Source of the DNA: an uncultured Erysipelotrichaceae bacterium | GTDB lineage: Bacteria; Bacillota_I; Bacilli_A; RF39; UBA660 | Assembly (NCBI GenBank): GCA_902795215.1 | Contig: CADBKG010000002.1 | Span: forward strand, 2,318-66,317 | DNA: 64,000 nt | Direction of reading: 5' to 3' | Shown: positions 1-64,000 of the stretch, piece after piece | Layout: each line of letters opens with the position of its first letter | Position numbering within the stretch: the stretch's first letter is position 1 | Translations under genes and position numbers: made by a program | The notes under the pieces: model-generated | Databases searched by the model: none | What the model saw: the letters and a program-made list of their open reading frames with translations, nothing else | What the model was told of the DNA's origin: nothing

Positions 1-446
1 CTTGCAACTGCACGAGATACTACTATATCAAAATATTCTCTTTTTGTTTTTATGTATTCTTCTGCCCTATCGTTTATAACTTCATATTCTAAGTTTAATA
101 CTTCTTTTAAAGATTCTAAAAATTTAGTTTTTTTACCATTTGAATCTAGTAATGTAAGTTTTATATTAGGTCTAAGTATTTTTAGCGGCACTCCTGGAAA
201 ACCAGCGCCTGAACCAATATCAAGAATTGTTTCATCGCTTAAATTAACGTGTTTTAAAAGTATAATTGAATCATAAAAGTGTTTTAAATACACCTCTTTG
301 GTTGTTTTTATTGCTGTTAAGTTTGTTGTTTCATTGTATTTAAGTAAGTAAGCAGCATATTTTTTAAATAGTTCTAATTGAGTTTGAGTTATATCAATAT
401 TGTTTTGTTTTAAATATAAAGTAAAATCAGTCTCTGTCATTTGCAT
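1..446 (-). CDS. rsmG: 16S rRNA m7G527 methyltransferase RsmG (GidB); C-terminal part runs off the window
   Basis: Manual translation from ATG at 446: MQMTETDF...YNETTNLTAIK...VYLKHFYDS...LDIGSGAGFPG; overlaps the mnmG stop. Confidence 0.92.
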   Translation of the reverse strand, partial: MQMTETDFTLYLKQNNIDITQTQLELFKKYAAYLLKYNETTNLTAIKTTKEVYLKHFYDSIILLKHVNLSDETILDIGSGAGFPGVPLKILRPNIKLTLLDSNGKKTKFLESLKEVLNLEYEVINDRAEEYIKTKREYFDIVVSRAVA

Positions 447-2295
447 ACTCCTTTTTTAAGTAAACTGCAAGTATTGATATATCTGCAGGATTAACACCGC
501 TTATACGAGTGGCTTGTGCAATAGTTAGAGGTCTAACTTCTTTTAGTTTTTGTCTTGCTTCACTAGCTAGATTTTTAACTTTATCATAATCAATATCTTG
601 AGGTATTTCTTTCTTTTCAAGTTTAATTAATTTATTAGCATCTTCATATGTCTTTTTAATGTATCCTTCATATTTTGTTTCTATTATTACTTCATTAACT
701 ACTTCTTTATCATATTTTGAAAGATCTTCTGATATTTTATAAACTATATCTTCTGTAACATCTGGTCTTTTTATTAGTTCATATAAAGAAGTTGTTTTAT
801 TAATATCAATGAACTTGCTTGTTATGTCTTTTGGTACTTTTGTTTCTTTTATGTAATTTGTTAAATTTTTAATATTCTCTTCTTTTTTTAGAAGTTTGTT
901 ATATCTTTCTTTTTCTATAAGTCCATATTCATAACCGAATTTTCTTAATCTTAAATCAGCGTTATCGTGTCTTAGAATTAATCTAAATTCAGCGCGTGAT
1001 GTAAGCATTCTATATGGTTCTATAGTCCCTTTTGTAACTAAATCATCTATTAGTACTCCAATATAAGCTTCGTTTCTTTTTAGTATTAATGGCTCTTTTT
1101 TTTCTAATTTGCTTGCTGCATTAATACCTGCGATTATACCTTGTCCTGCAGCTTCTTCATATCCACTTGTACCATTGATTTGGCCTGCCGTAAAGAGGTT
1201 TTCTATTATTTTTGATTCTAGTGATGGTTTTATTTGTAATGGATCAATAGCATCATATTCTATAGCATAAGCATATTCTAGTATTTTTGCATTTTCAAAT
1301 CCTTCAAGGGAATGAACTATTTCTTCTTGAACATCATTTGGAAGTGATGTTGAAAATCCCTGTAAGTATAGTTTTTTATAATATATACTATTTTTATCCA
1401 TACTTTGTGGTTCTAAAAATAATATATGTTTTTGTTTTTCTTTAAATCTAACTATTTTATCTTCAATACTTGGACAATATCTAGGCCCTACTCCTGTTGC
1501 ATATCCACCATACATACTTGATTTATCTAAGTTTTCTTCTATTATTTGTTTTGTTTTGTCATTAGTATATACTAAATAACAGTTTTCTTGCTTTTCTGGA
1601 TTATAATCTGCCTCGATATCAAAACTAAATGATAGCTTTTCTTTATCTCCAGGTTCTACTTTCATTTTTGTATAATCAATTGTATCAGCGTCTATTCTAG
1701 GAGGCGTTCCGGTTTTTAGTCTAATTATTTTAAAACCTAGTTTTTTTAAATTATCACTTAAATAATTAGATCTTTTTTCTCCATGTGGGCCTTCTTTTTT
1801 CTTTGTATCCCCTACTAGTATTTCGCTTTTAAGGTATGTTCCTGTTGTAAGTATTAAGGCATCACAAAAATATTTAGAATCATCTTCTAAAATTACTCCA
1901 TTAATTTTATTGTCTATAACAATTAAGTTTTCAACAATTCCTTCAAGTATTGTAAGATTTTTTTGTTTCTTTAGTGTTTCTTGCATATTTTTTGGATAAA
2001 TTTCTTTATCTGCTTGTGCTCTTAAACATCTAACTGCTGGGCCTTTACCTGAGTTTAGCATTTTCATCTGAAGTACAGATTTATCTGCTATTTTTCCCAT
2101 TAAACCACCCAAAGCATCTATTTCTCTTACAATTATTCCTTTACTTGTTCCACCTATTGATGGATTACATGGCATATCGCCAATATTTTTAATATTGCCT
2201 GTAATTAAAAGTGTGTTATGACCTTTTGTGCTTGTGGCATATGCACTTTCAATTCCAGCATGTCCTCCACCTACTACGATTATATCGTATTTCAT
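427..2295 (-). CDS. mnmG: tRNA U34 carboxymethylaminomethyl modification enzyme MnmG (GidA)
   Basis: GGGHAG FAD motif, CNPSIGG, GPRYCPSIEDK, GQINGTSGYEEAAGQG. Confidence 0.98.
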   Translation of the reverse strand: MKYDIIVVGGGHAGIESAYATSTKGHNTLLITGNIKNIGDMPCNPSIGGTSKGIIVREIDALGGLMGKIADKSVLQMKMLNSGKGPAVRCLRAQADKEIYPKNMQETLKKQKNLTILEGIVENLIVIDNKINGVILEDDSKYFCDALILTTGTYLKSEILVGDTKKKEGPHGEKRSNYLSDNLKKLGFKIIRLKTGTPPRIDADTIDYTKMKVEPGDKEKLSFSFDIEADYNPEKQENCYLVYTNDKTKQIIEENLDKSSMYGGYATGVGPRYCPSIEDKIVRFKEKQKHILFLEPQSMDKNSIYYKKLYLQGFSTSLPNDVQEEIVHSLEGFENAKILEYAYAIEYDAIDPLQIKPSLESKIIENLFTAGQINGTSGYEEAAGQGIIAGINAASKLEKKEPLILKRNEAYIGVLIDDLVTKGTIEPYRMLTSRAEFRLILRHDNADLRLRKFGYEYGLIEKERYNKLLKKEENIKNLTNYIKETKVPKDITSKFIDINKTTSLYELIKRPDVTEDIVYKISEDLSKYDKEVVNEVIIETKYEGYIKKTYEDANKLIKLEKKEIPQDIDYDKVKNLASEARQKLKEVRPLTIAQATRISGVNPADISILAVYLKKEYANDRD

Positions 2296-2311
2296 TTAAA
2301 ACACCCTCTTT

Positions 2312-2773
2312 TTAAAGTTTATCTTCATAAATACTACTTTTTGGTTTTAATCCTAAATGTTTATAAAACTCTATTGCACTTTGATTAAATGACCAAACAT
2401 TAAGTTCTATTGCATCAATACTATTTTTTTTAGCTTCTTCTTTTATAGCTAAGTATAATTTTTTTCCTATTCCTTTTCTTATATGATTTTCATCTACTCC
2501 TAGACCTTCTATAAAGTATGTTGTTCTTTGTTTTAATACAGGAATATCTTTAGATTTATTTTCTTTTGCAATAATAAAGCCAAGAATTTCTTTTTCTTCT
2601 TTATATACTAGACATATAGCATTTGTTATTAGTTCTTTATAATAATCTAATGGTAAAGAATCTACTTTATTAAATATATCATTTCTCTTATCTGCATGCA
2701 TATCATATATTTTTTGATATATTGTTTTAACTTTATCATAATCTTCTATACTCATTTTATAAATATTATTCAT
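2312..2773 (-). CDS. GNAT family N-acetyltransferase
   Basis: motif A (IEGLGVDENHIRKGIGKKL) and LNVWSFNQSAIEFYKHLG. Confidence 0.85.
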   Translation of the reverse strand: MNNIYKMSIEDYDKVKTIYQKIYDMHADKRNDIFNKVDSLPLDYYKELITNAICLVYKEEKEILGFIIAKENKSKDIPVLKQRTTYFIEGLGVDENHIRKGIGKKLYLAIKEEAKKNSIDAIELNVWSFNQSAIEFYKHLGLKPKSSIYEDKL

Positions 2774-2779
2774 AATATC

Positions 2780-4117
2780 CTACTTTCCTATACAAAATCT
2801 TGAAAATAATTCATCTAGTAAATCTTCTTTGTAGTTTTCACCTAATATTTCACCTAAATTATTCTTAGCACTTTCTATATCTATTGTTATAACATCAACT
2901 GGGATATTTTCTTTTAAACCTTGTAATGCTTTTTTTAGTGAGTTATCAGCTTTTTTAATAAGTGATAGTTGTCTTGCATTAGATATATAAGTCATATCTT
3001 TATTTATATTAGTATTAGATTCTATTTCTTTTATAATTGCTTTTTTTAGATCATCTAGACCATTTGTTTCTTTGGCATTTCCAGTTATACCTTCTATATT
3101 TAGTTTTTTGTTTAAATCGTTTTTATTTATAAATATAATATGGTTTTTAGTTTTTACTTTTTCTATTAATTCTTTTTCATCCTCTATTAGTTTTCTTGAT
3201 CCATCTAGTACTAATATTACTAAATCTGCATCATTTAACTTTTCTAAAGACTTATCTACCCCTATTTTTTCAACAATATCTTTTGTTTCTCTTATTCCTG
3301 CGGTATCTATAAAGTTAATCATAATTCCATTAAGTATGATTCTACCCTCAACAATATCTCTTGTTGTACCTTCTATGTCTGTAACTATTGCTTTATTTTC
3401 TTCAAGTAATGCATTTAAAATACTACTCTTACCAACGTTTGGTGCGCCTATAATTGCTACATCTAAACCATTTTTGATTATTTTTCCAGTTTTACTTTCT
3501 TTAATTAATTCATCGAATTTTTCTGTTATTTTTTCAAGTGCAATTATAGCTTTTTCATTAGTTATATCTTCTATATCTTCATATTCTGGATAATCTATGT
3601 TTACTTCAATATTTGCTTCTAAAGCAAGTAATTCTTTTTTTACTTCTCTTATAATACTTGAAAGTTTACCTGTTAGGTTATTAACTGATAAACTTCTTGC
3701 ATTTTCTGTTTCAGCATTTATAACATCTATTACAGATTCTGCTTTTATTAAGTCTATTCTTCCATTTAAAAATGCTCTTTTGGTAAATTCTCCTGGTTCT
3801 GCTTCTCTGCATCCAATTAATAATAGTATTTCTAATATTTTGTTTGTAACTGCTATTCCACCATGGGAATTGATTTCTACAATATTCTCTTTTGTATAAG
3901 TTTTAGGAGCGCGCATTATAGAAACTAGCACTTCATCAATTATTTCGTTATTATATACAATATGACCATAATTAATAGTATTACTATCTACTTTTGTTAA
4001 GTCTTTTCCTTTAAATATAGAGTTTACTAACTTAATAGAATCATTACCACTAACCCTAATAATTGATATTCCCCCTACTCCAACTGCAGTTGAAATTGCG
4101 CATATAGTATCTTCCAT
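2780..4117 (-). CDS. mnmE: tRNA modification GTPase MnmE (TrmE)
   Basis: DTICAIST, GAPNVGKSS, DTAGIR, C-terminal FCIGK. Confidence 0.98.
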   Translation of the reverse strand: MEDTICAISTAVGVGGISIIRVSGNDSIKLVNSIFKGKDLTKVDSNTINYGHIVYNNEIIDEVLVSIMRAPKTYTKENIVEINSHGGIAVTNKILEILLLIGCREAEPGEFTKRAFLNGRIDLIKAESVIDVINAETENARSLSVNNLTGKLSSIIREVKKELLALEANIEVNIDYPEYEDIEDITNEKAIIALEKITEKFDELIKESKTGKIIKNGLDVAIIGAPNVGKSSILNALLEENKAIVTDIEGTTRDIVEGRIILNGIMINFIDTAGIRETKDIVEKIGVDKSLEKLNDADLVILVLDGSRKLIEDEKELIEKVKTKNHIIFINKNDLNKKLNIEGITGNAKETNGLDDLKKAIIKEIESNTNINKDMTYISNARQLSLIKKADNSLKKALQGLKENIPVDVITIDIESAKNNLGEILGENYKEDLLDELFSRFCIGK

Positions 4118-4176
4118 ATAGCACTCCTCCTTCGGCGGTATTATAGCACAAAAAAACTAGAATAATCTAGCCCTCA

Positions 4177-4590
4177 TTATTTTTTTGTTTCTTTTGTATC
4201 TATAGTACCTCTAAATACAACGTATTTATCATATAAATATTCAAGAACAAAATTACATAGCATACTAATTCCTGTAACAATATATTCATTAACTTTTAAG
4301 TTTTTAACTAAGTAGTTACCACCTATTGTAGATGCTGGTGTAAATATTAAATAAAATATAAATACTTTTATCATTGCTTTTGGAATATTTGCAGTTGATT
4401 TAAAGGTATATTCTCTATTTAAAGTAAAGTTCCATATTACACTAGCGACAAGCGCTGTTAGATAGCATACCCAGTATCCAAAACTAGTTAGTTCATTTAA
4501 AATAGTAAAAATTATTATCTCTATTATTCCTGCAGATATTGAAAATAAAGTAAATTTTATCTTTCTAAGTAATTCTTTTTTATCTTTCAT
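4177..4590 (-). CDS. GtrA family membrane protein
   Basis: four hydrophobic segments, WNFTLNREYTFKS motif, C-terminal YVVF. Confidence 0.75.
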   Translation of the reverse strand: MKDKKELLRKIKFTLFSISAGIIEIIIFTILNELTSFGYWVCYLTALVASVIWNFTLNREYTFKSTANIPKAMIKVFIFYLIFTPASTIGGNYLVKNLKVNEYIVTGISMLCNFVLEYLYDKYVVFRGTIDTKETKK

Positions 4591-4642
4591 GTTAACCTCG
4601 CAAGTTTAATTATACATTATTTATTAAATAAAAAAAAGATGA

Positions 4643-5257
4643 TTATTTTTCATCTTCTTTATATTTGATAACAACATGTCTATTAGGTTCTTCACCAGTA
4701 CTTTCTGAATATACATGTTTAAAGTCTTTAATAGCTTCATGAACTACTAATCTTTCATATGAATTCATATTATCAAGTTCTACGTCTTGTTTTGTTTTAG
4801 ATACTTCTCTAGCTATTCTCTTAGCAGTTTTTTGTAAATACATTATTTGTTTATCTTTATAATTTTCAACATCTAATGAAATATAAGGCATTGTACCATA
4901 TTTGTTTTTTACTGCTGCCCTTGTAATAGTTTGAAGAGCTGATAAGTTTTTACCAGTATGTCCTATAAGTAATGAGTTATCGTCAGAATAGATTTTAACT
5001 TTTAATTGTTTTTCTCTTATTTGAGACTCAAAAGATACATCTAATCCCATATTAGTTAGTACTTTTTGTAAGTATCCTTTTATATATTCTACAACATCTT
5101 TTAAAGGAGTTACTGTTAATTCTATTTCTTTTCCTTTAAATAAACTCTTTTTTACTTCTTTTTTACTTACTATTACGTCATCTTCAGTTAGTTTTAATTC
5201 TTCTAAAGCTTGCGCTAGTATTTCATCATAGTTTTTTCCAACATATACATTTAACAT
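4643..5257 (-). CDS. jag: RNA-binding protein Jag/EloR/KhpB (KH + R3H)
   Basis: LIGHTGKNLSALQ KH motif, MNSYERLVVH R3H motif; start moved to ATG 5257 (MLNVYVGK) after the yidC stop. Confidence 0.92.
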   Translation of the reverse strand: MLNVYVGKNYDEILAQALEELKLTEDDVIVSKKEVKKSLFKGKEIELTVTPLKDVVEYIKGYLQKVLTNMGLDVSFESQIREKQLKVKIYSDDNSLLIGHTGKNLSALQTITRAAVKNKYGTMPYISLDVENYKDKQIMYLQKTAKRIAREVSKTKQDVELDNMNSYERLVVHEAIKDFKHVYSESTGEEPNRHVVIKYKEDEK

Positions 5258-5258
5258 A

Positions 5259-6269
5259 TTACTTCTTACCTTTCTTAGTACTATTTTTTGTTTTTGCTTT
5301 ATTTTTAACAACTTTAATTTTGTTATCCTTTTTATTATCTTTTTTTATAAATAAATTTTGAATTATCATAAATACATTAGATACTATCCAATATAGTGCA
5401 AGAGCGCTTGGTAAGCTTAGAGATGCTATTGATATAAATACTATCATTGTATACATCATCATTTTCATTTGACCTTCTTGACCAGTCATACCGTTTTGCC
5501 CTGCCATTGAATTTTTGTATGAAAAATATGTTGTTGCAATTATTAACAATACTAATATGATATAACCAATATTCCCTGATTTAATACCTACAAACGGTGT
5601 TGTACCAAGTTGTAATCCTAAGAAATATCCTTCAAATACTACTGGGATTCTATTAATAGCTTCATAAAATGCAATAATTATAGGTAGTTGTATAAATGAT
5701 GTTACGCATCCTCCCGCTGGAGAAATATCGTATTTTTTATAAATCATCATCATTTCTTGACTCATTTGCATTCTTTCTTCTTGACTAGTTACATTTTCAT
5801 ACTTTTTTTGTAGTCTATTAAGTTCAGGTTGAGCTTTTTTCATATTTTCTGATTGTTTTAATGTCTTTTTTGTTGATGGTATTAAGAATATTCTAATAAT
5901 AACACCCAGTATCATTACAGATAAACCATAATTTTTAACAATCATACCTATTTTAATAATTAACCATGCTAGTGGTTTAATAAGTATTCCATCCCATAAA
6001 CCAACATATTTTAGATCACTTGGTTTATATTCTTCACATTTAGATAATTTATCATAATCTACATCTAGGTATTTTTTATATTTTTTATAAATCTTAATGT
6101 TTTCTTTAGATTCAGGCAAGCATAATATATTAGAAGTTACTGCTTGTCCAGTTGTTTCATTAACTACCCTATTCTTTTTTCCATCAGATAAATACTTGGT
6201 ACATCCTGTTGATAAAAGTATTAATAATGCTAGTATAATAGCTAAATACTTTTGTTTTTTCTTTTTCAT
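5259..6269 (-). CDS. yidC: membrane protein insertase YidC/SpoIIIJ (lipoprotein)
   Basis: lipobox LSTGC, YGLSVMILGVIIRIFLIP, GCVTSFIQLPII, LALYW. Confidence 0.95.
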   Translation of the reverse strand: MKKKKQKYLAIILALLILLSTGCTKYLSDGKKNRVVNETTGQAVTSNILCLPESKENIKIYKKYKKYLDVDYDKLSKCEEYKPSDLKYVGLWDGILIKPLAWLIIKIGMIVKNYGLSVMILGVIIRIFLIPSTKKTLKQSENMKKAQPELNRLQKKYENVTSQEERMQMSQEMMMIYKKYDISPAGGCVTSFIQLPIIIAFYEAINRIPVVFEGYFLGLQLGTTPFVGIKSGNIGYIILVLLIIATTYFSYKNSMAGQNGMTGQEGQMKMMMYTMIVFISIASLSLPSALALYWIVSNVFMIIQNLFIKKDNKKDNKIKVVKNKAKTKNSTKKGKK

Positions 6270-6596
6270 TTAATCTATCCTTTCTAATAATTCTTTTAAA
6301 GAAGCATCCATATCTTTAAAAGAACTAGTTAAACATCCATCTCTAATCATTATAATATAATCATTTCTTTTTTTAAACTCTTTTTTATGATTATCAATTA
6401 TTTCTCTTGTTTGTCTTTTTAGTCTATTTCTAATATAAGCTTTACCTATTTTCTTCTTAACAGCTATACCGAATTTAGGAAGTTCTTTATCCTTATCTAT
6501 ATAATATATAACAAAATTTTTGTTTTTTTGGAATTTACCATTTTTTATTATATTTGAAAAATAATCGCTATTTTTTATCATTTCTATTCTTTTCAT
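6270..6596 (-). CDS. rnpA: ribonuclease P protein component
   Basis: FGIAVKKKIGKAYIRNRLKRQTRE; likely start ATG 6596. Confidence 0.95.
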   Translation of the reverse strand: MKRIEMIKNSDYFSNIIKNGKFQKNKNFVIYYIDKDKELPKFGIAVKKKIGKAYIRNRLKRQTREIIDNHKKEFKKRNDYIIMIRDGCLTSSFKDMDASLKELLERID

Positions 6597-6631
6597 TGTT
6601 TCTCCATAGAAAAAAAGCCACATAAAAGTGG

Positions 6632-6754
6632 TTATTTGCTTAGTACTTTACGACCTTTTTTTCTTCTAGATTTTAATATATTAGTTTTTTTTCTAGCAAA
6701 AAAGCCATGTTTTTTCTTCATTTTACGATTATTTGGTTGATAAGTTCTCTTCAT
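6632..6754 (-). CDS. rpmH: 50S ribosomal protein L34 (40 aa, not in the ORF track)
   Basis: manual translation [40 protein letters not shown], preceded by SD GGAGG. Confidence 0.95.
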
Positions 6755-6820
6755 GAATATCCCTCCTTCAAAACTGCAACAGTATTATATTATAAAGAAT
6801 AAGCAAAAGTCAAGGCCAAG

Positions 6821-6986
6821 TTATCAACAAATTTTTGAACATTTAATCAACACCATGTTCATAAGTTTTCAACACTGTGTATTTTGCAAATTTGTTGAAA
6901 CTGTTGAAAAGTTTTAAAGGTTAAGGTAGAATAGGGCTTAAAGCGAAATAGTTATCAACATTTCTTGTTTATAACTATGTTGAAAA
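6821..6986. promoter_or_regulatory. oriC, left DnaA-box cluster (variant boxes TTWTCAACA)
   Basis: exact TTWTCAACA at 6821(+), 6866(+), 6902(-), 6952(+), 6978(-); one-mismatch copies at 6844, 6856, 6893, 6966; lies between rpmH and dnaA. Confidence 0.88.
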
Positions 6987-7057
6987 AAATTTTTTTAAAA
7001 TTTAGTCTTTATCTTTTGTTACATTTAAGTTAAAATATTTATACATGGAGTGGGGTG

Positions 7058-8470
7058 ATGGATTTGAATGAAGAAAACACTATCATTTGGGAAAACTTTA
7101 TAAATTTGCTAAAATCAAAAATAGCAATGGTATCCGTCAACTCATGGTTCAAGAATTGTAAAATCTATAAAATAGAAGACTCTAGTGAAAACAATAAACC
7201 TATAAAGATTATTACAATTGAATCAAGCTCAAACTTTATAAGAAATGAAATAAAAAAACGTTATACTGATACTATAGAAGAATTAATGGAAAGTATTCTT
7301 GGGAAGCCTTGTAATATTAAATTTATCATACCTGAGGAAAAAGAAAATACTAATAATACTGAAGTTAAAAATCTAACTACTGAAACGGTAATTCCTGTGG
7401 AAAAGAGTAGTACTTATGAACAAAATTATAGTTTTAGTAGTAATCTGCTTAGTAAGTATTCTTTTGATAACTTTGTAATAGGGGACTCAAATAGACTTGC
7501 CTGTAGTGCATCTAAGTCTGTTTCAGAACAACCTGGTAAGCTTTATAATCCTTTCTTTATTCACGGAAAGAGTGGACTAGGGAAGACTCATTTAATGCAT
7601 GCTATCGGTAATTATATAGAAAATACTAGCAATTTAAAGGTTTTATATGTGACATCAGAACAGTTTATAACGGACTTTACTTCAATAAATATGAAAAAAG
7701 ATGCTGATTATACGGAAGCATTTAAAGCTAAATATAGAAATATAGACGTTCTAATGATCGACGATATACAATTTTTAGGTAATGCTGAGAAAACACAACA
7801 AGAATTCTTTCATACATTTAATAATCTATATGATATGAATAAACAAATAATTATTAGTTCAGATAGAAGTCCAGATGATTTAAAACTATTAGAAGAAAGG
7901 CTTAGAACTAGATTTAGTTGGGGATTAACTGTTAATATATATCCTCCAGATATTGAACTAAAAAAGCGTATTATAAAAAATAAAATGTCGGGACATGCTG
8001 TTGCAAAGCTTGTAGATGAAGAAGTAATTGACTATATAGCAAGTAATAGTGAAAACGATGTAAGACATATAGAAGGGGCCGTTACTAGACTTTATGCTTA
8101 TGCTGCTATAATGGGGCCACATAAAATAGATCTCCAATTTGCAAACGAAGCATTAAAAGACTATATTAAAAACTCTATATATATGGATAGTAATATATCA
8201 AAAATTCAAAAAGCTGTCGCTGATTACTATAAAATAACAGTAGAGGACTTAAAAAGTAAGAAAAGAAGTGCTAATATCAATTATCCAAGACAGGTTGCAA
8301 TATACTTATGCAGGAATTATACAGACGAATCTTTTCCTAAAATAGGACTGGAATTTGGAAACCGCAATCACTCGACAATAATACATGCCTGTGATAAAAT
8401 TAAGGAGGATTTAAAAGAAAATCAAACTTTAAGAGAAATAATTAAACAAATAAAAAATAATATAAGTTGA
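7058..8470 (+). CDS. dnaA: chromosomal replication initiator DnaA
   Basis: YNPFFIHGKSGLGKTHL Walker A, LMIDDIQF, domain IV helix-turn-helix. Confidence 0.98.
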   Translation: MDLNEENTIIWENFINLLKSKIAMVSVNSWFKNCKIYKIEDSSENNKPIKIITIESSSNFIRNEIKKRYTDTIEELMESILGKPCNIKFIIPEEKENTNNTEVKNLTTETVIPVEKSSTYEQNYSFSSNLLSKYSFDNFVIGDSNRLACSASKSVSEQPGKLYNPFFIHGKSGLGKTHLMHAIGNYIENTSNLKVLYVTSEQFITDFTSINMKKDADYTEAFKAKYRNIDVLMIDDIQFLGNAEKTQQEFFHTFNNLYDMNKQIIISSDRSPDDLKLLEERLRTRFSWGLTVNIYPPDIELKKRIIKNKMSGHAVAKLVDEEVIDYIASNSENDVRHIEGAVTRLYAYAAIMGPHKIDLQFANEALKDYIKNSIYMDSNISKIQKAVADYYKITVEDLKSKKRSANINYPRQVAIYLCRNYTDESFPKIGLEFGNRNHSTIIHACDKIKEDLKENQTLREIIKQIKNNIS

Positions 8471-8590
8471 AAACTTGTTAAAACAATATTAGTTTTCAAC
8501 AATTTATAAACAAGCAAAAATCAAGGTATAACCTAATAAATCGACACTTTTCAACAATATAAACAACACTTATTAATATTATTATATATA
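8465..8590. promoter_or_regulatory. oriC, right cluster with putative unwinding element (DnaA boxes plus DnaA-trio-like run)
   Basis: TTTTCAACA at 8493 and 8548, TTATAAACA at 8504, ATATAAACA at 8557, then TTA TTA ATA TTA TTA (8570-8584) and an AT-only tract; dnaA-dnaN spacer as in Bacillus oriC. Confidence 0.8.
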
Positions 8591-8612
8591 AAAAGAAAGA
8601 AGGAATGAAAAA

Positions 8613-9731
8613 ATGAAATTTACGATTGAAAGAAATATTTTACTAGAAAATTTAAATAATGTTATTAAAGCTATTTCTATTAGAAATGTAATACCTATAT
8701 TAAATGGTATTAAATTTGAACTAACTGATGAAGGACTATACTTAACAGCAAGTAATACTGATTTAACTATTAAATCCTTTATTGAAAAGAAAAAGATAAA
8801 AAAGATAGAAAGTAATGGTAGTATTGTAGTACAAAGTAAATATATAAATGAAATTATTAGAAAACTTCCAGATGATACTATAAATATAGAAGTAATAGAT
8901 GGATTAAAACTACTTATAGAATCTAAGAATAGTCAATTTAATTTAAACTGTTTAAAAGTAGAGGATTATCCACAGATAAAATTAGAATATCAAAAAGATC
9001 CTATTATAATTAAAGGTAATGTGTTTAAATCTATGATAAAACAAACAGTTTTTGCTATAAGTAATCAAGAATCTAGACCTTTATTTACAGGAATTAACTT
9101 TAAATTACAAGGCAATATACTAGAAGTTACTGCTACTGATTCATATAGACTTGCAAAAAAGACAGTTGAACTATCCGATTTTGTAAAAGAAGAAATAAAT
9201 ATAACAATACCTGGTAATAATATTAGTGAATTAGATAAAATAATAAATGATGATGAAAATGTAGAAATGCATATATTTAATAGTAAAGCGTTATTTGTAT
9301 ATAAAAATATTAATTTCCAAACAAATTTACTAAGTGGTAATTATCCAAATACTAATAACTTAATACCAGATAATTTTGCAATTATATTTAATGCAAACTA
9401 TAATGATTTATACGATGCAGTTGATAGAGCAGCATTACTTACTCAAAATAAAGACAAAAATATTGTAAAAATGGAAACAAATGGAAATAATTTAACTATT
9501 TCTAGTTATGCTTCAGAAATAGGTAGAACAGAAGAAGTAATTAGTATTAATAAAAATGAAGGAATTGATATTGGTATATCGTTTAGTTCTAAATTTATGT
9601 TAGAAGCACTTAGAACATTAAATGATGATGAAATAGTAGTACTACTTAATAGTGAAACTAAACCAATAGTTATTAAATCAAGTAAAGATGAAACATTAAT
9701 ACAACTTATTTTACCTATAAAAACATATTAG
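8613..9731 (+). CDS. dnaN: DNA polymerase III beta sliding clamp
   Basis: PILNGIKF, ESRPLFTG, ATDSYRLA, C-terminal LILPIKTY. Confidence 0.98.
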   Translation: MKFTIERNILLENLNNVIKAISIRNVIPILNGIKFELTDEGLYLTASNTDLTIKSFIEKKKIKKIESNGSIVVQSKYINEIIRKLPDDTINIEVIDGLKLLIESKNSQFNLNCLKVEDYPQIKLEYQKDPIIIKGNVFKSMIKQTVFAISNQESRPLFTGINFKLQGNILEVTATDSYRLAKKTVELSDFVKEEINITIPGNNISELDKIINDDENVEMHIFNSKALFVYKNINFQTNLLSGNYPNTNNLIPDNFAIIFNANYNDLYDAVDRAALLTQNKDKNIVKMETNGNNLTISSYASEIGRTEEVISINKNEGIDIGISFSSKFMLEALRTLNDDEIVVLLNSETKPIVIKSSKDETLIQLILPIKTY

Positions 9732-9757
9732 AGACTTTCAAAAAAGTCTTTTTTTTT
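9732..9757 (+). terminator. intrinsic terminator after dnaN
   Basis: AGACTTT-loop-AAAGTCT followed by a T-tract. Confidence 0.75.
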
Positions 9758-9784
9758 GTTCAAAAATAACAAATTTTAAACATA

Positions 9785-9814
9785 TTCGACAAATTATGAC
9801 AAATTTCGACAAAA
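9785..9814. promoter_or_regulatory. tandem Spo0A (0A) boxes upstream of comK
   Basis: three 10-bp direct repeats TTCGACAAAT/TATGACAAAT/TTCGACAAAA; TTCGACA is the reverse complement of the 0A box TGTCGAA. Confidence 0.7.
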
Positions 9815-9851
9815 TAAAAGAGTATAAGGGATGGCGAGGGGAGGTGATGGT

Positions 9852-10325
9852 ATGGAAAAATATAGAATTAGTTCAAAAACACTTGCAGTATTACCGATTT
9901 CTAAAAATAGAACAAAGGTATATGAAAACGATGATATTATTATTGTGGACCAAAATGTTCAAAAAATAATAGAAGAAAATTGTTCATATTATGGTAGTTC
10001 ATATAATTTAAGAAAAGAATATACTGAAAAACTAATAGGAGTAACACACAAATCACCAATTATTATTGAAGATGCATCAAATATTATATTTTTCCCTACA
10101 AGTAGTCCTAGATTAAGAGAATGTGGGTGGATATCACTTAATAATCTTGAATCTAATAAGCAAGTAGGGGACTTTAGTCAGATTACTTTCTTTAATAATT
10201 TAAAGGTTAATCTTAATGTTTCTAATAGGATTATTAGTAATCAAATACTTAGATCAACAAGATTAGAATCAATCGCTAGAAAAAGACAGTTAGAATTAAC
10301 AAAGAATTTGAGTAAAAACCTTTAA
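9852..10325 (+). CDS. comK: competence transcription factor ComK family protein
   Basis: IIEENCSYYGSSYNLRKE, THKSPII, IIFFPTSSPR...CGWI pattern of the ComK family; start ATG 9852 after GGAGGTGA. Confidence 0.85.
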   Translation: MEKYRISSKTLAVLPISKNRTKVYENDDIIIVDQNVQKIIEENCSYYGSSYNLRKEYTEKLIGVTHKSPIIIEDASNIIFFPTSSPRLRECGWISLNNLESNKQVGDFSQITFFNNLKVNLNVSNRIISNQILRSTRLESIARKRQLELTKNLSKNL

Positions 10326-10352
10326 TAATAGCTTATTTTGTGATATAATTAA

Positions 10353-10384
10353 TACTAGGTATAGAGGTACGACTATACCTAGTA
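10353..10384. repeat. perfect 12-bp inverted repeat just downstream of the recF promoter -10
   Basis: TACTAGGTATAG-aggtacga-CTATACCTAGTA; TG-A-TATAAT immediately upstream. Confidence 0.8.
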
Positions 10385-10415
10385 AATTTATTTTAGGAGA
10401 TTTTAGAGGGCAATT

Positions 10416-11513
10416 ATGAAAATCACAAACTTAAAATTATATAATTTTAGAAATTATGAATTTTTAAATATAGACTTTTCAAATAAACAAAATATCATAA
10501 TTGGTCCAAATGGAAGTGGTAAGACAAATATAGTTGAAGCTATATATGTTCTTGCTATGACCAAATCCTATAGGGGAACTCTTGATAAAGTTTTAATCAG
10601 AAACAATGAAAGTATTATGAGTATAGAGGGGGTAATTAAAGATAAAGTTACTCATAAATATAAAATTAATATTTCTGAAAATGGGAAAATAGTTAAAATA
10701 AATAATAATAAGATTTCTAAACTAAGTGATTATATTTCTAAAATTAACGTTGTAATGTTTACTCCTGAAGACGTTAACATAATTAAGGATTCACCAAAAT
10801 CTAGGAGAAAAATGTTAAATATAGAAATATCACAGTTAAATACTGAATATTTGCACTTACTAAATGAATATAACCAGGTTTTAAAGCAAAGAAACGCTTT
10901 TTTAAAACTAATGTATGTTAATAATTTAGCAAGTCCAGATTATTTATGGATTTTAACTGATAAACTAATTAATCTTGGTCTTAAAATTTCTAATATTAGA
11001 AGAGATTATATCAATGATATTAATAAATATTATGATGATATTAATTATAAGATAACAAGAAAAAAAGGTTTAAAAGTACTTTATGTTAGTTCTTTTAAAA
11101 ATAAAACGCAGGAAGAACTAAAAGAAAAGTATAAAGCTAGTTTAGAAAAGGACTTAGCTATTGGAAAAACTAGTTTTGGAGTGCATCATGATGATTTATT
11201 ATTTTCTCTTGAAGGAAAATCGCTTAAGGATTATGGTTCAGAGGGAGAACAAAAAAACGCCATAGTGTGCTTTAAATTAGCCGAGATTGAGATTTTTATC
11301 AAAGATAAGGGAATTTATCCAATTTTGATTTTAGACGATTTATTTAGCGAATTAGACGCCAAAAAAATCAATAATATCCTAAAGAAGGTAAATAAGAATC
11401 TCCAAATATTTATAACTACAACTGATTTAAAAAATATAAATACTAAAATATTAACTAATTGTAGTGTGTATGAATTAAAAAATAAGAAAGTGGTGAAGAG
11501 AGTATATGAATGA
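10416..11513 (+). CDS. recF: DNA replication/repair protein RecF
   Basis: [34 protein letters not shown]. Confidence 0.97.
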
Positions 11514-13440
11514 AACTAAAGTTGAAAAAGAATATACTGATAGTGATATTCAAGTGTTAGAAGGCCTTGAAGCAGTAAGAAAAAGACCAGGAATGTATAT
11601 CGGAACAACTAGTGAAAGAGGATTACATCATTTAGTTTGGGAAATTGTTGATAACTCTGTTGATGAAGCTTTAGCAGGATATTGTGATGATATTTACGTA
11701 ACTATCGAAAAAGATAATAGTATTACTGTATCAGATGATGGTAGAGGTATGCCAACAGGTAAAAACGAAAAAACTGGACTTTCTACAATAGAAACTATAT
11801 TTACTGTGCTTCATGCCGGAGGAAAATTTGGTGGAGGCGGATATAAAGTCTCTGGAGGATTACACGGAGTAGGTGCAAGTGTTGTTAATGCATTATCTAC
11901 TTGGCTTGAAGTATATGTTTATCAAAAAGGTAAAGTATATTATCAAAGATTTGAAAATGGTGGAAAACCTGTAAGTGAATTAAAGATAGTAGGGGACTGT
12001 GAAGAAAATAGAACAGGTACAACTGTTAAATTTAAACCAGATCCTGAAATCTTTACTGAAACTACAGAATATAAATATGATATTTTATATCAAAGATTAC
12101 AAGAAATCTGTTTTTTGAATAAAGGGCTTAGAATAGTTTTAACTGATGCTAGGGTAGATGGAGAAACAAAAACAGATGAATTCTTGTATGAAGGTGGTAT
12201 TATTGAATATGTTAAGATGCTTAACGAAAATAAAACACCAATTCATGATGATATTTGCTATTTTGAGGGACAAGAAGATGGTATTTCTATAGAAGTAGCA
12301 ATGCAATATAATACAACATTTAGTCCATCAATTTATTCATTTACAAATAATATTAATACTCATGAAGGTGGAACTCATGAAGATGGAGTTAAAAGAGCAT
12401 TAACAAGAGTAATTAACAATTATGCTAGAAATAAAAATATATTAAAAGAAAAAGATTCAGCATTATCAGGTGATGATGTAAGAGAAGGTTTATCAATGAT
12501 AATTTCTTGTAAGCATCCTAATCCTCAGTTTGAAGGACAAACAAAGACTAAACTTGGAAATGCAGAAGTAAGAAAAATAGCAGATAATATTTTTGCAGAA
12601 GGATTTGAAAGATATTTAATGGAAAATCCAAGTGATGCTAGAATAATTGTTGAAAAAGCAATGACAGCTTCACATGCAAGACTTGCAGCAAAAAAAGCAA
12701 GAGAAAGTGTTATTAAGCATAGCGAGAATGAAATTGCAGCTTTTGGTGGTAAATTAAATGATTGTAAGTCAAAAGATCCAAAAGAAAGAGAAATCTTCAT
12801 AGTCGAGGGTGACTCTGCCGGAGGAAGTGCCGTTAAGGGAAGAAATAGTATGACTCAAGCAATATTGCCACTTAGAGGAAAAATACTTAATGTAGAAAAA
12901 GCAAGACTTGATAAAGCATTATCAAATGATGAAATAAAATCTATTATTACTGCTTTTGGAACAAGTATTGGAGAAACATTTGATTTAAGTAAGTTAAGAT
13001 ACGATAAAATTATAATCATGACCGATGCCGATGTAGATGGTGACCACATTAGAGTACTACTTTTAACATTGTTCTATAGATTCTTTAGACCAATCGTTGA
13101 AGCAGGGCATGTTTATGCTGCACAACCGCCATTATTTTGTATAAAACACGGTCAAAAGATTAAATACGTATTAGACGAAGAAGAAAGAGATAAATATTTA
13201 TCTTCACTTGACCCAAAAACAAAAATTGTAGTAACTCGTATGAAAGGTCTTGGCGAAATGGATGCTGAGGAATTAAACGAAACTACAATGGATATAAATA
13301 CAAGAGTATTAAGGAAAATAACGGTAGAAGACTTACAAGAAGCGGATTCTACATTTAATATGTTAATGGGAGAAGAAGTTGCACCTAGAAGAGAGTTTAT
13401 CGAAACAAACGCTCAATATGTAACTGATCTTGATATATAG
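11506..13440 (+). CDS. gyrB: DNA gyrase subunit B
   Basis: [33 protein letters not shown]. Confidence 0.98.
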
Positions 13441-13449
13441 GAGGTTTAT

Positions 13450-15993
13450 ATGGATATCGAAGAAGAAAACAATTTAGAAGAAAACGAATCATTTGATGAA
13501 GCAGCAGATAGAAAACAAGAAAATAACATAGTTAATGAAATAAGCAAATCCTTTTTAAGATATTCAATGAGTGTTATAACTTCTAGAGCTATTCCTGATT
13601 TAAGAGATGGTTTAAAACCTGTTCAAAGAAGAATACTTTTCGACATGTATAAGGAAGGTATAACTCCTGATAAACAACATAAAAAATCCGCAACAACTGT
13701 TGGGTCTGTTATGGGTCTTTACCATCCGCATGGGGATTCATCAATATATGAAGCTATGGTACGTATGGCACAAGATTTTAATTATCGTTATATGCTTATA
13801 GATGGCCATGGTAACTTTGGTAACGTTGAATCTTCAAGACCAGCAGCAATGCGTTATACAGAATCAAGATTATCTAAAATTTCTCTTGAAATGTTAAGAG
13901 ATTTGAACAAAGATACTGTTGATATGATGCCTAACTATTCTGAAGATAAAATGGAACCAGTTACGCTTCCATCTAGATTTCCAAACATTTTAGTTAATGG
14001 AACTATGGGTATCGCAGTAGGTATGGCTACAAATATTCCGCCACATAACTTAACAGAAGTAATTAATGGATGTATTGCTTATATTGACAATCCTGAAATA
14101 GATACTGCAGGACTAATGGAATACGTAAAAGGTCCAGATTTCCCTTTAGGTGGTATAATTTTAGGTAATAAAGGCATAAAAGATGCTTATGAAACTGGAA
14201 GAGGCAGTCTTACAATACGAAGTAATGCTGTTATAGAAGAAAAGGGCGGTAGAAACTATATAGTAGTTGATCAAATCCCTTATGGAGTTAATACTTCTGA
14301 ATTAAAACAAAAAGTAGCAGATTTAGTTAAGAACAAAATAATAGAAGGTATTGCGGATTATCATACAGATTTAAAACATGGAGTTAAAATAACAATTACA
14401 CTTAAAAAAGATGCTAATCCTCAAGTTGTATTAAATCAATTATATAAACATACGGATTTTCAAACAAAATTTGGTATTATATTTTTAATGCTTGATAATG
14501 GAGTTCCTAGAACTCTAGGTTTAAGGGATATTATTGAAAAATATATAATGTACCAAAAGGAAGTAATTGTAAGAAGAACAAAATACGATTTAAAAGTTGC
14601 AGAAGATAGAGTTCATATATTAAAGGGCCTATTAATCGCTGTTGATAACATTGATGAAGTTGTTAAAATCATTAGAGGCGCAGAAACTAGTGAAGAAGCA
14701 CTTGAAAAACTAACTAAACGCTTTGGATTAGATGAAATTCAAGGAAATGCAATTCTAGAAATGCGTTTAAGAAAATTAACAGGCTTAGAAAGAGAAAAGA
14801 TTGAAAAAGAGACTGAAGAACTACTAAAATTAATTGAAGAATTAAAAGCAATTTTAGCTAGTGATGAAAAAATATATGAAGTTATTAAGAATGAATTAAT
14901 TGAAATTAGAGATAAATATGGTGATGAAAGACGTACTCATATCGATATGACTGCTATTGATTATATCGAAGATGAATCTTTAATTCCAGATGAAAATAGT
15001 ATCATTACATTAACAGAAAAAGGATATATTAAACGTTTATCTGTAGATACTTATAAAGTTCAAAACCGTGGAGGTAAGGGAATTAAAGGAATGAGTACTA
15101 ATGAAGAAGATAATGTTAAAATTATGCTTAATATAATGACTCATGACGATATATTATTCTTTACTAATAAAGGAAAAGTATACAGAATTAAAGGATATGA
15201 AATACCTGAGTTTAGTAGACAAGCGAAAGGATTACCTATTATTAATCTTCTAAATATTGAAAAAGATGAACAAGTAAGTTCACTAATAAAGATAACTAAG
15301 GATGAAATTGAAGATGTAAAATATTTATTCTTTGCTACTAAAGACGGTGTAGTTAAGAGGACAAGTCTAGAAGAGTTTAAAAACATTAGACAAACAGGTA
15401 AAATAACAATTACATTGAAAGAAAATGATGAATTAATCGCAGTTAGAAAAACAACAGGCCAAAACAAGATATTACTCGGATCTACAAATGGACATGCTGT
15501 ATTATTTGATGAAAATGAAGTTAGAGTAATGGGAAGAACTGCATCTGGTGTAAGAGGAATTAATATGCCTGATGGCAAATGTATTTGTTGTGAAGTATGT
15601 ACTTTAGATTCTAATTTACTTATTGTTAGTGAAAAAGGGTATGGTAAGCGTACTTTTGTTAAAGAGTTTAGAGAAACTAAACGTGGAAGCAAAGGAGTTA
15701 AAGCTATTAATATAACAGAAAAGAATGGTAAGATTGCTGCAATTAATCTAGTAAGTGATGAAAATGATGCAATTATTATTACTGATTCTGGCATGGTTAT
15801 AAGAATTGGTGTTGAAACTGTATCTCAATTAAGTAGAAATACTCAAGGAGTAAGACTTATTAATCTTAAAGATGAACAATTAGTAACTTCAGTAAGTATT
15901 GTTGATAAATCTGAAGAGGATGAAGAAACTGACGAAGAAAGCAAAGAAACAGCTGAAGAAACTAATAGTGAACAAAAAAACGAAGAGAATTAA
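13450..15993 (+). CDS. gyrA: DNA gyrase subunit A
   Basis: [26 protein letters not shown], GyrA box QNRGGKG, acidic tail. Confidence 0.98.
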
Positions 15994-16011
15994 AATATTC
16001 TCTCTTTTTTT
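15985..16011 (+). terminator. intrinsic terminator after gyrA
   Basis: AGAGAAT-taaaat-ATTCTCT followed by a T-tract. Confidence 0.65.
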
Positions 16012-16020
16012 ACTCAAAAA

Positions 16021-16078
16021 TATTTCCCGGGAAATATTTTAGGGGTACCCCCTCCTTGTGAAACCAGGTACAACCACG
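16021..16078. repeat. composite repeat copy A: Noc-box palindrome + GGGGTACCCC palindrome + conserved tail
   Basis: TATTTCCCGGGAAATA 16021-16036; GGGGTACCCC 16042-16051; tail gaaaccaggtacaacc. Confidence 0.88.
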
Positions 16079-16120
16079 ATTTAGAGCTTTTAAAACACAT
16101 ATTTTTAGTTAAAATGTAAT

Positions 16121-16177
16121 TATTTCCCGGGAAATAATCCAGGGGTACCCCCTAGCTGGAACACTAGGTGCAACCGT
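16121..16177. repeat. composite repeat copy B
   Basis: TATTTCCCGGGAAATA 16121-16136; GGGGTACCCC 16142-16151; tail ctagctggaacactaggtgcaacc. Confidence 0.88.
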
Positions 16178-16219
16178 AATTTGTGCAAAAAATGATTTTT
16201 TGAAAAATTTATTTTTTGA

Positions 16220-16235
16220 TATTTCCCAGGAAATA
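16220..16235. promoter_or_regulatory. Noc-box-like palindrome (one mismatch), 8 bp from parS
   Basis: TATTTCCCAGGAAATA. Confidence 0.7.
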
Positions 16236-16243
16236 AAAAACTA

Positions 16244-16259
16244 TGTTTCACGTGAAACA
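16244..16259. promoter_or_regulatory. parS site 1
   Basis: TGTTTCACGTGAAACA, perfect ParB/Spo0J consensus palindrome. Confidence 0.95.
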
Positions 16260-16317
16260 TTTAGTCAAAAATCTAGTTATTAATATTATAAACTCAAATG
16301 ACAAATATACTTGAAAT

Positions 16318-16424
16318 AAAAAAATGCACCCATCTAGTAGATAGGTGCAACAGAAGGGCAAGATTTCAACTTGCATCTCTTATATTATTATAAGTGTTTT
16401 CACTCGTAAACTACTCTCCTGTGC
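16318..16424 (-). ncRNA. putative orphan sRNA / micro-ORF transcript (about 107 nt; encodes MKTLIII at 16403-16380)
   Basis: extended -10 TGCTATAAT (16438-16430), start near G16424, multibranched fold, terminator TGCACC...GGTGCA plus T-tract ending near 16318. Confidence 0.55.
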
Positions 16425-16498
16425 AAGTTATTATAGCATATATTTTCTTTTTATTAAAACAAATAATATAAAATATATGTTTATTTATAAAATTATGA

Positions 16499-16514
16499 TG
16501 TTTCACGTGAAACA
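16499..16514. promoter_or_regulatory. parS site 2
   Basis: TGTTTCACGTGAAACA. Confidence 0.95.
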
Positions 16515-16695
16515 TCTATAGTGGTATTTAACTACCTGCTAAAAACTGTAATTATACTGCAAAATATCAAATAACAAGATGATTGTTAATTGCTATTAGT
16601 GTAATAAAATAATGGGCAATATTGTAAATGGTCATGTTTAAAAAGTTTAAATTATTATATATGTTTATTATATTATGGTTTTTTGTTAAAATTTA

Positions 16696-16711
16696 TGTTT
16701 CACGTGAAACA
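16696..16711. promoter_or_regulatory. parS site 3
   Basis: TGTTTCACGTGAAACA; the palindrome extends to TTTATG...CATAAA. Confidence 0.95.
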
Positions 16712-16773
16712 TAAAAAAAGAAATTAAATATGCAAAAATTTAATTTTTGAAAAAAACGTTTTTTGTATATAAT

Positions 16774-16830
16774 TATTTCCCGGGAAATAATCCGGGGGGT
16801 ACCCCCTAGCTAGAACACTAATTACAACCG
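16774..16830. repeat. composite repeat copy D
   Basis: TATTTCCCGGGAAATA 16774-16789; GGGGGGTACCCCC 16794-16806; tail ctagctagaacactaattacaacc. Confidence 0.88.
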
Positions 16831-16943
16831 TTATACTATTAAAATTTTGTGATTATATTATTGATATATCCCTATAAATACATTGTGATATATACTAAAA
16901 AAAAGTTGCAAAAATTTGTTTTTTGAAATTGATGCATTATATG

Positions 16944-16972
16944 TTGATAAAATAAATGTAGTTTGATATAAT
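16944..16972 (+). promoter_or_regulatory. sigmaA-type promoter of ffs
   Basis: TTGATA-17 bp-TATAAT. Confidence 0.75.
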
Positions 16973-16978
16973 TAAAAA

Positions 16979-17049
16979 GCACAACGGGCGATTATTGAAA
17001 CTGGTCAGGACTGGAAGGTAGCAGCCATAAAATTTGAACTCGTGTGTGC
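16979..17049 (+). ncRNA. ffs: signal recognition particle RNA (small 4.5S type, about 71 nt)
   Basis: domain IV motif GGTCAGG-ACT-GGAA-GGT-AGCAGCC; closing stem GCAC/GTGC and ACGGG/CTCGT; T-tract after; next to tadA-dnaX as in Bacillus. Confidence 0.9.
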
Positions 17050-17068
17050 TTTTTTGTTGGAGGGAAAT

Positions 17069-17503
17069 ATGGAAGAAAAAATACTAAAAAAACTATTTCA
17101 GTTAGCTAACAAATCATATAATAAAAAAGAATTTCCGGTTGGAGCAATTATATTTGACGACAACTTCAATATTATAAGCACTGGATATAATAGAAGGAAT
17201 AAGAGTAATATAACTATTGATCATGCTGAAATAACTGCGATTACAAAAGCTAACAAAAGACTCAATTCATGGAGGTTAAATGATCTATGTATGATAGTTA
17301 CCCTTGAACCTTGTGATATGTGCAAAACAGTTATTAAAGAAGCAAGATTAAAAGAAATATATTATATTGTTCCAAGATTAAAATACAAAAAACAATATAA
17401 AAATATAATTATCAAACAATACAAGATAAAAAGCGATAAAATCAATAAACAAATAGAAGAATATAGTCAAAAAATATCTACTTTTTTTAATGAGAAACGC
17501 TAG
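17069..17503 (+). CDS. tadA: tRNA adenosine(34) deaminase TadA
   Basis: EFPVGAII, HAE...TLEPCDMC zinc motif; start ATG 17069 after GGAGG. Confidence 0.9.
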   Translation: MEEKILKKLFQLANKSYNKKEFPVGAIIFDDNFNIISTGYNRRNKSNITIDHAEITAITKANKRLNSWRLNDLCMIVTLEPCDMCKTVIKEARLKEIYYIVPRLKYKKQYKNIIIKQYKIKSDKINKQIEEYSQKISTFFNEKR

Positions 17504-17547
17504 CTATTAAGGGCTTAATTTGCTATAATATTTATGGAGATGGTTAT

Positions 17548-19059
17548 ATGGCATACAAAGTTTTATACAGAAAATATAGGCCGAGTACTTTTTCGGAAAT
17601 AGTAGGGCAAGAAGTAATTGTTAAAACTCTACAAAACAGCATAATTAACGATAAAATTTCCCATGCCTATTTGTTTACAGGGCCACGTGGAACTGGAAAA
17701 ACATCAACAGCTAAAGTGCTAGCAAAAGTGCTTAATTGTCAAAATATAAAAAATGGTGAAGCCTGCGGTAAATGTGATTCTTGTAAAAATTTTAATTCTT
17801 CGCCAGATATTTTGGAAATCGATGCGGCATCTAATAATGGCGTTGAAGAAATAAGAGAGTTAAGAAATAATATATCTCTCGCACCATCTGTTTCAAAATA
17901 CAAAGTATATATTATTGATGAAGTACATATGTTATCAAGTGGCGCTTTTAATGCTTTACTCAAAACGTTAGAAGAACCTCCTGAACATGCAATATTTATA
18001 CTTGCAACTACGGAAGTATATAAGGTTCCAATTACTATTTTATCTAGATGTCAACGATTTGATTTTAAGAAAATTACAGAAGAAGATATGTCTTCCCATC
18101 TTAAAGAAATATGTAAAAAAGAAAAGATTGATTGCAATGATGATGTGATTAAAGAAATATATAATTTGAGTGATGGCTGTATGAGAGATGCCTTAAGTAT
18201 ACTTGATCAAAACTCAAAATTAGATGGTAAAGTAACTATTGATGAACTCGAAAATAATTATGAAATTGTTACCAGAAAATCAATTGATGAGCTCTTAGAT
18301 TCAATTAAAACTGCAAATGTTAAAAAAACTGTTGAAATTATAGATACATACGCTAATAATGGAATGAATTCACAGAAACTTATAAAAGGAATTATAAGGT
18401 ATTTAAACCAAATAGCAGTGGATTGCAAACTACATAAAATAAATAATTATGATTTTAATAAAATAAAAAAAATTATAATGAAATTAAATGATTGCTATAT
18501 TGATGCTAGAATTAATGACAACGTTTTTGACATCATTAAGCTTTCTTTCTTGGAAGAAATGGATGAAATATCAGTTAGTTCTTCGGAAGAAAAAGTATTA
18601 CCTAAAGAAAATGAAGAAAAGCCAAAAGACAAAAGTTTAATTGACATAAGAATAAATAACTGTTTTAGCTCTGCAAATAAAGAATCCTTGACAAAGATTA
18701 AAGAAATATGGGATGAAGCAAAAAAACAAAGGATTAATAATATAAATTTAAGTGATTATTCACCAATTGCAGCTTCTGATACTAATATAATATTTACATC
18801 AGAAGACGAATCTCTAGCTAACTTAATGAATGTTAATGCAACATCTGTTGAAAAGGTTGTTAAAAAACTCGGTTTTCCAGCTAAGGTGGTAGGTATTTCA
18901 TCTAAAAAATGGGATGAATTAAAAAAAGAATTTATATTAAATAAACAAAAAGGAATAAAATATGAATATATTGAAGAACCGAAAAAAACTGATAAAGGAA
19001 ACAAAATAAAAGAAGAAGTTAATCAAATATTTGAAAGTGAAATTGTTGAAATTTCATAA
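17548..19059 (+). CDS. dnaX: DNA polymerase III subunit gamma/tau
   Basis: YRKYRP, GPRGTGKTS, IDEVHML, ILSRCQRF. Confidence 0.97.
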   Translation: MAYKVLYRKYRPSTFSEIVGQEVIVKTLQNSIINDKISHAYLFTGPRGTGKTSTAKVLAKVLNCQNIKNGEACGKCDSCKNFNSSPDILEIDAASNNGVEEIRELRNNISLAPSVSKYKVYIIDEVHMLSSGAFNALLKTLEEPPEHAIFILATTEVYKVPITILSRCQRFDFKKITEEDMSSHLKEICKKEKIDCNDDVIKEIYNLSDGCMRDALSILDQNSKLDGKVTIDELENNYEIVTRKSIDELLDSIKTANVKKTVEIIDTYANNGMNSQKLIKGIIRYLNQIAVDCKLHKINNYDFNKIKKIIMKLNDCYIDARINDNVFDIIKLSFLEEMDEISVSSSEEKVLPKENEEKPKDKSLIDIRINNCFSSANKESLTKIKEIWDEAKKQRINNINLSDYSPIAASDTNIIFTSEDESLANLMNVNATSVEKVVKKLGFPAKVVGISSKKWDELKKEFILNKQKGIKYEYIEEPKKTDKGNKIKEEVNQIFESEIVEIS

Positions 19060-19078
19060 AAGGAAAGGATGATAAATT

Positions 19079-19375
19079 ATGAATATGCAAAATTTAATGG
19101 CTCAAGCACAGAGAATGCAAAAAGATATAACAAAAAAACAAGAGGAGATATATAAAAAAACATTTGTTGGTAAATCTGAATGGATTGAAATTACGATGAA
19201 TGGAAAAAAAGAAATTATTGATTTAAAAATTAAATATGAAGGCGATCTTAATGAAGATAAAGATATGCTACAAGATATGTTATTACTTGCTATGAAGGAT
19301 GCTACTTCACAAATTGAAAAAGAAGTTGAATCTAGTCTTGGCATGTATGGTAATATGCTTGGTGGTTTAATGTAA
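19079..19375 (+). CDS. nucleoid-associated protein YbaB/EbfC (YaaK)
   Basis: MNMQNLMAQAQRMQ N-terminus, DMLQDMLLLA; between dnaX and recR. Confidence 0.9.
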   Translation: MNMQNLMAQAQRMQKDITKKQEEIYKKTFVGKSEWIEITMNGKKEIIDLKIKYEGDLNEDKDMLQDMLLLAMKDATSQIEKEVESSLGMYGNMLGGLM

Positions 19376-19977
19376 TGAATATTTATCCAGAACTTTTAAA
19401 AACTTTAATAGAATACTTTAGAAAATTACCGGGAATAGGTGAAAAAACAGCCGAGAGATATGCTCTTGCTTTAATTGATTTAGATGAAGATGACTTAGAA
19501 TCTTTTGCTAGTTCTATTAATCAAATAAAAAAAGAACTAAAGACATGTGAAATATGTGGTCATTTAACGGATAAAAGGAAATGCTATATTTGCGATGACG
19601 AAACTAGAAATCAAAATTTAATATGCGTTGTAGAAGATTATAAAAGTGTTTTTATGTTTGAAAAAACCGCTAAGTTTAATGGAGTATATCATGTTTTAAA
19701 TGGTTTGATTTCCCCAATTGATGGTGTTAATCCAGACGATTTAAATATCAATTCACTAGTTAAAAGATGTGATAAACTAGAAAATGCAGAATTGATACTT
19801 GCTCTAAAGCCAAATATTGAAGGAGATACAACTACTTTATATATTAAAAAAATACTAGAGGATAAAGATATTAAAATAACTAGACTATCAAACGGTATAC
19901 CTATGGGCGCTGATATTGAATATATTGATATTCTAACTCTAGAACGAGCATTAAGTGATAGAAAAGAAATTGTATAA
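19375..19977 (+). CDS. recR: recombination mediator RecR
   Basis: LPGIGEKTAER, CxxC...CxxC zinc finger, Toprim YHVLNGLISP. Confidence 0.97.
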   Translation: MNIYPELLKTLIEYFRKLPGIGEKTAERYALALIDLDEDDLESFASSINQIKKELKTCEICGHLTDKRKCYICDDETRNQNLICVVEDYKSVFMFEKTAKFNGVYHVLNGLISPIDGVNPDDLNINSLVKRCDKLENAELILALKPNIEGDTTTLYIKKILEDKDIKITRLSNGIPMGADIEYIDILTLERALSDRKEIV

Positions 19978-20004
19978 TTTAAAGTTTTAAACATATAGTT
20001 TAAC

Positions 20005-20187
20005 ATGAGAACTATATATATAATATTAAAAAGAATTATTTTTGCATTTGGTTTAATATACGGATTTAATATGATAATGCAGAGAATAGATATATTTATA
20101 CCATTAAACGAATTTACTATAGGAACTATATCTTTTCTTGGATTCCCTGGATTATTTTTGATAGTAGGGTTGATTAATTTTATATAA
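20005..20187 (+). CDS. bofA: pro-sigmaK processing inhibitor BofA family protein
   Basis: small two-TM protein with IPLNEFTIGTISFLGFPG (IPIN...LG.PG motif); follows recR as in Bacillus. Confidence 0.75.
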   Translation: MRTIYIILKRIIFAFGLIYGFNMIMQRIDIFIPLNEFTIGTISFLGFPGLFLIVGLINFI

Positions 20188-20196
20188 TGGAGAATT

Positions 20197-20985
20197 ATGG
20201 AAGCACAAAAAGAAGTAAAAAAAATAATTACAGAATTTAATGAGAATATTAATTCCCATGTTTTTTTGGTAGAAACAGATAACCTAGAATTAGCATATAA
20301 AGATATTAAAAACGTTATTAAAGAGAATATTAAAGACAAAATAAGCAAAGAACAAATAGAAAATGAAACTTATTTAGAGTTAACAATAATAAAGCCCAAT
20401 AATAAAGATATTGGTAGAGATGAAATATTAAATTTGCAACAAAAAATAAAGACAAAACCTATATTATCAGAAAATCAATATTATATTATATATAGTGCTG
20501 ATCAAATGACTCTAAATGCTGCCAATAAATTGTTGAAAACAATAGAAGAACCTTACGATGGGACTATCGGATTTTTAATTACAACAAATGTTGATTTAAT
20601 AATTCCGACAATTAAAAGTAGATGTGAAGTAAAAAGTGTTATTTATAATAATAAAAAAGAAGAAATTGATAGCGAAAATGATAAAATAGCTCTTAAATTT
20701 ATTGAGCTTGTTGAAGAAGGAAGTCTTTATGATTGGCATGAATATAGTGCGAGTATAAACGATTTAAAAGATAAAGCTGTTGAAATAGCAAATATAGTAA
20801 AAAAATACTATACAGATGCTGCTAAACAAGAAAATGTAATAAAAACTATAGAAAAAAATAATAAATATGATACAATTGTTAAGAAATCACTGTTTTTAAA
20901 CAGATTTTTAACAAAATTAAGAATTAATATGAATAGTTTGTTATTGCTTGAAACACTTTATATTAATTTAAAGAAGGTGAAATAA
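20197..20985 (+). CDS. holB: DNA polymerase III delta' subunit
   Basis: ADQMTLNAANKLLKTIEEP, IIPTIKSRC; N-terminal P-loop degenerate. Confidence 0.85.
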   Translation: MEAQKEVKKIITEFNENINSHVFLVETDNLELAYKDIKNVIKENIKDKISKEQIENETYLELTIIKPNNKDIGRDEILNLQQKIKTKPILSENQYYIIYSADQMTLNAANKLLKTIEEPYDGTIGFLITTNVDLIIPTIKSRCEVKSVIYNNKKEEIDSENDKIALKFIELVEEGSLYDWHEYSASINDLKDKAVEIANIVKKYYTDAAKQENVIKTIEKNNKYDTIVKKSLFLNRFLTKLRINMNSLLLLETLYINLKKVK

Positions 20986-21746
20986 TGGTTGTAGGAGTAA
21001 AATTTTCTGAATTAGGTAAAAGCTATAATTTCTTATGTGATTTAGACGTCAAAGAAAATGATAAAGTTATCGTTGAAACTGAAAGAGGATTACAATTAGG
21101 ATTAATTAGTGAAATTAACGTAACAACTAAAAATAAAGATTTAAAAGATGTTAAATCAATCGCAACTGATAAAGAATATGATACATATTTAAAAAATATT
21201 GATGATGCTAAAGAAGCGCTAGAAAAATGCAAGAATTTAATTGAAAAATTAAAACTTGATATGAACGTTATAGATGCTAGTTATTCATTAGATAAAAAAA
21301 TATTACTTTTTAATTTTTATGCAGACGAAAGAGTTGATTTTAGAGAATTAGTTAAGGAGCTTGCAACTATATATCATACAAGGATTGAATTGCACCAAAT
21401 AGGTATTCGAGATAAAGCAAAAATTGTTGGTGGTATTGGCATGTGTGGTAGAACTTTATGCTGTTATAATCATTTAAGAAATATTGATACAGTAAATATT
21501 AACATGGTTAAAAATCAAAATATTGCTCTTAATCCTACAAAAATAAATGGAGCATGCGGTAGATTATTATGCTGTTTCAATTATGAAAATGAAGTTTATA
21601 CAGAATGTCGTAAAAATTTACCTAAAGTAAAAGATATTGTAGATTATAAAGGTAAAAAGGGAGAAGTTGTAAGTGTAGATATTCTTAAAAAGAAGTACAC
21701 TTTAAAATTTGAAGACGAAGAATATAAAGAAGTTGAAGTTAAATGA
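20985..21746 (+). CDS. yaaT: PSP1-domain protein YaaT/RicT
   Basis: VIVETERGL, RVDFRELVKELA, GMCGRTLCC, GACGRLLCC. Confidence 0.93.
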   Translation: MVVGVKFSELGKSYNFLCDLDVKENDKVIVETERGLQLGLISEINVTTKNKDLKDVKSIATDKEYDTYLKNIDDAKEALEKCKNLIEKLKLDMNVIDASYSLDKKILLFNFYADERVDFRELVKELATIYHTRIELHQIGIRDKAKIVGGIGMCGRTLCCYNHLRNIDTVNINMVKNQNIALNPTKINGACGRLLCCFNYENEVYTECRKNLPKVKDIVDYKGKKGEVVSVDILKKKYTLKFEDEEYKEVEVK

Positions 21747-22438
21747 TAGAATTAAATGATTTATTTGATTATGGATTGAAAATATATCAAAATTCTGATT
21801 ATTTTAAATTTAGCATTGATTCTTTACTACTTGGTGAATTCGTAGAAATAAAAAAGAATGCTAATATACTTGATATGTGCACTGGAAATTGTCCTGTGCC
21901 TCTTTTGCTTTTAACAAAAGAAAAATTATTACATATTGATGCTGTTGAAGTACAAGAAGAAGTCTATAATCTAGCTAAAAAATCAATAGTATATAATAAA
22001 CTAGATGAAAATATAAATTTAATTAATGATGACATAAATAAACTTGTATTAAATAAAAAGTATGATATAATTACATGCAATCCGCCTTACTTTAAGGTAA
22101 ATAGCAATAAAATGCAAAATAAAAATGATATAAAAAAGATAGCAAGACATGAAGTTTTAATTAAATTAGATGATATTGCTAGAATAGCAAGTAGTAATCT
22201 AAAAGAAACAGGTGACTTTTATTTAGTACATAGACCAGAAAGAATGGTAGATATCATAAATGCTCTTAATAAATATAATTTAGGTATTAGAGAAATATGT
22301 TTAGTTAATACTAATGATACGCATATATCAAAGCTAGTATTATTTAAAGCATCTAAAAATAAAAAGAACGATGTAAAAGTTTATAATATAAATATTAAAG
22401 ATTTAAAAAGTTATAAAAGTATATTTGATTGGAGGTAG
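21743..22438 (+). CDS. tRNA1(Val) A37 N6-methyltransferase (YabB/TrmN6 family)
   Basis: FSIDSLLL, LDMCTGN, CNPPYF, ARHEV. Confidence 0.88.
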   Translation: MIELNDLFDYGLKIYQNSDYFKFSIDSLLLGEFVEIKKNANILDMCTGNCPVPLLLLTKEKLLHIDAVEVQEEVYNLAKKSIVYNKLDENINLINDDINKLVLNKKYDIITCNPPYFKVNSNKMQNKNDIKKIARHEVLIKLDDIARIASSNLKETGDFYLVHRPERMVDIINALNKYNLGIREICLVNTNDTHISKLVLFKASKNKKNDVKVYNINIKDLKSYKSIFDWR

Positions 22439-22442
22439 GAAT

Positions 22443-23000
22443 ATGAAATTGATAGTTGGACTTGGAAATCCCGGAAAGAATTATGAAAAAACAAGACACA
22501 ATGTTGGTTTTATGGTTCTTGATCACTATTTAAATGGAGAAAAATATGAAAAAAAGTTTAATGGCGAATATATAGAAAAAAATATAAATGGCGAAAAAGT
22601 TATATTTCTAAAACCTCTTAGTTATATGAACCTATCAGGCGATGTAGTAGTTAAGTTTAAAAATTATTATAAAATTGAATTAAAAGATATTTTAATAATT
22701 CATGATGATTTAGACTTAAACTTAGGAGTAGCTAAAATCAAATATTCTTCTTCATCTGGAGGAAACAATGGTATAAAGTCAATAATTGATAGATTAAATT
22801 CTAAAGACTTTGGACAATATAAAATAGGGATTGCTAATTATAACTTTCTAGATGCTAAAGACTATGTATTAGGAAAGTTTTATAAAAGCGAAGAAGAAAT
22901 ATTAAATAAGAAAATAGATGAAAGTGTAGAAGTTATTAATTATTTCATATCCAATGGAATAGAAAAAACAATGAATTATTATAACGGGTTGATAAAATGA
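22443..23000 (+). CDS. pth: peptidyl-tRNA hydrolase
   Basis: LIVGLGNPG, TRHNVGF, KPLSYMNLSG, HDDLD; the usual GGHNG motif reads GGNNG. Confidence 0.95.
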   Translation: MKLIVGLGNPGKNYEKTRHNVGFMVLDHYLNGEKYEKKFNGEYIEKNINGEKVIFLKPLSYMNLSGDVVVKFKNYYKIELKDILIIHDDLDLNLGVAKIKYSSSSGGNNGIKSIIDRLNSKDFGQYKIGIANYNFLDAKDYVLGKFYKSEEEILNKKIDESVEVINYFISNGIEKTMNYYNGLIK

Positions 23001-26000
23001 AATTTATAACTGATAAATTTATATATGATGATTCTAAGGAAATAAGTGGGTTAACCCCAGAATTAATTGCTTTATATGTAGATAATTATTTTAAATCTAA
23101 TAATGAAAATGTTGTCTTGCTTACAAGTAATATGTATGAAGCAAATAATTATTTCAAATTATTACAGGAGTATAATGACGATACCCTGTTTTTTCCAATG
23201 GATGATTTTATAACATCGATGGCAGTAGCGGTATCTCCAGATTTTAAAATAAAAAGGTTAGATACTTTAGATAAAATAAATAGTGAAAATAAGAAACATA
23301 TTATTGTTACATCACTAATGGGATATTTAAAATTTTTACCTAGCACTACGGAAAAACAGTGTCTCACAGTTACCCCCCTCCCCCAAAATATTTCCCGGGA
23401 AATAATTTTAGACACATTAGATGAGTTTGGATATCATAGAGATTCACTTGTAACATCAACTGGTGAATACGCAGTTAGAGGATTTGTAATTGATGTTTTT
23501 CCAATAGGCTATGATCATCCATTTAGAATTGAATTTTTTGGTGATGAAATAGAAGAAACAAAAGAATTTGATGAAAATACCCAGCTTACACTAAAAAAAG
23601 TAGAAAGGTTCGATTTAAAAAGAGTAAATGAAACAATTAACGAGGAAACAAGTTCATTAATGGATTATGTTAATAATGAATCTTTATTTATTATAGACAA
23701 TAATCAACTAGAAATAGCATATAAAATGCTTTCTGAAGAAATAGTCGCATATAATGAAAAAAAAGAAATTACTACTAAACACATGTATGAATTAAATGAG
23801 ATAAAGGCCGGGAAAACATTTAAAGTAAATTCTCTTAACTTATATAAAACTAAAAATCAAATTGTTTATAATTCTAAAACTATCACTAATTTTAATAGTA
23901 ATTTTGATAATTTAAAAAGATATGCATTGGAATCTTTGTTATCTAAGACTGTTTTATTCGCATTGTCAAACGATAAACAAATAGAAAGAATTAAAGAATT
24001 ATTTGATGAGGTATATTTAAATCCTAAAAAAATAGTGGATAACAAAATAAATATTATTAAAAGCAACATAAAAAATGGCTTTATATTTGAAGACTATATT
24101 ATAATTGGACCTTATGACATTGAATCATTAAAGACTAAGAACGTAAAATATAAAAATCCTATTAAAATGGGACATAAAATTAAGAACTTTGATGAACTTA
24201 CAATTGGAGATTATATTGTACATGAATCATATGGAATTGGTATATATAATGGTATAAAAACTCTTAAAAAAGGAGAATATTTAAATGATTATATTCAGCT
24301 TTTATATGCCGACAATGATAAAGTATATGTATCAGTAGATAATATTGGTAAGTTGTATAAGTATTCATCAAAGTATTCTTCTGTTAAATTAAATAAGTTA
24401 AATAGTCCAGCTTGGACTAAAAAGAAGCTTGCGGCAAGACAAAAAATAGATGATATAAAGGAAGAATTAATCAAGCTATATCAAGAAAGATCAAAAATTA
24501 AGAAAGATAAAATGAAAGACTATCCTGAAGAAGAAGCTTTTGCTTTTGAATTCCCATATGAACTTACTAAAGATCAAGAAAAATGTATATATGAAATTAA
24601 TGAGGATTTAAAAAGTACAATTCCTATGGATAGATTATTGTGCGGTGATGTTGGTTACGGAAAAACAGAGGTAGCTTTTAGGGCCATGTTTAAAACAGTA
24701 TTAAATGGTGGATGTGTAGCGTATCTTTGTCCAACAACTATTCTTTCTAGGCAACAATATGAAAACGCTTTAGAAAGATTTAAGAATTATCCAGTAAATA
24801 TAGCATTACTAAATAGATACACATCACAAGCAGAAACAAGCAAAATAATTGAAAAACTAAAAACAGGCAAGATAGATATATTATTTGGAACACATAAACT
24901 TTTAAATGATAAAATAGATTATAAGAATTTAAAACTACTCGTAGTAGATGAAGAACAAAGATTTGGAGTTAAACATAAAGAAAAAATTAAAAGTTTAAAA
25001 AATGATATAAACGTGCTTACACTATCTGCAACTCCAATACCAAGAACACTAAAGATGGCTATGAGCGGGTTAAGAGGATTATCTATCCTTGATACACCAC
25101 CAGTCAATAGATATCCGATAGAAACTTATGTAATAGAGGAAAACGAACTTATTATTAGAGACGCTATTTATAAAGAGTTATCAAGAGATGGACAAACTTA
25201 TATTCTTGTAAACAATATTGAAGAAATGCAAGCTTTGGTAACAAAAATTAAAGAATTAGTACCAACTGCAAGCGTAGTCGGTGCGCATGGTCAAATGAAT
25301 AGTAATGATTTAAATGGAATCATGCAAGACTTTGTTAAAGGTAATTATGATATTTTGGTCTGCACAACAATTATTGAAACCGGTATAGATATACCTAATG
25401 TAAATACTATTATAATTATTGATTCAGATAACTTTGGTTTATCCCAGCTTTACCAAATAAGAGGAAGAGTAGGTAGAAGTGATAAAATAGCATATGCCTA
25501 CCTTATGTATAAACCATCTAAAATACTAACTGAAACTGCAACAAAAAGATTAGAATCAATAAAAGAATTCACAGAACTAGGTAGTGGTTATAAAATAGCT
25601 TTAAGAGATTTATCAATCAGAGGCGCCGGAGACATACTTGGAAAAGAACAAGCGGGATTTATAGAAGCAATTGGACTAGATTTATATACAAAACTAATTA
25701 ATGAAGAAATATCTGGTGAAAAAGAAGAAGAAACAGAAAAGAAAATGTTAAATATTTCTACTCATATAGATGATAATTACACAGAAGATGAATCAATAAA
25801 AATAGAAATACATAAAATGATTAATGAAATCAAATCAAAAAAAGATTTAACAAAAGTTAAAGAAGAACTTGAAGATAGATTTGGAAATGTTCCAGAAGAA
25901 ATAGAAATATACATGATAGAAAAGTGTATAGAAAATATCTTTGAAGAATTAAATATTAAAAATATAATTCAAACAACAAGAGAAATAGAAATAAGCTTGC

Positions 26001-26188
26001 CAAAAGAAGTTTCAGATAAAATAAATGGAGAAAAGCTATTCTTAGAAGTTTATAATATTAACCCTAAATTTAAATTAAGTTATAAAAGTGGAGAAATACA
26101 TGTTAATCTAAATTTATTTAACTTACAAAAGAATTATATTTATTATATCTTTGATTTAGTAACTATTATTCATAATCAAGTAAAATAG
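22997..26188 (+). CDS. mfd: transcription-repair coupling factor Mfd
   Basis: GEYAVRGFVIDVF, CarD/RID, GDVGYGKTEVA, DEEQRFGV, QIRGRVGR, TRCF C-terminal domain. Confidence 0.97.
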   Translation: MKFITDKFIYDDSKEISGLTPELIALYVDNYFKSNNENVVLLTSNMYEANNYFKLLQEYNDDTLFFPMDDFITSMAVAVSPDFKIKRLDTLDKINSENKKHIIVTSLMGYLKFLPSTTEKQCLTVTPLPQNISREIILDTLDEFGYHRDSLVTSTGEYAVRGFVIDVFPIGYDHPFRIEFFGDEIEETKEFDENTQLTLKKVERFDLKRVNETINEETSSLMDYVNNESLFIIDNNQLEIAYKMLSEEIVAYNEKKEITTKHMYELNEIKAGKTFKVNSLNLYKTKNQIVYNSKTITNFNSNFDNLKRYALESLLSKTVLFALSNDKQIERIKELFDEVYLNPKKIVDNKINIIKSNIKNGFIFEDYIIIGPYDIESLKTKNVKYKNPIKMGHKIKNFDELTIGDYIVHESYGIGIYNGIKTLKKGEYLNDYIQLLYADNDKVYVSVDNIGKLYKYSSKYSSVKLNKLNSPAWTKKKLAARQKIDDIKEELIKLYQERSKIKKDKMKDYPEEEAFAFEFPYELTKDQEKCIYEINEDLKSTIPMDRLLCGDVGYGKTEVAFRAMFKTVLNGGCVAYLCPTTILSRQQYENALERFKNYPVNIALLNRYTSQAETSKIIEKLKTGKIDILFGTHKLLNDKIDYKNLKLLVVDEEQRFGVKHKEKIKSLKNDINVLTLSATPIPRTLKMAMSGLRGLSILDTPPVNRYPIETYVIEENELIIRDAIYKELSRDGQTYILVNNIEEMQALVTKIKELVPTASVVGAHGQMNSNDLNGIMQDFVKGNYDILVCTTIIETGIDIPNVNTIIIIDSDNFGLSQLYQIRGRVGRSDKIAYAYLMYKPSKILTETATKRLESIKEFTELGSGYKIALRDLSIRGAGDILGKEQAGFIEAIGLDLYTKLINEEISGEKEEETEKKMLNISTHIDDNYTEDESIKIEIHKMINEIKSKKDLTKVKEELEDRFGNVPEEIEIYMIEKCIENIFEELNIKNIIQTTREIEISLPKEVSDKINGEKLFLEVYNINPKFKLSYKSGEIHVNLNLFNLQKNYIYYIFDLVTIIHNQVK
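23369..23404 (-). repeat. inverted partial copy of the composite repeat inside mfd
   Basis: perfect TATTTCCCGGGAAATA at 23389-23404; on the minus strand it continues TTTTGGGGG-A-GGGGGGTAAC; 27 bp identical to the copy at 28487-28513. Confidence 0.8.
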
Positions 26189-26226
26189 TGAATAAAATAT
26201 TATTATTGATTTAAAATATTACTAAG

Positions 26227-26718
26227 GTGATAAACTTGAATAATAGTAATATTAGATCAATAGATGGACTTGGTAGAATTGTAATTCCTAAAAATATTAG
26301 AAATAAACTACATATTAATAGCAATGAGGAATTAGAAATATACATTGAAAATGAAAAAATAATTATTTCAAAATATTCTTCTATAAAAGAATTTATTGAA
26401 TATATTAAATTTTTAGAGGATACTTTTTCTAGAATTACAGAAAAAAACTATTTGTTTACAGAAAATGATACGGTTATCTCTTCTACAAACAAGGAATTAA
26501 TTGGCAAAAAAATGGATGACTACGATAGTCTATATGAAAAAAATCTAATTAATCACTATTATAATGGAATAGTCAATGGATATATATCAACTGAAATAAT
26601 AATTATAGATGGTCATAAAAAAGGATTGATTATCGAATATGGAAATGAAAAAACAAATGATACTAAATATTTAAGACTTTTAAAGGCTATAATTGAAAAA
26701 GCTGGAAACACATATTGA
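26227..26718 (+). CDS. spoVT: SpoVT-like regulator (AbrB-type N-terminal domain + GAF-like C-terminal domain)
   Basis: IRSIDGLGRIVIPKNIRNKL AbrB motif plus about 110-aa C-terminal domain; directly after mfd as in Bacillus. Confidence 0.75.
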   Translation: MINLNNSNIRSIDGLGRIVIPKNIRNKLHINSNEELEIYIENEKIIISKYSSIKEFIEYIKFLEDTFSRITEKNYLFTENDTVISSTNKELIGKKMDDYDSLYEKNLINHYYNGIVNGYISTEIIIIDGHKKGLIIEYGNEKTNDTKYLRLLKAIIEKAGNTY

Positions 26719-26750
26719 AATTAACAAACAATTGTGTTATATTACATTTA

Positions 26751-26945
26751 TTAAGCGGTGAAGAAAAGAGTAGATTATAAGAGTTTTAAGAGAGACTTTG
26801 GTTGGTGAAAAAAGTTAAACTCGAGTTTTTGAACATGGTTTTGGAGCTTAAACGTAATTCTTGCGTTAAAAGAAAAAAGAGCATGGGAACATGAATTAAG
26901 GTGGTACCGCGGGTTAATCTCGTCCTTTAGTTCGTGTTTTTTTTA
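26751..26945 (+). promoter_or_regulatory. T-box riboswitch (Met specifier) upstream of metG
   Basis: AGAGAG and GGTTGGTGAAA stem I motifs; specifier ATG at 26835-26837; T-box AATTAAGGTGGTACCGCG at 26894-26911; antiterminator closes with CTCGTCCTT. Confidence 0.9.
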
Positions 26946-26963
26946 TTAGAAAGAAGGGTTTTT

Positions 26964-28487
26964 ATGAACAAAGGAAAATTTTATATTACAACTCCTATTT
27001 ATTATCCATCTGCAAACTTTCATATTGGACACTGTTATACAACAATAATATGTGACTCAATCGCTAGATATAAAAGATTAGATGGATATGATACTTATTT
27101 TTTAACTGGTAGTGATGAACATGGTGAAAAAATTGAAAAGAAAGCGAATGAAGCAGGAGTTACACCAAAAGAATATGTTGATAAGATTGTCGATAATTCT
27201 AAAGATTTATGGAATGCACTTAAAATAACATATGATAGATTTATTAGAACTACTGATGAAGACCATGTTAAAATTGTTCAACATATTTTCAAAAAATTAT
27301 ATGATCAAGGTGATATTTACAAAGGAGAATACAAAGGTTTATATTGTACTCCTTGTGAATCTTTTTGGACTGAAACACAACTTGTAGATGGAAAATGCCC
27401 AGATTGTGGCAGAGATGTACATGAAGTTAGTGAAGAAGCATACTTTTTAAAACTATCTAACTATCAAGATAGACTTGAAAAATATTTAGAAGAACATCCT
27501 GATTTTATTCAACCTGAATCTAGAAAGAATGAAATGATTAATAACTTTATAAAACCAGGTCTTGAAGACTTATGTGTATCAAGAACTAGTTTTAAATGGG
27601 GTATTCCAGTTACATTTGATGAAAAACACGTTGTTTATGTATGGATAGATGCTTTATCAAACTATATAACTGCACTTGGATATTCAACAGAAAATGATGA
27701 ATTATTTAAAAAATATTGGCCTGCTGACGTACATGTTGTAGGTAAAGAAATCGTTAGATTCCACACTATTATTTGGCCAATTATGTTAATGGCACTAGAT
27801 TTACCGCTTCCTAAAAAGGTATTTGGTCATGGATGGCTAATAATCGATGGTGGTAAAATTTCTAAAAGTTTAGGTAACTACAAAGATCCAAGAGAGTATA
27901 TTGCTTCATATGGTGTAGATGCTGTTAGATATTATTCTTTAAGAGAAATTCCTTTTGGAAATGATGGTAACTTCTCTGAAGAATTATTAGTATCAAGAAT
28001 TAATTCAGATCTTGCTAATATTTGGGGTAACTTAGTTAGTAGAACTATAGGAATGGCAAATAAATACTTTGATGGTAATATTACAAATAAAAAAGTAAAT
28101 GAAGATCTTGATAAAGAATTTATAAGTCAAATTAATAAACTAAAGTCAAAGTGTGATGAAAATATTGATAATCTTCAAATATCAAAAGTATTAGAAGAAA
28201 TATTTGATGTGCTTCGCTTGAGCAATAAATATATAGATGAAACAACTCCATGGATACTTGCAAAAGATAATTCTAAAAAAGATAGACTTGAAACAGTTCT
28301 ATATAATTTATTAGAAGCTATTAGGGTTACAAATATATTGCTTAGACCATTTATGCCAGAAAGCACTGAAAAAGTTGTCTCTTATTTAAATACAAATAAT
28401 AATGAATTTAATGATACTTTATTTAAAGAAGATACAAAATATAAGGTGGCTAAAGAAGTTACACCTCTATTTGAAAGAATTAAATAA
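26964..28487 (+). CDS. metG: methionine--tRNA ligase (short form, no C-terminal tRNA-binding domain)
   Basis: YITTPIYYPS, HIGH, CTPCES...CPDC knuckle, KISKS; start ATG 26964. Confidence 0.97.
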   Translation: MNKGKFYITTPIYYPSANFHIGHCYTTIICDSIARYKRLDGYDTYFLTGSDEHGEKIEKKANEAGVTPKEYVDKIVDNSKDLWNALKITYDRFIRTTDEDHVKIVQHIFKKLYDQGDIYKGEYKGLYCTPCESFWTETQLVDGKCPDCGRDVHEVSEEAYFLKLSNYQDRLEKYLEEHPDFIQPESRKNEMINNFIKPGLEDLCVSRTSFKWGIPVTFDEKHVVYVWIDALSNYITALGYSTENDELFKKYWPADVHVVGKEIVRFHTIIWPIMLMALDLPLPKKVFGHGWLIIDGGKISKSLGNYKDPREYIASYGVDAVRYYSLREIPFGNDGNFSEELLVSRINSDLANIWGNLVSRTIGMANKYFDGNITNKKVNEDLDKEFISQINKLKSKCDENIDNLQISKVLEEIFDVLRLSNKYIDETTPWILAKDNSKKDRLETVLYNLLEAIRVTNILLRPFMPESTEKVVSYLNTNNNEFNDTLFKEDTKYKVAKEVTPLFERIK

Positions 28488-28488
28488 T

Positions 28489-28522
28489 TATTTCCCGGGA
28501 AATATTTTGGGGGTACCCCCTA
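28489..28522. repeat. composite repeat copy E (Noc-box + GGGGGTACCCCC) between metG and tatD
   Basis: TATTTCCCGGGAAATA 28489-28504; GGGGGTACCCCC 28509-28520. Confidence 0.88.
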
Positions 28523-28535
28523 GTTAGGAGGCCTT

Positions 28536-29282
28536 ATGTATACGGACACTCACTGTCATATAAGAAGTGATATTTATAAAAATATCGATGAAATTATTGA
28601 GCTTTCTATTAATGCTGGTGTTACAAAAATGATAAATAATGGTACAAATTTAGAAAGCAATAAAGAAGTTTTAGAGCTTTCAGAAAAATACAAAGCTCTT
28701 TATCCAGCATTAGGTATTCAACCTGAAGAATTAGATGATGACATAAACAAATCTCTTGATTTTATTGAAAATAATATTGATAAAATAATTGCAATAGGGG
28801 AGATAGGCCTTGATTATTACTATAGTAACGACACAAAAACTAAGCAATTAGAAATCTTTGAAAAACAAATGAAACTTGCAGATAAATATAATAAACCTGT
28901 AATTATTCATAGCAGGAATGCTTTTGATGACACAATAAAAATAATCAAAAAATATCCTAAAGTAAAAGGAGTTATACATTGTTTTTCAGGTAATTTAAAA
29001 GAAGCAGAGGAATATATAAATCAAGGCTATATGCTTGGAATTGGTGGAATTGTCACATTTAAAAACTCGGATTTAAAGAATGTCTTAAAAGAAATACCTA
29101 TTCAAAATATTGTATTAGAAACAGATTCACCATATTTGAGTCCTGTACCAAATCGAGGAAAACAAAATAATCCATCAAATATTCCACATATTGCTTCATT
29201 TTTAACTAATATATATAATGTTTCTTTAAAAGAAATATCGCAAGAAATCGAAAAAAATGTGAATAGCATATTTAATATATAG
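28536..29282 (+). CDS. tatD: TatD family hydrolase (YabD)
   Basis: DTHCH, GEIGLDY, IIHSR, HCFSG, ETDSPYL. Confidence 0.93.
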   Translation: MYTDTHCHIRSDIYKNIDEIIELSINAGVTKMINNGTNLESNKEVLELSEKYKALYPALGIQPEELDDDINKSLDFIENNIDKIIAIGEIGLDYYYSNDTKTKQLEIFEKQMKLADKYNKPVIIHSRNAFDDTIKIIKKYPKVKGVIHCFSGNLKEAEEYINQGYMLGIGGIVTFKNSDLKNVLKEIPIQNIVLETDSPYLSPVPNRGKQNNPSNIPHIASFLTNIYNVSLKEISQEIEKNVNSIFNI

Positions 29283-29349
29283 GATTTATAATTTTGTAAA
29301 TCCTTTTATTTTACCTTAAAATATGGTAATATGACTTTGGTGAAAGATT

Positions 29350-30129
29350 ATGCAAAATTTTAATTTCAAAAAAAAGTTTGGGCAAAATTTTTTAAACAAT
29401 AATTCTATTATTGATACAATAGTAGAAAGTATTTCTCCATCCAGCAACGACTTAATAATAGAAATAGGCCCAGGCGCAGGGGCTCTTACTAAAAAACTCA
29501 AAAAATATAACTCTATATTAATTGCATATGAAGTAGATATTGATACAAAAAAATACTTAAATTCTTTAGAAGATGATAAATGCAAGATTATTTATGAAGA
29601 CTTTTTAGATAGTAATATAAAAGAAGTAATAAAAAAATATAAATATGACAACTTATATATAATTGGTAATTTACCATACTATATAACTACAAAGATTATA
29701 TCTCACATTATAGAACTTAATATAAATCCTAAAGAAATGGTATTTATGGTCCAAAAGGAAGTGGCGGATAGATTCATGGCTATTCCAGGTAATAAAGAAT
29801 ATGGTTACATGACAGTTATACTTAATTATAATTATAATTTAAAAAAAGTAATTGATGTCCCAAAGCACAACTTTACACCCGTACCTAAAGTAGATAGTAG
29901 TGTTGTAAAATTAATCTCTAAAAAAACAAATAATGATATTAATTACAAATTGTTTGATAATTTTATTAAGTCAGCATTTAAATTTAAAAGAAAAACAATT
30001 AAAAATAATTTAACTAATTATAATGAGGAAATATTAAATAAAATATTATCAAAATACAACTTAACTTCATCTAGTAGACCAGAAGAAATTCCACTTGAGG
30101 CATATATAGACTTATTTTTAAATAAATAG
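29350..30129 (+). CDS. rsmA: 16S rRNA dimethyltransferase RsmA/KsgA
   Basis: KKKFGQNFL, IEIGPGAG, GNLPYYIT, PKVDS. Confidence 0.96.
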   Translation: MQNFNFKKKFGQNFLNNNSIIDTIVESISPSSNDLIIEIGPGAGALTKKLKKYNSILIAYEVDIDTKKYLNSLEDDKCKIIYEDFLDSNIKEVIKKYKYDNLYIIGNLPYYITTKIISHIIELNINPKEMVFMVQKEVADRFMAIPGNKEYGYMTVILNYNYNLKKVIDVPKHNFTPVPKVDSSVVKLISKKTNNDINYKLFDNFIKSAFKFKRKTIKNNLTNYNEEILNKILSKYNLTSSSRPEEIPLEAYIDLFLNK

Positions 30130-30169
30130 GTCTTTTTTTTAGTTTTTTACATATATTTAATTGGTGATA

Positions 30170-30949
30170 ATGATGGATATCAAAAAAGGTGATTTTGTTA
30201 CAAGAAAAAGTTATAACAATGATACTGTATTTAAAGTATTAAACATTAAAAATGATATTTATTATTTAAAAGGCGCAGATGTAAGATTATATGCCGATAG
30301 TCCTAAATCAGATTTAATCAAAGTAATCAAAGAGGAAGATAAAGAAGATTATTCTAATAGAGTTAAAGATAAAATGATACTAGATAGAAGCGAATATTTT
30401 TATTTGCCTGGAAAAATTCTTCACTTTGATGGTGATAAAGATTATTTAGAAAGATGCTTAAAGTTTTATAAAGAAACAGGAATAAAAGCAGTTGGTAAAA
30501 TGGTTAAAGAAAGCGAATTACCAAATGTGATAAATAAGTATTTAACAGAAATAAAACCAGATATTGTAATTATTACAGGGCATGATGCTTATTATAAGAA
30601 AAAAGGAAATATAAATGATCCAAACAATTACCAAAATTCACTCAGTTTTATAAAAAGTGTTACAAATGCAAGAAAATATGAAAAAAGTCACGATAAACTT
30701 GTAATAATTGCAGGGGCGTGTCAAAGCGACTATGAAGATTTAATAAAAGCAGGGGCAAATTATGCTTCTAGTCCTAAACGAGTAAATATACACGCACTTG
30801 ATCCAGCTATAATCGCGGTTACTGTGGCCTTAAGTGAAAGGAATAAACAGATAGATTTAATAAAACTTCTAGAAAGAACTAAATATGGAATAGATGGAAT
30901 GGGGGGAATAATGGGGTCTGGAGTTATGTATGTAGGATACCCTAGATAA
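30170..30949 (+). CDS. yabG: sporulation peptidase YabG (U57)
   Basis: RLYADSP, PGKILHFDGD, ITGHD, AGACQS, ASSPKRVNIHALDP. Confidence 0.93.
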   Translation: MMDIKKGDFVTRKSYNNDTVFKVLNIKNDIYYLKGADVRLYADSPKSDLIKVIKEEDKEDYSNRVKDKMILDRSEYFYLPGKILHFDGDKDYLERCLKFYKETGIKAVGKMVKESELPNVINKYLTEIKPDIVIITGHDAYYKKKGNINDPNNYQNSLSFIKSVTNARKYEKSHDKLVIIAGACQSDYEDLIKAGANYASSPKRVNIHALDPAIIAVTVALSERNKQIDLIKLLERTKYGIDGMGGIMGSGVMYVGYPR

Positions 30950-30950
30950 T

Positions 30951-31163
30951 ATGAATCCATACGTTATTAGAGAAGTATTAAGACAAAATAAGGGAAGAAA
31001 AGTGGAAGCGAAAATATTTGGTATGAGAAATAAAAAAGAAACATTGGTTGGAATATTAGAGGAGGTTTATCCACAAATATTTATAATTCGCACTGATAAT
31101 AATACAAGAAGCTTTAGTTTTTCAGAAATAATAAATGGTGAAGTGAAGCTTACATTTGTTTAA
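30951..31163 (+). CDS. veg: Veg family protein
   Basis: GILEEVYPQIFII...SFSFSEI; follows yabG. Confidence 0.85.
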   Translation: MNPYVIREVLRQNKGRKVEAKIFGMRNKKETLVGILEEVYPQIFIIRTDNNTRSFSFSEIINGEVKLTFV

Positions 31164-31229
31164 AAAGCTTGCATTTTCATGGCCGTTGTTATAAAATTAA
31201 AATAGCAATAGACAAAAGGAGAGTGTATT

Positions 31230-31526
31230 ATGGAAATAACTAAAGTTTCAGTTAGAAAAGTCGAAAGCAGTAATCCAAAAATGAAAGGAACAGCATATGT
31301 TGAACTTGACAATTGTTTTGCTATTGAAAGTATTAGAATAATTGAAAAAAGCGATGGTACTTTATTTGCAGCAATGCCTAGCAAAAAACGTAGTGACAAC
31401 GAATTTCATGACATCTGTCACCCAATCAATGAAGCAACAAGAGAAATGTTCAATAAAGCTATTATCGATGAATATAATAAAGTAAAAGAACTTGAAGAAG
31501 AATCTAAAGAAGAAACTGAAGAATAG
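31230..31526 (+). CDS. spoVG: septation regulator SpoVG
   Basis: MEITKVSVRKV, FAAMPSKK, FHDICHPIN. Confidence 0.95.
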   Translation: MEITKVSVRKVESSNPKMKGTAYVELDNCFAIESIRIIEKSDGTLFAAMPSKKRSDNEFHDICHPINEATREMFNKAIIDEYNKVKELEEESKEETEE

Positions 31527-31548
31527 ACTTAAATTAAGTCTTTTTTTT
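31525..31548 (+). terminator. intrinsic terminator after spoVG
   Basis: AGACTT-aaatt-AAGTCT plus T-tract. Confidence 0.65.
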
Positions 31549-31579
31549 GTTTTATTTCATATAATTAATTGGTGATATT

Positions 31580-31867
31580 ATGGATAAAATAATAGAAAGT
31601 ACTACATTTAGTCATTTAGTAAACATAAATGAAAGAAAAAGCATAACAATTACTGGTATTAAAAATATAGAAAGTTTTGATAGTGAAGAATTTATCCTTA
31701 ACTCTAACTTAGGAACTATTCTTCTTAAAGGTCAAAATTTAGAAATAATAAAGCTAGATACTATAGAAGGAAAAGTTAGCATAAAAGGAGATATAAATAG
31801 CCTTGCTTATGTTGATAACTTAAAAGAAAATAAAGAAGCAAGTCTATTTAGTAAATTATTTAAATGA
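31580..31867 (+). CDS. yabP: sporulation protein YabP
   Basis: ITGIKNIESFD, LKGQNLEI, C-terminal SLFSKLFK. Confidence 0.9.
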   Translation: MDKIIESTTFSHLVNINERKSITITGIKNIESFDSEEFILNSNLGTILLKGQNLEIIKLDTIEGKVSIKGDINSLAYVDNLKENKEASLFSKLFK

Positions 31868-32139
31868 AAATAGAAATACAGATAATTTCATTATTATACT
31901 TTTTTATATATGGCCTACTTATTTATCCATTAAGATTATTAATTAAAAAATATTATATGATTTATATTATTAATATTTTATTAACTTTAATTTTTTTATA
32001 TGGCCTTTTTATAATAAATGATGGAATAATACATACATATTTTATCATTATGTTTATTGCTGGAATAATAATTAGTAAAATTTACGTAAACAAAATAAAA
32101 AATAAAATTATTATATTGAAAAACAAAAAATCAAAGTGA
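31864..32139 (+). CDS. yabQ: YabQ-like spore cortex membrane protein (short)
   Basis: hydrophobic, INDGIIHTY motif; between yabP and divIC. Confidence 0.65.
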   Translation: MKIEIQIISLLYFFIYGLLIYPLRLLIKKYYMIYIINILLTLIFLYGLFIINDGIIHTYFIIMFIAGIIISKIYVNKIKNKIIILKNKKSK

Positions 32140-32149
32140 TATAATTAAA

Positions 32150-32449
32150 ATGGCGATAGATATGAAAACAAGTGAAAAGGCAAAATTAAGAATTAAAATA
32201 TATTTAACTGTAATAGCTTTATTACTTGGTTTTTTTGGTTACAAAATGTATTATTATTGGCCAAAAATATATTCAAACTATCATGAAAAACAAGTTCTTG
32301 AAGCTAAATATAACGATTTATTAGCAGAAGAAGATACATTAAGTGACGATATTGTTAAATTACAAGATCCTGATTATATTGCAAGATACGCAAGGGAAAA
32401 GTACTTATATTCTAAAAATGGAGAAATAATAATAAGAATCCTTGAGTGA
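32150..32449 (+). CDS. divIC: cell division protein DivIC/FtsB (septum formation initiator)
   Basis: TM + coiled coil + LQDPDYIARYAREKY...GE motif. Confidence 0.88.
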   Translation: MAIDMKTSEKAKLRIKIYLTVIALLLGFFGYKMYYYWPKIYSNYHEKQVLEAKYNDLLAEEDTLSDDIVKLQDPDYIARYAREKYLYSKNGEIIIRILE

Positions 32450-32466
32450 TTCTTTTTTGATTTAAT

Positions 32467-32880
32467 ATGAAAAAACTTGATATAAAAACATTTTCTAAAT
32501 ACATTTTTTCTTCCGGAATATCTTTTATAATAGATTATTCTCTTTTTGCAGTATTCGCTCACTTCTTAAAACTAAGTATTGGAAATAAAGGAATAATATT
32601 CGCAACCATATTTGCAAGAATTATTTCTTCAATTATAAATTATCTTTTAAATAAAAACAAAGTATTTAACACTGGAGACAAAAGGGTTTTTGATAAAGAA
32701 ACATTTATTAAATACGCTCTTTTGGTAGTATTCCAAATGATGATGTCGGCCTTTTTAGTTTATACTTTATATAATATAACTTCTATTGATGAAAAAATAA
32801 TTAAACCACCAGTTGAAGGCCTATTATTTTTAGTTAATTATTTTGTTCAAAAAAAATTCATATTTAAAAAGAAGAATTAA
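32467..32880 (+). CDS. GtrA family membrane protein (second copy)
   Basis: KYIFSSGISFIIDY, NYLLNKNKVF, NYFVQKKFIF. Confidence 0.8.
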   Translation: MKKLDIKTFSKYIFSSGISFIIDYSLFAVFAHFLKLSIGNKGIIFATIFARIISSIINYLLNKNKVFNTGDKRVFDKETFIKYALLVVFQMMMSAFLVYTLYNITSIDEKIIKPPVEGLLFLVNYFVQKKFIFKKKN

Positions 32881-34562
32881 TTTTCTTCTTTTGTTTTATT
32901 ATAATAAATAAAATCATCATTAATGTTTTCTAAACCAGTAAAACAACTATATACAAAATTACATTTATAATATGATTCCTTTATAAATTTTTCCGAATCC
33001 AAATATGATTTAATACTTGTTTTGGTATATAACTCTTCATCCTTTGTTAAAACATGCTTTAAATCTTTGTCATTGCATATATTAGATGTCATAATAGAAA
33101 ATGTATTAATTTTATTCCAATTTTTAATATAGTCATCTATTATTTTAATAACTACTGGTTTTATTGATTCGTCTTTTAATATTTTTATTGCACTTTCAAA
33201 ACCTAGTATAGATAATTCAAGATATGAATAATTTGATTTTAAGTATTTATCTATTATTTCGTCTTTTTTTAATGAAGATATTCCTTTATATTGCCAATGG
33301 ACTGGACTTTTTCCGGCTTGAACTCCCTTTAAGTTATGATTTATACATAAAAATCCTTCAAATACAACATCCAGTGTTTCTTTTAATTTATCTAAAAAGG
33401 TATCTTTATATTTTTGAGCTATTGAATAAAGATTAATTGCAATTGAACCTTGTTTAAATTTCTTAATGTGAGATTTAAAATTAGAATAAGTTTCTTCACT
33501 TAATAATATAAATGATGAATCACCTTCTACTAACTCCTTTAAAATATAATCATAATTCTTAGTTATTTTATATATTATTTTTGGATATATCGTTTGAATA
33601 TTTTTGTTGTTTTCGTCAACTATTCCTTGGTTTTTTTGCTTTATAAATTCGAATATTATATGCTCTTCTATAGGATCCATAACCTCATCAGTATCAACTA
33701 AAAAATTAATTCTAGGAATAGAGGCATTACTAAGAGTAATAGTATTTAATTCATAATAAATTGTTTGTAACCCAGATCTTACTTCGTCAAAAGTTCTGTT
33801 TTTTGCAAGAGATATTATTTCTTCTTTAGTAATTGAATCTCCCATGATAGATAAATATAAATTTATTCTTTTGTTTAAAGATAAATAATAATATTCAAAT
33901 AAATCACTAAAATCAATATATAATTCTCCTGTCTGTAAACTTAGAAGAGAAGCTATTACTTCTACTATGACATTACATGCTGATTGGAAATTTTTTGGTT
34001 TTTCTATTTTGATGCCATTTAAAACAATGCCGTTTTCTATCATTTTTTTAATACTTACATATGAACTTTCAATTATTGGTTCAGTAAAATATTCAACGTT
34101 ACAAAATTTAATTAAATTTTCTTTTTCATATTCTGTAATATTTTTTGGAAGTAATATTCTATAAGCTAGATCCTTGCTGACCTCTCCAGCCATAGTTTCT
34201 CTTTGTTTATTTGCAACTAAATATTCATCGCTAGAAGTGCTTTTATTTTTAAGTAACGCAAGAAGTGAAGAGTCAGTAGTGTTTGTTTTCCTTATTAAAG
34301 ATCTCGTATATCTATAAATTATATATTTTTTTGCAAGATTAAATTTCTTTTTGTCCATTAATTTTTCTTCAATTATATCTTGTATATCTTCAACTAACAT
34401 CCTTTTTTTATCCAGTTTTTCTATATAATCAATAATACTGTCTATATCTTTTTGAGATATTTTATCTTCATCTCTTACTTCATTATTTGCTTTATTAATA
34501 GCTATTACAATTTTTTCTCTATTATAATCAACTATTCTTCCATCTCGTTTAATTATTTTCAA
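32877..34562 (-). CDS. ATP-cone-containing, catalytically degenerate NrdD (class III RNR) paralogue
   Basis: ATP cone MKIIKRDG, MAGEVSKDL, EKPKNFQSAC, YPKIIY, FKQGSIAINL and SPVHWQY align with NrdD; both active-site Cys motifs and the Zn/glycyl-radical C-terminus are absent. Confidence 0.8.
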   Translation of the reverse strand: MKIIKRDGRIVDYNREKIVIAINKANNEVRDEDKISQKDIDSIIDYIEKLDKKRMLVEDIQDIIEEKLMDKKKFNLAKKYIIYRYTRSLIRKTNTTDSSLLALLKNKSTSSDEYLVANKQRETMAGEVSKDLAYRILLPKNITEYEKENLIKFCNVEYFTEPIIESSYVSIKKMIENGIVLNGIKIEKPKNFQSACNVIVEVIASLLSLQTGELYIDFSDLFEYYYLSLNKRINLYLSIMGDSITKEEIISLAKNRTFDEVRSGLQTIYYELNTITLSNASIPRINFLVDTDEVMDPIEEHIIFEFIKQKNQGIVDENNKNIQTIYPKIIYKITKNYDYILKELVEGDSSFILLSEETYSNFKSHIKKFKQGSIAINLYSIAQKYKDTFLDKLKETLDVVFEGFLCINHNLKGVQAGKSPVHWQYKGISSLKKDEIIDKYLKSNYSYLELSILGFESAIKILKDESIKPVVIKIIDDYIKNWNKINTFSIMTSNICNDKDLKHVLTKDEELYTKTSIKSYLDSEKFIKESYYKCNFVYSCFTGLENINDDFIYYNKTKEEN

Positions 34563-34600
34563 TTAATATCACCAAAGTAAATATATCATAATTAGTCCAT

Positions 34601-34628
34601 TTTTTTTGTTGCAACCGCAACAAAAAAA
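34601..34628. promoter_or_regulatory. palindromic operator in a divergent promoter (CRP/FNR-like geometry)
   Basis: TTTTTTTGTTGC-AACC-GCAACAAAAAAA; overlaps TTGCAA (-35), which is 17 bp from TATAAT (34632, +) and 18 bp from TATGAT (34590-34585, -). Confidence 0.7.
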
Positions 34629-34656
34629 TAATATAATTTTCGTAAGGGGACATTAT

Positions 34657-35292
34657 ATGGAGAATATAGGAATTTTTTACAATTTAACATCTAATGATAT
34701 TGAAGATATAATTAAAACATTAAAATGTCGAAAATTATCTTTTAAAAAGGGTATGACTATAATGTCAAACCTAAAGAGGTCTAATGAAATAGGCATTGTT
34801 TTAGATGGGGAAGTATCTTTAGTTAGAATAGATTTTTATGGGACCTTAAGTAATGTTTCTACATACTATATTGGTGATATATTTGGTGGTAAATTCTCTG
34901 ATGATTCAAACGAAGAATTATCCATAATAGCTAGTAAGCAAAGCACAATATTATTTACAGACTATAATCAATTAATAAAAGGACAATTAAATAAAACATG
35001 GGGTGAACAATTAAATGAAAATATTATGGAACAATTGGTTAGTAAAATAAATAATTATAATACACGTATAGAAGTATTAACAAAAAAGACAATTCGTGAT
35101 AAACTACTTGAATATTTTCATATTTTAGAAAAAAGAACTTCTAGCACTAGCTTTATGCTACCTATGACATTAACGGCTTTGTCTGAATATCTCGCTGTAG
35201 ATAGAAGTGCAATGCAAAGGGAGTTAAAAAATTTAAAACAAGATGGTATAATTGAGATAAATGGAAAAAGAGTTACATTAATATATAGATAA
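34657..35292 (+). CDS. Crp/Fnr family transcriptional regulator
   Basis: cNMP-binding fold (IGIVLDGEV, GDIFG) plus HTH (LSEYLAVDRSAMQRELKNL); start ATG 34657. Confidence 0.9.
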   Translation: MENIGIFYNLTSNDIEDIIKTLKCRKLSFKKGMTIMSNLKRSNEIGIVLDGEVSLVRIDFYGTLSNVSTYYIGDIFGGKFSDDSNEELSIIASKQSTILFTDYNQLIKGQLNKTWGEQLNENIMEQLVSKINNYNTRIEVLTKKTIRDKLLEYFHILEKRTSSTSFMLPMTLTALSEYLAVDRSAMQRELKNLKQDGIIEINGKRVTLIYR

Positions 35293-35309
35293 AAAGAATG
35301 GAGGATAAT

Positions 35310-36095
35310 ATGAGAAAAATTCTTGAATTTAGAAATAATAACTTTTCATATAACAATGAAAAAGGATTTAAAGATTTATGTTTAGAAATATTTGAAGGAG
35401 ATATTATAAGTTTAATAGGTCCATCAGGTTCTGGTAAAACAACAATTTTAAAAATGATTTGTCATAAACTACCTAATGAAAATTTATATTATGATGGATT
35501 AAATATTAATAAATGTGACATTAGTGAAATTAGAAGAAATGTGGTTGTAGTATTAGATACTGAACTTAGAAAAGATAATATAGTTGATGAATTAAAACAA
35601 TTTTTAAATGTATGTGGTATGACAGACTCTGAACAAAGAGCAAAATCAGAAAAGATGATACAATTATTTGATTTGCAAAAATATATAAATGTTAGAACTA
35701 AGGATTTGCCTAATGATATCAAGAACTTAGTTAAAATACTTAGATTCTTAATTATTGATCCTGCTTTTATTGCAATAGATGGCTTATTTGGGGGAATAGA
35801 TACTGTTGATAAAGAAAAGATTATAGAATATGTTAAAGAAAGTAAAATTACTTTATTAAACGTCTTATCAAATCTAAACGATACATTGTATGGTAACAAA
35901 ATATTCGTACTAGATAATTTTTCACTTGTATTAGAAGGAAGTACAAAATCAATTCTTAAAACCGATACAATGCTAAAAAAATTGGGTTATGATTTACCTG
36001 ATGAAGTTGAACTATCCATAGAACTAATGAATTATGGTGTTTTAAATAAAATATATATAGATAAAGAAAAGTTGGTGAATTCATTATGGAAATAG
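35310..36095 (+). CDS. degenerate ECF-type ABC ATPase (EcfA-like)
   Basis: Walker A GPSGSGKT intact; signature, Walker B and H-loop degenerate; EcfA-like C-terminus LKKLGYDLP; ecfA-ecfA'-truA-rplM synteny. Confidence 0.65.
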   Translation: MRKILEFRNNNFSYNNEKGFKDLCLEIFEGDIISLIGPSGSGKTTILKMICHKLPNENLYYDGLNINKCDISEIRRNVVVVLDTELRKDNIVDELKQFLNVCGMTDSEQRAKSEKMIQLFDLQKYINVRTKDLPNDIKNLVKILRFLIIDPAFIAIDGLFGGIDTVDKEKIIEYVKESKITLLNVLSNLNDTLYGNKIFVLDNFSLVLEGSTKSILKTDTMLKKLGYDLPDEVELSIELMNYGVLNKIYIDKEKLVNSLWK

Positions 36096-36730
36096 TATAT
36101 ACAAATAACGAATTAGATTCACATTATTTCAAAAAATATAAAGTAAATGGTCTTTATAGTAAAAACTCTAATTATTTAAAGTCTCTAGCAATAGATTTAA
36201 AAGAAATAAACATTAACAAAAAAATGAATGTTGGAGTATATTTGAAATATGGGAATAAACAAAAATTTAGTATTATTTCGGAGTTACTAAAAGAATTTGA
36301 TATAGAGCATTTACAAAAACAAAAACTTGGCGAACTATCAACAACAGAACTATTAAAAATACTTACTATAAAAGAGCTAGTTGGTAATAATGAAACTATT
36401 ATACTAAGATCAATAGATAATTATTTAAATACTAGAGATTTAAAAAGATATTTTCAAATACTCAAAAATCATATTGATAAATTAAGAAAAACAATAATTT
36501 TTGAAACAAACAATATCGATAATTTAAGTAAAATATGTTCCAATATATTAATAACCGATAATAATAATGTTCTTTTTAATGGAGATAATTATGATAGGTT
36601 GCCTATGAAAACAAATTTGATGAAAATAGCTGATCTTGCTAATAAAAAAAATGCAAAACTAGACTATTATAAAGATGTAAATGATCTGCTTAAAGCAATA
36701 TATAGAAGTGTAAGTGAAAAAGATTTATGA
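36086..36730 (+). CDS. highly degenerate ABC-ATPase-like protein (EcfA'-like)
   Basis: no Walker A; LSTTE in place of LSGG, IILRS in place of ILDE; position immediately before truA. Confidence 0.5.
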   Translation: MEIVYTNNELDSHYFKKYKVNGLYSKNSNYLKSLAIDLKEININKKMNVGVYLKYGNKQKFSIISELLKEFDIEHLQKQKLGELSTTELLKILTIKELVGNNETIILRSIDNYLNTRDLKRYFQILKNHIDKLRKTIIFETNNIDNLSKICSNILITDNNNVLFNGDNYDRLPMKTNLMKIADLANKKNAKLDYYKDVNDLLKAIYRSVSEKDL

Positions 36731-37452
36731 AATATTTAATTTCTATATCATATGATGGTTCTAAATATCATGGCTTGCAAAAACTAAAAGATAAAAAAAC
36801 AGTTCAAGGAGAATTAGAAGAAGTGCTAACTAGCATGAATGAATCACCAGTTTATGTAAAATGCGCAGGAAGAACAGATAGAGGTGTTCATGCAATGGAC
36901 CAAAAATGTCACTTTGAAATAACTAAAGATACAAATCCATATAAGCTAAGATATTATATTAACAATGCTACATCAAAGTACTTATATGTAAAAGATTGCA
37001 AAATTATAGAAGACGAAAATTTTCATTCCAGGTTTTCTGTAAAAAGAAAAACATACGTATATAAAATTAATACTGGTGAATATGATCCAATAAATAATGA
37101 TTACATTTACAATTATAATAAAGATATTGATATTGATAAAATGAAAAGAGTTTCAAATCTTTTTTTAGGATTACATAATTTTGAAGCCTTTACATCTGGT
37201 AAACGTAAATCATATGAAAGTATAATTGACGACATAAATATAAAAAAGTATAATAAGATTATAGAAATAGAGATAAAGGGAAAATCCTTCTATACTTATA
37301 TGGTAAGGAACATTGTTAAAGTTCTGCTTCTAAATAACGAAGGAAAAACAGAAGATAAAGAAATATGCAAAATGCTACATGATGGTAAGAGGATTTTCGA
37401 TTATGGCCCAGTGCCTGCGTGTGGACTTTATCTTAAAAAAATAGAATATTGA
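36727..37452 (+). CDS. truA: tRNA pseudouridine(38-40) synthase TruA
   Basis: YDGSKYHGLQ, AGRTDRGVHA, FYTYMVRNIV, PACGLYL. Confidence 0.96.
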   Translation: MKYLISISYDGSKYHGLQKLKDKKTVQGELEEVLTSMNESPVYVKCAGRTDRGVHAMDQKCHFEITKDTNPYKLRYYINNATSKYLYVKDCKIIEDENFHSRFSVKRKTYVYKINTGEYDPINNDYIYNYNKDIDIDKMKRVSNLFLGLHNFEAFTSGKRKSYESIIDDINIKKYNKIIEIEIKGKSFYTYMVRNIVKVLLLNNEGKTEDKEICKMLHDGKRIFDYGPVPACGLYLKKIEY

Positions 37453-37453
37453 G

Positions 37454-38017
37454 GTGGATATGACTAAAAAAAGTAAAAGAATAGTTTTAGCACTAATTTT
37501 TATTGCTATCTTAGGTTTAATTGGTCTTATAGTTTACAGTTTTCAAACTAGACCTGTATATCATTTAGAAAGTGAAGAATCAATCGAATCTTTAGAATCA
37601 AATCAAATTTTAGATAATATTGATGTATTTCCGCTAGATGGGGACATTAATCATCATTATATTGGCATTGCTGAAACTACTAAATCTGATGGAATTAATT
37701 TAGATCAAATAGAAGTGATATTACTAAATAATAATAAATTTATAATTATTGAAACATTTGGTACAAGTAAAACAGAGTACATTGGTTTATATGAAAAACA
37801 GGATACAAAATATAATTTATATGTAAAATACAAAGCTACTAACTGTACTAAAGAAGAATATAATCCAGATGTATTAGAAATATTTATTAATATGGATGAA
37901 TCTATTTATTATGAAGAAATAAATTCAAATCCAGATGAAAGCAGAGAAGTAATAAAACTAATAGATGATGAAAACCATGATATAAAAATACTCGATGATT
38001 ATTTATGTTTAAATTAA
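37454..38017 (+). CDS. hypothetical membrane-anchored protein
   Basis: single N-terminal TM helix, acidic extracytoplasmic domain; no family recognised. Confidence 0.6.
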   Translation: MDMTKKSKRIVLALIFIAILGLIGLIVYSFQTRPVYHLESEESIESLESNQILDNIDVFPLDGDINHHYIGIAETTKSDGINLDQIEVILLNNNKFIIIETFGTSKTEYIGLYEKQDTKYNLYVKYKATNCTKEEYNPDVLEIFINMDESIYYEEINSNPDESREVIKLIDDENHDIKILDDYLCLN

Positions 38018-38102
38018 CAGTGTAAATCTGTTAATTTTTTTTACTTTAATTTACAAAGAATATCACAGATGATATAATTGTGTTGAGAATATGGAGGATT
38101 AT

Positions 38103-39818
38103 ATGAACAATAATTTCTTAGAAGGTATTAAAAAAGTAACTGGTGAAGCGATTAATACTGGAACAACCATGTTAAATAATGCCACTAAAGTTGCGACAGA
38201 AAATGTGAATTTAGGAAATGGTTTAACTAGTGTGATAAGCAATACCACTAACTTACTAAATATCAATAATATTGCAAGTGTTTCATCAAATACTATAGGA
38301 AATTTAGCTAATGCAGCATCTGGTTTTTTATCAAGTAATTCAGCAAATCTTAATCAAGCATCTCGAAATTTATTTGATGGCCTAGCAAATACAGGTATTA
38401 TTGATAAATCAGTTGCAAATGCTTGGTCTAATCAAGTAGCGGCTTACTCTAAAAATGCTACTGATGTTTTTTCTAGTATTGCTTCAGGAAGCACAACAAA
38501 TTATCATTCTGCAGTAGAAAAAATAACTGGAGTTATGGGTAATTATAACGAAACTGTTAAAGGACTAACGGAAAATTTAAAAAACACAATGGGTATAAGT
38601 GCTACAAAAGAAGATTTGTTAAGTGGTAAAGTTTCTGCTGCTGAGCTCGTTCCTAGCTTACTTGCATCTTCAAAAGATTTGCTTGCAACTGCTATACATT
38701 TACCATCGTTTTCAATTGATAAAATACATTCTTCTGTAAATGAGGGTTATGATACCTTATTAAAATATAAAAATAAAGTTCTAGGAATAGATAAAACTGG
38801 TAACCATAAAGGTGATGTAATTACGACTCTTGGTGATAGTGTTTTATCGGGATGGTTACTAGATGATTACAACAAAAAACTTAATAATGGAACAAACGTT
38901 GTTGAAGGGGTTGTTGCTCTTCAAAATATTAAAAACTCTGGTCCAACTTTATTAGCACAAGCATTAGGTGGTAAAGTAAATCAAATGCAATATCCTGGAA
39001 TTAGAACAGATGAACTAAGATATGTATTAGATGAAAACTTTAGAAATAGTCCTTTTAACTGGACAGTATCTGATGAAAGAAAAGCATTTTTAGATGCTCA
39101 TAGAGCAGAATATTTAAAAAATATAGACGGTTCTGATACAATTGTTTTAGATATAGGATGGAATAATATTAATACTCCTATAGCCGTATTTAATGAAGTT
39201 GGTAACTTTTGGGGAAAAGCATTTTCAAACGATGAAGGATTACCTCTTGACCAAAAAATTATGCAAGTTGCTGCGGATACACCAGATTTCTTAGGTAAAA
39301 TGGTAACAGGAATTGAACGTTCAGTTGGATCATATGTAATTGATTATCCAATTTTAATGCAAGAAATTTATAAAAGGAATCCAAATGCAACACTTGTAAT
39401 AACTGGTGGATATAATCCTGGTGAAGATGTAGACCTAAGCAGCTTTTTAGGTTTGCCGATAGATGATGATATAACAAGCGCTTTTTGTGAATCTTTATAT
39501 GACTTAACTGCAGAACCATATAAAAAAGCACTATGTTTATTATATCCAGGAGAAGCGGTATATGCTGATATGTCAGGAGTTCAAACAAGGGTTAATGGAC
39601 CATATGATGTATTTACAGGTGGACTTGATTTCCATCCAACACAAGCTGGTGCTATAGAACAAGCAAATAAACTTGCCACTGCACTTGGTCATAATTCAGG
39701 ATTAAAACTTCAAGACGTTAGAACTAATGATAATACAGCAATTGAAACATATCTTGGTAATGTTATAGATGCTACTAATAAAGCAGCTAAAGATATCTTT
39801 ACAAATAATAACAAATAA
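38103..39818 (+). CDS. SGNH/GDSL hydrolase with a long N/S/T/A-rich N-terminal extension
   Basis: TLGDSVLSG (block I), DIGWNN (block III-like), DFHPTQAG (block V). Confidence 0.75.
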   Translation: MNNNFLEGIKKVTGEAINTGTTMLNNATKVATENVNLGNGLTSVISNTTNLLNINNIASVSSNTIGNLANAASGFLSSNSANLNQASRNLFDGLANTGIIDKSVANAWSNQVAAYSKNATDVFSSIASGSTTNYHSAVEKITGVMGNYNETVKGLTENLKNTMGISATKEDLLSGKVSAAELVPSLLASSKDLLATAIHLPSFSIDKIHSSVNEGYDTLLKYKNKVLGIDKTGNHKGDVITTLGDSVLSGWLLDDYNKKLNNGTNVVEGVVALQNIKNSGPTLLAQALGGKVNQMQYPGIRTDELRYVLDENFRNSPFNWTVSDERKAFLDAHRAEYLKNIDGSDTIVLDIGWNNINTPIAVFNEVGNFWGKAFSNDEGLPLDQKIMQVAADTPDFLGKMVTGIERSVGSYVIDYPILMQEIYKRNPNATLVITGGYNPGEDVDLSSFLGLPIDDDITSAFCESLYDLTAEPYKKALCLLYPGEAVYADMSGVQTRVNGPYDVFTGGLDFHPTQAGAIEQANKLATALGHNSGLKLQDVRTNDNTAIETYLGNVIDATNKAAKDIFTNNNK

Positions 39819-39832
39819 TTAACAAAATAAGG

Positions 39833-39861
39833 TTGACAAAGAGCCTTATTTTTTTTATAAT
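39833..39861 (+). promoter_or_regulatory. sigmaA promoter of rplM-rpsI
   Basis: TTGACA-17-TATAAT perfect consensus. Confidence 0.85.
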
Positions 39862-39941
39862 CTAAATCGGTACATTTTATTTGATGGGTGTTTTTGGTGT
39901 GGGAAGCTAAATACATTTATTAAATAGAAAGGGAAATTTTT

Positions 39942-40370
39942 ATGAAAACATATATGCAAAAAAAAGAAGACGTAAACCGTAAATGGTATGTTGTAGACGC
40001 TGAAGGACAAACACTTGGTCGTCTAGCAACTAAAGTTGCTACTATCTTAAGAGGAAAAAATAAAGTTACATATACTCCTCATGTAGATACTGGTGACTAT
40101 GTAATTATCATCAATGCTAGTAAAGTAAAATTAACTGGTAACAAATTAGATGATAAGATGTATTATAATCATAGTGGATATCCAGGTGGACTTAGAGAAA
40201 GAAATGCTAAGACTATGATTGAAAAATATCCAGAAGAAATGGTACAAAGAGCTGTTAAAGGAATGCTTCCTAAGGGACCTCTTGGAAGAAAAATGCTTAA
40301 GAAACTATTTGTTTATGCTGGTGATACACATGAACAACAAGCTCAAAAACCAGAAAAATTAGAAATTTAA
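39942..40370 (+). CDS. rplM: 50S ribosomal protein L13
   Basis: [31 protein letters not shown]. Confidence 0.98.
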
Positions 40371-40382
40371 GGAGGTTAGAGT

Positions 40383-40799
40383 ATGGATAAGAAAACTATA
40401 ACAGCTACTGGACATAGAAAAAGAGCAATCGCTCAAATTAAAATGACTCCAGGAAGTGGAAAAATAACAGTTAATGGCGTAGATGTTAATGAATATATGC
40501 CATTTGCAACATTTGTAATGGATTTAAAACAACCTTTAGTAGCTACTGGTAATGAAAATGCATTTGATATTGTAGTTAAAGCTACTGGTGGTGGATTTAG
40601 TGGACAAACTGGTGCAATTAGACTTGCAATTACTAAAGCATTACTTGAATATGATAAAGAAACAGATCAAACAAGAGAAGATTCTTATAGAAAAATCTTA
40701 AAAGCTAATGGATTTGTTACAAGAGATGCTCGTAAAAAAGAAAGAAAGAAACCAGGTCTTAAGAAAGCACGTAGAGCACCACAATTTAGTAAGAGATAA
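40383..40799 (+). CDS. rpsI: 30S ribosomal protein S9
   Basis: TGHRKRAIA, GGGFSGQ, ERKKPGLKKARRAPQFSKR. Confidence 0.98.
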   Translation: MDKKTITATGHRKRAIAQIKMTPGSGKITVNGVDVNEYMPFATFVMDLKQPLVATGNENAFDIVVKATGGGFSGQTGAIRLAITKALLEYDKETDQTREDSYRKILKANGFVTRDARKKERKKPGLKKARRAPQFSKR

Positions 40800-40812
40800 A
40801 AGAATATTTGGA

Positions 40813-40836
40813 AAGTCCGTATTTACGGGCTTTTTT
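40813..40836 (+). terminator. intrinsic terminator after rpsI
   Basis: AAGTCCGT-attt-ACGGGCTT plus T-tract. Confidence 0.75.
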
Positions 40837-41030
40837 CGATGCCTAAATATAGAAAATAGCAACTTTTTATTAGTTGTAGGCTACAAAGTCGACTTAATCC
40901 CCTTTATCTATCTTAGGCTAGTAGAACCAGCTAGGTGAACAATACTGGTTTTATTACGCAATTATTTAATCTGGTAGTTAAATAATAAAAAAACATGGTA
41001 TAATAAACATGTAGTCAGGGAGGTTTTGCT

Positions 41031-41978
41031 GTGGAAGATTTTAGAAAAATAGAAGATAAATTATATTATGCTAAATATTGTGATTCAAAATTTGACAATC
41101 CAATAGAAATTTGGAGTTCAATAAAAAATAATAGAGAATTATTAGAATGGGCTATTAAGCCAACTAAAGATAAACATGGTAAAAGAGATTTAGTAAATGG
41201 TTTGGCAATATGTGAGAATTTGCTTATTGATTTTAATAATGTTGATAATGAAGTATATCAAAAACTTGTAGGCTTGATTTATTCCAATAAACAAATTGCT
41301 AGAATTGTTCTAAATGGTTATAGTAATGGTGGCTATTCATATTTACTAATGTCCTTATGGAATCCCAATCTAAAATTAACGGATGAACAAAAAGCATTCG
41401 CAGTTGATGAGGCTATGAATAAAATTGGTACCATTAGATATAAAAATACTATGTATCAATATTCTAATCAACTAGATGAAAAAGGTATTACTGATGAACA
41501 AACTATGTACACTGAATTTGGTGGTTCTATTAATCCTGTAGGTGCTAAAACTGGTAATATGTATATGGCAGGTTTGTTTAGTTCATTAAGTGATACTCAA
41601 GCACATGGTTCAGGAGATTTTGATATAAGATATTGGATACTAAGAAATTCTAATTGGTCAATAGAAGAAAAACAAAAGCTAATTATGGATTTTTGGAGTG
41701 ATGATGAAGATTATGATGAAATACTAGAGCAATGGGAATGGGCAATAGTTAATGATAGCGCCAATTATAAAGACGATGCACTACCACAATTCGATAAGTT
41801 TGAAATGTATGAGTATTCTTATGAAGAATTATTAAAATTCTATGGTGATAAAGAAACAACTGATAGAATTTGGGATGAAATACAATTCTGTAAACAAATG
41901 CATCAATTAAGACACCAACAATGGGAATTAGAATTTGTTAAGCCAAAGGTTTTAGAGAAAACACTTAAAAATATGTAA
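41031..41978 (+). CDS. hypothetical protein (315 aa)
   Basis: long ORF with SD GGAGG, GTG start and its own TATAAT; no family recognised. Confidence 0.7.
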   Translation: MEDFRKIEDKLYYAKYCDSKFDNPIEIWSSIKNNRELLEWAIKPTKDKHGKRDLVNGLAICENLLIDFNNVDNEVYQKLVGLIYSNKQIARIVLNGYSNGGYSYLLMSLWNPNLKLTDEQKAFAVDEAMNKIGTIRYKNTMYQYSNQLDEKGITDEQTMYTEFGGSINPVGAKTGNMYMAGLFSSLSDTQAHGSGDFDIRYWILRNSNWSIEEKQKLIMDFWSDDEDYDEILEQWEWAIVNDSANYKDDALPQFDKFEMYEYSYEELLKFYGDKETTDRIWDEIQFCKQMHQLRHQQWELEFVKPKVLEKTLKNM

Positions 41979-42117
41979 AAAATTACTAAGGTATCAATAA
42001 GAACATTAGAAACCTGTTATGTAGGCTATAAATTGAGTACTACAAATATTATAAGGAGAGTTAATAGTTTACAAAATCAGAAGTTTTAATATATAATAAT
42101 GAATTAATGGAGGTTTA

Positions 42118-42651
42118 ATGGTGGAAAAAAAATTTTATAATAGTATAGCTGAAAAACAAATTTATAAGGTTGATTTATATCATTTGTTAGGAAAATCATA
42201 TATATTTGAAGATTATACTTGTGATGTGGAAACATTAGGAAAAATATTAGTATCCGTTTCTGAGAAAAAAGAAAATCCTTACAGAGATAATGCTGGCGAA
42301 TGTATAGAAATATCAGAAGGATTTAGCATACCTCTTATAAAATGTTCTAAGACATCTCGTTATGATGGCTGGTATGATGAAGAGGTAATCGAGCTTCATC
42401 TTCCATATATATATGATTATTGGGATAAATATATGTTATATATAGTTCGTTCTGAGGATATTATAGAATCTAATTTAGCAACTTTAGAAGATATAAAAGA
42501 GTATAATCCTCAAAATGAAACATGGTATAAATTATTAAAAGAAATACAAGAAAAAGGAATAAACTTTGATTATAATCAGGAATCTATAGAAGAAATATAT
42601 GGGAAGAATCTAGATAATGGTAATCAAACGAGTAAAAAGAAAAAAAGATGA
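42118..42651 (+). CDS. hypothetical protein
   Basis: ORF with SD GGAGG; no family recognised. Confidence 0.65.
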   Translation: MVEKKFYNSIAEKQIYKVDLYHLLGKSYIFEDYTCDVETLGKILVSVSEKKENPYRDNAGECIEISEGFSIPLIKCSKTSRYDGWYDEEVIELHLPYIYDYWDKYMLYIVRSEDIIESNLATLEDIKEYNPQNETWYKLLKEIQEKGINFDYNQESIEEIYGKNLDNGNQTSKKKKR

Positions 42652-42725
42652 CATTTTATAAAAAGGCAAAAGAAGTTAATAAAAATTATTGATTTAAATA
42701 AAGAAAATATGTTGGAGCTGGTAAT

Positions 42726-43184
42726 ATGGATTTTAAATATGATTTTTTTATCGCAGGTAGAGCAAGAAACAAAGAAAATATATTAAGAATTTGCGATATA
42801 TTTGATAATAACAAAATTTCTTATTATTGTTTTTTAAAATATGATGATCAATGGGGATATGGAAGTCAAAATCAAACTCCAGAAGAAAACCAGCAGGAAT
42901 TTGAGTCATTAAGTTTAAAAAGTGAAACAGTGTTAAAAATATTTCGCGATGATCTAGAAGGAGAAAAAAAATCTAAAAATCTTTTGTTAGTTCTACCAGC
43001 AGGAAAAGCAGCTCATATAGAAGCAGGAATTGCCTATGGACTAGGTAAGAAGTGTTATGCGATAGGAGAATATGACATTACCGATTCTTTATATAATATT
43101 TTTGATGATATTTTTGCAAATGAAGAAGAGTTAGTTGATTTTTTGCAAGAATATAAAAATAAACAAAAAAACTTTAACTTATAA
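42726..43184 (+). CDS. nucleoside 2-deoxyribosyltransferase-like (NDT/RCL fold) protein
   Basis: FFIAGR..., IFRDDLEG, LLLVLPAGKAAHIEAGIAYGLGK motif. Confidence 0.75.
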   Translation: MDFKYDFFIAGRARNKENILRICDIFDNNKISYYCFLKYDDQWGYGSQNQTPEENQQEFESLSLKSETVLKIFRDDLEGEKKSKNLLLVLPAGKAAHIEAGIAYGLGKKCYAIGEYDITDSLYNIFDDIFANEEELVDFLQEYKNKQKNFNL

Positions 43185-43223
43185 AAAAATACAAAGATGG
43201 CTATAAAATTAGTCATTTTTTTA

Positions 43224-43277
43224 TTGACAATTAATTATGTTTAGTATACAATATTATTGTATTAATCGAGTGACACA
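43224..43277 (+). promoter_or_regulatory. promoter plus putative YtrA-type operator of the GntR-ABC operon
   Basis: TTGACA-17-TACAAT; imperfect inverted repeat TGTATTA-N6-TGACACA at 43258-43277. Confidence 0.5.
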
Positions 43278-43290
43278 GTGAGGTGAATTT

Positions 43291-43650
43291 ATGGAAATAA
43301 CATTTGATAACAACATACCTATATATATTCAGTTGCTAGAATATATGAAGATCTACCTTATATCAGGAGTATTTAAGCAAGGAGAAAAGCTTCCTTCTGT
43401 TAGAGATTTTGCAGCAACATTCAAAGTAAACCCAAATACAATGCAAAAAGCTCTGGCAGAACTTGAAAGTATGAATTTGATTTATACAGAAAGAACTAAT
43501 GGGAAATATGTAACTAATGATGCAAAATTAATAGAAAAACTTAAAGATGAATATGCAATTACTCTTGCTAAAAGTTATTTTCAAGGTATGAAAAGAATTG
43601 GTCTTGGTAAAGCAGATTCAATTAAATATTTGAAAGGAATAGAGGAATAA
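43291..43650 (+). CDS. GntR family regulator (YtrA subfamily)
   Basis: IPIYIQL, GEKLPSVRDFA, VNPNTMQKA. Confidence 0.92.
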   Translation: MEITFDNNIPIYIQLLEYMKIYLISGVFKQGEKLPSVRDFAATFKVNPNTMQKALAELESMNLIYTERTNGKYVTNDAKLIEKLKDEYAITLAKSYFQGMKRIGLGKADSIKYLKGIEE

Positions 43651-43651
43651 C

Positions 43652-44347
43652 ATGAAACTATTAGAAGTTAAGCATATAAATAAGACTTTTGATAATAAAG
43701 ATGTGCTTAAAGACATTAATTTTGATATTACAGGCGGAAGAATTATTGGATTACTTGGAAAAAATGGCGCTGGTAAAACAACTCTAATTAAACTAATAAA
43801 TGATTTATTAACACCTACTTCTGGAGAAATACTCGTTAAAGGAAAAAAAGTTGGAGTTGAAACAAAAAAAGTTATATCTTATTTGCCAGAAAGAACATAT
43901 CTAAATAAACAAATGAAAGTATCAGAAGTAATCGAATTATTTAAAGACTTTTATGAAGATTTTGATGAAGAAAAAGCAAAAAAATTACTCATCGATTTAG
44001 ATCTTGATATAAATGAACGACTAACTAAAATGAGTAAGGGAATGCAAGAAAAAGTTCAGCTAGTACTCGTAATGTCTAGAAAAGCTGATTTATACATTTT
44101 AGATGAACCACTTGGTGGAGTAGATCCAGCGACAAGAGATTATATTTTAGATACGATATTATCTAACTTCAATGAAAAAGCTAGTGTTATTATATCAACA
44201 CATTTAATATCAGACATAGAAAGAATATTAGATGAAGTAATATTTATTGATAAAGGAAAAATTGTTCTTCAAAGTGATGCAGATAAATTAAGAAATAAAG
44301 AAAAAACATCTATAGATGAAATCTTTAGGAGGATGTTCAAATGTTAA
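43652..44347 (+). CDS. ABC transporter ATP-binding protein
   Basis: GKNGAGKT, MSKG signature, ILDEPLGG, ISTH. Confidence 0.93.
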   Translation: MKLLEVKHINKTFDNKDVLKDINFDITGGRIIGLLGKNGAGKTTLIKLINDLLTPTSGEILVKGKKVGVETKKVISYLPERTYLNKQMKVSEVIELFKDFYEDFDEEKAKKLLIDLDLDINERLTKMSKGMQEKVQLVLVMSRKADLYILDEPLGGVDPATRDYILDTILSNFNEKASVIISTHLISDIERILDEVIFIDKGKIVLQSDADKLRNKEKTSIDEIFRRMFKC

Positions 44348-45135
44348 ATAAATTACTTAAATATGATTTAAAATATATGATTAAGAATATGATGGTATTC
44401 TATGTTTTATCTATATTCTTTGCATTTACAACTAGATTACTATTTAATATGGAACAATCAACAATGATTAATATTATTGGTCAAATAAGTGTAGGCTGTA
44501 TGTTTTCAATGGTAATAAGCACTTTAATAAATACAATAATGAGAAGCTGGGTTAGATTTAGAAATTCTCTTTATAAAGATGAATCATATTTAACACATAC
44601 TTTGCCGGTTACAAAAAACAATATATATAATTCAAAGTTTATTCAAACACTTATATTTTTCATTATAGGTTTTGCTATAGTGATCATAAGTTTATTTATA
44701 GCATACTATTCTAAAGAGAATTGGCAAGCGATTACAAGGTATATTAAAACAATTACAACTGGATTAAATATGAGTACAACATTCTTTGTTACAATGTTCC
44801 TAATAATTGTGTTTTTAGAAGTATTCAATGCAATACAATGTGGTTTTTTAGGAATTATTCTTGGCCATCAAAGGAATAATAATAAACTAGGTTATTCTGT
44901 AACAATAGGTTTTATTGTTTATATAATAGCACAAACTATAATACTTGGTTTAGTATATGTTTATGGTTTATTTGATCCAACTGTAATGGAATTGTTTGAA
45001 ACAGGGAACATAAACATAGAAGTAACTGCATTTAAAACACTAGCAGTTTTATCTTCAGCGCTTTATATAGTAATTATTTATATAATGAGTATTATCTGTA
45101 AAAGTGCATTAAACAAAGGTGTTAATATCGAATAA
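44341..45135 (+). CDS. ABC transporter permease
   Basis: six TM segments, YLTHTLPV motif. Confidence 0.85.
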   Translation: MLNKLLKYDLKYMIKNMMVFYVLSIFFAFTTRLLFNMEQSTMINIIGQISVGCMFSMVISTLINTIMRSWVRFRNSLYKDESYLTHTLPVTKNNIYNSKFIQTLIFFIIGFAIVIISLFIAYYSKENWQAITRYIKTITTGLNMSTTFFVTMFLIIVFLEVFNAIQCGFLGIILGHQRNNNKLGYSVTIGFIVYIIAQTIILGLVYVYGLFDPTVMELFETGNINIEVTAFKTLAVLSSALYIVIIYIMSIICKSALNKGVNIE

Positions 45136-45186
45136 GAAAGTTCTAACTTAGAACTTTTTTTATGTTATAATAAATGTGGTGATACT

Positions 45187-45972
45187 ATGGGGCTTGTAAA
45201 TAGTTTAGTAGAAACATTTAGGTTTAAGGATACGATTTTTTATAAAGAAGATAGTGACTTAAATGAGAAATATAACGCATTAAAACTATTAAGTGAAGAA
45301 TATCCAAACAATAAAGAAATTTCAAAAGAAATGTTTATAGTTAAAAAAGGATTAGATGGTGAGAATGAAATAGCTTATCAACTAAAAAAAGCTCATATAG
45401 GCATGTATGTTTTAAGGGATATAAAAGTTCAACATGAAGATTTAAATGCTCAAATTGATTATGTAATTATTACACCAGTATTTACTTATTATGTCGAATG
45501 TAAAAATTTAATTGGAAATATTACTGTAAATGATAAAGGTGAATTCATTAGAGAATATACTTTTAGTGGGAAAAAAATAAAAAAAGGGATGTATTCACCA
45601 CTAAGACAAGTTGAAGCGCAAAGAGAAGTTGTAAGAAAGATATGGGAAAATAATTCTTCAACAATTGATAAATTATTTGCTTCTAAAAAGTTTGATTATT
45701 ATAGAAGAGTTTTAGTAGTCGCCGCTAATCATGAAACAATCCTTAATACAAATAAAGCACCAAAAGATATTAAATATAAAGTTTTAAAAGCTGAAGCACT
45801 TGTAAGACAAATAGAGTATGATTTAAATCATAGGGAAAATAATGAAATACTAGATTCAAAAAAAGAAATGGAAAAAAGAGCCAAAAGTTATTTAGATTTA
45901 TCTATTAAAGATCAAAAAGATTATTATGAAGATTATAAAAATAAATTTATTAACAAAAAGAAGGAGGATTAA
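45187..45972 (+). CDS. NERD nuclease-related domain protein
   Basis: GLDGENEI, AQIDYVII, VECKNL, SPLRQVE. Confidence 0.82.
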   Translation: MGLVNSLVETFRFKDTIFYKEDSDLNEKYNALKLLSEEYPNNKEISKEMFIVKKGLDGENEIAYQLKKAHIGMYVLRDIKVQHEDLNAQIDYVIITPVFTYYVECKNLIGNITVNDKGEFIREYTFSGKKIKKGMYSPLRQVEAQREVVRKIWENNSSTIDKLFASKKFDYYRRVLVVAANHETILNTNKAPKDIKYKVLKAEALVRQIEYDLNHRENNEILDSKKEMEKRAKSYLDLSIKDQKDYYEDYKNKFINKKKED

Positions 45973-46320
45973 ATGGAAACACATAATATGAAATTAAAAA
46001 CCAAATATTTTAATTGTATGAAAAATGGAACTAAAAAAATTGAATTAAGACTTAATGATGAAAAAAGGCAAAAAATAAAAATAGGTGATGAAATAATATT
46101 TGAAGAAATGGCTGAAAAGCCTAAAGAGATAAGAACCAAAGTAGTTGATTTATACCACGAAGATTCATTTGAAGAATTAATTAATAAATTTGAAATATCT
46201 TTATTTGCAGATAAATATACTACAAAAAGTCAACTGCTTGCAACTTTAAATGAGATTTATCCTGAAGATAAACAAAAAGAATATGGAGTAGTTGGTATAA
46301 GAATAGAACTAGTTAAATAA
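45973..46320 (+). CDS. ASCH domain protein
   Basis: YFNCMKNGTKKIELRLNDEKRQKIKIGD. Confidence 0.85.
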   Translation: METHNMKLKTKYFNCMKNGTKKIELRLNDEKRQKIKIGDEIIFEEMAEKPKEIRTKVVDLYHEDSFEELINKFEISLFADKYTTKSQLLATLNEIYPEDKQKEYGVVGIRIELVK

Positions 46321-46331
46321 ATGGAGGCTTT

Positions 46332-47090
46332 ATGGGTTTATTTGATAGATTTAAAAAGAATAAAAAAAGTGATTTTCAAATAGCATTTGAAAAAAACTTA
46401 AAGTATATTTCTAATCTTGAAAAAGAAGTTAGTGACATAGAAAGTCAATTTGTTAAAACTGAAAACAGATTTTATTTAAAAGTGGGGGAAATTGATTGTC
46501 CGACTGGTTGGATAGTTGTTGCAGATCCACTTGCTTATTTACCGAATTTAGAATTTTCTCCAATACTTGAAAAAAGAGTACCAAAAGGTAAATATCCTGT
46601 GTATGTTTCATTAGCTAGAAGTGATGAGCTTGATGTTCGTATGTGCACAGTAAAAATGAAAATAAAAAAGACAAAAGCAGTAAAATACGAACTTGCAAAT
46701 CCAACAGAAAATACAGCATCATTTAAAGCTAGTGACGGAATTGTGCCTGGTTTCCCTGTTGATAGTGGTTTGGTTTCAATCTGTGATGAAAAAGTTGCAA
46801 AGGAATATGCATTATTTTTAGAAAACTGGCAAAAAGAAAATTCAGGCAAAAATTTTTATGGTGATTATTTTGAAAAATTTTTTATAGATAGTTATAATAA
46901 TAACGCAGCATATCAAAGAGATGGAGGAGACTTTATAGAATGGGCAAACCCCATAACAAAGAATAAACTAGTTATGGTTGCAAGTGGATTTGGCGATGGC
47001 TTATATCAAGCATACTTTGGATACGATAAAGATAACAAAATATGTGAAATTATCATACCACTTATAAATCCTGATTTTTTTGGAATATAA
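46332..47090 (+). CDS. DUF4241 family protein
   Basis: GWIVVADPL, FPVDSG, ASGFGDGLYQAYFG. Confidence 0.8.
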   Translation: MGLFDRFKKNKKSDFQIAFEKNLKYISNLEKEVSDIESQFVKTENRFYLKVGEIDCPTGWIVVADPLAYLPNLEFSPILEKRVPKGKYPVYVSLARSDELDVRMCTVKMKIKKTKAVKYELANPTENTASFKASDGIVPGFPVDSGLVSICDEKVAKEYALFLENWQKENSGKNFYGDYFEKFFIDSYNNNAAYQRDGGDFIEWANPITKNKLVMVASGFGDGLYQAYFGYDKDNKICEIIIPLINPDFFGI

Positions 47091-47154
47091 AAGAAAACTA
47101 ATATTTTAGTTTTTCTTTTTTTATAAATTTGATACAATTATAGTGGTGAGTAAT

Positions 47155-47484
47155 ATGGTTAATTTTGAAGATTTTGAAAAATTAGATATTAGGGTTGGAA
47201 CTATACTTGAAGCCACTAATTTTGATAAAGCTAAAAGACCTGCCTATAAACTAAAGATAGATTTTGGAGAAGAAATTGGTATTAAAAATTCTTCAGCGCA
47301 GATAACGAATTTATATAGTTTAGAAGAATTAGCAGGTAAACAAATACTTGCAGTAGTAAATTTTCCTAAAAAGCAGATCGCAGATTTTATGTCGGAAGTA
47401 TTAGTTCTTGGAACATATAGTAAAGAAGGAGTAGTCTTAATAAGGCCTGATAAAAAAGTGGACAATGGGGATAAATTAGGTTAA
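47155..47484 (+). CDS. csaA: CsaA/Trbp111-like tRNA-binding OB-fold protein
   Basis: FEKLDIRVGTI, YKLKIDFG, SSAQIT, NFPKKQIADFMSEVLVLG. Confidence 0.88.
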   Translation: MVNFEDFEKLDIRVGTILEATNFDKAKRPAYKLKIDFGEEIGIKNSSAQITNLYSLEELAGKQILAVVNFPKKQIADFMSEVLVLGTYSKEGVVLIRPDKKVDNGDKLG

Positions 47485-47500
47485 TAATAAGGAGGTAAAC

Positions 47501-47944
47501 ATGTGGTATTTAGAAGATAAGGAAACTATACTAATAGAAGATGAAATCTTATATACTAAAAAAAATATCAAATCAAATATTGTTGTTACAAATAAAAAGA
47601 TAGTTATAGAAAAAGAAAGCGGAATATTTAGGAAAAAGAAAAGTGTTGTAGATCTTATTCCTTTGACTGATGTTAAAACATATAATGATAGTGTAAAAAT
47701 TAAAAATGATAAAGAAACTGTATACTTACAGACTATAACTAGAAACATATCATTTACATGTTCAAGCGTTAAAAATGCCAAGAAGGTTTGTGAAAAAATA
47801 ATAACGGCTAGAACAGGTAAAAACTTTTATATAAGAAATAAAGCAAAACTAAAAAAAGGAATTAAAATAGCTAAAGAAGCAAAAGAAATAATATATATAG
47901 TTGCACCTATAGTAATAGGTTTTCTTGGTAAAAAGAAAAAGTAG
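47501..47944 (+). CDS. hypothetical protein (possible bacterial PH-like fold)
   Basis: IVVTNKKIVI pattern; basic C-terminus. Confidence 0.55.
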   Translation: MWYLEDKETILIEDEILYTKKNIKSNIVVTNKKIVIEKESGIFRKKKSVVDLIPLTDVKTYNDSVKIKNDKETVYLQTITRNISFTCSSVKNAKKVCEKIITARTGKNFYIRNKAKLKKGIKIAKEAKEIIYIVAPIVIGFLGKKKK

Positions 47945-47950
47945 GTAAAT

Positions 47951-48592
47951 ATGTCTAATCAAAAAAAAGCTAGTTATATTAATTTTTTGATTTTTTTATT
48001 AGTAGTAATCGCTACTATATGGATGCTTACTAGCATTTCGGGTCCACTATCGGATAATAGTCCTCGTATGTTAAAGTTTTTTACAGTAGATTCTAATATA
48101 CTTGTGGGAATTATAGCTTTAATCGTTGGATTAAATGAAAGATTAAAAAATGAAATATCTAAAAGTATGTATATTTTAAAATTGGTTGGGACATCTTCTG
48201 TTGCATTAACTATGTTAGTGACTGTTTTTTACTTAACTCCAACTACCACTAGCATATACGGGATACTTGGAATGTACCATAAAAGTAATTTTCTATACCA
48301 TCTAGCAATTCCTATTTTAAGTATTTTAGTCTTTATACTTTATGAAAGAACTAATAAAATAAAACCAAAGGAAATATTTTGGGGACTGGTTCCCATCAGT
48401 ATATATTCTATATATTATGTATATGAAACATTAACGCATATAAATAATGGTGTAATACAAAAAGGGTATGATTGGTATGGATTTTTCATTTTTGGAGTGA
48501 GAAGTGTCATAATTGTTTTACCAATAATACTTATAATATCTTATATAATTAATTATGTTTTATGGAAAATAAATAAAAGAAAGGAAAAATAA
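47951..48592 (+). CDS. integral membrane protein (Pr6Pr-like)
   Basis: FFTVDSN, LYHLAIP, YGFF; 5-6 TM segments. Confidence 0.6.
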   Translation: MSNQKKASYINFLIFLLVVIATIWMLTSISGPLSDNSPRMLKFFTVDSNILVGIIALIVGLNERLKNEISKSMYILKLVGTSSVALTMLVTVFYLTPTTTSIYGILGMYHKSNFLYHLAIPILSILVFILYERTNKIKPKEIFWGLVPISIYSIYYVYETLTHINNGVIQKGYDWYGFFIFGVRSVIIVLPIILIISYIINYVLWKINKRKEK

Positions 48593-48593
48593 T

Positions 48594-49100
48594 ATGGAAT
48601 TTAATGAAGTTATTATAAAAAGAACTGCCACTAGAAAATTTAGCGACAAAAAAGTAGAAGAAAACAAATTGAATAATGTGTTAGAAGCAGGAAGAATAGC
48701 ACCAACAGCTAAAAATATTCAACCTATAAAAATATATGTAATAAATAGCGATGAAGGAATTAAGAAACTTGATGAAGCTACACCTTGCAGATATGGTGCA
48801 AATACAGTTCTTCTTGTATGTGGCGATACAGAACTTGCATATAAAAAAGGAGATTATTCTACATATGAAATGGATGCTTGTATAGTAGCAACTCATTTAA
48901 TGCTCGCAGCAACTAATGAAGGACTAGATAATATATGGGTAGAAATGTTTGATGAAAATGTTATAAGAGACAAGTATAATATTCCAAGTAACTTAAAGCC
49001 AATATGCTTGTTACCTATTGGATATAAAACTGATGATTGTCCTTTAAATCCATTACATAATAAAAGAAAAGAACTAAGTGAAATTATAGAACGTATTTAG
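48594..49100 (+). CDS. nitroreductase family protein
   Basis: RTATRKF, APTAKNIQP, LMLAATNEGL, LLPIGY. Confidence 0.9.
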   Translation: MEFNEVIIKRTATRKFSDKKVEENKLNNVLEAGRIAPTAKNIQPIKIYVINSDEGIKKLDEATPCRYGANTVLLVCGDTELAYKKGDYSTYEMDACIVATHLMLAATNEGLDNIWVEMFDENVIRDKYNIPSNLKPICLLPIGYKTDDCPLNPLHNKRKELSEIIERI

Positions 49101-49161
49101 TTCTTTTTCCTTTACAACAATAAATCTTTTCTTTATAATAATTCTCTAAGGCGAGGTTATT

Positions 49162-49761
49162 ATGGAAATTATAAGAGAAAAAAACAAATATTATGATGAT
49201 ACATATGACTATATATTAATACAAGATAACAAAAAATTATATATAGATCATCCAGGAGTAGGAGATACATATTGGCTAATGTCTGATGGAACACGAATTG
49301 GTTACAAAGAAGAAAAAGAGATAACTTTTGAAATAACCAAGGATAATGAAGAAGTTTATAGTTTGTTTGAAGATCTATATATGGAAGTTGTGAATGGAAG
49401 ACCCTTTGGAATGGATGAAGACTTTAAAGACACATACGAATACCATATATTAGTAGATGAAGACAAAAATATAAATTGGATTTCTGATAATGGTCCTGAA
49501 GAAGGGGAAGATAGAGTTATAATCTCAATGCAGGATGATAAAATCGTTTTAAAGTTTGTAAGAAACGATATAATAAACATGTATGAATTTAAATCTAGTG
49601 AGTATATTTCAGTAAGATTTAGAAATGATGGTTCTAGATATGGTTATTTTCATACATCATTTCAAAATTTATATAACCGAATTCAAGGAATTGATCCAGA
49701 ATACTATCAATACAATAAAAAAAATGAATATATAAAAAAGAAAGAAAAAGTGAAAAAGTGA
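49162..49761 (+). CDS. hypothetical protein
   Basis: ORF with SD GAGG and upstream TATAAT; VRFRNDGSRY; no family recognised. Confidence 0.65.
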   Translation: MEIIREKNKYYDDTYDYILIQDNKKLYIDHPGVGDTYWLMSDGTRIGYKEEKEITFEITKDNEEVYSLFEDLYMEVVNGRPFGMDEDFKDTYEYHILVDEDKNINWISDNGPEEGEDRVIISMQDDKIVLKFVRNDIINMYEFKSSEYISVRFRNDGSRYGYFHTSFQNLYNRIQGIDPEYYQYNKKNEYIKKKEKVKK

Positions 49762-50231
49762 AAATAGAAAAATTTAAATTAACAAAAGATAATTTGCTAA
49801 AAGTTATAAATCTTGATAAAACATTTTATCATGATAAGGAACTAACAGAATCTTGGTATTTTGAAAGATTTAAAAGTTCTTATGAAGGAATTGGGTTATT
49901 TGACAATGATAATTTAGTTGGATATTTAATTACTAGCCCAATAAACAAAGAGTTATACGATGAAATTAAATCAGGAAAATATGACAATGATATTAAATTT
50001 GATCCAAAATTTTATGAAGTTGAATCGGAATACTATTATATAAATTCTATTCTAATATTAGAACCTTATAGAAATAAAGGCTATGGTTTGCAAATGATAA
50101 AGAAACTTAATCCAAATAAAAATTATATAGCAATTATAGTTTCTAAAGAAGGTTATTATCTAGCTTCTTCATATATGAATGAAGTATTAAAAATTAATGA
50201 TAGTACTTTTATATTTACAAAAGAAAAATAA
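49758..50231 (+). CDS. GNAT family acetyltransferase-like protein
   Basis: YYYINSILILEPYRNKGYG. Confidence 0.7.
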   Translation: MKIEKFKLTKDNLLKVINLDKTFYHDKELTESWYFERFKSSYEGIGLFDNDNLVGYLITSPINKELYDEIKSGKYDNDIKFDPKFYEVESEYYYINSILILEPYRNKGYGLQMIKKLNPNKNYIAIIVSKEGYYLASSYMNEVLKINDSTFIFTKEK

Positions 50232-50246
50232 AATGAAATGTTTTCT

Positions 50247-50275
50247 TTGACATTGAATATTCTATTTGCTATAAT
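50247..50275 (+). promoter_or_regulatory. sigmaA promoter of rpsF-ssb-rpsR
   Basis: TTGACA-17-TATAAT (TG-extended). Confidence 0.85.
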
Positions 50276-50292
50276 ACTTTCGGGATTGAAAA

Positions 50293-50340
50293 TCTCTTTG
50301 TTTTAGTTATGCTAAAACCGAAATGACCAAAAGGAGGTGC
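50293..50340 (+). promoter_or_regulatory. S6:S18 autoregulatory leader (probable)
   Basis: CTCTTTG pairs with CAAAAGGAG over the SD, with an internal CCG motif. Confidence 0.55.
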
Positions 50341-50343
50341 GAT

Positions 50344-50634
50344 ATGAGAAAATATGAATTAATGTTTATCGTAAAAACCACTATGGAAAGTGATGGAGCT
50401 AGTAAATTAGCTAAATCTTATGAAAAGATTATCACTGATAGCAAAGGTAAAATCGAAAGTTCTAAAGACATGGGGCAAAGAAAACTTGCTTATCCAATTA
50501 ATAAAGAAATTAATGGATTTTACTATGTAGTTGATTTTTCTGCTAGTCAAGAAACAGTAGCTGAATTAAACAGACGTTTTAGATTAGATGAAAATATTGT
50601 TAGACACATGATCATTAGATTAGATGAAGAGTAG
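50344..50634 (+). CDS. rpsF: 30S ribosomal protein S6
   Basis: [25 protein letters not shown]. Confidence 0.97.
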
Positions 50635-50642
50635 GAGATATT

Positions 50643-51137
50643 ATGAATAGAACAATTTTAGTAGGTAGGTTAACACAAGACCCAGAACTTAGAACAACAC
50701 CAAATGGAATAGCTACAACTCGTATTACTGTAGCAGTTGATAGAATACCAAATGCTAATGGCGAAAGAGTTGCTGATTTTATAAACGTTGTTGTATGGAG
50801 AAGACAAGCTGAAAACGTTGCAAAATATTGTACAAAAGGATCACTTGTTGGAGTAGATGGAAGAATCCAATCTAGAAGCTATGATGCTCAAGATGGAACT
50901 AGAAGATACGTTACAGAAGTAGTCGCTGAAAACATTAGATTCTTAGGATCTAGAAGTTCTTCAGCAGGAACTAGCGCTGCAATGGAACCTAGTGAACCAA
51001 GTGTTCAAGCTCCAGCAGTTGATGATGTACCATTCCCAGAAGGGGAACCAGTAGGTGCAGGCGCAGACGTAAGCGAAGATCCATTCAAAGATTTTGGTTC
51101 TGAAGTTGTCTTAAGTGACGATGACTTACCATTTTAA
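50643..51137 (+). CDS. ssb: single-stranded DNA-binding protein
   Basis: [22 protein letters not shown]-terminal DDDLPF. Confidence 0.97.
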
Positions 51138-51151
51138 GAAGGGAGATAAAA

Positions 51152-51367
51152 ATGGCTGAATTTTATAGAAAAAAGAAAAAAATATGTCAAATGTGCGCAG
51201 GCAAAGATGTTGATTATAAAGATACAATGATTATTTCTAAATATATTAATGATAAAGGAAAAATCATGCCTAGAAGAATGACTGGTGCATGTGCTAAACA
51301 TCAAAGACATATTGCTCAACAAGTTAAAAGAGCAAGATTTATGGCTTTAATACCATTTGTTAAATAA
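51152..51367 (+). CDS. rpsR: 30S ribosomal protein S18 (Cys-containing form)
   Basis: CQMC, VDYKD, GKIMPRRMTGACAKHQR. Confidence 0.97.
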   Translation: MAEFYRKKKKICQMCAGKDVDYKDTMIISKYINDKGKIMPRRMTGACAKHQRHIAQQVKRARFMALIPFVK

Positions 51368-51439
51368 GGAAATACTTTAATAGTATTTCTTTTTTTGTTT
51401 GCATTTGGTATAATATATTTACTTATTGGAGGTGAACTT

Positions 51440-51877
51440 ATGAAAGTTATATTATTGCAAGATGTTAAGAAACAAGGAAAGAAAGATGATATAATAGAGG
51501 TTAGTGATGGATACGCTACAAACTTTCTTTTTAAAAATAAACTTGCAGTCCCATATACTAAAACAAGTAATAAAATATTAAAAAATGAAATCGATACTAG
51601 AAATAAAGAAGAAAAGGAACTTATTAGAGAGTGCGAAGAAATAAAAAAGAAACTAGAGAAAGAAAAGTTTTCTTTTAAAGTAAATTCTGGAAAAGATGGT
51701 AAAATCTTTGGTACAATATCTAATAAACAAATTAGTGAAGAATTAAATAAAAAAGGATATAAAGTAGATAAGAAAAAAGTAGATATTCCTGTTAAAATAG
51801 ATAGTTTAGGAACTTATAATATAAATATTAATTTACATAAAAAGGTGGTTGCAAAAATTAGAATTGAGATTTGTTAG
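51440..51877 (+). CDS. rplI: 50S ribosomal protein L9
   Basis: MKVILLQDVKKQGK, VSDGYATNFL, GKIFGTI. Confidence 0.96.
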   Translation: MKVILLQDVKKQGKKDDIIEVSDGYATNFLFKNKLAVPYTKTSNKILKNEIDTRNKEEKELIRECEEIKKKLEKEKFSFKVNSGKDGKIFGTISNKQISEELNKKGYKVDKKKVDIPVKIDSLGTYNININLHKKVVAKIRIEIC

Positions 51878-51888
51878 GAAGTGAAAAA

Positions 51889-53256
51889 ATGCCCGCAAGG
51901 AAAATGCCTCAAAATTTAGATGCTGAAATGTCAGTCCTTAGTGCTTGTATGCTTATGCCAAGTGCGGCAGATAAAGTGTGCGAAGAAATGAATAAAGATA
52001 TGTTTTTTAGTGAGCCTAACAAGAAAATATTCGAAGCAATTTATAATTTACACGAAACAAAAAGACCTATAGATATTACTACTCTAACAGATGAACTTGA
52101 AAAAAGTAATAATTTGGTTCTTATCGGTGGTCTTGAATATTTAACAGAAGTTGTGGATGCAATGGTAAGTGCAGCAAATTTGGATTATTACATTAAAATC
52201 GTACAAGAAAAATATTTAAGAAGAAGACTTATCGAAGTTGCAACAGATATTACTACAAAAGCATATGAAGAAGATAGTGATACAAATGAAGTAGTGGATA
52301 ATGCTGAAAAAGAAATTTTTACAGTTACTAAAGAAAGAAAAGCAGGAGAATTTAAATCAATAAGTGAGGTATTAAGAGAAACACAAGCGCGTCTTGAATA
52401 CCTAGCCCAAAATGGATCAGCTATAACTGGATTACCAACAGGATTTACTGATTTTGATTTAATGACAAGTGGTCTTCATGAAAATGAACTTATAATTATA
52501 GCTGCTCGTCCTGCTATGGGAAAAACTGCTTTTGCGTTAAACTTAGCAGTTAATGCTGCATTATCTACAACCAAAGCAGTTGCAATATTCAATATGGAAA
52601 TGGGAGCCGAACAACTTGCACAGCGTATGATCGGTGCTGCTGGTGGTATTGACATGAATAAATTAAAAACTGGAAAGCTTGAAGATAAAGACTGGCAAAA
52701 AGTTAATGAAGCAATGAGTGAACTTGGAGAGACTAATCTTTATATTGAAGATACTTCTGGTATAACAGTGGGAGATATTAGAGCTAAATGTAGAAGACTT
52801 GCTAACTCTGAAAAAGGACTGGCACTAGTTGTAATTGACTACTTACAGCTTATTCAGGGTGGTAATAGATATGCAGGTAATAGACAGCAAGAAGTATCCG
52901 AAATATCTAGATCACTAAAAACCATGGCTTTAGAGTTAAAAATACCAGTTATAGCACTAGCACAGTTATCACGTGGTGTAGAACTTAGAGAAGATAAAAG
53001 ACCTATGATGAGTGACCTTCGTGAATCTGGTTCTATAGAACAGGATGCCGATATTGTTGCGTTTTTATACCGAGATGATTACTACAATCCTGATAAAAAG
53101 AATCTAAGTGGCAATACTTCGGTCACAGAACTTATTGTAGGAAAACATCGTAGTGGTAATACAGGTACAATAGAATTATTATTTGAAAAAAATATTTCTA
53201 ACTTTAGAAATTATATTAAAAGGGATGATGAAAAAAGTGAAGAAACAAAAGATTAA
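51889..53256 (+). CDS. dnaB: replicative DNA helicase (DnaB; Bacillus DnaC)
   Basis: AARPAMGKT, VIDYLQL, LSDLRESGSIEQDAD-type motif. Confidence 0.97.
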   Translation: MPARKMPQNLDAEMSVLSACMLMPSAADKVCEEMNKDMFFSEPNKKIFEAIYNLHETKRPIDITTLTDELEKSNNLVLIGGLEYLTEVVDAMVSAANLDYYIKIVQEKYLRRRLIEVATDITTKAYEEDSDTNEVVDNAEKEIFTVTKERKAGEFKSISEVLRETQARLEYLAQNGSAITGLPTGFTDFDLMTSGLHENELIIIAARPAMGKTAFALNLAVNAALSTTKAVAIFNMEMGAEQLAQRMIGAAGGIDMNKLKTGKLEDKDWQKVNEAMSELGETNLYIEDTSGITVGDIRAKCRRLANSEKGLALVVIDYLQLIQGGNRYAGNRQQEVSEISRSLKTMALELKIPVIALAQLSRGVELREDKRPMMSDLRESGSIEQDADIVAFLYRDDYYNPDKKNLSGNTSVTELIVGKHRSGNTGTIELLFEKNISNFRNYIKRDDEKSEETKD

Positions 53257-54715
53257 TATATTATTAATAATATTATTATTGATAACTACTTTTTTAAACA
53301 CGGGCTTTAAAAAAATTAGTTTAGAACCTAAAAAATTATATATGGTATATCTTGAAGGAGAAAAACTTGGTTTAATCGAAGATAAACAAGCATTACTTGA
53401 TTTAATAGATAAAAACCAAGAAAAAATAAAAAAACAATTTAATATTGACAAAGTATATCCACCAGAAGGATTAGAAATCAATTCGTATTTATCATATAAT
53501 ACAAATGTTAAAACAGCTGAAGAAATATATAAAAAGATAGATAAGAAAAGTGATTTTACAATTAAAGGATATGTTATAACAATTACACCTGAAAAAGGTG
53601 ATGTCAAAAAGATTAATGTTCTTGATAAAAAAATTGTTGATGATGCATTAAAAAGTGCTGTTGAAGCTTTTATTCCAAAAGATAAATTAAATGCTTATAT
53701 CAATGATACACAGGCAGAAGTAAAAGAAACTGGAAAAACAATAGAAAATATTTATTTTAAAGAAAAAATAACTATTAAAGAAGACTATATAAACGCTACT
53801 GATTTAATATTAACTAATCAAGATGATTTATCAAAATATTTATTATTTGGTACACTTGAAAAGCAATCTTCTTATGAAGTAAAGGATGGGGACACAGTTG
53901 AAACCGTTGCATATAATAATCACTTATCTACAGAGGAACTTTTAATTGCAAATCCTAAATTGACGAGTACTAATTCGCTTCTTAGTGAAGGCCAAATATT
54001 AAATATTGGGCTTATTAATCCAATGTTCACAGTTGTAGAGGAAAGTGAAGTAATTGAAAATATTGAAACGAATTTTGATACTAAGTATGTAGAAGATTCA
54101 TCTCTTGGAGTTAATCAATCTTATGTAAAACAAGAAGGGCAAAAAGGATTAAATAGAGTTACTGAAAAAGTTCAATATCAAAATGGTGAAATAAAAAATC
54201 TTGTAGTAAGTAATAAACAAGAAATAACAAAACCAATTGATAAAATAATAGTTAACTCTACTCCTACATCAACACTTGGTTGGGGATGGCCAACAATTAG
54301 TCCATATATTGTAAATAGTAGATTTGGTTATAGATGGGGTAGATTACATGCCGGTATCGATATTACAGGTTGTGGTTTTGGTTCACCAATATTCTCTGCG
54401 ACAAGTGGTGTAGTATCTCAAGTAGTATCAGGATGTGCTGATAATGGTACATACGGAAGTTCTTGCGGTAGTGGATATGGAAATCACGTAGTTGTAAGAG
54501 CTAATAATGGATACTATGTTACATATGCTCACTTAAAAGGAAATATTGCAGTATCTACAGGCCAAGTTGTTGGTCAAGGAACTATTGTTGGATATATGGG
54601 TAATAGTGGTTCATCAACAGGAACTCACTTACACTTCCAAATAAATACTACTGGTGGCCAAATATGGGATAGATCAACTGCTGTTGACCCATGTAAGGTG
54701 GCATTCTCATGTTAG
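53225..54715 (+). CDS. peptidoglycan endopeptidase: LysM + G5 + M23 domains
   Basis: N-terminal TM; LysM (YEVKDGDTVETVA); G5 (VKQEGQKG); M23 (HAGIDI, YAHL, STGTHLHF). Confidence 0.9.
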   Translation: MMKKVKKQKINILLIILLLITTFLNTGFKKISLEPKKLYMVYLEGEKLGLIEDKQALLDLIDKNQEKIKKQFNIDKVYPPEGLEINSYLSYNTNVKTAEEIYKKIDKKSDFTIKGYVITITPEKGDVKKINVLDKKIVDDALKSAVEAFIPKDKLNAYINDTQAEVKETGKTIENIYFKEKITIKEDYINATDLILTNQDDLSKYLLFGTLEKQSSYEVKDGDTVETVAYNNHLSTEELLIANPKLTSTNSLLSEGQILNIGLINPMFTVVEESEVIENIETNFDTKYVEDSSLGVNQSYVKQEGQKGLNRVTEKVQYQNGEIKNLVVSNKQEITKPIDKIIVNSTPTSTLGWGWPTISPYIVNSRFGYRWGRLHAGIDITGCGFGSPIFSATSGVVSQVVSGCADNGTYGSSCGSGYGNHVVVRANNGYYVTYAHLKGNIAVSTGQVVGQGTIVGYMGNSGSSTGTHLHFQINTTGGQIWDRSTAVDPCKVAFSC

Positions 54716-55473
54716 TTAGTGTGCTAGCAAGTGGATCAGAAGGAAATTCATGTTATGTAGAAACAAAAGATGCCAAGATTCTTATTGATCTTGGCATGAC
54801 TACTAAATACATAAAAGAAAATTTAGATAATTTGGGTGTAGATATAAAAGATATAGATTATGTCTTTATGACACATACTCATAAAGATCATATCGGTGCA
54901 ATACCAACTTTTATAAAAAAATATAATCCTTATATTGTATTGTCTCAAAAGATGCTTGATACATTAGAAGAATTGAAGGACTATGACAAAAATATATTAC
55001 TTGAAAAAGAAATTAAGATTGGAAATACTATAGTTGATAATATAAAATTAAGTCATGATTCTAGCGATATTAGAGGATATATAATTGAAGATGGTAATTC
55101 TTCTCTTGTATACATAACCGATACTGGGTATATTAATCAAAAATATTTTAAAAAATTATATAATAAAAACATTTATGTGTTAGAAGCTAATCACGATGTT
55201 GAAATGCTTATGAATGGTAAATATCCAAAGTTTTTAAAATCAAGAATACTTAGTGATAAAGGGCATTTATCTAATAGTGCTTCAGGATTTTATTTATCAA
55301 AATTTATTGGGCCTAAAACTGAAAAAGTTATTCTAGCGCATTTAAGCAAAGAGAATAATGATAAAGATATAGCACTTGAAACAATTAGAAATACACTTAA
55401 AGAATATGATATCAACTTTGATTCGTTTGACGTTGCTAAACAAAGAGAAACTACGGAGATTATAAAAATATGA
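54709..55473 (+). CDS. yycJ: metallo-beta-lactamase YycJ/WalJ family
   Basis: LASGSEGN, THTHKDH, DTGY, GHLSN, AHLSKENN. Confidence 0.9.
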   Translation: MLVSVLASGSEGNSCYVETKDAKILIDLGMTTKYIKENLDNLGVDIKDIDYVFMTHTHKDHIGAIPTFIKKYNPYIVLSQKMLDTLEELKDYDKNILLEKEIKIGNTIVDNIKLSHDSSDIRGYIIEDGNSSLVYITDTGYINQKYFKKLYNKNIYVLEANHDVEMLMNGKYPKFLKSRILSDKGHLSNSASGFYLSKFIGPKTEKVILAHLSKENNDKDIALETIRNTLKEYDINFDSFDVAKQRETTEIIKI

Positions 55474-55907
55474 TTAAGGTAATATGTATAGGCAAAATAA
55501 AAGAAAAGTATTTAGAAGAGTTAATAGAAGATTATAAAAAAAGAATAGAAAAGTATACTAAGTTTGAAATAATTGAACTTAAAGAAGGTAAAAGTTTAAA
55601 AGAAGAAGCCGATAATATTCTATCAAGAATAACTTCAAAAGATTATGTTATTGCTTGTGATATAAATGGTAAAACATTAGATAGTTTATCACTTGCAGAG
55701 AATATAGAAAAAGCATTTATTTCTTATAGTAACGTTGTTTTTATAATTGGCAGTTCTGAAGGACTAGATGAAAGGGTACTAGAAAAAGCTAATTTAAAAC
55801 TTTCTTTTTCTAAATTTACAATGCCTCATGGGTTATTTAGAGGTGTGCTTTTAGAACAAATATATAGAAGTTTAAAAATAAATAATAATGAAACATATCA
55901 TAAGTAG
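55470..55907 (+). CDS. rlmH: 23S rRNA pseudouridine-1915 N3-methyltransferase
   Basis: IGKIKEKY, FIIGSSEG, FTMPHGL, EQIYR, ETYHK. Confidence 0.95.
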   Translation: MIKVICIGKIKEKYLEELIEDYKKRIEKYTKFEIIELKEGKSLKEEADNILSRITSKDYVIACDINGKTLDSLSLAENIEKAFISYSNVVFIIGSSEGLDERVLEKANLKLSFSKFTMPHGLFRGVLLEQIYRSLKINNNETYHK

Positions 55908-55915
55908 GTGAGTAT

Positions 55916-56584
55916 ATGGAATTATTTCATAATGATTGGGATAGCGTTTTAGAAGATGTTACCAAAACAAAAGAATTTTATAATACTATGGTAATGGTAA
56001 AAAAAGAATATCAAACTAAAACAATATTTCCACCAAAGGAACATATATTTGAAGCATTAAAGCTAACTTCATATAAAGATACTAAAGTAGTAATAGTAGG
56101 ACAAGATCCATATCATGGAGTAGGAGAAGCACATGGACTATCTTTTTCGGTAAGAAAAGGAATTAGAGTTCCACCATCACTTCAAAATATATATAAAGAA
56201 ATATATGATGATCTAGGAATTGTGGAACCAAAAACTAATGGTGATCTAACTAAATGGGCAAAAGAAGGGGTTCTTTTATTAAATGCTATTTTATCTGTTG
56301 AAAAAGATAAAGCAGGAAGTCATTCTAATATGGGATGGGAATTTTTTACTGATAGTATAATTAAAAAACTTAATGAAAAAGAAACACCAATAGTATTTAT
56401 ATTGTGGGGATCATTTGCAAGAAGCAAAAAGTTTTATATAACTAATAAAAAACATCTAATAATAGAATCAACACATCCATCCCCATTTAGCGCACGAAAT
56501 GGCTTCTTTGGTTCAAAACCATTTTCAAAAGCGAATGATTTTTTAATAAAAAATGGAGAAAAACCAATTGACTGGCAACTGTAA
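55916..56584 (+). CDS. ung: uracil-DNA glycosylase (family 1)
   Basis: GQDPYHG, PPSLQNI, LWG, HPSPFSA. Confidence 0.97.
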   Translation: MELFHNDWDSVLEDVTKTKEFYNTMVMVKKEYQTKTIFPPKEHIFEALKLTSYKDTKVVIVGQDPYHGVGEAHGLSFSVRKGIRVPPSLQNIYKEIYDDLGIVEPKTNGDLTKWAKEGVLLLNAILSVEKDKAGSHSNMGWEFFTDSIIKKLNEKETPIVFILWGSFARSKKFYITNKKHLIIESTHPSPFSARNGFFGSKPFSKANDFLIKNGEKPIDWQL

Positions 56585-56608
56585 AAGTTGCTTTTTTTTG
56601 TATAAAAA

Positions 56609-56638
56609 AATGTTGATAACCAAATAGTTATCAACATT
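56609..56638 (-). terminator. terminator of the lemA operon; both arms are variant DnaA boxes
   Basis: AATGTTGATAAC-caaata-GTTATCAACATT with an A-tract on the left (T-tract on the minus strand). Confidence 0.7.
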
Positions 56639-57182
56639 AATATTTAAAATCTAATAAATCTTTATCATGGAGATTTTTACCATCAAAATAATCTCTTTCT
56701 TCAATTTTATGTATCCTTGCAATTATATTTGATGGAAACTTCTTGACTATCATATTTAATTCTGTAGTGAATTTGTTGTAATAAGCTTTGGATGCCTCAT
56801 TCTTTTCTTCATTAATTTTTAAATCTGTCATTAGTTTTCTGAATTCTTCTTTTTCAAGCTCAACAGGATAATCTTGCCAAATTTTATTAAAAGTACTAGT
56901 TACTTTGGTGAGTTTTCTATCAAAATCAAAACTACTTACTTTAATTTTTTCTTTATCAAAATCCTTGAAGTTTTCTTGAGTAACTTTCGTATTATCATTA
57001 ATGATATCTTCCAAGTCTCTTAATATATCATATCTTTTTCTTAATGTTTCATCTATTTCTGATTCAGCTTCATTAACTCTAATAATATTTTTTTGTAATT
57101 TATTATAAAGATGTATATATATACCTGCTAGAATAGCTAGTATTGCAATTATAATAAAAATTACTATAACAATTACTTTCAT
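56637..57182 (-). CDS. LemA family protein
   Basis: N-terminal TM, IDETLRKRYD, YYNKFTTELN...FPSNIIA. Confidence 0.85.
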   Translation of the reverse strand: MKVIVIVIFIIIAILAILAGIYIHLYNKLQKNIIRVNEAESEIDETLRKRYDILRDLEDIINDNTKVTQENFKDFDKEKIKVSSFDFDRKLTKVTSTFNKIWQDYPVELEKEEFRKLMTDLKINEEKNEASKAYYNKFTTELNMIVKKFPSNIIARIHKIEERDYFDGKNLHDKDLLDFKY

Positions 57183-58558
57183 TGTGCCTCCTTATTTAAT
57201 ATACTTTCTGTCAATATTTTACCAAATTCTTCACATACAGGATTTGAATCCTTTTGAACATTATATTCAACTAGGAAAGTTTTTTTATCCTTTTCAGTTA
57301 TATAATAATCCGTTTTTTCATTAACATTTCTTGCAGAATATGTATACCAAGTTATATTATTTATATTTTTTATTTCAACTTTATCACTTGATGACCATGT
57401 TTCAAAGAAGTTCATTATTTTTAATAAATTTTCTGGACCAATAATATTTTTCTTTTCGTTTAGTATTAACGTACAAGAAGAATATTCTTCTTCACCAGCA
57501 ATTACATATCTATATTCATAACTTGTTGATTTATTTTCAAACGCATCTGGTATATTAATAGTGTAATAATTTTGAATATTTGTTTTTGTATCTGTAATAG
57601 TTGGGACTGTATGTCTATTTGCTAGATCGTTTATGTTGCTAGGTATTTCCCTAATAACTCCCGTTTTTAAAAGTATTAATAAAGTAATAACAGTAATTAT
57701 TAATTCTAAAAGAATACCTAAGAACACATACCCCATACCGCATCCACCTTCTCTTGTTGCCATATCTTTTAATGCATTAGGTGTTGCTTTAGGATATCTT
57801 TTTTTAATTCTTTTTATTGCTATTTTTCCTTTTAATTTATATACAAAATTAAATGTTAAAGCTACAAAAAGGTTAACAGCTATAATAAAAATAGGATTTA
57901 AATATTTAATGAATGCTAAATCTAATACTGTTACTACCAAACCAGAAAGAATAAACTTTCTATAAAACAAATAAAATGGTGTTAATAAAAGGGCAGGAAG
58001 ATTAAAGAAAATATTAAACTTTTTATAATTCTTTCCTATATATCCTTCTAAAAGGTAATTATCTTGTTCTTGTTCTTTTTTATCTTTAACTTTTTTCCCT
58101 TTTGCTGTAATCTTTTCACTGTTTGGAATTTCTTTTGGCGGTGGTGCTGTTTCACTTACTCCTGCATTACTTATTACAGATGGCCCTGATGGTTCTCCAA
58201 AAGGCATTACTTGAGGTTGAACTACTTCATTAGTTGTTTGCATCTGTGGTGTGTTTTGCACGGGTTGTGGTGCTTCCATAGGTTGTATTTGTGGCTCTGG
58301 CATCGGAGTAGGCGCTTGCACTTGTTGCTGCGCTTCAATATTCTGTGGTTGCATCATAACATTTTGATTATTTTGAAAAGGGTCCATGCCGGGATTATTA
58401 GATGGATTGTCAGAAGGTAATACAGAATTTTCAAAAAAAGCATTTTCTTTTTGAAATGAGTCTAATGCCGGATTACTATTTTGTAATAAGTTATTGGTGT
58501 TATCCGGTGTTGGCTCGGGACCATTATCAATAATAAACTTATTAGAATTATTATCCAT
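57179..58558 (-). CDS. membrane protein with Pro/Gln/Asn-rich N-terminal tail, DUF2628-like TM core and extracellular domain
   Basis: YIGKNYKKF...FNLPALLL...YLFYRK pattern; REGG motif; N-terminal low-complexity region. Confidence 0.7.
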   Translation of the reverse strand: MDNNSNKFIIDNGPEPTPDNTNNLLQNSNPALDSFQKENAFFENSVLPSDNPSNNPGMDPFQNNQNVMMQPQNIEAQQQVQAPTPMPEPQIQPMEAPQPVQNTPQMQTTNEVVQPQVMPFGEPSGPSVISNAGVSETAPPPKEIPNSEKITAKGKKVKDKKEQEQDNYLLEGYIGKNYKKFNIFFNLPALLLTPFYLFYRKFILSGLVVTVLDLAFIKYLNPIFIIAVNLFVALTFNFVYKLKGKIAIKRIKKRYPKATPNALKDMATREGGCGMGYVFLGILLELIITVITLLILLKTGVIREIPSNINDLANRHTVPTITDTKTNIQNYYTINIPDAFENKSTSYEYRYVIAGEEEYSSCTLILNEKKNIIGPENLLKIMNFFETWSSSDKVEIKNINNITWYTYSARNVNEKTDYYITEKDKKTFLVEYNVQKDSNPVCEEFGKILTESILNKEAQ

Positions 58559-58678
58559 TTTTTACCTCCTTTTTATATCCTACAAAAAGTATACTATAAA
58601 AAATTAATTATTACAAATCAAAAATACTTTTAAAAAACAATTTTTGTGTTAAAATAATTAGGACTAGGAGTGATTTCT

Positions 58679-61486
58679 ATGGATAAAATTATTATAAAAG
58701 GCGCTAGAGAAAATAACTTAAAAAATGTTAATTTGGAATTACCAAAAAACAAACTAATAGTTATGACTGGCGTAAGTGGTTCTGGAAAAAGTAGTTTAGC
58801 ATTTGATACGATATATGCAGAAGGTCAAAGAAGATATGTTGAAAGTTTATCTAGTTATGCTAGACAATTTTTAGGTGGTTCTAAAAAACCAGATGTAGAT
58901 TTAATTGAAGGATTAAGTCCTAGTATATCTATAGATCAAAAAACAACAAGTAAGAATCCTAGAAGTACTGTTGGAACAGTTACAGAAATATATGATTATT
59001 TAAGACTTTTATATGCAAGAATAGGAGAACCAATTTGTCCAAATCATAATATACCAATTAAAAGTCAAAGCTTAGATGAAATAGTTGAAAAAATATTTTC
59101 TTATGGTGAGGGAACAAAAATAGAAGTTATGGCACCTGTAGTACGTGCAGAAAAAGGAGAACATAAAAAAGTATTAGATTCACTTAGAAAAGATGGATAT
59201 ACAAAAGTAAGAATAAATGGAGAGGTTAAAGATTTAAGTGAAGAAATAACTCTAGAAAAAAACAAAAAAGATGTTATTGAAGTAATAGTTGATAGAATAA
59301 TCATAAAAGAAACTGCAAGAGGAAGATTATCTGAAGCAATAGAGCAAAGTGCCAAACTTGCAGATGGAAGAATATTAATTAATAAAGTAGGGGATAAAGA
59401 AATTCTTTTTAGTGAAAATTATGCTTGTCCAATTTGTGATTTTTCTTTACCTAATTTAGAACCAACTATGTTTTCTTTTAATAATCCATTTGGTGCATGC
59501 CTAGATTGTCATGGACTAGGATTTAAACAAAGAATAAATTTAGATTTACTTATACCAGACAAATCTAAATCTATTAAAAAGGGCGCTATTAAAGGATTAA
59601 ACCTAGATGGAAATATTGCTGAAACAGAACTAAATACAGTAGCTAAAAAATACGATATAGATCTATCAATGCCAATTTCAAAAATGCCAAAGAAAAAACT
59701 AGATATCGTTTTGTATGGTAGTCCTGATTTAATCGAATTTAATTATGTTGCTAAAAATGGAAATACTAGAAATACAACAAGTTATTACGAAGGTATTGTT
59801 ACTAATTTAGAAAGAAGATATATTGAAACAAATAGCGCTTGGATTAGAGAGTGGCTTGAAACATATATGATGGATACAGAGTGTCCTACTTGTCATGGCG
59901 CTAGATTAAAGGGAGATATGCTTGCAGTTAAAATAGGTGGAAAATCAATTTATGAAGCAACTAATATGAGTATAAAAGAATTAATTGTATTTATGAATAA
60001 CCTAAAATTAACAAATGAACAGAAAAAAATTGCCGAGCTTTTGATAAAAGAAATTAATGATAGATTATCATTTTTAAAAAATGTTGGTTTAGATTATTTA
60101 ACTTTATCTAGAAGCGCTGGAACTTTATCCGGTGGAGAACTTCAAAGAATAAGACTTGCAACTCAAATAGGGTCTAGGCTTACAGGAGTGCTTTATGTAT
60201 TAGATGAACCAAGTATAGGTCTTCATCAAAGGGATAATGATAGATTAATAAAATCTCTTGTCGAAATGCGTGACTTAGGAAATACGTTAATAGTCGTAGA
60301 ACATGACGAGGATACTATGCGAGCTGCAGATTATTTAGTAGATATCGGACCAACAGCGGGTAATGGTGGAGGCTATGTAGTATCTAAAGGAACTCCTAAA
60401 GAAGTAATGAATGATGAAAAAAGTATTACTGGAAAATATTTAACAGGCAAACTAAAGATCGATGTTCCGAAAAAAAGAAGAAAAGGATCTGGAAAATATT
60501 TAGAAATAATTGGTGCTAAAGAGAACAATTTGAAAAATATAGATGTTAAATTCCCTTTAGGAAAATTTATATGCGTCACAGGAGTTAGTGGATCTGGTAA
60601 AAGTTCCCTTGTTGATGAAATTGTATATAAAGCTTTAATGAAAAATGTATATAATTCAAAAGTTGAAATAGGTAAACACGAAAAAATAAAAGGTCTTAAA
60701 TATATAGACAAAGTAGTCCAAATATCTCAAGACCCAATTGGAAGAACACCAAGAAGTAATCCCGCAACTTACGTTGGCGTATTTGATGATATTAGAGATA
60801 TATTCGCAGAGATGAAAGAATCTAAACTTAGAGGATTTGGTAAATCAAGATTTTCATTTAATGTAAAAGGCGGACGATGTGAAGCATGCTGGGGAGATGG
60901 AGTAAAAAAAATAGAGATGCATTTTTTACCAGATGTTTATGTACCTTGTGATGTTTGTCATGGAAAAAGATACAATAATGAAACCCTAGAAGTTAAGTTT
61001 AAAGGAAAAAGTATATATGATGTTCTTGAAATGAGAGTAGAAGAAGCATATGAATTCTTTGATGCGGTTCCAAAAATTAAAAACAAACTTAAAGTAATGA
61101 TGGATGTAGGATTATCATATATAAAACTTGGTCAAAGTGCACCAACATTATCAGGTGGTGAAGCAGGAAGAGTTAAACTTGCTAAAGAACTTCAAAAGAA
61201 AGCTACGGGTAAAAGCGTATTTATCTTAGATGAACCAACTACAGGATTACATACGGATGATATTAAAAAATTACTTAATATATTAAACAAAATAGTAGAT
61301 AATGGTGATACCGTAATTGTAATAGAACATAATTTAGATGTTATTAAAGTAGCAGACCACATTATAGATTTAGGCCCTGAAGGTGGAGATGAAGGCGGAT
61401 ATATTGTTGCTACAGGAACTCCTGAAGAAGTAGCAAAATGTGAAAAATCTTATACAGGCAAATATCTTAAAAAATATTTAAAATAG
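58679..61486 (+). CDS. uvrA: excinuclease ABC subunit A
   Basis: two GxSGSGKSS P-loops, LSGGE signatures, zinc fingers. Confidence 0.98.
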   Translation: MDKIIIKGARENNLKNVNLELPKNKLIVMTGVSGSGKSSLAFDTIYAEGQRRYVESLSSYARQFLGGSKKPDVDLIEGLSPSISIDQKTTSKNPRSTVGTVTEIYDYLRLLYARIGEPICPNHNIPIKSQSLDEIVEKIFSYGEGTKIEVMAPVVRAEKGEHKKVLDSLRKDGYTKVRINGEVKDLSEEITLEKNKKDVIEVIVDRIIIKETARGRLSEAIEQSAKLADGRILINKVGDKEILFSENYACPICDFSLPNLEPTMFSFNNPFGACLDCHGLGFKQRINLDLLIPDKSKSIKKGAIKGLNLDGNIAETELNTVAKKYDIDLSMPISKMPKKKLDIVLYGSPDLIEFNYVAKNGNTRNTTSYYEGIVTNLERRYIETNSAWIREWLETYMMDTECPTCHGARLKGDMLAVKIGGKSIYEATNMSIKELIVFMNNLKLTNEQKKIAELLIKEINDRLSFLKNVGLDYLTLSRSAGTLSGGELQRIRLATQIGSRLTGVLYVLDEPSIGLHQRDNDRLIKSLVEMRDLGNTLIVVEHDEDTMRAADYLVDIGPTAGNGGGYVVSKGTPKEVMNDEKSITGKYLTGKLKIDVPKKRRKGSGKYLEIIGAKENNLKNIDVKFPLGKFICVTGVSGSGKSSLVDEIVYKALMKNVYNSKVEIGKHEKIKGLKYIDKVVQISQDPIGRTPRSNPATYVGVFDDIRDIFAEMKESKLRGFGKSRFSFNVKGGRCEACWGDGVKKIEMHFLPDVYVPCDVCHGKRYNNETLEVKFKGKSIYDVLEMRVEEAYEFFDAVPKIKNKLKVMMDVGLSYIKLGQSAPTLSGGEAGRVKLAKELQKKATGKSVFILDEPTTGLHTDDIKKLLNILNKIVDNGDTVIVIEHNLDVIKVADHIIDLGPEGGDEGGYIVATGTPEEVAKCEKSYTGKYLKKYLK

Positions 61487-61509
61487 TTTCACATACATTT
61501 AACAAACAT

Positions 61510-61602
61510 AACAAGAGTAGTTCAAAAAAGAAGGGTATATTTAAATCACAGAAACGGAAGTGATATTAAAAAAATATTTTTCATAGAAAACTACTCTCTC
61601 TT
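61510..61602 (-). ncRNA. putative structured RNA / micro-ORF element (MKNIFLISLPFL at 61584-61546), related to the element at 16318-16424
   Basis: shares GAGAGTAGTTT-n-TGAAAA...CCCTTCT with the 16.4-kb element; long-range stem AGAGTAGTT/AACTACTCT. Confidence 0.45.
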
Positions 61603-61622
61603 AAGTCCTATTGGACTTTTTT
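61603..61622 (+). terminator. terminator downstream of uvrA
   Basis: AAGTCC-tatt-GGACTT plus T-tract. Confidence 0.65.
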
Positions 61623-61671
61623 CTTGTTTTAAATTTATTTATATTATATAATATTAATATAGGAGTGTATT

Positions 61672-62193
61672 ATGAAAAAAGAGAATAGGAATTTACAAAG
61701 AATTATCACACTTTTGATACTTATAATTTTTGCATTAGTATGTTTTATAGTATTTGATAAAACAAAACAAGACATCAAAACTAGTCCAAAAGAGTCTACA
61801 GAAAGCATAGAATCTATAATTGAGTCAGAAAATACTGCTGTTAAAGATTATACTAAAGAAGAATTAATATCAATTTTAAAAAAGGAATTTACTGACAAAG
61901 ATAAACTAGAACCAGAAAATATTGATGAATGGAATATTGAAAAAGTTATGTACTTAGGACATTTTGAAATTGCCCCTAATACAAGATATTATGCATTTGA
62001 AGGTTATTTTTCTTGTAAAGATAATCAGCCTACTTGTGTATATCAAGAACAAACAAATGATGATATAGAATCTGGCAAATTTATTTTTAGTGTTGTACTA
62101 ACTATAGATGAGAATGAAAATGTTGAGATGGCTGGAAGTTATGTTCCAACTGCAGATCAATCATTTATACAAGTTAATAAAACTATTGATTAA
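61672..62193 (+). CDS. hypothetical membrane-anchored protein
   Basis: N-terminal TM, CxxxxxxC, acidic domain; no family recognised. Confidence 0.65.
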   Translation: MKKENRNLQRIITLLILIIFALVCFIVFDKTKQDIKTSPKESTESIESIIESENTAVKDYTKEELISILKKEFTDKDKLEPENIDEWNIEKVMYLGHFEIAPNTRYYAFEGYFSCKDNQPTCVYQEQTNDDIESGKFIFSVVLTIDENENVEMAGSYVPTADQSFIQVNKTID

Positions 62194-62268
62194 GCTTAAT
62201 GCTTAATTTTTTTTGACTTTACTTTTTTAATTAAAAAATATATACTAATTAAGAAAAAAGGAGGAGTT

Positions 62269-63072
62269 ATGAATCCAATCGCATTTTCTATAGGAAATTT
62301 TGAAATAAGATATTATTCTCTTTTTATTCTACTTGGAGTAATCATTGCTTATATAATGATAACAAAGGAAGCCAAAAGGTTTAATATGGACGAAGATAAA
62401 GTTTTTAACATGTTTTTTTGGACTATTATTATAAGTATTATAGGGGCAAGACTTTATTATGTTATGTTTAATTGGGATTATTTCGGTGATAACATAGGTG
62501 AAATATGGCAAATATGGCAAGGAGGTCTTGCTATTCATGGAGGAATGCTTTTTGGTCTTGTTACACTTGCATTATTTTGTAAAAAGAATAACTTTGAATT
62601 TTTAAGAGTACTCGATATGTGCGTTGTACCTTTAATAATTGCACAGGGCCTAGGTAGATGGGGTAATTTCTTTAATAGTGAAGCATATGGAAGCATAACT
62701 TCTTATGAACATCTCAAGTCGTTACATATTCCTGGTTTCATTATAAAGGGAATGCATATTAATGGATCATATTATACTCCAACATTCTTATATGAATCAG
62801 TATGGTGTATTGCAGGATTTATATTATTAATGATATTAAGAAATAGAAAGTTTGTTAAATGTGGTCAAACCACAGGCGCATATCTTTTATTTTATGGAAT
62901 AGGAAGATTTTTTATAGAAGCTTTAAGAATGGACTCTTTAATATTTATGGGATTCAAAATAGCTCAAATAGTTTCTATAGTTATGATAATAATTGGTACA
63001 ATATTATTGGTTAGAGGATTTAATAAGAGCAAATATGAAAACCTTTATAATGAATACACTGGTTCTAATTAA
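62269..63072 (+). CDS. lgt: prolipoprotein diacylglyceryl transferase
   Basis: GARLYYV, WQGGLAIHGG, GRWGNFFN, PTFLYES. Confidence 0.96.
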   Translation: MNPIAFSIGNFEIRYYSLFILLGVIIAYIMITKEAKRFNMDEDKVFNMFFWTIIISIIGARLYYVMFNWDYFGDNIGEIWQIWQGGLAIHGGMLFGLVTLALFCKKNNFEFLRVLDMCVVPLIIAQGLGRWGNFFNSEAYGSITSYEHLKSLHIPGFIIKGMHINGSYYTPTFLYESVWCIAGFILLMILRNRKFVKCGQTTGAYLLFYGIGRFFIEALRMDSLIFMGFKIAQIVSIVMIIIGTILLVRGFNKSKYENLYNEYTGSN

Positions 63073-63083
63073 GGGAGTAAAAT

Positions 63084-63449
63084 ATGGAAAACTTAGTTTA
63101 TGCCTACTTAGGTGATGCAGTATATGAATTATATATTAGAGAATACTTAATTAATAAAGGTTTTAAAAAAGTAAAAGATTTACAACAAGAAGCTATAAAA
63201 TATGTAAGTGCAAAAGCACAGTGTGAAATATTACATATATTAGAAAATAAAAATATATTTACTAAAGCAGAATTAGATATTATAAAAAGAGGTAGAAATT
63301 CTCATAGTCATAGTAGTAAAACAACTGATATAGTAACTTATAAAGAATCTACGGGATTTGAATGTTTAATAGGATATTTATATCAAAATAATAAAGAAAG
63401 ATTAGAAGACATAATGAAGGAGGTAATATCATATGAAGGTAACAACTAA
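63084..63449 (+). CDS. mrnC: Mini-ribonuclease III
   Basis: AYLGDAVYELYIR, KRGRN, YKESTGFECLIGYLY. Confidence 0.92.
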   Translation: MENLVYAYLGDAVYELYIREYLINKGFKKVKDLQQEAIKYVSAKAQCEILHILENKNIFTKAELDIIKRGRNSHSHSSKTTDIVTYKESTGFECLIGYLYQNNKERLEDIMKEVISYEGNN

Positions 63450-64000
63450 AAATGTTTTTAATGAATTAAAAAGTAATTTAGATAGAATAAAAAAAGTATA
63501 TATTACTCCAAATTTTAAAGATAAAGAAATTATTGATTTTATAAAAGAAAATAAAATACCATATGTTCAAATAGAAAAACAAAAACTTGACAAAATGGAA
63601 AGAAAAAATCAAGGTATTCTAATAGAAATAAAAGACTATGATTATAAAGATTTAAAAGATATAGATACAAATGACAAAAAAATAATAATACTTGATCATC
63701 TAGAAGATCCACATAATTTTGGGGCGATTATAAGAACTTGTGAAAGCGCAGGAATTAAATCAATTATTATTCCAAAAGATAGAAGTATTCATATTACTCC
63801 AACAGTATTAAAAACAAGTACAGGGGCACTTGAATATGTAGATATTTATGAAGTAACTAATTTAAAAAATGCAATCGATTATTTAAAAGATAATGGTTAT
63901 TTTATATATGGTGCAGAAGCTGATGGAAAAAATTATAATGAAATAGATTATGCTGATAAAATAGTTTTAATAATTGGAAGCGAAGGATTTGGTTTATCAA
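63433..64000 (+). CDS. rlmB: 23S rRNA Gm2251 methyltransferase RlmB (TrmH family); runs off the window
   Basis: manual translation MKVTTKNVF...NQGI...ILDHLEDPHNFGAIIRTCESAG...KTSTGA...IIGSEGFG. Confidence 0.9.
   Translation, partial: MKVTTKNVFNELKSNLDRIKKVYITPNFKDKEIIDFIKENKIPYVQIEKQKLDKMERKNQGILIEIKDYDYKDLKDIDTNDKKIIILDHLEDPHNFGAIIRTCESAGIKSIIIPKDRSIHITPTVLKTSTGALEYVDIYEVTNLKNAIDYLKDNGYFIYGAEADGKNYNEIDYADKIVLIIGSEGFGLS

What the first reader, a model, noticed from the sequence alone, without database searches (positions are those of the whole stretch)
6821..8590. Shifted DnaA-box code (TTWTCAACA) matched by changes in the DnaA recognition helix
Seen: the oriC spacers on both sides of dnaA contain seven exact TTWTCAACA boxes plus several one-mismatch copies, and no canonical TTATCCACA. 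DnaA domain IV reads GNRNHSTII where E. coli and B. subtilis have GGRDHTTV. Established: this D-H-T segment (E. coli D433/H434/T435) reads DnaA-box bases in the major groove. Inference: protein-DNA co-evolution, with D->N (and T->S) switching preference at box position 6 from C to A. Standard oriC finders would under-call this origin.
Basis: partly seen in the sequence, partly recalled or inferred. Interest (0 to 1): 0.7.

Follow-up and report, generated by a model that had tools for sequence, protein, structure and literature searches.

The report
Replication origin with altered DnaA-box code
This is the chromosome replication origin of an uncultured low-GC gut bacterium in which every initiator-binding site has A instead of the usual C at one key position, and the initiator DnaA has two matching changes in its DNA-reading helix; this pairing recurs in several related lineages, so it probably reflects a real shift in what DnaA recognises.

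Summary
The two spacers flanking dnaA hold 7 exact TTWTCAACA and 6 one-mismatch copies, against 0.03 and 0.7 expected by chance. There is no TTATCCACA. DnaA reads GNRNHSTII where E. coli has GGRDHTTV (D433N, T435S). GC skew flips here, and the gene order is rnpA-rpmH|dnaA-dnaN.

A at box position 6 is not unusual by itself. A Mollicutes consensus TTWTC(C/A)ACA is published, and low-GC genomes with canonical RDHT DnaA carry about 40% A6 boxes. What is unusual is the near-total loss of C6.

At GC ≤0.30, 19 RNHS loci have 204 A6 and 4 C6. RDHS loci have 172/186 and RDHT loci 259/325. Asn with Thr (RNHT) keeps C6, and Ser with Asp (RDHS) keeps C6. Only the pair goes with A6-only origins.

This holds in at least four DnaA lineages, one at 53% GC. 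It also holds in three within-family D/N contrasts. At orthologous boxes, RDHS relatives have near-invariant C where RNHS genomes have A.

There are exceptions. Within this clade the direction of change is probably N→D. I rate it a new variant of a known kind, of moderate-to-good interest.

The parts
6632..6754 (-). rpmH (ribosomal protein L34), left border of the origin region
   Evidence: Pfam Ribosomal_L34, E 2e-13. Same position in all relatives.
6784..6813 (-). Promoter-like site for rpmH (TTGACT-18-TATAAT)
   Evidence: 11 of 12 consensus match. The motif is conserved in the family alignment as AAAAGTCAAG...TATTATATTATA. This is a consensus match only.
6821..6986 (.). Left DnaA-box cluster (oriC upstream part). 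It holds 10 boxes, all with A at position 6: 6821+ TTATCAACA, 6833+ TTTTGAACA, 6844+ TAATCAACA, 6856- TTATGAACA, 6866+ TTTTCAACA, 6893- GTTTCAACA, 6902- TTTTCAACA, 6952+ TTATCAACA, 6966- TTATAAACA, 6978- TTTTCAACA
   Evidence: The positions are orthologous to boxes in 19 relatives.
7058..8470 (+). dnaA, 470 aa from ATG 7058 (the mechanical ORF starts at GTG 7055)
   Evidence: Pfam DnaA_N, Bac_DnaA (E 1e-64) and Bac_DnaA_C (E 2e-31). The nearest homologue, P0001, is 470 aa and 99% identical.
8195..8401 (+). DnaA domain IV helix-turn-helix (Bac_DnaA_C, residues 380-448)
   Evidence: Ungapped alignment to 1J1V and 8BTG.
8366..8368 (+). Codon AAT = Asn438, equivalent to E. coli Asp433
   Evidence: RDHS relatives have GAT or GAC here.
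8372..8374 (+). Codon TCG = Ser440, equivalent to E. coli Thr435
   Evidence: Ser is found throughout this family.
8476..8565 (.). Right DnaA-box cluster (oriC downstream part): 8493+ TTTTCAACA, 8504+ TTATAAACA and 8548+ TTTTCAACA, directly followed by 8557+ ATATAAACA. A degenerate minus-strand site lies at 8476-8484
   Evidence: All are orthologous to conserved boxes in relatives, where RDHS genomes mostly have C6 (alignment columns 54, 71, 116, 162, 171).
8566..8598 (+). AT-only stretch with 3-nt periodicity (ACAC TTATTAATATTATTATATATAAAAAG). Candidate DnaA-trio/unwinding element
   Evidence: Sequence and conserved placement after the last box pair in relatives. The assignment is by analogy with the B. 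subtilis dnaA-dnaN spacer and was not tested. The trio register is ambiguous.
8613..9731 (+). dnaN (beta clamp), right border of the origin region
   Evidence: Pfam DNA_pol3_beta, all three domains.

Best explanation
The region is a bipartite, Bacillus-type chromosomal origin: DnaA-box clusters lie on both sides of dnaA and an AT-rich element lies in the dnaA-dnaN spacer. It belongs to an uncultured low-GC bacterium related to Bacilli/Mollicutes. Its DnaA carries Asn and Ser where canonical DnaAs have Asp433 and Thr435, at the N-terminus of the recognition helix. Together these two residues most likely move the preferred base at box position 6 from C (with A tolerated) to A (with G the next most frequent). 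The high-affinity box in this lineage would then be TTWTCAACA.

Shown: the boxes, the substitutions, their position in the helix-turn-helix, and the replicated co-variation between RNHS and A6-only origins.

Inferred: residue 433 reads base 6. Asp would accept a hydrogen bond from the amino group of C or A. Asn would pair with adenine N6/N7 and would explain the purine bias. The Thr435 methyl would help exclude the purine.

Within this clade Asn appears ancestral. The RDHS relatives look like lineages that reverted to Asp and are re-acquiring C6 boxes.
For: Origin identity. GC-skew flip, gene order and Pfam assignments, and 13 boxes against 0.67 expected.

Contact set. D433 and T435 are in the base-specific contact set (PMC2533591, PMC7561715). 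Helix 434-451 reads TnCACA (PMC5742627). The alignment to 1J1V is ungapped.

Co-variation across classes, counting strict TTWTNNACA boxes in dnaA flanks. RNHS, 22 loci: A 216, C 6, G 14, T 7, with 17 loci having zero C6. RDHS, 81 loci: C 459, A 298, with 1 zero-C6 locus. RDHT, 67 loci: C 382, A 308, T 87, with 2 zero-C6 loci. The result is the same at GC <=0.30. Boxes per locus are similar in all three classes, about 10-12.

By DnaA lineage, the A/(A+C) fraction is 0.97, 0.99, 1.0 and 0.8 for RNHS, and 0.9 for a KNHA lineage. The median of 25 other lineages is 0.43. Mann-Whitney p = 0.001. One RNHS lineage has 53% GC (L137/L142/L147).

Within-family contrasts. 100 A / 3 C against 126 A / 128 C. 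104 A / 1 C against 3 A / 15 C. 36 A / 0 C against 23 A / 6 C.

Orthologous boxes. Five sites are C in 9-13 of 13-14 RDHS relatives and A in 4-6 of the 6 RNHS genomes.

No other domain IV column tracks the D/N state.

T is as rare as C in RNHS boxes although these genomes are about 75% A+T. This argues for positive selection of A rather than drift.

In E. coli, DMS exposes rather than protects the G paired with C6 (PMC5043019). That is consistent with this base pair being read from the C side.
Against: All the evidence is correlative, and no binding was measured.

I could not obtain the structure paper (Fujikawa 2003). The residue-433-to-base-6 contact therefore rests on helix geometry, the DMS data and my own recollection.

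A-only or nearly A-only origins exist with Asp433: L254 9 A / 0 C, L001 8 A / 0 C / 4 G, L217 11 A / 1 C.

Some RNHS origins keep one or two C6 boxes (L288, L290, L130, L142, L147).

RNHS DnaAs of a Fibrobacteria, an Oscillospiraceae and a Thermoleophilaceae MAG sit next to C6-type candidate boxes.

For Planctomycetes, the largest RNHS group, no box cluster could be found near dnaA.

The number of independent lineages is small (4-6), and the tree is neighbour-joining only.
Confidence: 0.6

Rival explanations
1. Relaxed specificity plus A+T mutation pressure. Position 6 is no longer read in these DnaAs, and C has simply decayed to A in very AT-rich genomes. The Asn/Ser changes would be neutral passengers.
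For: Most RNHS genomes are 22-28% GC. A6 boxes are common in all low-GC origins, including canonical RDHT ones.
Against: RDHS and RDHT origins at the same GC (<=0.30) keep 52-56% C among their A+C boxes. In RNHS boxes T is as rare as C (7 against 6) while A is 216, yet drift would give A and T about equally. An RNHS lineage at 53% GC still uses TTTTCAACA. The flip occurs at orthologous, otherwise conserved boxes.
Confidence: 0.12
2. The origin is built only of weak boxes. DnaA still prefers C6, the A6 boxes are the usual low-affinity sites filled cooperatively, and these lineages have lost their strong anchor boxes. The Asn/Ser changes would be unrelated or would only tune affinity.
For: In E. 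coli, deviation from TTATNCACA lowers affinity and low-affinity sites are functional (PMC5043019, PMC4451416). A few Asp433 genomes also run A-only origins (L254, L001, L217).
Against: Zero-C6 origins are found in 17 of 22 RNHS loci but in only 3 of 148 Asp433 loci. The boxes that are most strictly C6 in RDHS relatives are exactly the ones that are A6 here. The number of boxes per origin is not raised to compensate, at about 11 in every class.
Confidence: 0.2
3. Phylogenetic coincidence. RNHS and A6-only origins are both inherited from one or two ancestors, so the association has no causal content.
For: The two largest RNHS groups and the window's family belong to one superfamily of related Bacilli-like MAGs. 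Parsimony puts Asn at its root.
Against: Within that superfamily at least three N->D changes are each accompanied by the appearance of C6 boxes. Unrelated Clostridia lineages show the same pairing: L090, L137/142/147 and L021, at 36-45% identity to the window.
Confidence: 0.08

Closest known systems
Mollicutes DnaA-box consensus 5'-TT(A/T)TC(C/A)ACA-3' (M. pulmonis, S. citri, M. capricolum, M. genitalium; A. laidlawii TT(A/T)T(C/T)(C/A)ACA), as summarised in PMC3322544
   Same: It has the same 9-mer with A allowed at position 6. TTTTCAACA and TTATCAACA are explicitly listed there. The boxes flank dnaA, and the organisms are related low-GC Bacilli/Tenericutes.
   Different: The published consensus is C or A, whereas here and in other RNHS genomes C is essentially absent. 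I found no link to DnaA residues 433/435 in the searched literature. I could not check which residues the cultured Mollicutes carry.
Bacillus subtilis / Clostridioides difficile bipartite oriC (rnpA-rpmH-dnaA-dnaN, boxes on both sides of dnaA, unwinding in the dnaA-dnaN spacer; PMC7561715)
   Same: Gene order, two box clusters, and an AT-rich stretch after the last boxes downstream of dnaA.
   Different: Those organisms have RDHT DnaA and TTATCCACA-type strong boxes. [quoted passage not shown]
Epsilonproteobacterial DnaA boxes (core TTCAC, T at position 5, protection of G4), with variation in helix 5 of domain IV (PMC5043019)
   Same: It is a precedent for lineage-specific box changes that were tentatively attributed to substitutions at positions 435, 438 and 439 of the recognition helix.
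   Different: A different box position (5 rather than 6), different residues, and a different phylum. That proposal is also not resolved mechanistically.
Other non-canonical DnaA boxes: Thermotoga maritima 12-mer and Mycobacterium tuberculosis YWRTCCACA (cited in PMC7561715, PMC5043019)
   Same: They show that DnaA and box specificity can diverge together.
   Different: Those variants keep C at position 6, which is the position altered here.

Membership tests
DnaA initiator protein | DnaA_N, AAA+ Bac_DnaA and C-terminal Bac_DnaA_C helix-turn-helix domains | tested here: met
   Pfam E 1e-6, 1e-64 and 2e-31. Aligns to 8BTG, 1J1V and 3PVP.
DnaA initiator protein | Canonical base-contact residues R399, P423, D433, H434, T435, H439 (E. 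coli numbering) | tested here: not met
   R399, P423, H434 and H439 are present. D433 is replaced by N and T435 by S. It is still a DnaA, but not one of canonical specificity type.
Chromosomal oriC of the bipartite Firmicute type | GC-skew sign change at the locus | tested here: met
   Skew is negative up to about 6 kb and positive from about 8 kb.
Chromosomal oriC of the bipartite Firmicute type | Clusters of DnaA boxes in both the rpmH-dnaA and dnaA-dnaN spacers | tested here: met
   10 and 3-4 boxes, against 0.67 expected in total. The architecture is conserved in 19 relatives.
Chromosomal oriC of the bipartite Firmicute type | DnaA-trios and an AT-rich unwinding element next to the last box downstream of dnaA | tested here: inconclusive
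   An AT-only, 3-nt periodic stretch lies at 8566-8598, but the register and strand of the trios cannot be fixed. Unwinding is not testable here.
Canonical DnaA box (TTATCCACA / TTWTNCACA) | C at position 6 | tested here: not met
   None of the 13 boxes has C6, and there is no TTATCCACA in the spacers.
Mollicutes-type DnaA box TT(A/T)TC(C/A)ACA (PMC3322544) | 9-mer TTWTCMACA repeated in the spacers flanking dnaA | tested here: met
   7 exact matches, all of the A variant.
Mollicutes-type DnaA box TT(A/T)TC(C/A)ACA (PMC3322544) | [quoted passage not shown] | tested here: inconclusive
   The nearest genomes are MAGs labelled Bacilli, Tenericutes, Mollicutes or Erysipelotrichaceae. The window reads through with the standard code, and it holds no rRNA gene for placement.
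RNHS/A6 specificity class (proposed here) | Asn at 433 and Ser (or Ala) at 435, together with an origin whose boxes lack C6 | tested here: met
   The window has 11-13 A6 and 0 C6 boxes. The same holds for 17 of 22 RNHS loci.
RNHS/A6 specificity class (proposed here) | Higher affinity of the protein for A6 than for C6 boxes | not testable with these tools
   Needs EMSA, SPR or ITC.

The most novel reading that the evidence does not exclude
A two-residue motif at the tip of the DnaA recognition helix (Asp433/Thr435 versus Asn433/Ser435) may act as a simple, reversible specificity switch for the most invariant base of the DnaA box (C6 versus A6). It would have flipped several times within gut Bacilli and Clostridia, with each origin's whole set of boxes following. 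A second state (Asn433/Thr435) may favour G at position 5. This would be the first readable 'recognition code' for DnaA. It would also provide natural orthogonal initiator/origin pairs.
Probability: 0.45. Interest if true: 0.75.

Novelty: new variant of a known kind. Interest (0 to 1): 0.58.

Why it matters
C at position 6 is treated as the fixed core of the DnaA box, and origin finders and annotation pipelines search for TTATCCACA. If Asn433/Ser435 DnaAs really prefer TTWTCAACA, three things follow.

1. Origins of a sizeable group of uncultured gut Bacilli/Clostridia are under-annotated. Only 2 of the 13 boxes here are within one mismatch of the canonical box.

2. DnaA specificity could be predicted from two residues, which gives a testable rule for protein-DNA co-evolution in an essential system.

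3. The RDHS relatives, with mixed A6/C6 origins, would be snapshots of an origin being rewritten after a change in its initiator.

The statement in the literature that the contact residues are conserved in all Firmicutes also needs revising. RDHS is common, including in Streptococcus and Sporosarcina.

Tried and rejected
1. Structure papers. I tried to read Fujikawa et al. 2003 (PMC153737 and its DOI); it is not held. Tsodikov & Biswas 2011 has no PMC id in the reference list I consulted, so I did not look it up. The atom-level contacts of D433 and T435 could therefore not be cited.

2. Singleton or assembly error. The first 14 relatives all had Asp, so I first suspected the Asn was a singleton or an error. 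I rejected this after 17 clusters at 78-99% identity, and further groups, showed Asn.

3. D->N alone as the switch. Rejected, because RNHT lineages keep C6.

4. T->S alone as the relaxing change. Rejected, because RDHT low-GC controls have as many A6 boxes as RDHS, and high-GC RDHS lineages keep pure TTATCCACA.

5. Residue 439 (H/Y/F/S) as a co-determinant. No consistent effect.

6. De novo 9-mer search around dnaA in Planctomycetes, Solirubrobacterales and Peregrinibacteria with RNH[ST]. No convincing box cluster appeared, apart from TGTGCACA-type words in Solirubrobacterales, which are palindromic and so counted twice. These phyla could not be used.

7. DnaA-trio assignment in the dnaA-dnaN spacer. 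The register is ambiguous in AT-only sequence.

8. Literature searches for TTATCAACA/TTTTCAACA with DnaA, and for coevolution of DnaA box and domain IV. These found only the Mollicutes consensus and the epsilonproteobacterial discussion.

9. The first version of the de novo script timed out and was rewritten.
Full report
WHAT IS IN THE WINDOW

The window comes from a 27% GC genome. GC skew is negative up to about 6 kb and positive from about 8 kb. The genes around the switch are mnmE, jag, yidC, rnpA and rpmH on the minus strand, then dnaA, dnaN, comK, recF and gyrB on the plus strand. This is the classical Firmicute origin neighbourhood.

The rpmH-dnaA spacer holds five exact TTWTCAACA and five one-mismatch copies. 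The dnaA-dnaN spacer holds two exact copies and one one-mismatch copy. Shuffling the spacers gives 0.025 exact copies, and 0.67 copies with up to one mismatch, against 7 and 13 observed. Every one of the 13 has A at position 6. TTATCCACA is absent from both spacers.

DnaA is best read from ATG 7058, giving 470 aa. It has the three DnaA Pfam domains and aligns without gaps to E. coli domain IV (1J1V) and B. subtilis DnaA (8BTG). Of the six residues reported to make base-specific contacts (R399, P423, D433, H434, T435, H439; PMC2533591, PMC7561715), four are kept. D433 is Asn (N438, AAT 8366-8368) and T435 is Ser (S440, TCG 8372-8374).

IS THE ASN REAL, AND HOW WIDE IS IT?

The 14 closest species-level genomes (71-77% identical DnaA, labelled Bacilli, Tenericutes or Erysipelotrichaceae MAGs) all read GNRDHST. 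That at first made the Asn look like a singleton.

A search of the large protein collection changed this. Seventeen clusters at 78-99% identity share GNRNHSTIIH. A second group at 70-74% does too. In a sister clade at about 60% identity, RNHS and RDHS proteins are interleaved. One protein has RSHS.

On a neighbour-joining tree, Fitch parsimony puts Asn at the root of this whole group, with at least three changes to Asp. The window therefore probably keeps the ancestral state of its clade, and the RDHS relatives are derived.

A pattern scan of one genome per species showed RNH[ST] in many phyla: Planctomycetes, Solirubrobacterales, Peregrinibacteria, Methylococcaceae and a few Firmicutes. Only 14 species combine the Firmicute-type PKIG context with RNHS. 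RDHS with that context is common and includes Streptococcus, Sporosarcina, Salinicoccus, Rubrobacter and Peptoniphilus.

For 284 loci with a full dnaA and both flanks, I counted strict TTWTNNACA 9-mers in 470 nt around the start of dnaA and 200 nt after its stop. I used loci with at least five boxes and grouped them by residues 432-435.

- RNHS, 22 loci: position 6 is A 216, G 14, T 7, C 6, and 17 loci have no C6 at all.
- RDHS, 81 loci: C 459, A 298, T 42, G 23, and one locus has no C6.
- RDHT, 67 loci from a scan biased to low-GC codons: C 382, A 308, T 87, G 11, and two loci have no C6.
- RNHT, 4 loci: C 28, A 12.

Restricting to GC <=0.30 gives the same picture: 204 A / 4 C for RNHS, 172 / 186 for RDHS and 259 / 325 for RDHT. 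Boxes per locus are about 10-12 in every class.

An unbiased 9-mer enumeration returns TTATCAACA or TTTTCAACA as the top word in the RNHS Firmicute loci, and TTATCCACA or TTTTCCACA in most others.

I clustered DnaAs at 62% identity to approximate lineages. The A/(A+C) fraction is 0.97, 0.99, 1.0 and 0.8 for the four RNHS lineages, and 0.9 for a KNHA lineage. The median for 25 other lineage-by-class groups is 0.43. Mann-Whitney p = 0.001. One RNHS lineage has 53% GC (L137/L142/L147) and still uses four TTTTCAACA per origin.

WITHIN-FAMILY CONTRASTS AND ORTHOLOGOUS BOXES

Three sister comparisons point the same way.

- In the window's family, RNHS members have 100 A / 3 C and RDHS members 126 A / 128 C.
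- In the GGRNHSTIIS family, the figures are 104 A / 1 C against 3 A / 15 C for its RDHS neighbours.
- In the 60%-identity sister clade, they are 36 A / 0 C against 23 A / 6 C.

The origin architecture is conserved well enough to align 20 origins of the window's family base by base. At 13 conserved box sites, the six RNHS genomes have A at position 6 almost everywhere. The 14 RDHS genomes have nearly invariant C at five sites (13/13, 13/14, 12/14, 11/13, 9/13) and mixed C/A at the rest. The rest of each box is unchanged.

No other column of domain IV tracks the Asp/Asn state, and residue 439 has no consistent effect.

WHAT IS ALREADY KNOWN

A at position 6 is not new in itself. A review of phytoplasma genomes cites a published Mollicutes consensus TT(A/T)TC(C/A)ACA. 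It gives A. laidlawii boxes as TT(A/T)T(C/T)(C/A)ACA and lists TTTTCAACA and TTATCAACA in phytoplasmas (PMC3322544). My RDHT control shows that about 40% of the boxes in low-GC origins with a fully canonical DnaA are A6.

What I did not find in the searchable literature is an origin class without C6, or a link between base 6 and residues 433/435. The nearest precedent is the suggestion that helix-5 substitutions explain the T5-type boxes of Epsilonproteobacteria (PMC5043019).

MECHANISM

Shown: residues 433-435 lie at the N-terminus of the helix (434-451) that enters the major groove and reads 5'-TnCACA-3' (PMC5742627). T435M abolishes box binding (same source). In E. coli, the G paired with C6 is exposed to DMS rather than protected (PMC5043019).

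Inferred: the C6:G pair is read from the cytosine side by Asp433, which would accept a hydrogen bond from an amino group. Both C and A carry one in the major groove, which fits the canonical order C > A > T >> G. Asn can both accept from N6 and donate to N7 of adenine, and can donate to N7 of guanine. That fits A >> G > T and C in RNHS origins.

Asn with Thr435 keeps C6 and shows G at position 5 in 21 of 44 boxes, against 5% in RDHT. This suggests that the Thr methyl decides which neighbouring base the Asn can reach. These contacts are my inference and need a structure.

ALTERNATIVES

- Drift under A+T pressure is contradicted by the GC-matched controls, by the rarity of T6, and by the 53% GC lineage.
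- An origin made only of weak boxes is contradicted by the flip at precisely the boxes that are most strictly C6 in relatives, and by the unchanged box number.
- Pure shared ancestry is contradicted by repeated D/N changes, each accompanied by a change in the boxes, and by unrelated Clostridia lineages showing the same pairing.

None of these alternatives is excluded outright, because no binding was measured.

EXCEPTIONS

- Three Asp433 genomes have A-only or nearly A-only origins (L254, L001, L217).
- Five RNHS origins keep one or two C6 boxes.
- RNHS DnaAs of a Fibrobacteria MAG (L081: three C6 and two A6), an Oscillospiraceae MAG (L107) and a Thermoleophilaceae MAG (L091: TGTGCACA words) do not fit, although their box sets are small and uncertain.
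- Planctomycetes could not be assessed.

VERDICT

The co-variation is real, replicated and specific to the Asn+Ser pair. However, the A6 box as such is known, neither substitution alone does it, the polarity in this clade is probably Asn to Asp, and the biochemical claim is untested. I rate it a new variant of a known kind, with interest 0.58.

Noticed in passing
window 56611-56636: Two perfect TTATCAACA boxes lie head to head (TGTTGATAAC caaata GTTATCAACA) in the spacer between the convergent ung-like and LemA-like genes. This could be an extra-origin DnaA-binding site, or simply an AT-rich terminator hairpin.
   Followed up: partly
window 9757-9782 and 9831-10325: A ComK-family gene sits between dnaN and recF, and this is conserved in all relatives fetched. 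Two box-like 9-mers (TTTTGAACA on the minus strand, TTTTAAACA on the plus strand) lie just upstream of it.
   Followed up: partly
L045, L135, L104, L098, L039 (and possibly L042, L109, L047 and others): DnaAs with Asn433 but Thr435 (RNHT) keep C at box position 6 but have G at position 5 in about half of their boxes (TTATGCACA), against 5% in RDHT origins. This is seen in Methylococcaceae, Abiotrophia and Erysipelotrichaceae MAGs. TGTGCACA words appear in Solirubrobacterales. It may be a second residue/base co-variation.
   Followed up: partly
L151-L267 (e.g. L160 Streptococcus agalactiae, L177 Sporosarcina, L159 Salinicoccus, L157 Rubrobacteraceae): Thr435->Ser (RDHS) is common in cultured Firmicutes and Actinobacteria that still use TTATCCACA. 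The published statement that the DnaA contact residues are conserved in all Firmicutes is therefore too strong.
   Followed up: yes
window 8372-8400: The Ser440 codon is TCG in almost all family members despite the 27% GC. TCGACA-17 nt-TAAAAT, with a TG before the second hexamer, forms a promoter-like site inside the 3' end of dnaA. It is possibly a dnaN promoter that constrains the codon.
   Followed up: no
P0058 (73% identical to the window's DnaA): One relative has Ser at position 433 (GNRSHSTIIH), a third state of the same residue. Its origin could not be fetched.
   Followed up: no
window, whole length: TTWTCAACA occurs 26 times against 4.5 expected. Outside oriC it is almost always on the minus strand and inside genes, so TGTTGAWAA lies on the leading strand. 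This is probably a codon or skew effect rather than DnaA binding.
   Followed up: partly
window 26749-26930 and 16973-17058: A T-box leader and the small SRP RNA are the only Rfam matches. A TTATCAACA (minus strand, 16942) lies 23 nt upstream of the SRP RNA.
   Followed up: no
L001, L009, L010, L013, L137, L217, L273: Several public MAG records that carry these Bacilli- or Clostridia-type dnaA loci are labelled Muribaculaceae or Escherichia coli. These are evidently wrong taxon labels or mis-binned contigs.
   Followed up: no

What the first reader, a model, noticed from the sequence alone, without database searches (positions are those of the whole stretch)
9852..10325. comK placed inside the dnaA-dnaN-recF-gyrB cluster
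Seen: a ComK-family ORF with its own upstream regulatory region sits between the dnaN terminator and the recF promoter. Established: this slot usually holds the small S4-domain gene yaaA, and comK in Bacillus, Listeria and Staphylococcus lies far from oriC. Inference: origin-proximal placement ties comK copy number to replication initiation, as has been described for competence genes in pneumococcus, and implies a competence programme in this lineage.
Basis: partly seen in the sequence, partly recalled or inferred. Interest (0 to 1): 0.62.

Follow-up and report, generated by a model that had tools for sequence, protein, structure and literature searches.

The report
Spo0A-wired comK beside replication origin
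A real ComK-type competence-regulator gene sits between dnaN and recF, where other Bacilli keep yaaA, in more than 70 uncultured small-genome gut species. Its promoter is built from three phased Spo0A binding sites, so it is probably wired to the sporulation master switch rather than simply to origin copy number.

Summary
Window 9852-10325 (+) encodes a 157-aa protein that matches Pfam ComK full length (E 1e-36). It lies between the dnaN terminator and the recF promoter, about 1.3 kb from the oriC DnaA-box clusters.

- **Conservation:** the order dnaA-dnaN-comK-recF-gyrB holds in 71 of 80 related species loci and in all same-genus genomes checked.
- **yaaA:** it is missing from the whole family (0 of 25) but present in 13 of 15 other Bacilli families sampled.
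- **Promoter:** the comK promoter is a rigid module. Three direct TTCGACA repeats (the Spo0A "0A box") end exactly 11, 21 and 31 nt before a TATAAG -10, and there is no -35 element.
- **Spo0A:** the genome encodes Spo0A, and its own promoter carries the second-best such array in the genome.
- **Competence genes:** the inventory is only half canonical. ComEA, ComEC, a PilB-type ATPase, PilC, PilD and a pilin are present. DprA and ComFC are absent from all 26 genomes of the order.
- **K-boxes:** no conserved K-boxes were found, so what ComK controls remains unknown.

The gene-dosage idea is untested, and nothing seen here requires it. I found no published description. I class it as a new variant of the Spo0A-to-ComK link known in Bacillus subtilis.

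The parts
8613..9731 (+). dnaN (sliding clamp), the upstream neighbour
   Evidence: ORF of 372 aa. Orthologues are 75-81% identical within the genus and always lie directly upstream of comK.
9732..9757 (+). dnaN intrinsic terminator: stem AGACTTT/AAAGTCT, a 4-nt loop, then T8
   Evidence: Read from the sequence. An equivalent hairpin plus T-run follows dnaN in nearly all related loci. The consensus scanner missed it because the stem has fewer than 3 G-C pairs.
9785..9811 (+). Three direct 7-mers at a 10-bp period: TTCGACA (9785-9791), TATGACA (9795-9801) and TTCGACA (9805-9811). These are 0A boxes, the reverse complement of TGTCGAA.
   Evidence: Sequence. TTCGACA occurs only 36 times in the genome against about 115 expected. 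This is the top-scoring three-box array in the genome (36.0 bits; the next, 19.7 bits, is at spo0A). In relatives the hexamers end exactly 11, 21 and 31 nt before the -10.
9823..9828 (+). -10 element TATAAG, 11 nt after the proximal box, with no -35 element
   Evidence: Sequence. Of 38 relatives with an in-register proximal box, the -10 is TATAAG in 29 and TATAAA in 5. A TG extension is present in 19 of 38. The hexamer at -35 spacing matches TTGACA at only 0-2 of 6 positions in 37 of 38.
9840..9847 (+). Ribosome-binding site GGAGGTGA, 4 nt before the ATG
   Evidence: Sequence. It is conserved as GGAGGTGA or GGGGGTGA in relatives.
9852..10325 (+). comK coding sequence, 157 aa
   Evidence: Pfam PF06338, E 1e-36, full length. 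The alignment of 20 orthologues has 27 invariant columns. Metatranscriptome contigs from bovine gut cover it.
10341..10349 (+). recF-gyrB-gyrA promoter: extended -10, TGATATAAT
   Evidence: Promoter scan with TG before the second hexamer. Conserved as TGnTATAAT in relatives.
10353..10384 (+). 12-bp perfect hairpin followed by AATTTATTTT. It probably serves as both the comK terminator and the 5' leader stem of recF mRNA.
   Evidence: Terminator scan. Fold -25.9 kcal/mol, z -4.5. Hairpin sequence and position are conserved in relatives.
10416..11513 (+). recF, the downstream neighbour, followed by gyrB (11506-13440) and gyrA (13450-15993)
   Evidence: ORFs. Conserved order in relatives.
6800..8560 (.). 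oriC context: DnaA-box clusters (TTWTCAACA type) upstream of dnaA and in the dnaA-dnaN spacer. The comK start lies about 1.3 kb from the latter.
   Evidence: Sequence read. All boxes are of the TCAACA type, except one AAATCGACA at 8539-8547 that abuts a TTTTCAACA box.

Best explanation
This is a genuine, functional ComK-family transcription-factor gene. In the ancestor of an order-level clade of uncultured, small-genome, probably spore-forming gut Bacilli, it came to occupy the dnaN-recF slot that other Bacilli fill with yaaA.

It is a self-contained transcription unit:
- the dnaN terminator isolates it upstream;
- a hairpin plus U-tract closes it downstream;
- its promoter has a weak TATAAG -10, no -35, and three head-to-tail Spo0A boxes (TTCGACA) locked 11, 21 and 31 nt upstream of the -10.

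The most likely mechanism is that phosphorylated Spo0A binds the array. The 7-bp boxes are 3 bp apart, which is the known Spo0A binding geometry. Spo0A would then switch comK, probably turning it on, when cells run into starvation or start sporulation.

ComK is then inferred to control a DNA-uptake apparatus: ComEA, ComEC and a type IV pilus with PilB, PilC, PilD and a pilin. That apparatus lacks the cytoplasmic transformation factors DprA and ComF, so the programme may serve DNA scavenging or repair rather than classical transformation.

**Shown:** gene identity, conserved position, promoter geometry, presence of Spo0A, gene inventory.
**Inferred:** Spo0A binding, its sign, the ComK regulon, and any role for origin proximity.
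For: **Gene identity and position**
- ComK HMM match, full length; a single copy in the genome.
- Order dnaA-dnaN-comK-recF-gyrB in all same-genus loci, three sister genera and 71 of 80 species loci, with DnaN identity down to 48%.
- yaaA absent in 25 of 25 family genomes but present in 13 of 15 other families. The canonical dnaN-yaaA-recF order was seen in L140, L142 and L145.

**Promoter and Spo0A**
- Repeats TTCGACAAAn are conserved upstream of comK, with hexamer ends at exactly 11, 21 and 31 nt from the -10.
- The core promoter is weak: TATAAG -10 and no -35.
- The comK array is the best in the genome. The second best lies about 100 nt upstream of a 252-aa protein that is Response_reg + Spo0A_C at E 6e-42, with the recognition helix SRVERAIRHAIEVSW.
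- Spo0A_C is present in 24 of 25 family genomes, and TTCGACA is conserved upstream of spo0A in the genus.
- The array travels with comK in most of the lineages where the gene has moved.

**Literature**
- The 0A box is TGTCGAA, and tandem boxes 3 bp apart form a Spo0A site (PMC2731898).
- Spo0A~P binds the B. subtilis comK promoter directly (PMC3297582).
- Related uncultured orders keep spo0A and sporulation genes (PMC10868615).

**Uptake genes and expression**
- Uptake genes are present.
- Near-identical comK contigs occur in four bovine-gut metatranscriptome runs, while recF is largely uncovered.
Against: - No binding or expression experiment exists. The Spo0A link rests on motif identity, geometry and co-occurrence.
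- The sign of regulation is open. In B. subtilis, a 0A box overlapping the -35 of PcomK is repressive (PMC3297582), and here the boxes cover about -55 to -25.
- The middle box in this genome is degenerate (TATGACA).
- The regulon is not established. The only perfect K-box dyad in the genome lies upstream of comEA, but it overlaps a terminator and is not conserved in 17 relatives.
- The comEA promoter conserved in the genus looks sigma-H-like instead.
- DprA and ComFC are missing.
- The metatranscriptome evidence is low depth (2-5x), comes from contigs, and may include DNA. One contig crosses the dnaN terminator.
Confidence: 0.7

Rival explanations
1. The origin-proximal position is selected because it ties comK copy number to replication initiation or replication stress, as with pneumococcal comCDE, and so triggers competence.
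For: comK lies about 1.3 kb from the dnaA-dnaN DnaA-box cluster. The position is kept in 71 of 80 species loci across deep divergence. Origin-proximal comCDE dosage control is documented in S. pneumoniae (PMC8394987).
Against: - The dnaA-gyrA cluster is extremely syntenic anyway, so conservation of position is expected without selection on dosage.
- The ComK tree needs at least two changes of position. From its midpoint root, the slot looks ancestral and two lineages moved comK next to ligA/pcrA, mostly with the 0A-box promoter.
- Dosage sensitivity in pneumococcus depends on an autocatalytic loop. Here no K-box lies upstream of comK, and the roughly 25 nt between the dnaN terminator and the 0A boxes leave no room for one.
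- The dominant input appears to be Spo0A, which is active when growth stops.
Confidence: 0.15
2. The position is a historical accident. A single replacement of yaaA by comK in an ancestor was frozen by the strong synteny of the dnaA-dnaN-recF-gyrBA cluster, and location has no functional meaning. ComK is still Spo0A-controlled.
For: - One slot, one orientation and the same flanking signals occur across the clade.
- In G030 the slot is simply empty (233 nt). In G024 dnaN is followed by mnmG. Both show that the slot's content is dispensable.
- The relocated copies mostly keep the 0A-box promoter.
Against: Both the original and the relocated positions lie among DNA replication or repair genes (dnaN/recF; pcrA/ligA). 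That hints at more than chance, although both are also highly conserved clusters.
Confidence: 0.5
3. The repeats are variant DnaA boxes, and DnaA (not Spo0A) regulates comK, coupling it directly to the initiator.
For: TTTTCGACA differs at one position from this organism's oriC box TTWTCAACA. One AAATCGACA sits 1 nt from a TTTTCAACA box in the dnaA-dnaN spacer. A few relatives have TCAACA in the array.
Against: - All other oriC boxes in this genome are TCAACA.
- In the comK arrays the position is G in 83% and A in only 9% of 144 boxes.
- TTCGACA is an exact 0A box.
- The second-best array is at spo0A itself, and it is conserved there.
Confidence: 0.07
4. ComK in this lineage is not mainly a competence switch. 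It is a Spo0A-dependent regulator of another stationary-phase programme, such as growth arrest like the B. subtilis K-state, DNA repair or sporulation entry. ComEA/ComEC and the pilus would be controlled separately.
For: - DprA and ComFC are absent order-wide.
- No K-boxes are conserved at comEA. The comEA promoter is sigma-H-like, and some relatives carry their own 0A boxes there.
- The pilin and pilC promoters look like plain sigma-A promoters.
- The protein is short: 157 aa, against 192 aa for B. subtilis ComK as I recall it (not checked here).
Against: In every studied case ComK-family proteins control DNA-uptake genes. ComEA/ComEC and a complete pilus set are retained in genomes of about 1 Mb that have lost much else. 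The DNA motif recognised by this divergent ComK is unknown, so missing B. subtilis-type K-boxes is weak evidence.
Confidence: 0.25

Closest known systems
Bacillus subtilis comK promoter under direct Spo0A~P control (Mirouze et al. 2012, PMC3297582)
   Same: A ComK-family master regulator whose promoter carries several Spo0A boxes. Spo0A is encoded in the same genome and carries boxes at its own promoter.
   Different: - In B. subtilis there are five imperfect boxes (A1-A3 upstream, R1-R2 over the core promoter), mixed with ComK boxes and with Rok, CodY, AbrB and DegU sites, and the gene lies far from oriC.
- Here there are only three phased, near-perfect boxes in fixed register with a -35-less TATAAG promoter. 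There is no K-box and no room for other upstream sites.
- The gene sits between dnaN and recF.
B. subtilis ComK protein and its K-box regulon (comG, comE, comF, comC, dprA, ssbB, recA)
   Same: Full-length Pfam ComK domain. ComEA, ComEC, pilus ATPase, platform protein, prepilin peptidase, pilin and RecA are present in the genome.
   Different: - 157 aa here, against 192 aa for B. subtilis ComK as I recall it; the difference would be a missing C-terminal extension.
- No conserved AAAA-N5-TTTT dyads at comEA.
- DprA and ComFC are absent from the whole order.
- The pilus genes are scattered (C5, C6, C15), not in a comG operon.
Origin-proximal comCDE of Streptococcus pneumoniae (gene-dosage induction of competence under replication stress; PMC8394987)
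   Same: A competence regulator gene placed within a few kb of oriC.
   Different: The regulator family is different: a two-component system plus peptide with an autocatalytic loop. No feedback sites are visible here, and dosage control is untested here.
Canonical Bacilli arrangement dnaA-dnaN-yaaA-recF-gyrB-gyrA
   Same: Same cluster, same orientation, one small gene between dnaN and recF.
   Different: The small S4-domain gene yaaA is absent from the family, and comK with its own promoter stands in its place.
Spo0A-activated sigma-A promoters spoIIG and spoIIE of B. subtilis (recalled from memory, not checked here)
   Same: Tandem 0A boxes overlap the region where a -35 would be. The middle box hexamer lies 21 nt from the -10, close to the unusual 22-nt spacing that I recall for spoIIG.
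   Different: A third box lies between -30 and -25, and the spacing is rigid at 11/21/31. The sign of regulation is not known here.

Membership tests
ComK family (Pfam PF06338) | Full-length match to the family HMM above the curated cut-off | tested here: met
   E 1e-36, 126.4 bits against a cut-off of 22.3; model positions 1-150 of 152. No NCBIfam model matched.
ComK family (Pfam PF06338) | Conserved, intact orthologues under purifying selection | tested here: met
   20 orthologues, 27 invariant and 21 nearly invariant columns, no stops. Identity is 50-62% within the genus.
B. subtilis-type ComK regulon | K-boxes (two AAAA-N5-TTTT motifs spaced 8, 18 or 31 bp apart) upstream of late competence operons | tested here: not met
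   One perfect dyad in the whole genome, upstream of comEA. It overlaps a terminator hairpin, and no dyad at the canonical spacings appears in 17 orthologous comEA upstream regions.
B. subtilis-type ComK regulon | Positive autoregulation through K-boxes upstream of comK | tested here: not met
   No AAAA-N5-TTTT lies in 9758-9851. Only about 25 nt separate the dnaN terminator from the first 0A box.
Natural transformation machinery (Gram-positive type) | DNA receptor ComEA and channel ComEC | tested here: met
   G000:C19:7802-8476 has SLBB + HHH_3. C19:8743-10725 has DUF4131 + Competence + Lactamase_B.
Natural transformation machinery (Gram-positive type) | Type IV (pseudo)pilus: ATPase, platform protein, prepilin peptidase, pilin | tested here: met
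   PilB-type T2SSE at C5:27009-28340 (421 bits). T2SSF x2 at C15:17489-18946. Peptidase_A24 match at C15:16852-17181, within the ORF C15:16723-17517. N_methyl pilin at C6:2782-3198.
Natural transformation machinery (Gram-positive type) | DprA, which loads RecA on incoming single-stranded DNA | tested here: not met
   PF02481: 0 of 26 genomes of the order, against 8 of 15 other families over the cut-off.
Natural transformation machinery (Gram-positive type) | ComFC (and ComFA) | tested here: not met
   TIGR00201: 0 of 26 genomes of the order at E <= 1e-5. A PRTase-motif search of the proteome also found nothing. ComFA was not searched separately.
Spo0A-controlled promoter | Spo0A encoded in the genome, with receiver and Spo0A_C domains | tested here: met
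   G000:C10:33767-34525(-): Response_reg + Spo0A_C, E 6e-42. Present in 24 of 25 family genomes.
Spo0A-controlled promoter | 0A boxes (TGTCGAA/TTCGACA) in tandem, 3 bp apart, at a conserved promoter position | tested here: met
   Boxes at 9785-9791, 9795-9801 and 9805-9811. Geometry of 11/21/31 nt in relatives. Top array in the genome. Consensus and 3-bp spacing from PMC2731898.
Spo0A-controlled promoter | Physical binding of Spo0A~P and a spo0A-dependent change in transcription | not testable with these tools
   Needs EMSA or footprinting and reporter assays.
Origin-dosage-controlled competence (pneumococcal comCDE type) | Regulator gene within a few kb of oriC | tested here: met
   DnaA-box clusters at about 6820-6985 and 8465-8560; comK at 9852.
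Origin-dosage-controlled competence (pneumococcal comCDE type) | Autocatalytic loop that amplifies a small dosage change; induction by replication stress | tested here: inconclusive
   No autoregulatory K-box is visible. The stress response is not testable here.

The most novel reading that the evidence does not exclude
In this order of minimal-genome gut spore-formers, the elaborate Bacillus competence network may have collapsed into a two-step circuit. Spo0A~P would directly fire a tail-less ComK from a dedicated three-box promoter lodged in the replication-gene cluster. ComK would then switch on a DNA-uptake apparatus that lacks DprA and ComF. Such an apparatus would take in DNA as nucleotide food or repair template at the onset of starvation or sporulation, rather than for classical transformation. 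The placement beside oriC and recF (or, after relocation, beside pcrA-ligA) would couple this output to the replication or repair state of the chromosome.
Probability: 0.2. Interest if true: 0.75.

Novelty: new variant of a known kind. Interest (0 to 1): 0.55.

Why it matters
- **A testable hypothesis for uncultured bacteria.** ComK regulation has been studied almost only in Bacillus, Listeria and Staphylococcus. Here a very common group of uncultured gut and rumen bacteria shows a stripped-down, strongly conserved version. It has one promoter module and one plausible input (Spo0A), sits next to the origin, and is paired with an uptake machine that lacks DprA and ComF. That gives a concrete hypothesis for how, and for what purpose, these organisms take up DNA, which bears on gene flow in gut microbiomes.
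- **An age for the Spo0A-ComK link.** It suggests the link predates the Bacillus lineage.
- **A tool for finding Spo0A regulons.** The rigid 11/21/31-nt promoter could be used to search for Spo0A targets in genomes assembled from metagenomes.

Tried and rejected
1. **K-boxes as evidence of a ComK regulon.** A genome-wide search for AAAA-N5-TTTT dyads at spacings of 8, 18 and 31 bp gave one hit, upstream of comEA. It overlaps a terminator. Other spacings give 0-4 hits each. No such dyad is conserved in 17 orthologous comEA upstream regions. Rejected as evidence.
2. **A strict search for TCGACA arrays** (three or more boxes, at most 1 mismatch each) found nothing, not even at comK, because the middle box is degenerate. 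I replaced it with a position-weight-matrix scan.
3. **DnaA-box reading of the repeats.** Considered and mostly rejected; see the rival explanations.
4. **Motif searches for DprA and ComFC in the proteome** found nothing. HMM searches across 41 genomes confirmed the absence in the order.
5. **One Pfam call was wasted** on a truncated ComEA sequence.
6. **Metatranscriptome contigs** were too shallow to map a transcription start or termination point.
7. **Literature searches** for comK with dnaN/recF, yaaA or RF39 returned nothing relevant. "CAG-1193" returned nothing, so I could not confirm the GTDB name of the lineage myself.
8. **No unbiased order-wide count** of comK-dnaN adjacency was made. 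The figures rest on the 80 best loci and 22 relatives' loci.

Full report
**1. Observation**

The ORF at window 9852-10325 (+) starts at ATG 9852, preceded by GGAGGTGA at 9840-9847, and encodes 157 aa. It matches Pfam ComK (PF06338) over the whole model at E 1e-36 and 126 bits against a cut-off of 22.3. No NCBIfam model matches. It is the only ComK match in the genome, which is 1.34 Mb in 37 contigs, 93% complete and 27% G+C.

Upstream lies dnaN (8613-9731). Downstream lie recF (10416-11513), gyrB and gyrA. The DnaA-box clusters of oriC flank dnaA, so comK starts about 1.3 kb from the dnaA-dnaN spacer.

**2. The unit and its signals**

After the dnaN stop comes a 7-bp hairpin followed by T8 (9732-9757). 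Three direct 7-mers at a 10-bp period follow: TTCGACA (9785-9791), TATGACA (9795-9801) and TTCGACA (9805-9811). Eleven nt later stands TATAAG (9823-9828), then the ribosome-binding site.

After the comK stop there is an extended -10 (TGATATAAT, 10341-10349). Next comes a perfect 12-bp hairpin (10353-10384) followed by AATTTATTTT. So comK is an insulated, monocistronic unit.

**3. Conservation of the position**

- **Relatives' loci:** 21 loci from relatives were fetched, and tblastn found the window's DnaN and/or RecF flanking comK in 19 of them. These 19 cover every same-genus genome fetched and three sister genera.
- **Species genomes:** a scan of species-representative genomes with a ComK alignment found 496 ComK-encoding stretches. 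Of the best 80 loci, 71 show dnaA-dnaN-comK-recF-gyrB as far as the contig allows, with DnaN identity falling to 48%.
- **Source organisms:** the records are uncultured gut and rumen genomes assembled from metagenomes, variously labelled Bacilli, Tenericutes, Mollicutes or Erysipelotrichaceae. The window's own sequence occurs in bovine, goat and sheep gut metagenomes.
- **Direction of change:** a ComK tree places the nine loci with comK elsewhere inside the diversity of slot loci, as one clade of eight plus one singleton. The tree therefore needs at least two changes of position. Drawn from its midpoint root, the slot looks ancestral and the gene moved out twice.
- **Relocated copies:** these lie beside ligA, pcrA and gatCAB. 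Most still carry the phased boxes.
- **Sister family:** the one genome sampled from the sister family also has dnaN-comK on one contig. Its yaaA lies on another contig whose dnaN contains an in-frame TGA, so that contig is probably a contaminant.

**4. The slot in other Bacilli**

YaaA (TIGR02988) is found in 13 of 15 other families of the class and in none of the 25 genomes of this family. In three other families I read dnaN-yaaA-recF directly (L140, L142, L145). In G030 the slot is empty, and in G024 dnaN is followed by mnmG. In this clade yaaA is gone and comK stands in its place.

**5. What the repeats are**

- **Rarity:** TTCGACA is a rare word here, at 36 copies against about 115 expected.
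- **Geometry:** across the related loci, 2-4 copies of TTCGACAAAn precede comK. The hexamers end exactly 11, 21 or 31 nt before the -10, with almost no exceptions.
- **Core promoter:** the -10 is TATAAG in 29 of 38 loci, a TG extension is present in 19 of 38, and the -35 position matches TTGACA at only 0-2 of 6 bases in 37 of 38. The core promoter should therefore be weak on its own.
- **Genome scan:** a position-weight matrix built from the relatives' boxes and scanned as a three-unit array over the own genome ranks comK first (36.0 bits). Second (19.7 bits) is a site about 100 nt upstream of a 252-aa gene on another contig.
- **That gene is Spo0A:** it has Response_reg plus Spo0A_C at E 6e-42 and the recognition helix SRVERAIRHAIEVSW. 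SpoVAC, SpoVAD, a sigma factor and a CtpB-like protease lie next to it.
- **Spread of Spo0A:** Spo0A_C is present in 24 of 25 family genomes, and TTCGACA is conserved upstream of spo0A in the genus.
- **Literature:** TTCGACA is the reverse complement of the 0A box TGTCGAA, and Spo0A sites consist of tandem boxes 3 bp apart, which is the 10-bp period seen here (PMC2731898). In B. subtilis, Spo0A~P binds the comK promoter directly (PMC3297582). The uncultured orders RF39, RFN20 (some families) and ML615J-28 are reported to keep spo0A and many sporulation genes (PMC10868615).

A first-stage note on this same genome had already called the repeats 0A boxes. I tested that by finding Spo0A, its own boxes and the conserved geometry.

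The alternative is that these are DnaA boxes. That is unlikely, because the oriC boxes here are TCAACA throughout, whereas the comK boxes have G at that position in 83% and A in only 9% of 144 boxes.

**6. Activation or repression?**

This cannot be settled here. The missing -35 and the non-consensus G at the last -10 position argue that the promoter needs an activator. The middle box lies 21 nt from the -10, which resembles Spo0A-activated sigma-A promoters as I recall them (memory, not checked). Against this, a box overlapping the -35 is repressive at B. subtilis PcomK (PMC3297582). I put activation at roughly 60% and repression at roughly 35%.

**7. Is there a competence programme?**

*Present:*
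- ComEA (SLBB + HHH_3) directly upstream of a full-length ComEC;
- a PilB-type ATPase (421 bits);
- PilC and a prepilin peptidase in one operon;
- one N-methyl pilin;
- RecA;
- a separate Tad-like operon.

*Absent from all 26 genomes of the order:* DprA and ComFC, both of which are found in other families of the class.

So the membrane-crossing part of the machine is retained and the dedicated cytoplasmic processing part is not. That fits DNA uptake for nutrition or RecFOR-dependent repair at least as well as classical transformation (inference).

**8. What ComK controls**

This remains open.
- The only perfect K-box dyad in the genome lies upstream of comEA. It overlaps a terminator and is not conserved.
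- The comEA promoter conserved in the genus reads GAGAAAAAT, about 11 nt, then CGGAATAAT. It looks sigma-H-like, and some relatives carry 0A boxes there.
- No K-box precedes comK, so the positive feedback of B. subtilis is not visible.

**9. Expression**

Contigs from four bovine-gut metatranscriptome runs, nearly identical to the window, cover comK at 2-5x, while recF is mostly uncovered in three of them. This is weak support for expression in vivo. DNA carry-over cannot be excluded, and one contig crosses the dnaN terminator.

**10. The dosage idea**

Origin proximity is real and conserved. However, the cluster is highly syntenic in any case, the gene appears to have moved away twice without losing its promoter, and no autocatalytic loop is visible. 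I rate a selected dosage function at about 15% and a frozen accident at about 50%. The remainder goes to some other link with the neighbouring replication and repair genes.

**11. Novelty**

Full-text searches found no description of comK in the dnaN-recF slot or of ComK in these lineages. The sporulation survey of these orders does not mention ComK or competence.

Earlier agents of this scan reported the same arrangement in other genomes. Those are unchecked notes, not independent evidence, but my own results agree with them. One of them names the lineage RF39, which I did not verify.

The components (ComK, Spo0A boxes, the Spo0A-to-comK link) are known. The fixed three-box promoter, the replacement of yaaA, the origin-cluster position and the DprA/ComF-less inventory make it a new variant of a known kind.

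Noticed in passing
window 10341-10384: The recF-gyrB-gyrA promoter (TGATATAAT) is followed 3 nt later by a perfect 12-bp hairpin plus a U-rich tail. Both the hairpin sequence (ACTAGGTA...TACCTAGT) and its distance from the -10 are conserved across the genus and, with variants, the family. It could be the comK terminator, a 5' stabilising stem of recF mRNA, or a palindromic operator.
   Followed up: partly
window 8539-8558: In the dnaA-dnaN spacer, a single AAATCGACA (0A-box-like) sits 1 nt from a TTTTCAACA DnaA box, at the same 10-bp period as the comK array. It may be a Spo0A site inside oriC, as is known for B. subtilis.
   Followed up: no
G000:C19:7540-7801 and loci L121-L137: The comEA promoter is conserved in the genus as GAGAAAAAT, about 11 nt, then CGGAATAAT, which resembles sigma-H-type promoters. 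Several relatives (L121, L123, L133) also have TGTCGAA/TTCGACA boxes upstream of comEA.
   Followed up: partly
L050, L055, L060, L063, L094, L102: In the subclade where comK has left the dnaN-recF slot, it lies immediately beside ligA (with pcrA and gatCAB nearby), which is again a DNA replication or repair cluster. Most copies keep the phased 0A boxes and a TAnAAT-type -10.
   Followed up: partly
G000:C10:28724-35818: spo0A is flanked by spoVAC/AEB-like and spoVAD genes, a group-3 sigma factor, a DUF378 protein and a CtpB-like S41 protease. An SpoVS-like gene is at C5:29172-29432. This 1.3-Mb genome therefore keeps at least part of a sporulation programme.
   Followed up: partly
loci L108-L117 (spo0A upstream, same genus): Upstream of spo0A there is a conserved perfect palindrome CCTTGTCGA-N-TTCGACAAGG. 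It carries two inverted 0A boxes (or is the terminator of the upstream gene) and is followed by weaker phased boxes.
   Followed up: no
G000:C1:1097-12847 (-): A Tad-like pilus operon: a CpaF/TadA-type ATPase (partial T2SSE match), two polytopic membrane proteins, a small Flp/pseudopilin-like protein, and large secreted proteins. It is a second pilus system beside the PilB/PilC/PilD set.
   Followed up: no
G000:C19:8484-8729 and 10739-12696: A DUF1016_N fragment lies between comEA and comEC. The two ORFs after comEC (296 and 302 aa) may be DUF1016-type genes, judging only by their similar N-termini; I did not scan them. In the relative G006, comEC is instead followed on the same contig by pilC-pilD.
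   Followed up: no
G025 contigs C28, C31, C17: This genome has three dnaN matches. One contig has dnaN-comK. Another has recF-yaaA-dnaN-dnaA with an in-frame TGA in dnaN, which suggests a code-4 contaminant. Its yaaA call is therefore doubtful.
   Followed up: partly
Genome contigs record titles: Many of these Bacilli genomes are deposited under the label 'uncultured Muribaculaceae bacterium' (Bacteroidota). That is evidently a mislabel, given their dnaA-dnaN-comK-recF-gyrB content.
   Followed up: no

Follow-up and report, generated by a model that had tools for sequence, protein, structure and literature searches.

Chromosomal ParB-parS and Noc-NBS are treated as separate systems, the first a centromere near the origin and the second a set of scattered division-blocking sites. 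The locus described here raises the question of why both kinds of site stand together in one spacer close to an origin, which proteins read them, and what is the nature of a G+C-rich element that accompanies some of the NBS. The window, by which we mean the whole stretch of 64 kb that was analyzed, has a G+C content of 27%, and the parS, NBS, and GGGGTACCCC palindromes stand out in it because they are G+C-rich. The array occupies 16021-16830, in the order gyrA / array / SRP RNA-tadA-dnaX, and is origin-proximal, lying ~8-9 kb downstream of dnaA (7055-8470). Its sites and borders are the following.

13450 to 15993, plus strand: gyrA, the left border of the array, an 847-aa ORF with its stop at 15993
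16021 to 16036, no strand: NBS 1, perfect TATTTCCCGGGAAATA, unchanged in the sister strain L183
16121 to 16136, no strand: NBS 2, perfect, a motif match
16220 to 16235, no strand: NBS 3, TATTTCCCAGGAAATA, with one mismatch (G to A) that L183 shares
16244 to 16259, no strand: parS 1, perfect, a motif match
16499 to 16514, no strand: parS 2, perfect, a motif match
16696 to 16711, no strand: parS 3, perfect, a motif match
16774 to 16789, no strand: NBS 4, perfect, with a promoter-like TTGAAA...TATAAT immediately upstream
16944 to 17058, plus strand: small SRP RNA gene (16973-17058) with its promoter TTGATA-17-TATAAT, bordering the array on the right

A terminator hairpin is found 3' of the gyrA stop codon, and the identical gyrA gene of the sister strain has a Pfam DNA_topoisoIV/DNA_gyraseA_C match. 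The GyrA relatives that are 66-71% identical come from uncultured gut MAGs labelled "Bacilli," "Tenericutes," or "Erysipelotrichaceae." At the other border, the SRP RNA gene begins at 16973, just to the right of the array, and it adjoins the array in 13 of the 13 relatives tested.

We counted three perfect parS in the window (the 16-bp palindrome TGTTNCACGTGAAACA, present as TGTTTCACGTGAAACA), six NBS (the 16-bp palindrome TATTTCCCGGGAAATA, in five perfect copies and one with one mismatch), and four GGGGTACCCC; dinucleotide-preserving shuffles of the window lead one to expect 0.03, 0.05, and 0.06, respectively. An earlier note on this DNA had placed parS at 16244, 16499, and 16696 and NBS at 16021, 16121, 16220 (one mismatch), and 16774, with NBS steps of 100 and 99 bp and a gap of 8 bp between NBS 3 and parS 1, and every one of these sites and distances is confirmed. 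Two extra perfect NBS had been overlooked: one at 23389, in the mfd reading frame, and one at 28489, where 48 bp separate tatD from an aminoacyl-tRNA synthetase gene. Noc sites are typically dispersed around the chromosome but avoid its terminus; here all six NBS lie between 16.0 and 28.5 kb, out of 87 kb inspected around the origin. The spacer is 9% divergent in the sister strain L183, and the seven NBS and parS sites have 0 differences in 112 bp (P ~6e-6).

The combination is not peculiar to this genome. Each GTDB species was represented by a single genome in a scan for NBS cores at 4-30 nt from a parS core, and this revealed mixed parS/NBS arrays in at least 116 species-representative loci, all in the same gyrA-SRP RNA-tadA spacer and syntenic with the window (sites between gyrA and SRP RNA/tadA/dnaX); among the matches listed, nearly all belong to this clade of uncultured gut Bacilli. 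Many of the relatives' arrays alternate strictly between parS and NBS (PNPNPN...), with a maximum of 13 NBS and 12 parS, and several are tandem repeats with a period of 64, 75, 80, or 172 bp and one parS and one NBS per unit. The nearest GTDB relative (L001) has NBS-6 bp-parS-parS in the same place. Pure sites in the 116 loci listed number 403 for parS and 308 for NBS; there are about 10 single-base variants, and among ~720 sites not one is a chimera of a parS half and an NBS half. The two classes are each under strong, separate purifying selection, which implies two strict binding specificities. The spacer 3' of gyrA is a real, conserved chromosome-organizing hub with two kinds of docking palindrome. 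A hub of this type had been proposed from the present locus alone and called undescribed; its conservation bears out the former claim, and we found no paper on mixed parS/NBS arrays.

Which protein might read the NBS is suggested by the genes to the left of the window, whose order is mnmG-rsmG-relB/yafQ-ParB-family gene (471 aa)-penicillin-binding protein gene, the last on the opposite strand; in relatives the ParB-family gene directly adjoins rsmG. The best PDB matches of its product are to Noc (7NG0, 8e-59), ahead of Spo0J (6e-49). Pfam recognizes ParB_N (2e-34) and HTH_ParB (5e-33), and the CTP-binding motifs GERR (G60 E61 R62 R63) and ENxQR (E94 N95 Q97 R98) are invariant in 75 orthologues. 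The AF2 model of one orthologue (P0116) predicts the N-terminal domain and HTH with confidence, then a lengthy disordered linker and, again with confidence, a small C-terminal domain made of a helix and a beta-hairpin, the sequence of which has no significant match in the PDB; the linker is acidic and proline-containing and 120-270 residues long. The protein is thus predicted to have the domain features of a CTP-dependent clamp, namely ParB_N, the CTP motifs, HTH_ParB, and a C-terminal domain.

Specificity for parS or NBS is set by four positions, which are R173 T179 A184 G201 in ParB and Q173 K179 K184 R201 in Noc, and a single lysine at 179 or 184 is enough for Noc-type specificity (PMC7383237). 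The protein encoded here, with the HTH GVTQATIANKIRLLNL..ISERHAR, has Q173 K179 N184 R201 (QKNR), as do about 130 orthologues. This is a Noc-type set of residues, with N rather than K at 184 and with K179 present. From these positions, which were worked out with ParB of Caulobacter and Noc of B. subtilis, we infer that the NBS class is probably read by the rsmG-linked Noc-type protein.

The protein differs from Noc at the N terminus. It starts where residue ~25 of Noc aligns, and would therefore be without the amphipathic membrane helix; all orthologues begin MN(N)EQVQ... In Noc this N-terminal helix (aa 1-14) is needed for membrane binding and for function (PMC4331003), and a protein without it should be unable to work like Noc. 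The NCBIfam Noc model TIGR04285 is still the best-scoring family, with 290.1 bits, under its cut-off of 315. The window, its flanks, and all fetched loci of the clade are without a parA/Soj homologue. The expectation that noc and parB would both lie beyond rsmG is therefore only half borne out: a Noc-type gene is present, but its product lacks the membrane helix, and neither parB nor parA lies beside it. With no membrane helix and no ParA partner, the protein is expected to behave as a ParA-less ParB rather than as a classical nucleoid-occlusion factor.

The explanation that we favor, and that we hold to be probable although far from secure, is that the array is a platform on which ParB-family clamps load, with the NBS (in part extended by a G/C block) read by a Noc-type protein and the parS by a separate reader. 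Under this explanation, 16021-16830 would be an origin-proximal loading platform for CTP-dependent DNA clamps of the ParB family. Its NBS would nucleate the rsmG-linked Noc-type protein, the sole ParB-family protein found in 87 kb, and this helix-less, ParA-less protein would act in a ParB-like manner, as an origin organizer or possibly as an SMC loader. The parS class would be read by a parS-specific protein, most likely a second ParB encoded elsewhere; none was found in the 87 kb or at the relatives' loci inspected, which leaves the picture of two readers incomplete.

The strongest competitor, which we regard as unlikely, dispenses with the second reader: A single rsmG-linked protein of Noc/ParB type would load at NBS and parS alike, and the mixed array would permit flips between Q..R and R..G at its specificity positions. 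Only one ParB-family gene was found: a second is present neither in the 87 kb that surround the origin, nor in the 116 array loci listed, nor, in 22 relatives, at a distance of up to 8 kb on either side of the orthologue; this speaks for a single reader, as does the fact that outgroups (Gemella, Clostridia, Negativicutes) keep noc-soj-spo0J together, side by side. The residues themselves speak against it. In a deep mutational scan, parS-binding variants had an invariant R173, and dual-specificity variants mostly had T/S201, not R201 (PMC7383237). By these rules a Q173/R201 protein should be NBS-specific, and a separate parS reader is therefore expected. The lack of hybrid half-sites among the ~720 sites is likewise easier to reconcile with two strict specificities than with a relaxed one.

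A further point in favor of a single reader comes from two orthologues that occupy the same syntenic position and read R-K-N-G, with the ParB-type pair R173/G201. One of them (P0154), in the locus mnmE-mnmG-rsmG-X-PBP and present in three independent assemblies, shares 85-87% identity with QKNR orthologues, and a tree made with the four specificity positions masked places it deep within their group. The other (L225) is a protein of 603 aa in the locus mnmG-rsmG-X, with closest homologues that are 74-78% identical and all QKNR. Q173R and R201G are each a simple point substitution. Both specificity-switching residues have therefore flipped together at least twice in nature, independently. A degenerate DNA pattern for (Q/K)ISEGHARxLL retrieved mostly ParBs of Chloroflexota and Patescibacteria from GTDB, and among the loci inspected only L225 is in the clade with high identity to the query protein. 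RNA editing as a source of the Q/R and R/G differences was dropped, since the genetic code leaves no change other than A->G and the codon context is not TadA-like.

Jalal et al. (2020; PMC7383237) described a ParB-to-Noc specificity switch in engineered Caulobacter ParB variants. The natural variants are similar in differing at Q173<->R and R201<->G while K179 is constant. They differ from the engineered ones in being natural orthologues, 85-87% identical, at one locus, with the change made at least twice; neither QKNR nor RKNG occurs in the supplementary data of that study. Switching of DNA-binding specificity in nature is the question that the RKNG orthologues open. In its fullest form the single-reader explanation would have one ParA-less, helix-less clamp serve both parS and NBS, with lineages flipping between Q173/R201 and R173/G201 and one sub-lineage having acquired a block-oriented loading site. 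We put this forward tentatively, as a minority view. If true, it would be a natural and ongoing example of the engineered switch, in which the mixed array makes the flips survivable.

The second part of the question concerns the G+C-rich element beside the NBS. Its copies, together with the sequence that follows them in the repeat units, are located as follows.

16042 to 16052, plus strand: G/C block 1, GGGGTACCCCC, separated from NBS 1 by 5 bp
16053 to 16080, plus strand: tail of unit 1, in which GTGAAAC (16058) is a parS half-site core
16142 to 16152, plus strand: G/C block 2, GGGGTACCCCC, conserved in L183
16153 to 16180, plus strand: tail of unit 2, in which TGGAACA (16157) is a variant parS half-site core
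16794 to 16806, plus strand: G/C block 4, GGGGGGTACCCCC, with an orthologous unit in the sister species L305
16807 to 16834, plus strand: tail of unit 4, from the repeat-unit alignment
23373 to 23404, minus strand: mfd composite inside the reading frame, made up of the C-run CCCCCCTCCCCC (23373-23384), AAAA, and NBS (23389-23404)
28489 to 28520, plus strand: stand-alone NBS (28489-28504) with G/C block GGGGGTACCCCC (28509-28520), motif matches

The palindrome GGGGTACCCC begins at 16042, 16142, 16796, and 28510, the last copy lying with its NBS between tatD and the aminoacyl-tRNA synthetase gene, which is T-box-regulated. The earlier note had described a second palindrome at a fixed phase of 18-19 bp, centre to centre, from the NBS, and this holds for all four copies. 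The exact combination NBS-N(5-12)-GGGGTACCCC has 0 matches in the GTDB representatives, and in 115 other species neither NBS nor parS has a G+C-rich palindrome of any kind nearby; a single match in JGI metagenomes was rejected as a chance match in unrelated G+C-rich DNA. We nevertheless had to abandon the idea that GGGGTACCCC is an oddity of one species when the nearest relatives were fetched via their TadA homologues. One species (L305, TadA 69% identical) has NBS-ATTTA-GGGGTACCCCCTAGCTAGG, and another (L306/L307, TadA 64% identical) has NBS-TTA/TATA-GGGGGGATGGGT at two sites. Within the species, block 1 of the sister strain L183 is GGGGAGCCCCC; this TA->AG change, the only block change in that strain, keeps the block and loses the palindrome. 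The common form is a block of 11-13 bp set off from the NBS by 3-5 bp; read outward, its G-run comes first, and its sequence is variable, consisting of a G-run, 1-2 nt, and a G- or C-run.

A 10-nt window with at least 8 G+C lies within 22 nt of 10 out of 11 perfect NBS in the sub-lineage, compared with 0 of 14 parS, a background of 2.5%, and 0 of 303 NBS in the wider clade, although the block copies are partly paralogous or orthologous, and the counts thus overstate independence. The block thus occurs in a small sub-lineage only. Since the wider clade is without the block but has nearly the same HTH, a partner or a protein change specific to the sub-lineage must be involved. The need for such a change counts against an extended Noc site. 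Two NBS of the sub-lineage have no block: the one at 428 in L305, which is the sole perfect one, and the one-mismatch NBS 3 at 16220. Both are paired with a parS ~24 bp away (24 bp centre to centre from parS 1 in the case of NBS 3).

The copy within mfd is informative because it can be compared at the level of codons. On the minus strand it reads NBS-TTTT-GGGGGAGGGGGG. In the window, ACCCCCCTCCCCC-AAAA-NBS encodes TPLPQNISREI; in L306, CCCCTCCCCCTC-AAA-NBS encodes NPSPSNISREI; and in L308/L309, CCCCTCCCCC-AAAAA-NBS encodes DPSPKNISREI. The composite thus stands at the same codons in three species, while the amino acids differ. Its C-run is built from codons that are rare in the window's genes: CCC is used for 3% of Pro, CTC for 1.5% of Leu, TCC for 3% of Ser, and CGG for one out of 335 Arg. 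Rare codons and the same composite in three species with differing amino acids indicate that the DNA, and not the protein alone, is conserved.

The sister-species blocks, the mfd codons, and the 10 out of 11 NBS together uphold the earlier suggestion that an element at fixed phase beside the NBS is under selection. As far as these comparisons go, the G/C block is selected at the DNA level and its palindromy is incidental. What was not upheld is that the conserved partner is the palindrome GGGGTACCCC itself, since it is replaced by GGGGGGATGGGT in sister species, by GGGGGAGGGGGG in mfd, and by GGGGAGCCCCC in L183. In the favored explanation, the block would turn a stand-alone NBS into an oriented, extended NBS, by giving the Noc-type protein an additional contact or a partner a place to dock, and the ~57-bp units would derive from local duplication of NBS, block, and decayed flank.

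We considered it quite improbable that block and tail are both functionless passengers of a duplicated NBS segment, hitch-hiking in the manner of REP elements. This explanation draws on the three copies within 0.8 kb that share the 58-nt unit, on the differences between strains (2 of 33 positions in the 11-mers and 7 of 84 in the tails, near the neutral rate of 10%), and on the lack of a G+C-rich palindromic block in 115 other species. It is opposed by the 11-mer being identical in four copies within the genome when spacer and tail are only 60-79% identical, by the strain change TA->AG, which preserves the G/C block, by sister species, which have another G-rich block at the corresponding offset, and by the mfd copy, which uses codons at 0.3-3% and is conserved in three species. 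Passenger status probably holds for the tail, but not for the block.

The repeat of ~57 bp that had been reported is real: the unit of ~57-58 nt has three copies that are 76% identical overall. Its tail had been called conserved, a description that does not survive the comparison with L183, as the tails evolve between the strains at about the neutral rate. The tails of units 1 and 2 contain parS half-site cores, which are otherwise rare in the window. This suggests that the units descend from NBS-parS pairs, and the tail may hold a relic parS half-site. As for REP-like spreading of the units, local duplication did make three copies, but beyond these three local copies and one partial copy there are no more in 87 kb, and the units do not show the combination of many copies, defined ends, and terminal repeats or target duplications that is typical of dispersed repeats of the REP/MITE type.

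Still less probable, in our estimate, is that GGGGTACCCC serves as operator for another DNA-binding protein, a symmetric dimer recruited along with Noc, as the earlier note had favored. A perfect palindrome of 10-12 bp at fixed phase, in four copies in the window and one in L305, is what such an operator might look like. However, the equivalent blocks are all non-palindromic (GGGGGGATGGGT in L306/L307, GGGGGAGGGGGG in mfd, GGGGAGCCCCC in L183), and this speaks against a factor that recognizes GGGGTACCCC specifically as a symmetric dimer. We found neither a candidate factor nor any paper on the G/C block or on a site of the GGGGTACCCC type, in agreement with the earlier statement that no factor has been described for it. 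That the units act as RNA, either as a structured small RNA or as minus-strand terminators, seems scarcely credible: A consensus scan marks two blocks as weak terminator-like hairpins on the minus strand, and NBS 4 stands just after a promoter-like site, but the units fold no more stably than shuffles, whichever strand is taken (z from -1.2 to +1.3), the units have no Rfam match at gathering or E-value thresholds, only two of the four blocks are followed by a T-rich run, and the mfd copy lies within a reading frame.

The locus can be compared with several known systems. It shares with Noc/NBS of B. subtilis the identical 16-bp site TATTTCCCGGGAAATA, a protein closest to Noc structures with Q173, K179, R201, and the CTP-binding motifs, and a gene downstream of rsmG. 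The protein here differs in being without the N-terminal helix, in its linker of 120-270 residues, and in falling under the NCBIfam cut-off, and the NBS differ in being concentrated near the origin among parS rather than scattered, some of them with a G/C block. Chromosomal ParB-parS centromeres, which include the ParA-less ParB of streptococci, are similar in having perfect origin-proximal parS, a ParB-family protein predicted to be a CTPase, and here no ParA nearby; like them, the array is probably a platform for loading and spreading. In contrast to such centromeres, the only ParB-family protein found is of the NBS type, and the tandem units have NBS in alternation with the parS.

Bipartite plasmid centromeres such as P1 parS are composed of A-boxes and B-boxes. 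The composite sites of the sub-lineage are likewise oriented, with a primary HTH site and a second short motif at fixed distance. They differ in the variable sequence of the block, and that the same protein reads the block is here a conjecture; no IHF-like element was seen at the block. The RacA-ram sites of B. subtilis are G+C-rich palindromes clustered near the origin, and the resemblance lies in short G+C-rich palindromes within an AT-rich origin region and in the link to chromosome organization. The sequence is different, however, palindromy is not conserved here, and the block is always tied to an NBS.

What is new is the fusion of known parts, parS and NBS, into a conserved tandem array at one locus in a large clade of uncultured gut Bacilli, together with a Noc-type protein that is predicted to be helix-less and ParA-less. 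Also new are the natural double switches Q173R+R201G, as read from the orthologues, and the selected flank of the NBS. We regard the locus as a variant of ParB/Noc centromere organization, the mechanism of which we in part infer. The array opens the question of what role NBS have where nucleoid occlusion is not the task, and that of the identity of the parS reader in these genomes. As the G/C block shows, selection at a site of a ParB-family protein can act on bases beyond the 16-bp core, even against codon usage within a gene.

The array had been described as free of genes. This does not hold, as a small-RNA candidate (16318-16424) with its own promoter and terminator lies inside it.

16318 to 16457, minus strand: small-RNA candidate embedded in the array, transcript 16424 to 16318

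Neither the candidate nor the unit tails have homologues by blastn in any of the fetched loci, and the candidate has a weak Rfam match to SpF41 (E 4.5e-4), with a score under the gathering threshold. Its TG-extended promoter-like sequence, TTAATA-16-TATAAT, lies on the minus strand at 16457-16430, a strong intrinsic terminator is found at 16349-16325, and the predicted transcript folds far better than shuffles (z = -3.5).

DnaA boxes directly adjoin parS, the ParB nucleation site, usually in the layout TTATCCACA-N0-1-parS. Counting as a box TTATCCACA or any sequence one mismatch from it, at a distance of ≤14 nt, we find one beside 59 out of 425 parS sites and 21 out of 319 Noc-binding sites (NBSs), against a background of ~1%. 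Such boxes occur in 28 of the 108 loci. The window's own spacer has no DnaA box. Boxes abutting parS were located in relatives' loci as follows:

L308 8400-8412 and 8848-8860
L310 1016-1025, 1194-1203, 1373-1382, and 1550-1559
L307 2304-2328

Array sites can reach into gyrA, since one relative carries a perfect parS within the 3′ coding end of that gene:

L310 926-941, L311 1370-1385: parS within gyrA

Several arrays end at contig edges (L133 1133-2147, L062 20-435, and L065 22-362), which suggests that tandem parS/NBS repeats disrupt short-read assemblies; the true array lengths are probably greater than those counted.

The ParB-type residues R173 and G201 replace Q173 and R201 in two orthologues of the Noc-type protein whose gene is linked to rsmG:

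L180 4681-5679: P0154
L225 4369-6180, minus strand: second R173/G201 orthologue

Both are placed among orthologues with QKNR at residues 173/179/184/201, and this nesting indicates independent natural switches of specificity. The rsmG and Noc-type genes are adjacent in relatives and are separated in the window's species by a RelB/YafQ-type insertion. The origin gene cluster also holds a ComK-family gene, as it does in the relative L308.

L022 (left of the window) 12617-13215: RelB/YafQ-type toxin-antitoxin pair between rsmG and the Noc-type gene
Window 9831-10325: ComK-family gene between dnaN and recF (Pfam 1e-36)

Two further kinds of element lie in the spacer:

16318-16457, minus strand: small-RNA candidate of ~105 nt within the array
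16184-16218, 16731-16765, and 16897-16928: A/T-rich promoter-like element TGCAAAAA..TTTTTTGAAAAA, three copies

A TG-extended, promoter-like sequence, TTAATA-16-TATAAT, precedes the small-RNA candidate, which has a pair of hairpins as well as a strong intrinsic terminator (z = -3.5). Its match to Rfam SpF41 is weak, scoring under the gathering threshold. The sister strain keeps it, with differences at five of 107 positions; other relatives yielded no homologue. One copy of the A/T-rich element stands immediately upstream of the fourth NBS (16774-16789).

Two features lie to the right of the array:

17042-17503: tadA-like ORF, called mechanically from GTG 17042, overlapping the SRP RNA
26749-26930: T-box leader (Rfam, 108.8 bits) upstream of an aminoacyl-tRNA synthetase gene

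Homologues of the tadA-like gene measure 139-144 aa, lengths that indicate ATG 17069, rather than the GTG, as its true start. At 28489, an NBS with its G/C block lies 1 nt from the stop codon of the T-box-preceded synthetase gene.

Follow-up and report, generated by a model that had tools for sequence, protein, structure and literature searches.

The 64,000-nt stretch of DNA analysed here (the window) carries on its minus strand what is, judged from the sequence, a stand-alone non-coding RNA gene with its own promoter and terminator. The predicted RNA is a divergent member of the superfamily of SpF41, the Streptococcus sRNA of Rfam family RF02435, and its core is a predicted tRNA-shaped fold in which a variable hairpin is present instead of the anticodon arm.

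The promoter is of the sigma-A type with an extended -10, TGcTATAAT, at 16438-16430 (-). Transcription is predicted to start between G16424 and A16422, which gives a predicted RNA of about 107 nt (16424 to 16318, minus strand) ending in an intrinsic terminator. The extended -10, an RNA of this length and the terminator were all proposed for the minus strand by the first-pass annotation, and the sequence features are all present where it placed them. The description of the locus as an orphan, self-contained unit that attenuates nothing also stands: it has its own promoter and terminator, and no gene lies on the minus strand past the terminator before the convergent gyrA. In folding of the 107-nt RNA a free energy of -31.5 kcal/mol was obtained (z = -3.96), and 0 of 200 shuffled sequences were as stable. 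The cassette sits in the 1-kb spacer between gyrA and ffs and lies between two parS sites; gyrB and gyrA are upstream, and the SRP RNA gene (ffs), tadA, dnaX, ybaB and recR are downstream. The parS/NBS array that had been reported around the RNA gene is confirmed, with three perfect parS sites and four NBS (Noc-binding-site-like palindromes) in the spacer. A single copy of the RNA is present in the 64-kb window, and no phage genes were found near it. The coordinates are collected in Table 1.

Table 1. Features of the RNA cassette and its flanks, in window coordinates (positions given in descending order are read along the minus strand)
Feature	Position	Strand	Remarks
Sigma-A type promoter	16430..16457	-	10 of 12 consensus matches, TG present; -35 TTAATA 16457-16452, spacer 16 nt, TG 16438-16437, TATAAT 16435-16430
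tRNA-shaped core of the RNA (predicted)	16350..16424	-	From G16424 (predicted start) to U16350 (end of closing helix)
Closing helix, 5' strand: ACAGGAG, bulged A16415, G16414	16414..16422	-	Pairs with 16357-16350; ACAGGAG 16422-16416 with CUUCUGU 16356-16350, plus G16414-C16357
U8-A9 equivalents and D-arm	16396..16413	-	U8-A9 are 16413-16412; D-stem GUUU 16411-16408 and AAAC 16399-16396; D-loop ACGAGUGA 16407-16400
Variable hairpin CUUAUA-AUAA-UAUAAG	16379..16394	-	Replaces the anticodon arm
Variable-loop equivalent and T-arm	16358..16378	-	AGAU 16378-16375; GCAAG 16374-16370, loop UUGAAAU 16369-16363, CUUGC 16362-16358
Closing helix, 3' strand: C CUUCUGU	16350..16357	-	Pairing conserved in relatives, sequence not
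Intrinsic terminator	16318..16349	-	11-bp stem 16349-16325, T7 16324-16318
parS, terminator-side flank of the cassette	16244..16259	.	Perfect TGTTTCACGTGAAACA; context, outside the RNA
parS, promoter-side flank of the cassette	16499..16514	.	Context, outside the RNA

At gathering thresholds an Rfam scan of the whole window returns only the SRP RNA and a T-box. An Rfam search of the RNA had been advised in the first-pass annotation, and a scan with a permissive E-value brought up a sub-threshold, full-length match to RF02435 (model positions 1-105 of 105, 16318-16424 on the minus strand, E = 4.3e-4), with 37.8 bits as against a gathering score of 52 bits. Copies from Streptococcus, Gemella and Finegoldia score 89-115 bits with the same model. 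Weaker Rfam matches (tsr26, skipping-rope and others) had E >= 1 and were dismissed. A second covariance model, R2, from whose training set the window RNA and its AT-rich relatives were left out, detects the window RNA at 16348-16424(-) with 51.3 bits and an E-value of about 5e-14. The window RNA carries the architecture of RF02435, i.e., a closing helix around two hairpins and then a terminator hairpin, together with the junction GAGUAGU.UA..AG.GA and a 7-nt UU.RAAU loop on a 5-bp stem. The pairing of the 5' and 3' ends around the hairpins CUUAUA/UAUAAG and GCAAG/CUUGC, as first described from the window alone, is the consensus structure of the family.

Relatives were collected with an exact-pattern probe made of motifs common to the Rfam consensus and the window RNA, which found 29 loci in IMG/VR and 36 in GTDB; a narrower, window-type pattern found 13 metagenome loci. 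All matches but six are clear relatives; each has these helices, a terminator and a promoter to itself. The six (L019, L020, L044, L050, L052 and L053) were judged to match the pattern by chance, as the family architecture is absent from them; three of them score 19-22 bits with model R1, and the other three are not listed at E <= 0.01. It should be noted that the pattern of this first collection fixed the junction and T-loop motifs, so that the conservation of these motifs is partly circular; the copies L089-L092, L075b and L066b were found without the pattern. As hosts, the GTDB loci have the genera Streptococcus, Gemella and Finegoldia, together with one Lachnospiraceae bacterium and a MAG whose deposited name is uncultured Tenericutes bacterium. 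A BLASTN search with the window RNA against phages gave 26-nt seeds only. Of 46 unique relatives, 42 have a -10-like hexamer, T(A/G)nA(A/T)T, upstream of the RNA, mostly as TGnTATAAT and mostly 2-8 nt away, and 35 have a hairpin with a T-run after the core.

The closing helix, the two hairpins, the terminator and the stand-alone promoter are shared with SpF41 itself (F41, or srn277, of S. pneumoniae TIGR4). The window RNA differs from SpF41 in that it is of the U19-G56 / GUUU-AAAC subtype, and the two also differ in setting: SpF41 belongs to a Streptococcus prophage or satellite, whereas the window copy is chromosomal, between parS sites and between gyrA and ffs, in an uncultured rumen member of the Bacilli. 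Northern blots confirm F41 of S. pneumoniae as an sRNA of approximately 103 nt, and a deletion mutant is attenuated in infection (PMC3395615); among 385 pneumococcal genomes only 4 carry it (PMC12323649). The exonuclease Cbf1 binds F41 and trims it at the 3' end, and F41 also pulled down RNase Z (PMC7196914). RNase Z was likewise pulled down by most csRNAs, and thus the latter result is not specific to F41.

The fold is conserved by compensatory change. Among 33 hand-checked sequences 90.6% of the cells hold standard pairs, as against 39-48% when the partners are slid, and double-sided changes occur in 19 of 24 pairs. A covariance model made from relatives had been another check suggested at the outset, and it shows the pairing to be conserved: in 51 distinct model-aligned sequences 93% is paired, 18 of 22 pairs show compensatory changes, and the covariation score was reached by 0 of 500 shuffles. 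The outer pairs of the closing helix have changed on both sides in seven cases of seven in this set.

The individual parts of the core correspond to those of tRNA. The U and the A that follow the closing helix are invariant and are the equivalents of U8 and A9. The D-stem has 4 bp, G-U-N-U with N-N-A/G-C/U, and its third pair (the 12-23 equivalent) covaries, being A-U in 30 sequences, U-A in 20 and G-C in one. The D-loop has the consensus A..A-G-(G/U)-G-A, with equivalents of A14, G18 and A21 in the D-arm; after it comes one purine and then the variable hairpin. The variable loop is a 4-nt linker, usually AGAU or AGGC, as in the 4-nt variable loop of tRNA. The T-stem of 5 bp is 98% paired with compensatory changes in four of its five pairs, and the equivalent of G53-C61 is invariant; in the 7-nt T-loop, UU(C/G/A)RAAU, the equivalents of U54, U55 and A58 are conserved. 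The elbow pair 19-56, which in the window copy joins U16402 of the D-loop to G16367 of the T-loop, is paired in 100% of the 33 hand-checked sequences and covaries (G-C in 16, U-G in 16, U-A in one), as is expected of the G19-C56 elbow pair of tRNA.

The variable hairpin can be as short as a 4-bp stem closed by a 4-nt loop, and at the other extreme, in phage Javan91 and satellite Javan160, there are inserts of about 95-110 nt. Its basal four pairs are 98% paired, with compensatory changes in all four. Because this arm differs so widely, the conserved and presumably functional part would be the elbow and the acceptor-like helix. In the window copy a 6-bp stem with an AUAA loop is present where an anticodon arm, with a 5-bp stem and 7-nt loop, would be expected. 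The RNA is also unlike tRNA in that CCA is not encoded, with the 3' side running directly into the terminator hairpin, and in that the junction of the acceptor and T stems has a bulge and an extra pair.

The family model weakly matches genuine tRNAs (tRNA-Gly with 22.3 bits, tRNA-Pro with 21.3 bits). In the native window ARAGORN reports 0 tRNA genes and makes no tmRNA call, and RF00005, the Rfam tRNA model, has no match in the window at E <= 10. After in silico exchange of the variable hairpin for a standard anticodon arm, 31 of 33 members, including the window copy, are called as tRNAs by ARAGORN, as compared with 0 of 33 ungrafted members and 0 of 330 controls with shuffled flanks.

The likeness to tRNA raises the question of a processed product, i.e., an RNA trimmed by RNase P and RNase Z to about 75 nt, provided with CCA and possibly aminoacylated. 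The acceptor-like stem of the window copy is 7 bp long, with a single unpaired U after it; a relative that lies right after a tRNA operon and a tRNA-like unit (L072) would need tRNA-type processing; and RNase Z was pulled down by F41 (PMC7196914). This product is nevertheless improbable. Mature F41 has about 103 nt and keeps its terminator hairpin, Cbf1 trimming only the U-tail (PMC3395615, PMC7196914); in most members the closing helix is longer than 7 bp and has an internal loop; and inspection by eye of the acceptor-like helices in the alignment shows no conserved synthetase identity element (e.g., G3-U70).

The pattern of covariation also bears on the coding and pairing functions that had been proposed for the window RNA. 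The motif AGGAG, taken at first as a Shine-Dalgarno (SD) sequence sequestered by pairing of the ends, makes up part of the closing helix on its 5' side, where relatives carry GGCAAG, GAUGG, ACGC and others; sequestration of an SD is therefore not borne out. The supposed anti-SD seed, CCCUUCU, forms the 3' side of this helix and covaries with the 5' side; relatives show CGCUUGCC, CGCCAUUA or CAAUAGC at its position. A base-pairing sRNA with this seed, directed to mRNAs such as those of metG and rpsR, is very improbable. CCCUUCU is complementary to the SD-like AGAAGGG, and the latter occurs nine times in the window as against 4.2 +/- 2 expected, but one of the nine is the RNA gene itself and enrichment of SD-like words is to be expected anyway; AGAAGGG is not meaningfully enriched in the window. 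In addition, CCCUUCU is paired in both the MFE and the centroid folds, and no relative conserves its sequence, only the pairing. The trans-acting role that came with the seed is itself plausible, by way of the tRNA-like fold and not of a pairing seed.

A 7-codon micro-ORF had been read from the same RNA. The string GTG AAA ACA CTT ATA ATA ATA TAA is indeed present, with GGAG 12 nt upstream of the GTG and an in-frame stop, but its status as a gene is unsupported. The GTG is part of the D-loop motif AGUGA; 15 of 31 relatives have AGGGA there and no start codon, and where relatives do have the GTG, the ORF has from 4 to 58 codons and the products are unrelated and not conserved. Many relatives have no GGAG, and the spacing between GGAG and GTG is long. 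A regulated mRNA that encodes MKTLIII and whose SD is hidden in the closing helix is therefore most unlikely. As a caution, strings that resemble an SD or a start codon within structured RNAs should not be taken as micro-ORFs.

Small ORFs that overlap the RNA gene or lie on the opposite strand were rejected as candidates; the opposite-strand ones resemble low-complexity AT-rich sequence. One of the latter, the plus-strand ORF 16345-16521 (58 aa), overlaps the RNA gene and could be thought of as the toxin gene of a type I toxin-antitoxin pair with the RNA as its antisense antitoxin. Such a pair is hardly credible, as the translation of this ORF is of the low-complexity AT-rich kind and the ORF crosses a parS site, and what relatives conserve is RNA pairing and no protein.

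In phages of the Bacillota the RNA has a constant place. In the Streptococcus phages Javan115, phiNJ2 and Javan91 it is directly upstream of terS on the same strand; the gene that precedes it is phrog_9479, of unknown function, and before this gene a ParB_N/DUF4417 protein is encoded. In a high-GC metagenome phage contig (L069) the gene order is the same, with terL and portal genes at its end and the RNA upstream of terL. Four distant homologues of phrog_9479 were picked by protein similarity alone, from a Clostridium MAG, a member of the Aerococcaceae and two metagenome contigs, and the RNA is present at all four, in one or two copies that start within the last codons of phrog_9479. Thus phrog_9479, an embedded promoter, the RNA, a terminator and packaging genes are found in this order in all eight phage loci examined.

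The phage promoter is encoded in the conserved C-terminus of phrog_9479. The codons for M-V-(D/E)-K make up the -35, TTGA(A/T)A, those for W-Y-N make up the extended -10, TGG TAT AAT, and the stop codon TAG falls in the invariant GAGUAGU of the RNA. A strong terminator follows the phage RNA, and the distance from its T-run to the next start codon is 27-35 nt in L089-L091 (three of four loci). With a terminator in front of the packaging genes, read-through would be needed to reach them. The phrog_9479 protein has an N-terminal motif, MGGRGASSG, and a His-rich motif, HxH..PHTHHGYxHxE. It has no sequence match in Pfam, NCBIfam or PDB, and its AlphaFold model (mean pLDDT 77) has no Foldseek match in PDB. 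The satellite gene phrog_3511, a neighbour of the RNA, was considered as a relative of phrog_9479 and found to be unrelated.

Other copies of the RNA are orphans. phrog_9479 is absent from the window, from the other chromosomal copies and from satellites. In streptococcal satellite prophages the RNA is thus present without it, and some satellites hold tandem arrays of differing subtypes, with three copies in Javan160. When satellite and phage copies from the same genus are compared, the tRNA-like core is identical and the outer helix differs. F41 of TIGR4 is an orphan copy of this satellite type. For the window RNA, the absence of both a partner gene and downstream genes leaves nothing that it could regulate in cis.

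The window copy has AT-rich orphan relatives at three other chromosomal sites. One (L034/L070) adjoins a membrane-protein gene, L072 comes immediately behind a tRNA operon plus a further tRNA-like unit, and L077 is before a gene whose N-terminus appears Fic/Doc-like by eye. The window copy, L077, L072 and L034 show compensatory differences in the T-stem, the hairpin and the closing helix, from which it can be argued that the fold is under selection. It should be noted that independent capture from different phages could produce the same compensatory pattern.

By its GyrA homologues the window organism falls near Candidatus Coprovivens, a lineage of uncultured gut Bacilli. Four relatives whose GyrA is 74-85% identical retain the order gyrA, parS/NBS, ffs, tadA, dnaX. 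A search with filters off did not find the RNA in the gyrA-ffs spacer of these four, the closest relatives retrieved included, and thus the cassette is a lineage-specific insertion between two parS sites. Among sequencing runs that carry the species labels of relatives, the element is absent from three of four, and one holds a divergent satellite copy. Strain variants of the window RNA on metagenome contigs are mostly neutral with respect to structure (one change to a wobble pair, one in a loop, one in a bulge and one to a wobble pair of the terminator), and one haplotype has two uncompensated G to U changes in the closing helix; these variants come from low-depth contigs of runs X21-X23, for which the library type is unknown. 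At locus L055 the contigs of runs that are possibly of RNA have too little depth; one of them begins at the predicted +1, which may be an assembly branch point.

The role that we lean towards, by a small measure, is that the window RNA acts in trans through its tRNA-like shape, by binding a protein and with neither base-pairing nor translation. The window copy would be transcribed into a stable RNA, predicted at about 100 nt, and the candidate partner would be a protein that recognises the elbow and acceptor of tRNA, i.e., a tRNA-handling factor of the host. Alternatively, the partner may be a factor of the phrog_9479 type from an incoming phage. Some observations count against such a tRNA mimic: the native RNA is called neither by the Rfam tRNA model nor by ARAGORN; tRNAs have neither the bulge nor the extra pair of the closing helix, in which one haplotype also shows two uncompensated changes; and the strict phage synteny would suit a cis-acting leader more, in which case the orphan would be functionless.

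The last of these points may be put as an explanation of its own, in which the phage RNA is a read-through leader and the window copy a captured promoter, leader and terminator, stranded in the chromosome, transcribed and without function. It is unlikely on present evidence, though to be taken seriously. The constant gene order in phages and the short distance between T-run and start codon are what such a leader would show, and the window copy has no downstream gene, is missing in the four relatives examined and has a haplotype with uncompensated changes. Against this, the promoter, the terminator and all helices of the window copy are intact, orphans at four chromosomal sites (the window, L034/L070, L072 and L077) differ by compensatory changes, satellite orphans keep a core identical to that of phage copies of the same genus, and deletion of F41, itself an orphan, has a phenotype in TIGR4 (PMC3395615).

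It is also conceivable, and rather doubtful, that the RNA serves, in numerous temperate phages of the Bacillota, as the RNA element of a read-through switch for late genes and that orphan copies in satellites and chromosomes are interfering decoys. In that case phrog_9479 would be the factor that permits read-through into the terminase operon, and orphan RNAs would soak up the phage factor and disturb late gene expression. The layout in phages resembles that of the pR'-tR' leader of phage lambda, the "6S" RNA, which works with Q; put of HK022 and nut of lambda are likewise antitermination RNAs. The phage relatives have, as in the lambda Q-pR'-tR' region, a gene of regulator size, a constitutive promoter, a short terminated leader, a terminator and a late or packaging operon, and the terminated leader would, as lambda 6S does, accumulate as a stable small RNA. 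In contrast to the lambda and HK022 elements, with which there is no similarity in sequence or structure, the leader here is tRNA-shaped, and the window copy has no operon behind it.

The CI RNA of P4 and the c4 RNA of P1/P7 are other phage RNAs with tRNA-like features. They are matured by RNase P, control phage genes and act by antisense pairing to conserved target repeats. Unlike in these, no target repeats were seen here, and there is no Rfam match to the C4 family.

For a trans-acting tRNA mimic the closer parallels are the tRNA-like domains of tmRNA and of the bacterial Y RNA YrlA, in which the elbow and acceptor of tRNA are kept, the anticodon arm is replaced and tRNA-binding proteins are used. 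The window RNA resembles these domains in combining an elbow and acceptor with something else in place of the anticodon arm. It is unlike tmRNA in being about 107 nt long and in having neither a tag ORF nor pseudoknots. The ends of YrlA form a Ro-binding stem, not an acceptor stem, and YrlA genes adjoin rsr (Ro60), whereas the ends of the window RNA form an acceptor-like helix and its neighbours are gyrA, ffs, tadA and dnaX.

The literature was searched for an explanation involving tRNA-like RNAs, antitermination or DUF4417, and nothing relevant was found; as far as this literature shows, the tRNA-mimic architecture and the module of phrog_9479, RNA and terminase genes are undescribed. In catalogues F41 has so far figured only as a pneumococcal "virulence sRNA", strain-specific and with no known mechanism. 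With a sub-threshold relative in an uncultured rumen bacterium, the family is shown to span the Bacillota. It gains a concrete predicted architecture, that of a tRNA minus the anticodon arm, with a covarying elbow pair included, and in phage genomes a fixed place between phrog_9479 and the terminase genes. If orphan copies do act as decoys, they would represent interference with, or defence against, phages by RNA only. The orphan sRNA thereby becomes a matter of testable hypotheses, which concern the control of phage late genes, interference between helper and satellite, and tRNA mimicry.

In phages the tRNA-like RNA is found within a conserved module, whose order is ParB_N/DUF4417, phrog_9479, one or more tRNA-like RNAs, a terminator, and then terS/terL/portal. 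The conserved C-terminal codons of phrog_9479 encode the sigma-A promoter of the RNA downstream: the MV[D/E]K codons supply the -35, and the W-Y-N codons supply TGGTATAAT. The overlap extends into the RNA itself, with the phrog_9479 stop codon falling within the invariant GAGUAGU. In L069, a high-GC phage contig, and in L090 and L091, two loci chosen by protein similarity, the RNA is flanked by phrog_9479 paralogues that have their N-terminus in common.

The phrog_9479 proteins (P0121 and relatives, alignment A3) are about 136 aa long and display 50-98% identity from Streptococcus to Clostridium phages. Two motifs are common to them: MGGRGASSG, invariant at the N-terminus, and the His-rich HxH..PHTHHGYxHxE. 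They match no Pfam or NCBIfam family, and no PDB entry is structurally similar.

Tandem or nearby pairs and triplets of different subtypes are frequent among the family RNAs. The variable arm of some members carries an insert of ~95-110 nt, including that of phage Javan91 (L083:2711-2891). L033, L007 and L079 contain one and the same phage segment, which carries phrog_9479 and a family RNA of Bacillota type. The L033 contig is labelled as a MAG of Bacteroides thetaiotaomicron, and the segment's presence there is probably a binning artefact.

Strain variation in the window RNA was seen in contigs of runs X21 and X22. One strain haplotype has changes at 16415, 16416 and 16419 in the 5′ strand of the acceptor-like closing helix; two of the three are G to U, uncompensated on the 3′ strand. 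Other variants, at 16396, 16386 and 16347, are structure-neutral.

Six palindromes resembling the Noc-binding site (NBS), ATTTCC(C/A)GGGAAAT, are found in the window versus 0.2 expected. Four are in the gyrA-ffs spacer, where they adjoin three perfect parS sites, and a similar NBS/parS array is kept in the same spacer of relatives (L085-L088). GC-rich palindromes, (C)TAGGGGGTACCCC(TGG), are also present in the window, and in the relative L087 a similar GGGGGAGGGGG string adjoins an NBS.

Coordinates of RNA, phage module and palindrome features
Feature	Location	Strand	Remarks
Phage module with family RNA	L030:3737-4110		
Phage module with family RNA	L032:3632-4106		
Phage module with family RNA	L069:4579-5038		
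Phage module with family RNA	L089-L092, near 3360-3520		
Paired/tripled family RNAs	L082:1820-2165		satellite Javan160
Paired/tripled family RNAs	L066:4043-4389		
Paired/tripled family RNAs	L075:1125-1706		
Paired/tripled family RNAs	L090:3381-3565		
NBS-like palindromes	window 16022-16035, 16122-16135, 16221-16234, 16775-16788, 23390-23403, 28490-28503		
GC-rich palindromes	window 16139-16155, 16794-16806		beside NBS sites
SRP RNA	window 16973-17058		Rfam, 54.6 bits
T-box leader	window 26749-26930	+	RF00230, 108.8 bits

The ORF that comes after the window SRP RNA (17042-17503) has its listed GTG start inside the SRP RNA gene. At this position dCMP_cyt_deam_1 genes are called in relatives L085, L086 and L088, and by synteny the ORF is probably tadA. 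The true start of the putative tadA must lie downstream of the listed GTG.

An orphan AT-rich relative of the window RNA is found on a rumen-type contig, where a tRNA operon (Met, Asp, Phe, Arg, Pro) ends in a terminator (L072:24-678). A new promoter after this terminator drives a 79-nt unit, labelled tRNA-Ile(tat) by ARAGORN, that has a 10-bp arm in place of the anticodon arm. The family RNA is immediately 3′ of this unit, and the two look like co-transcribed tRNA-like units.
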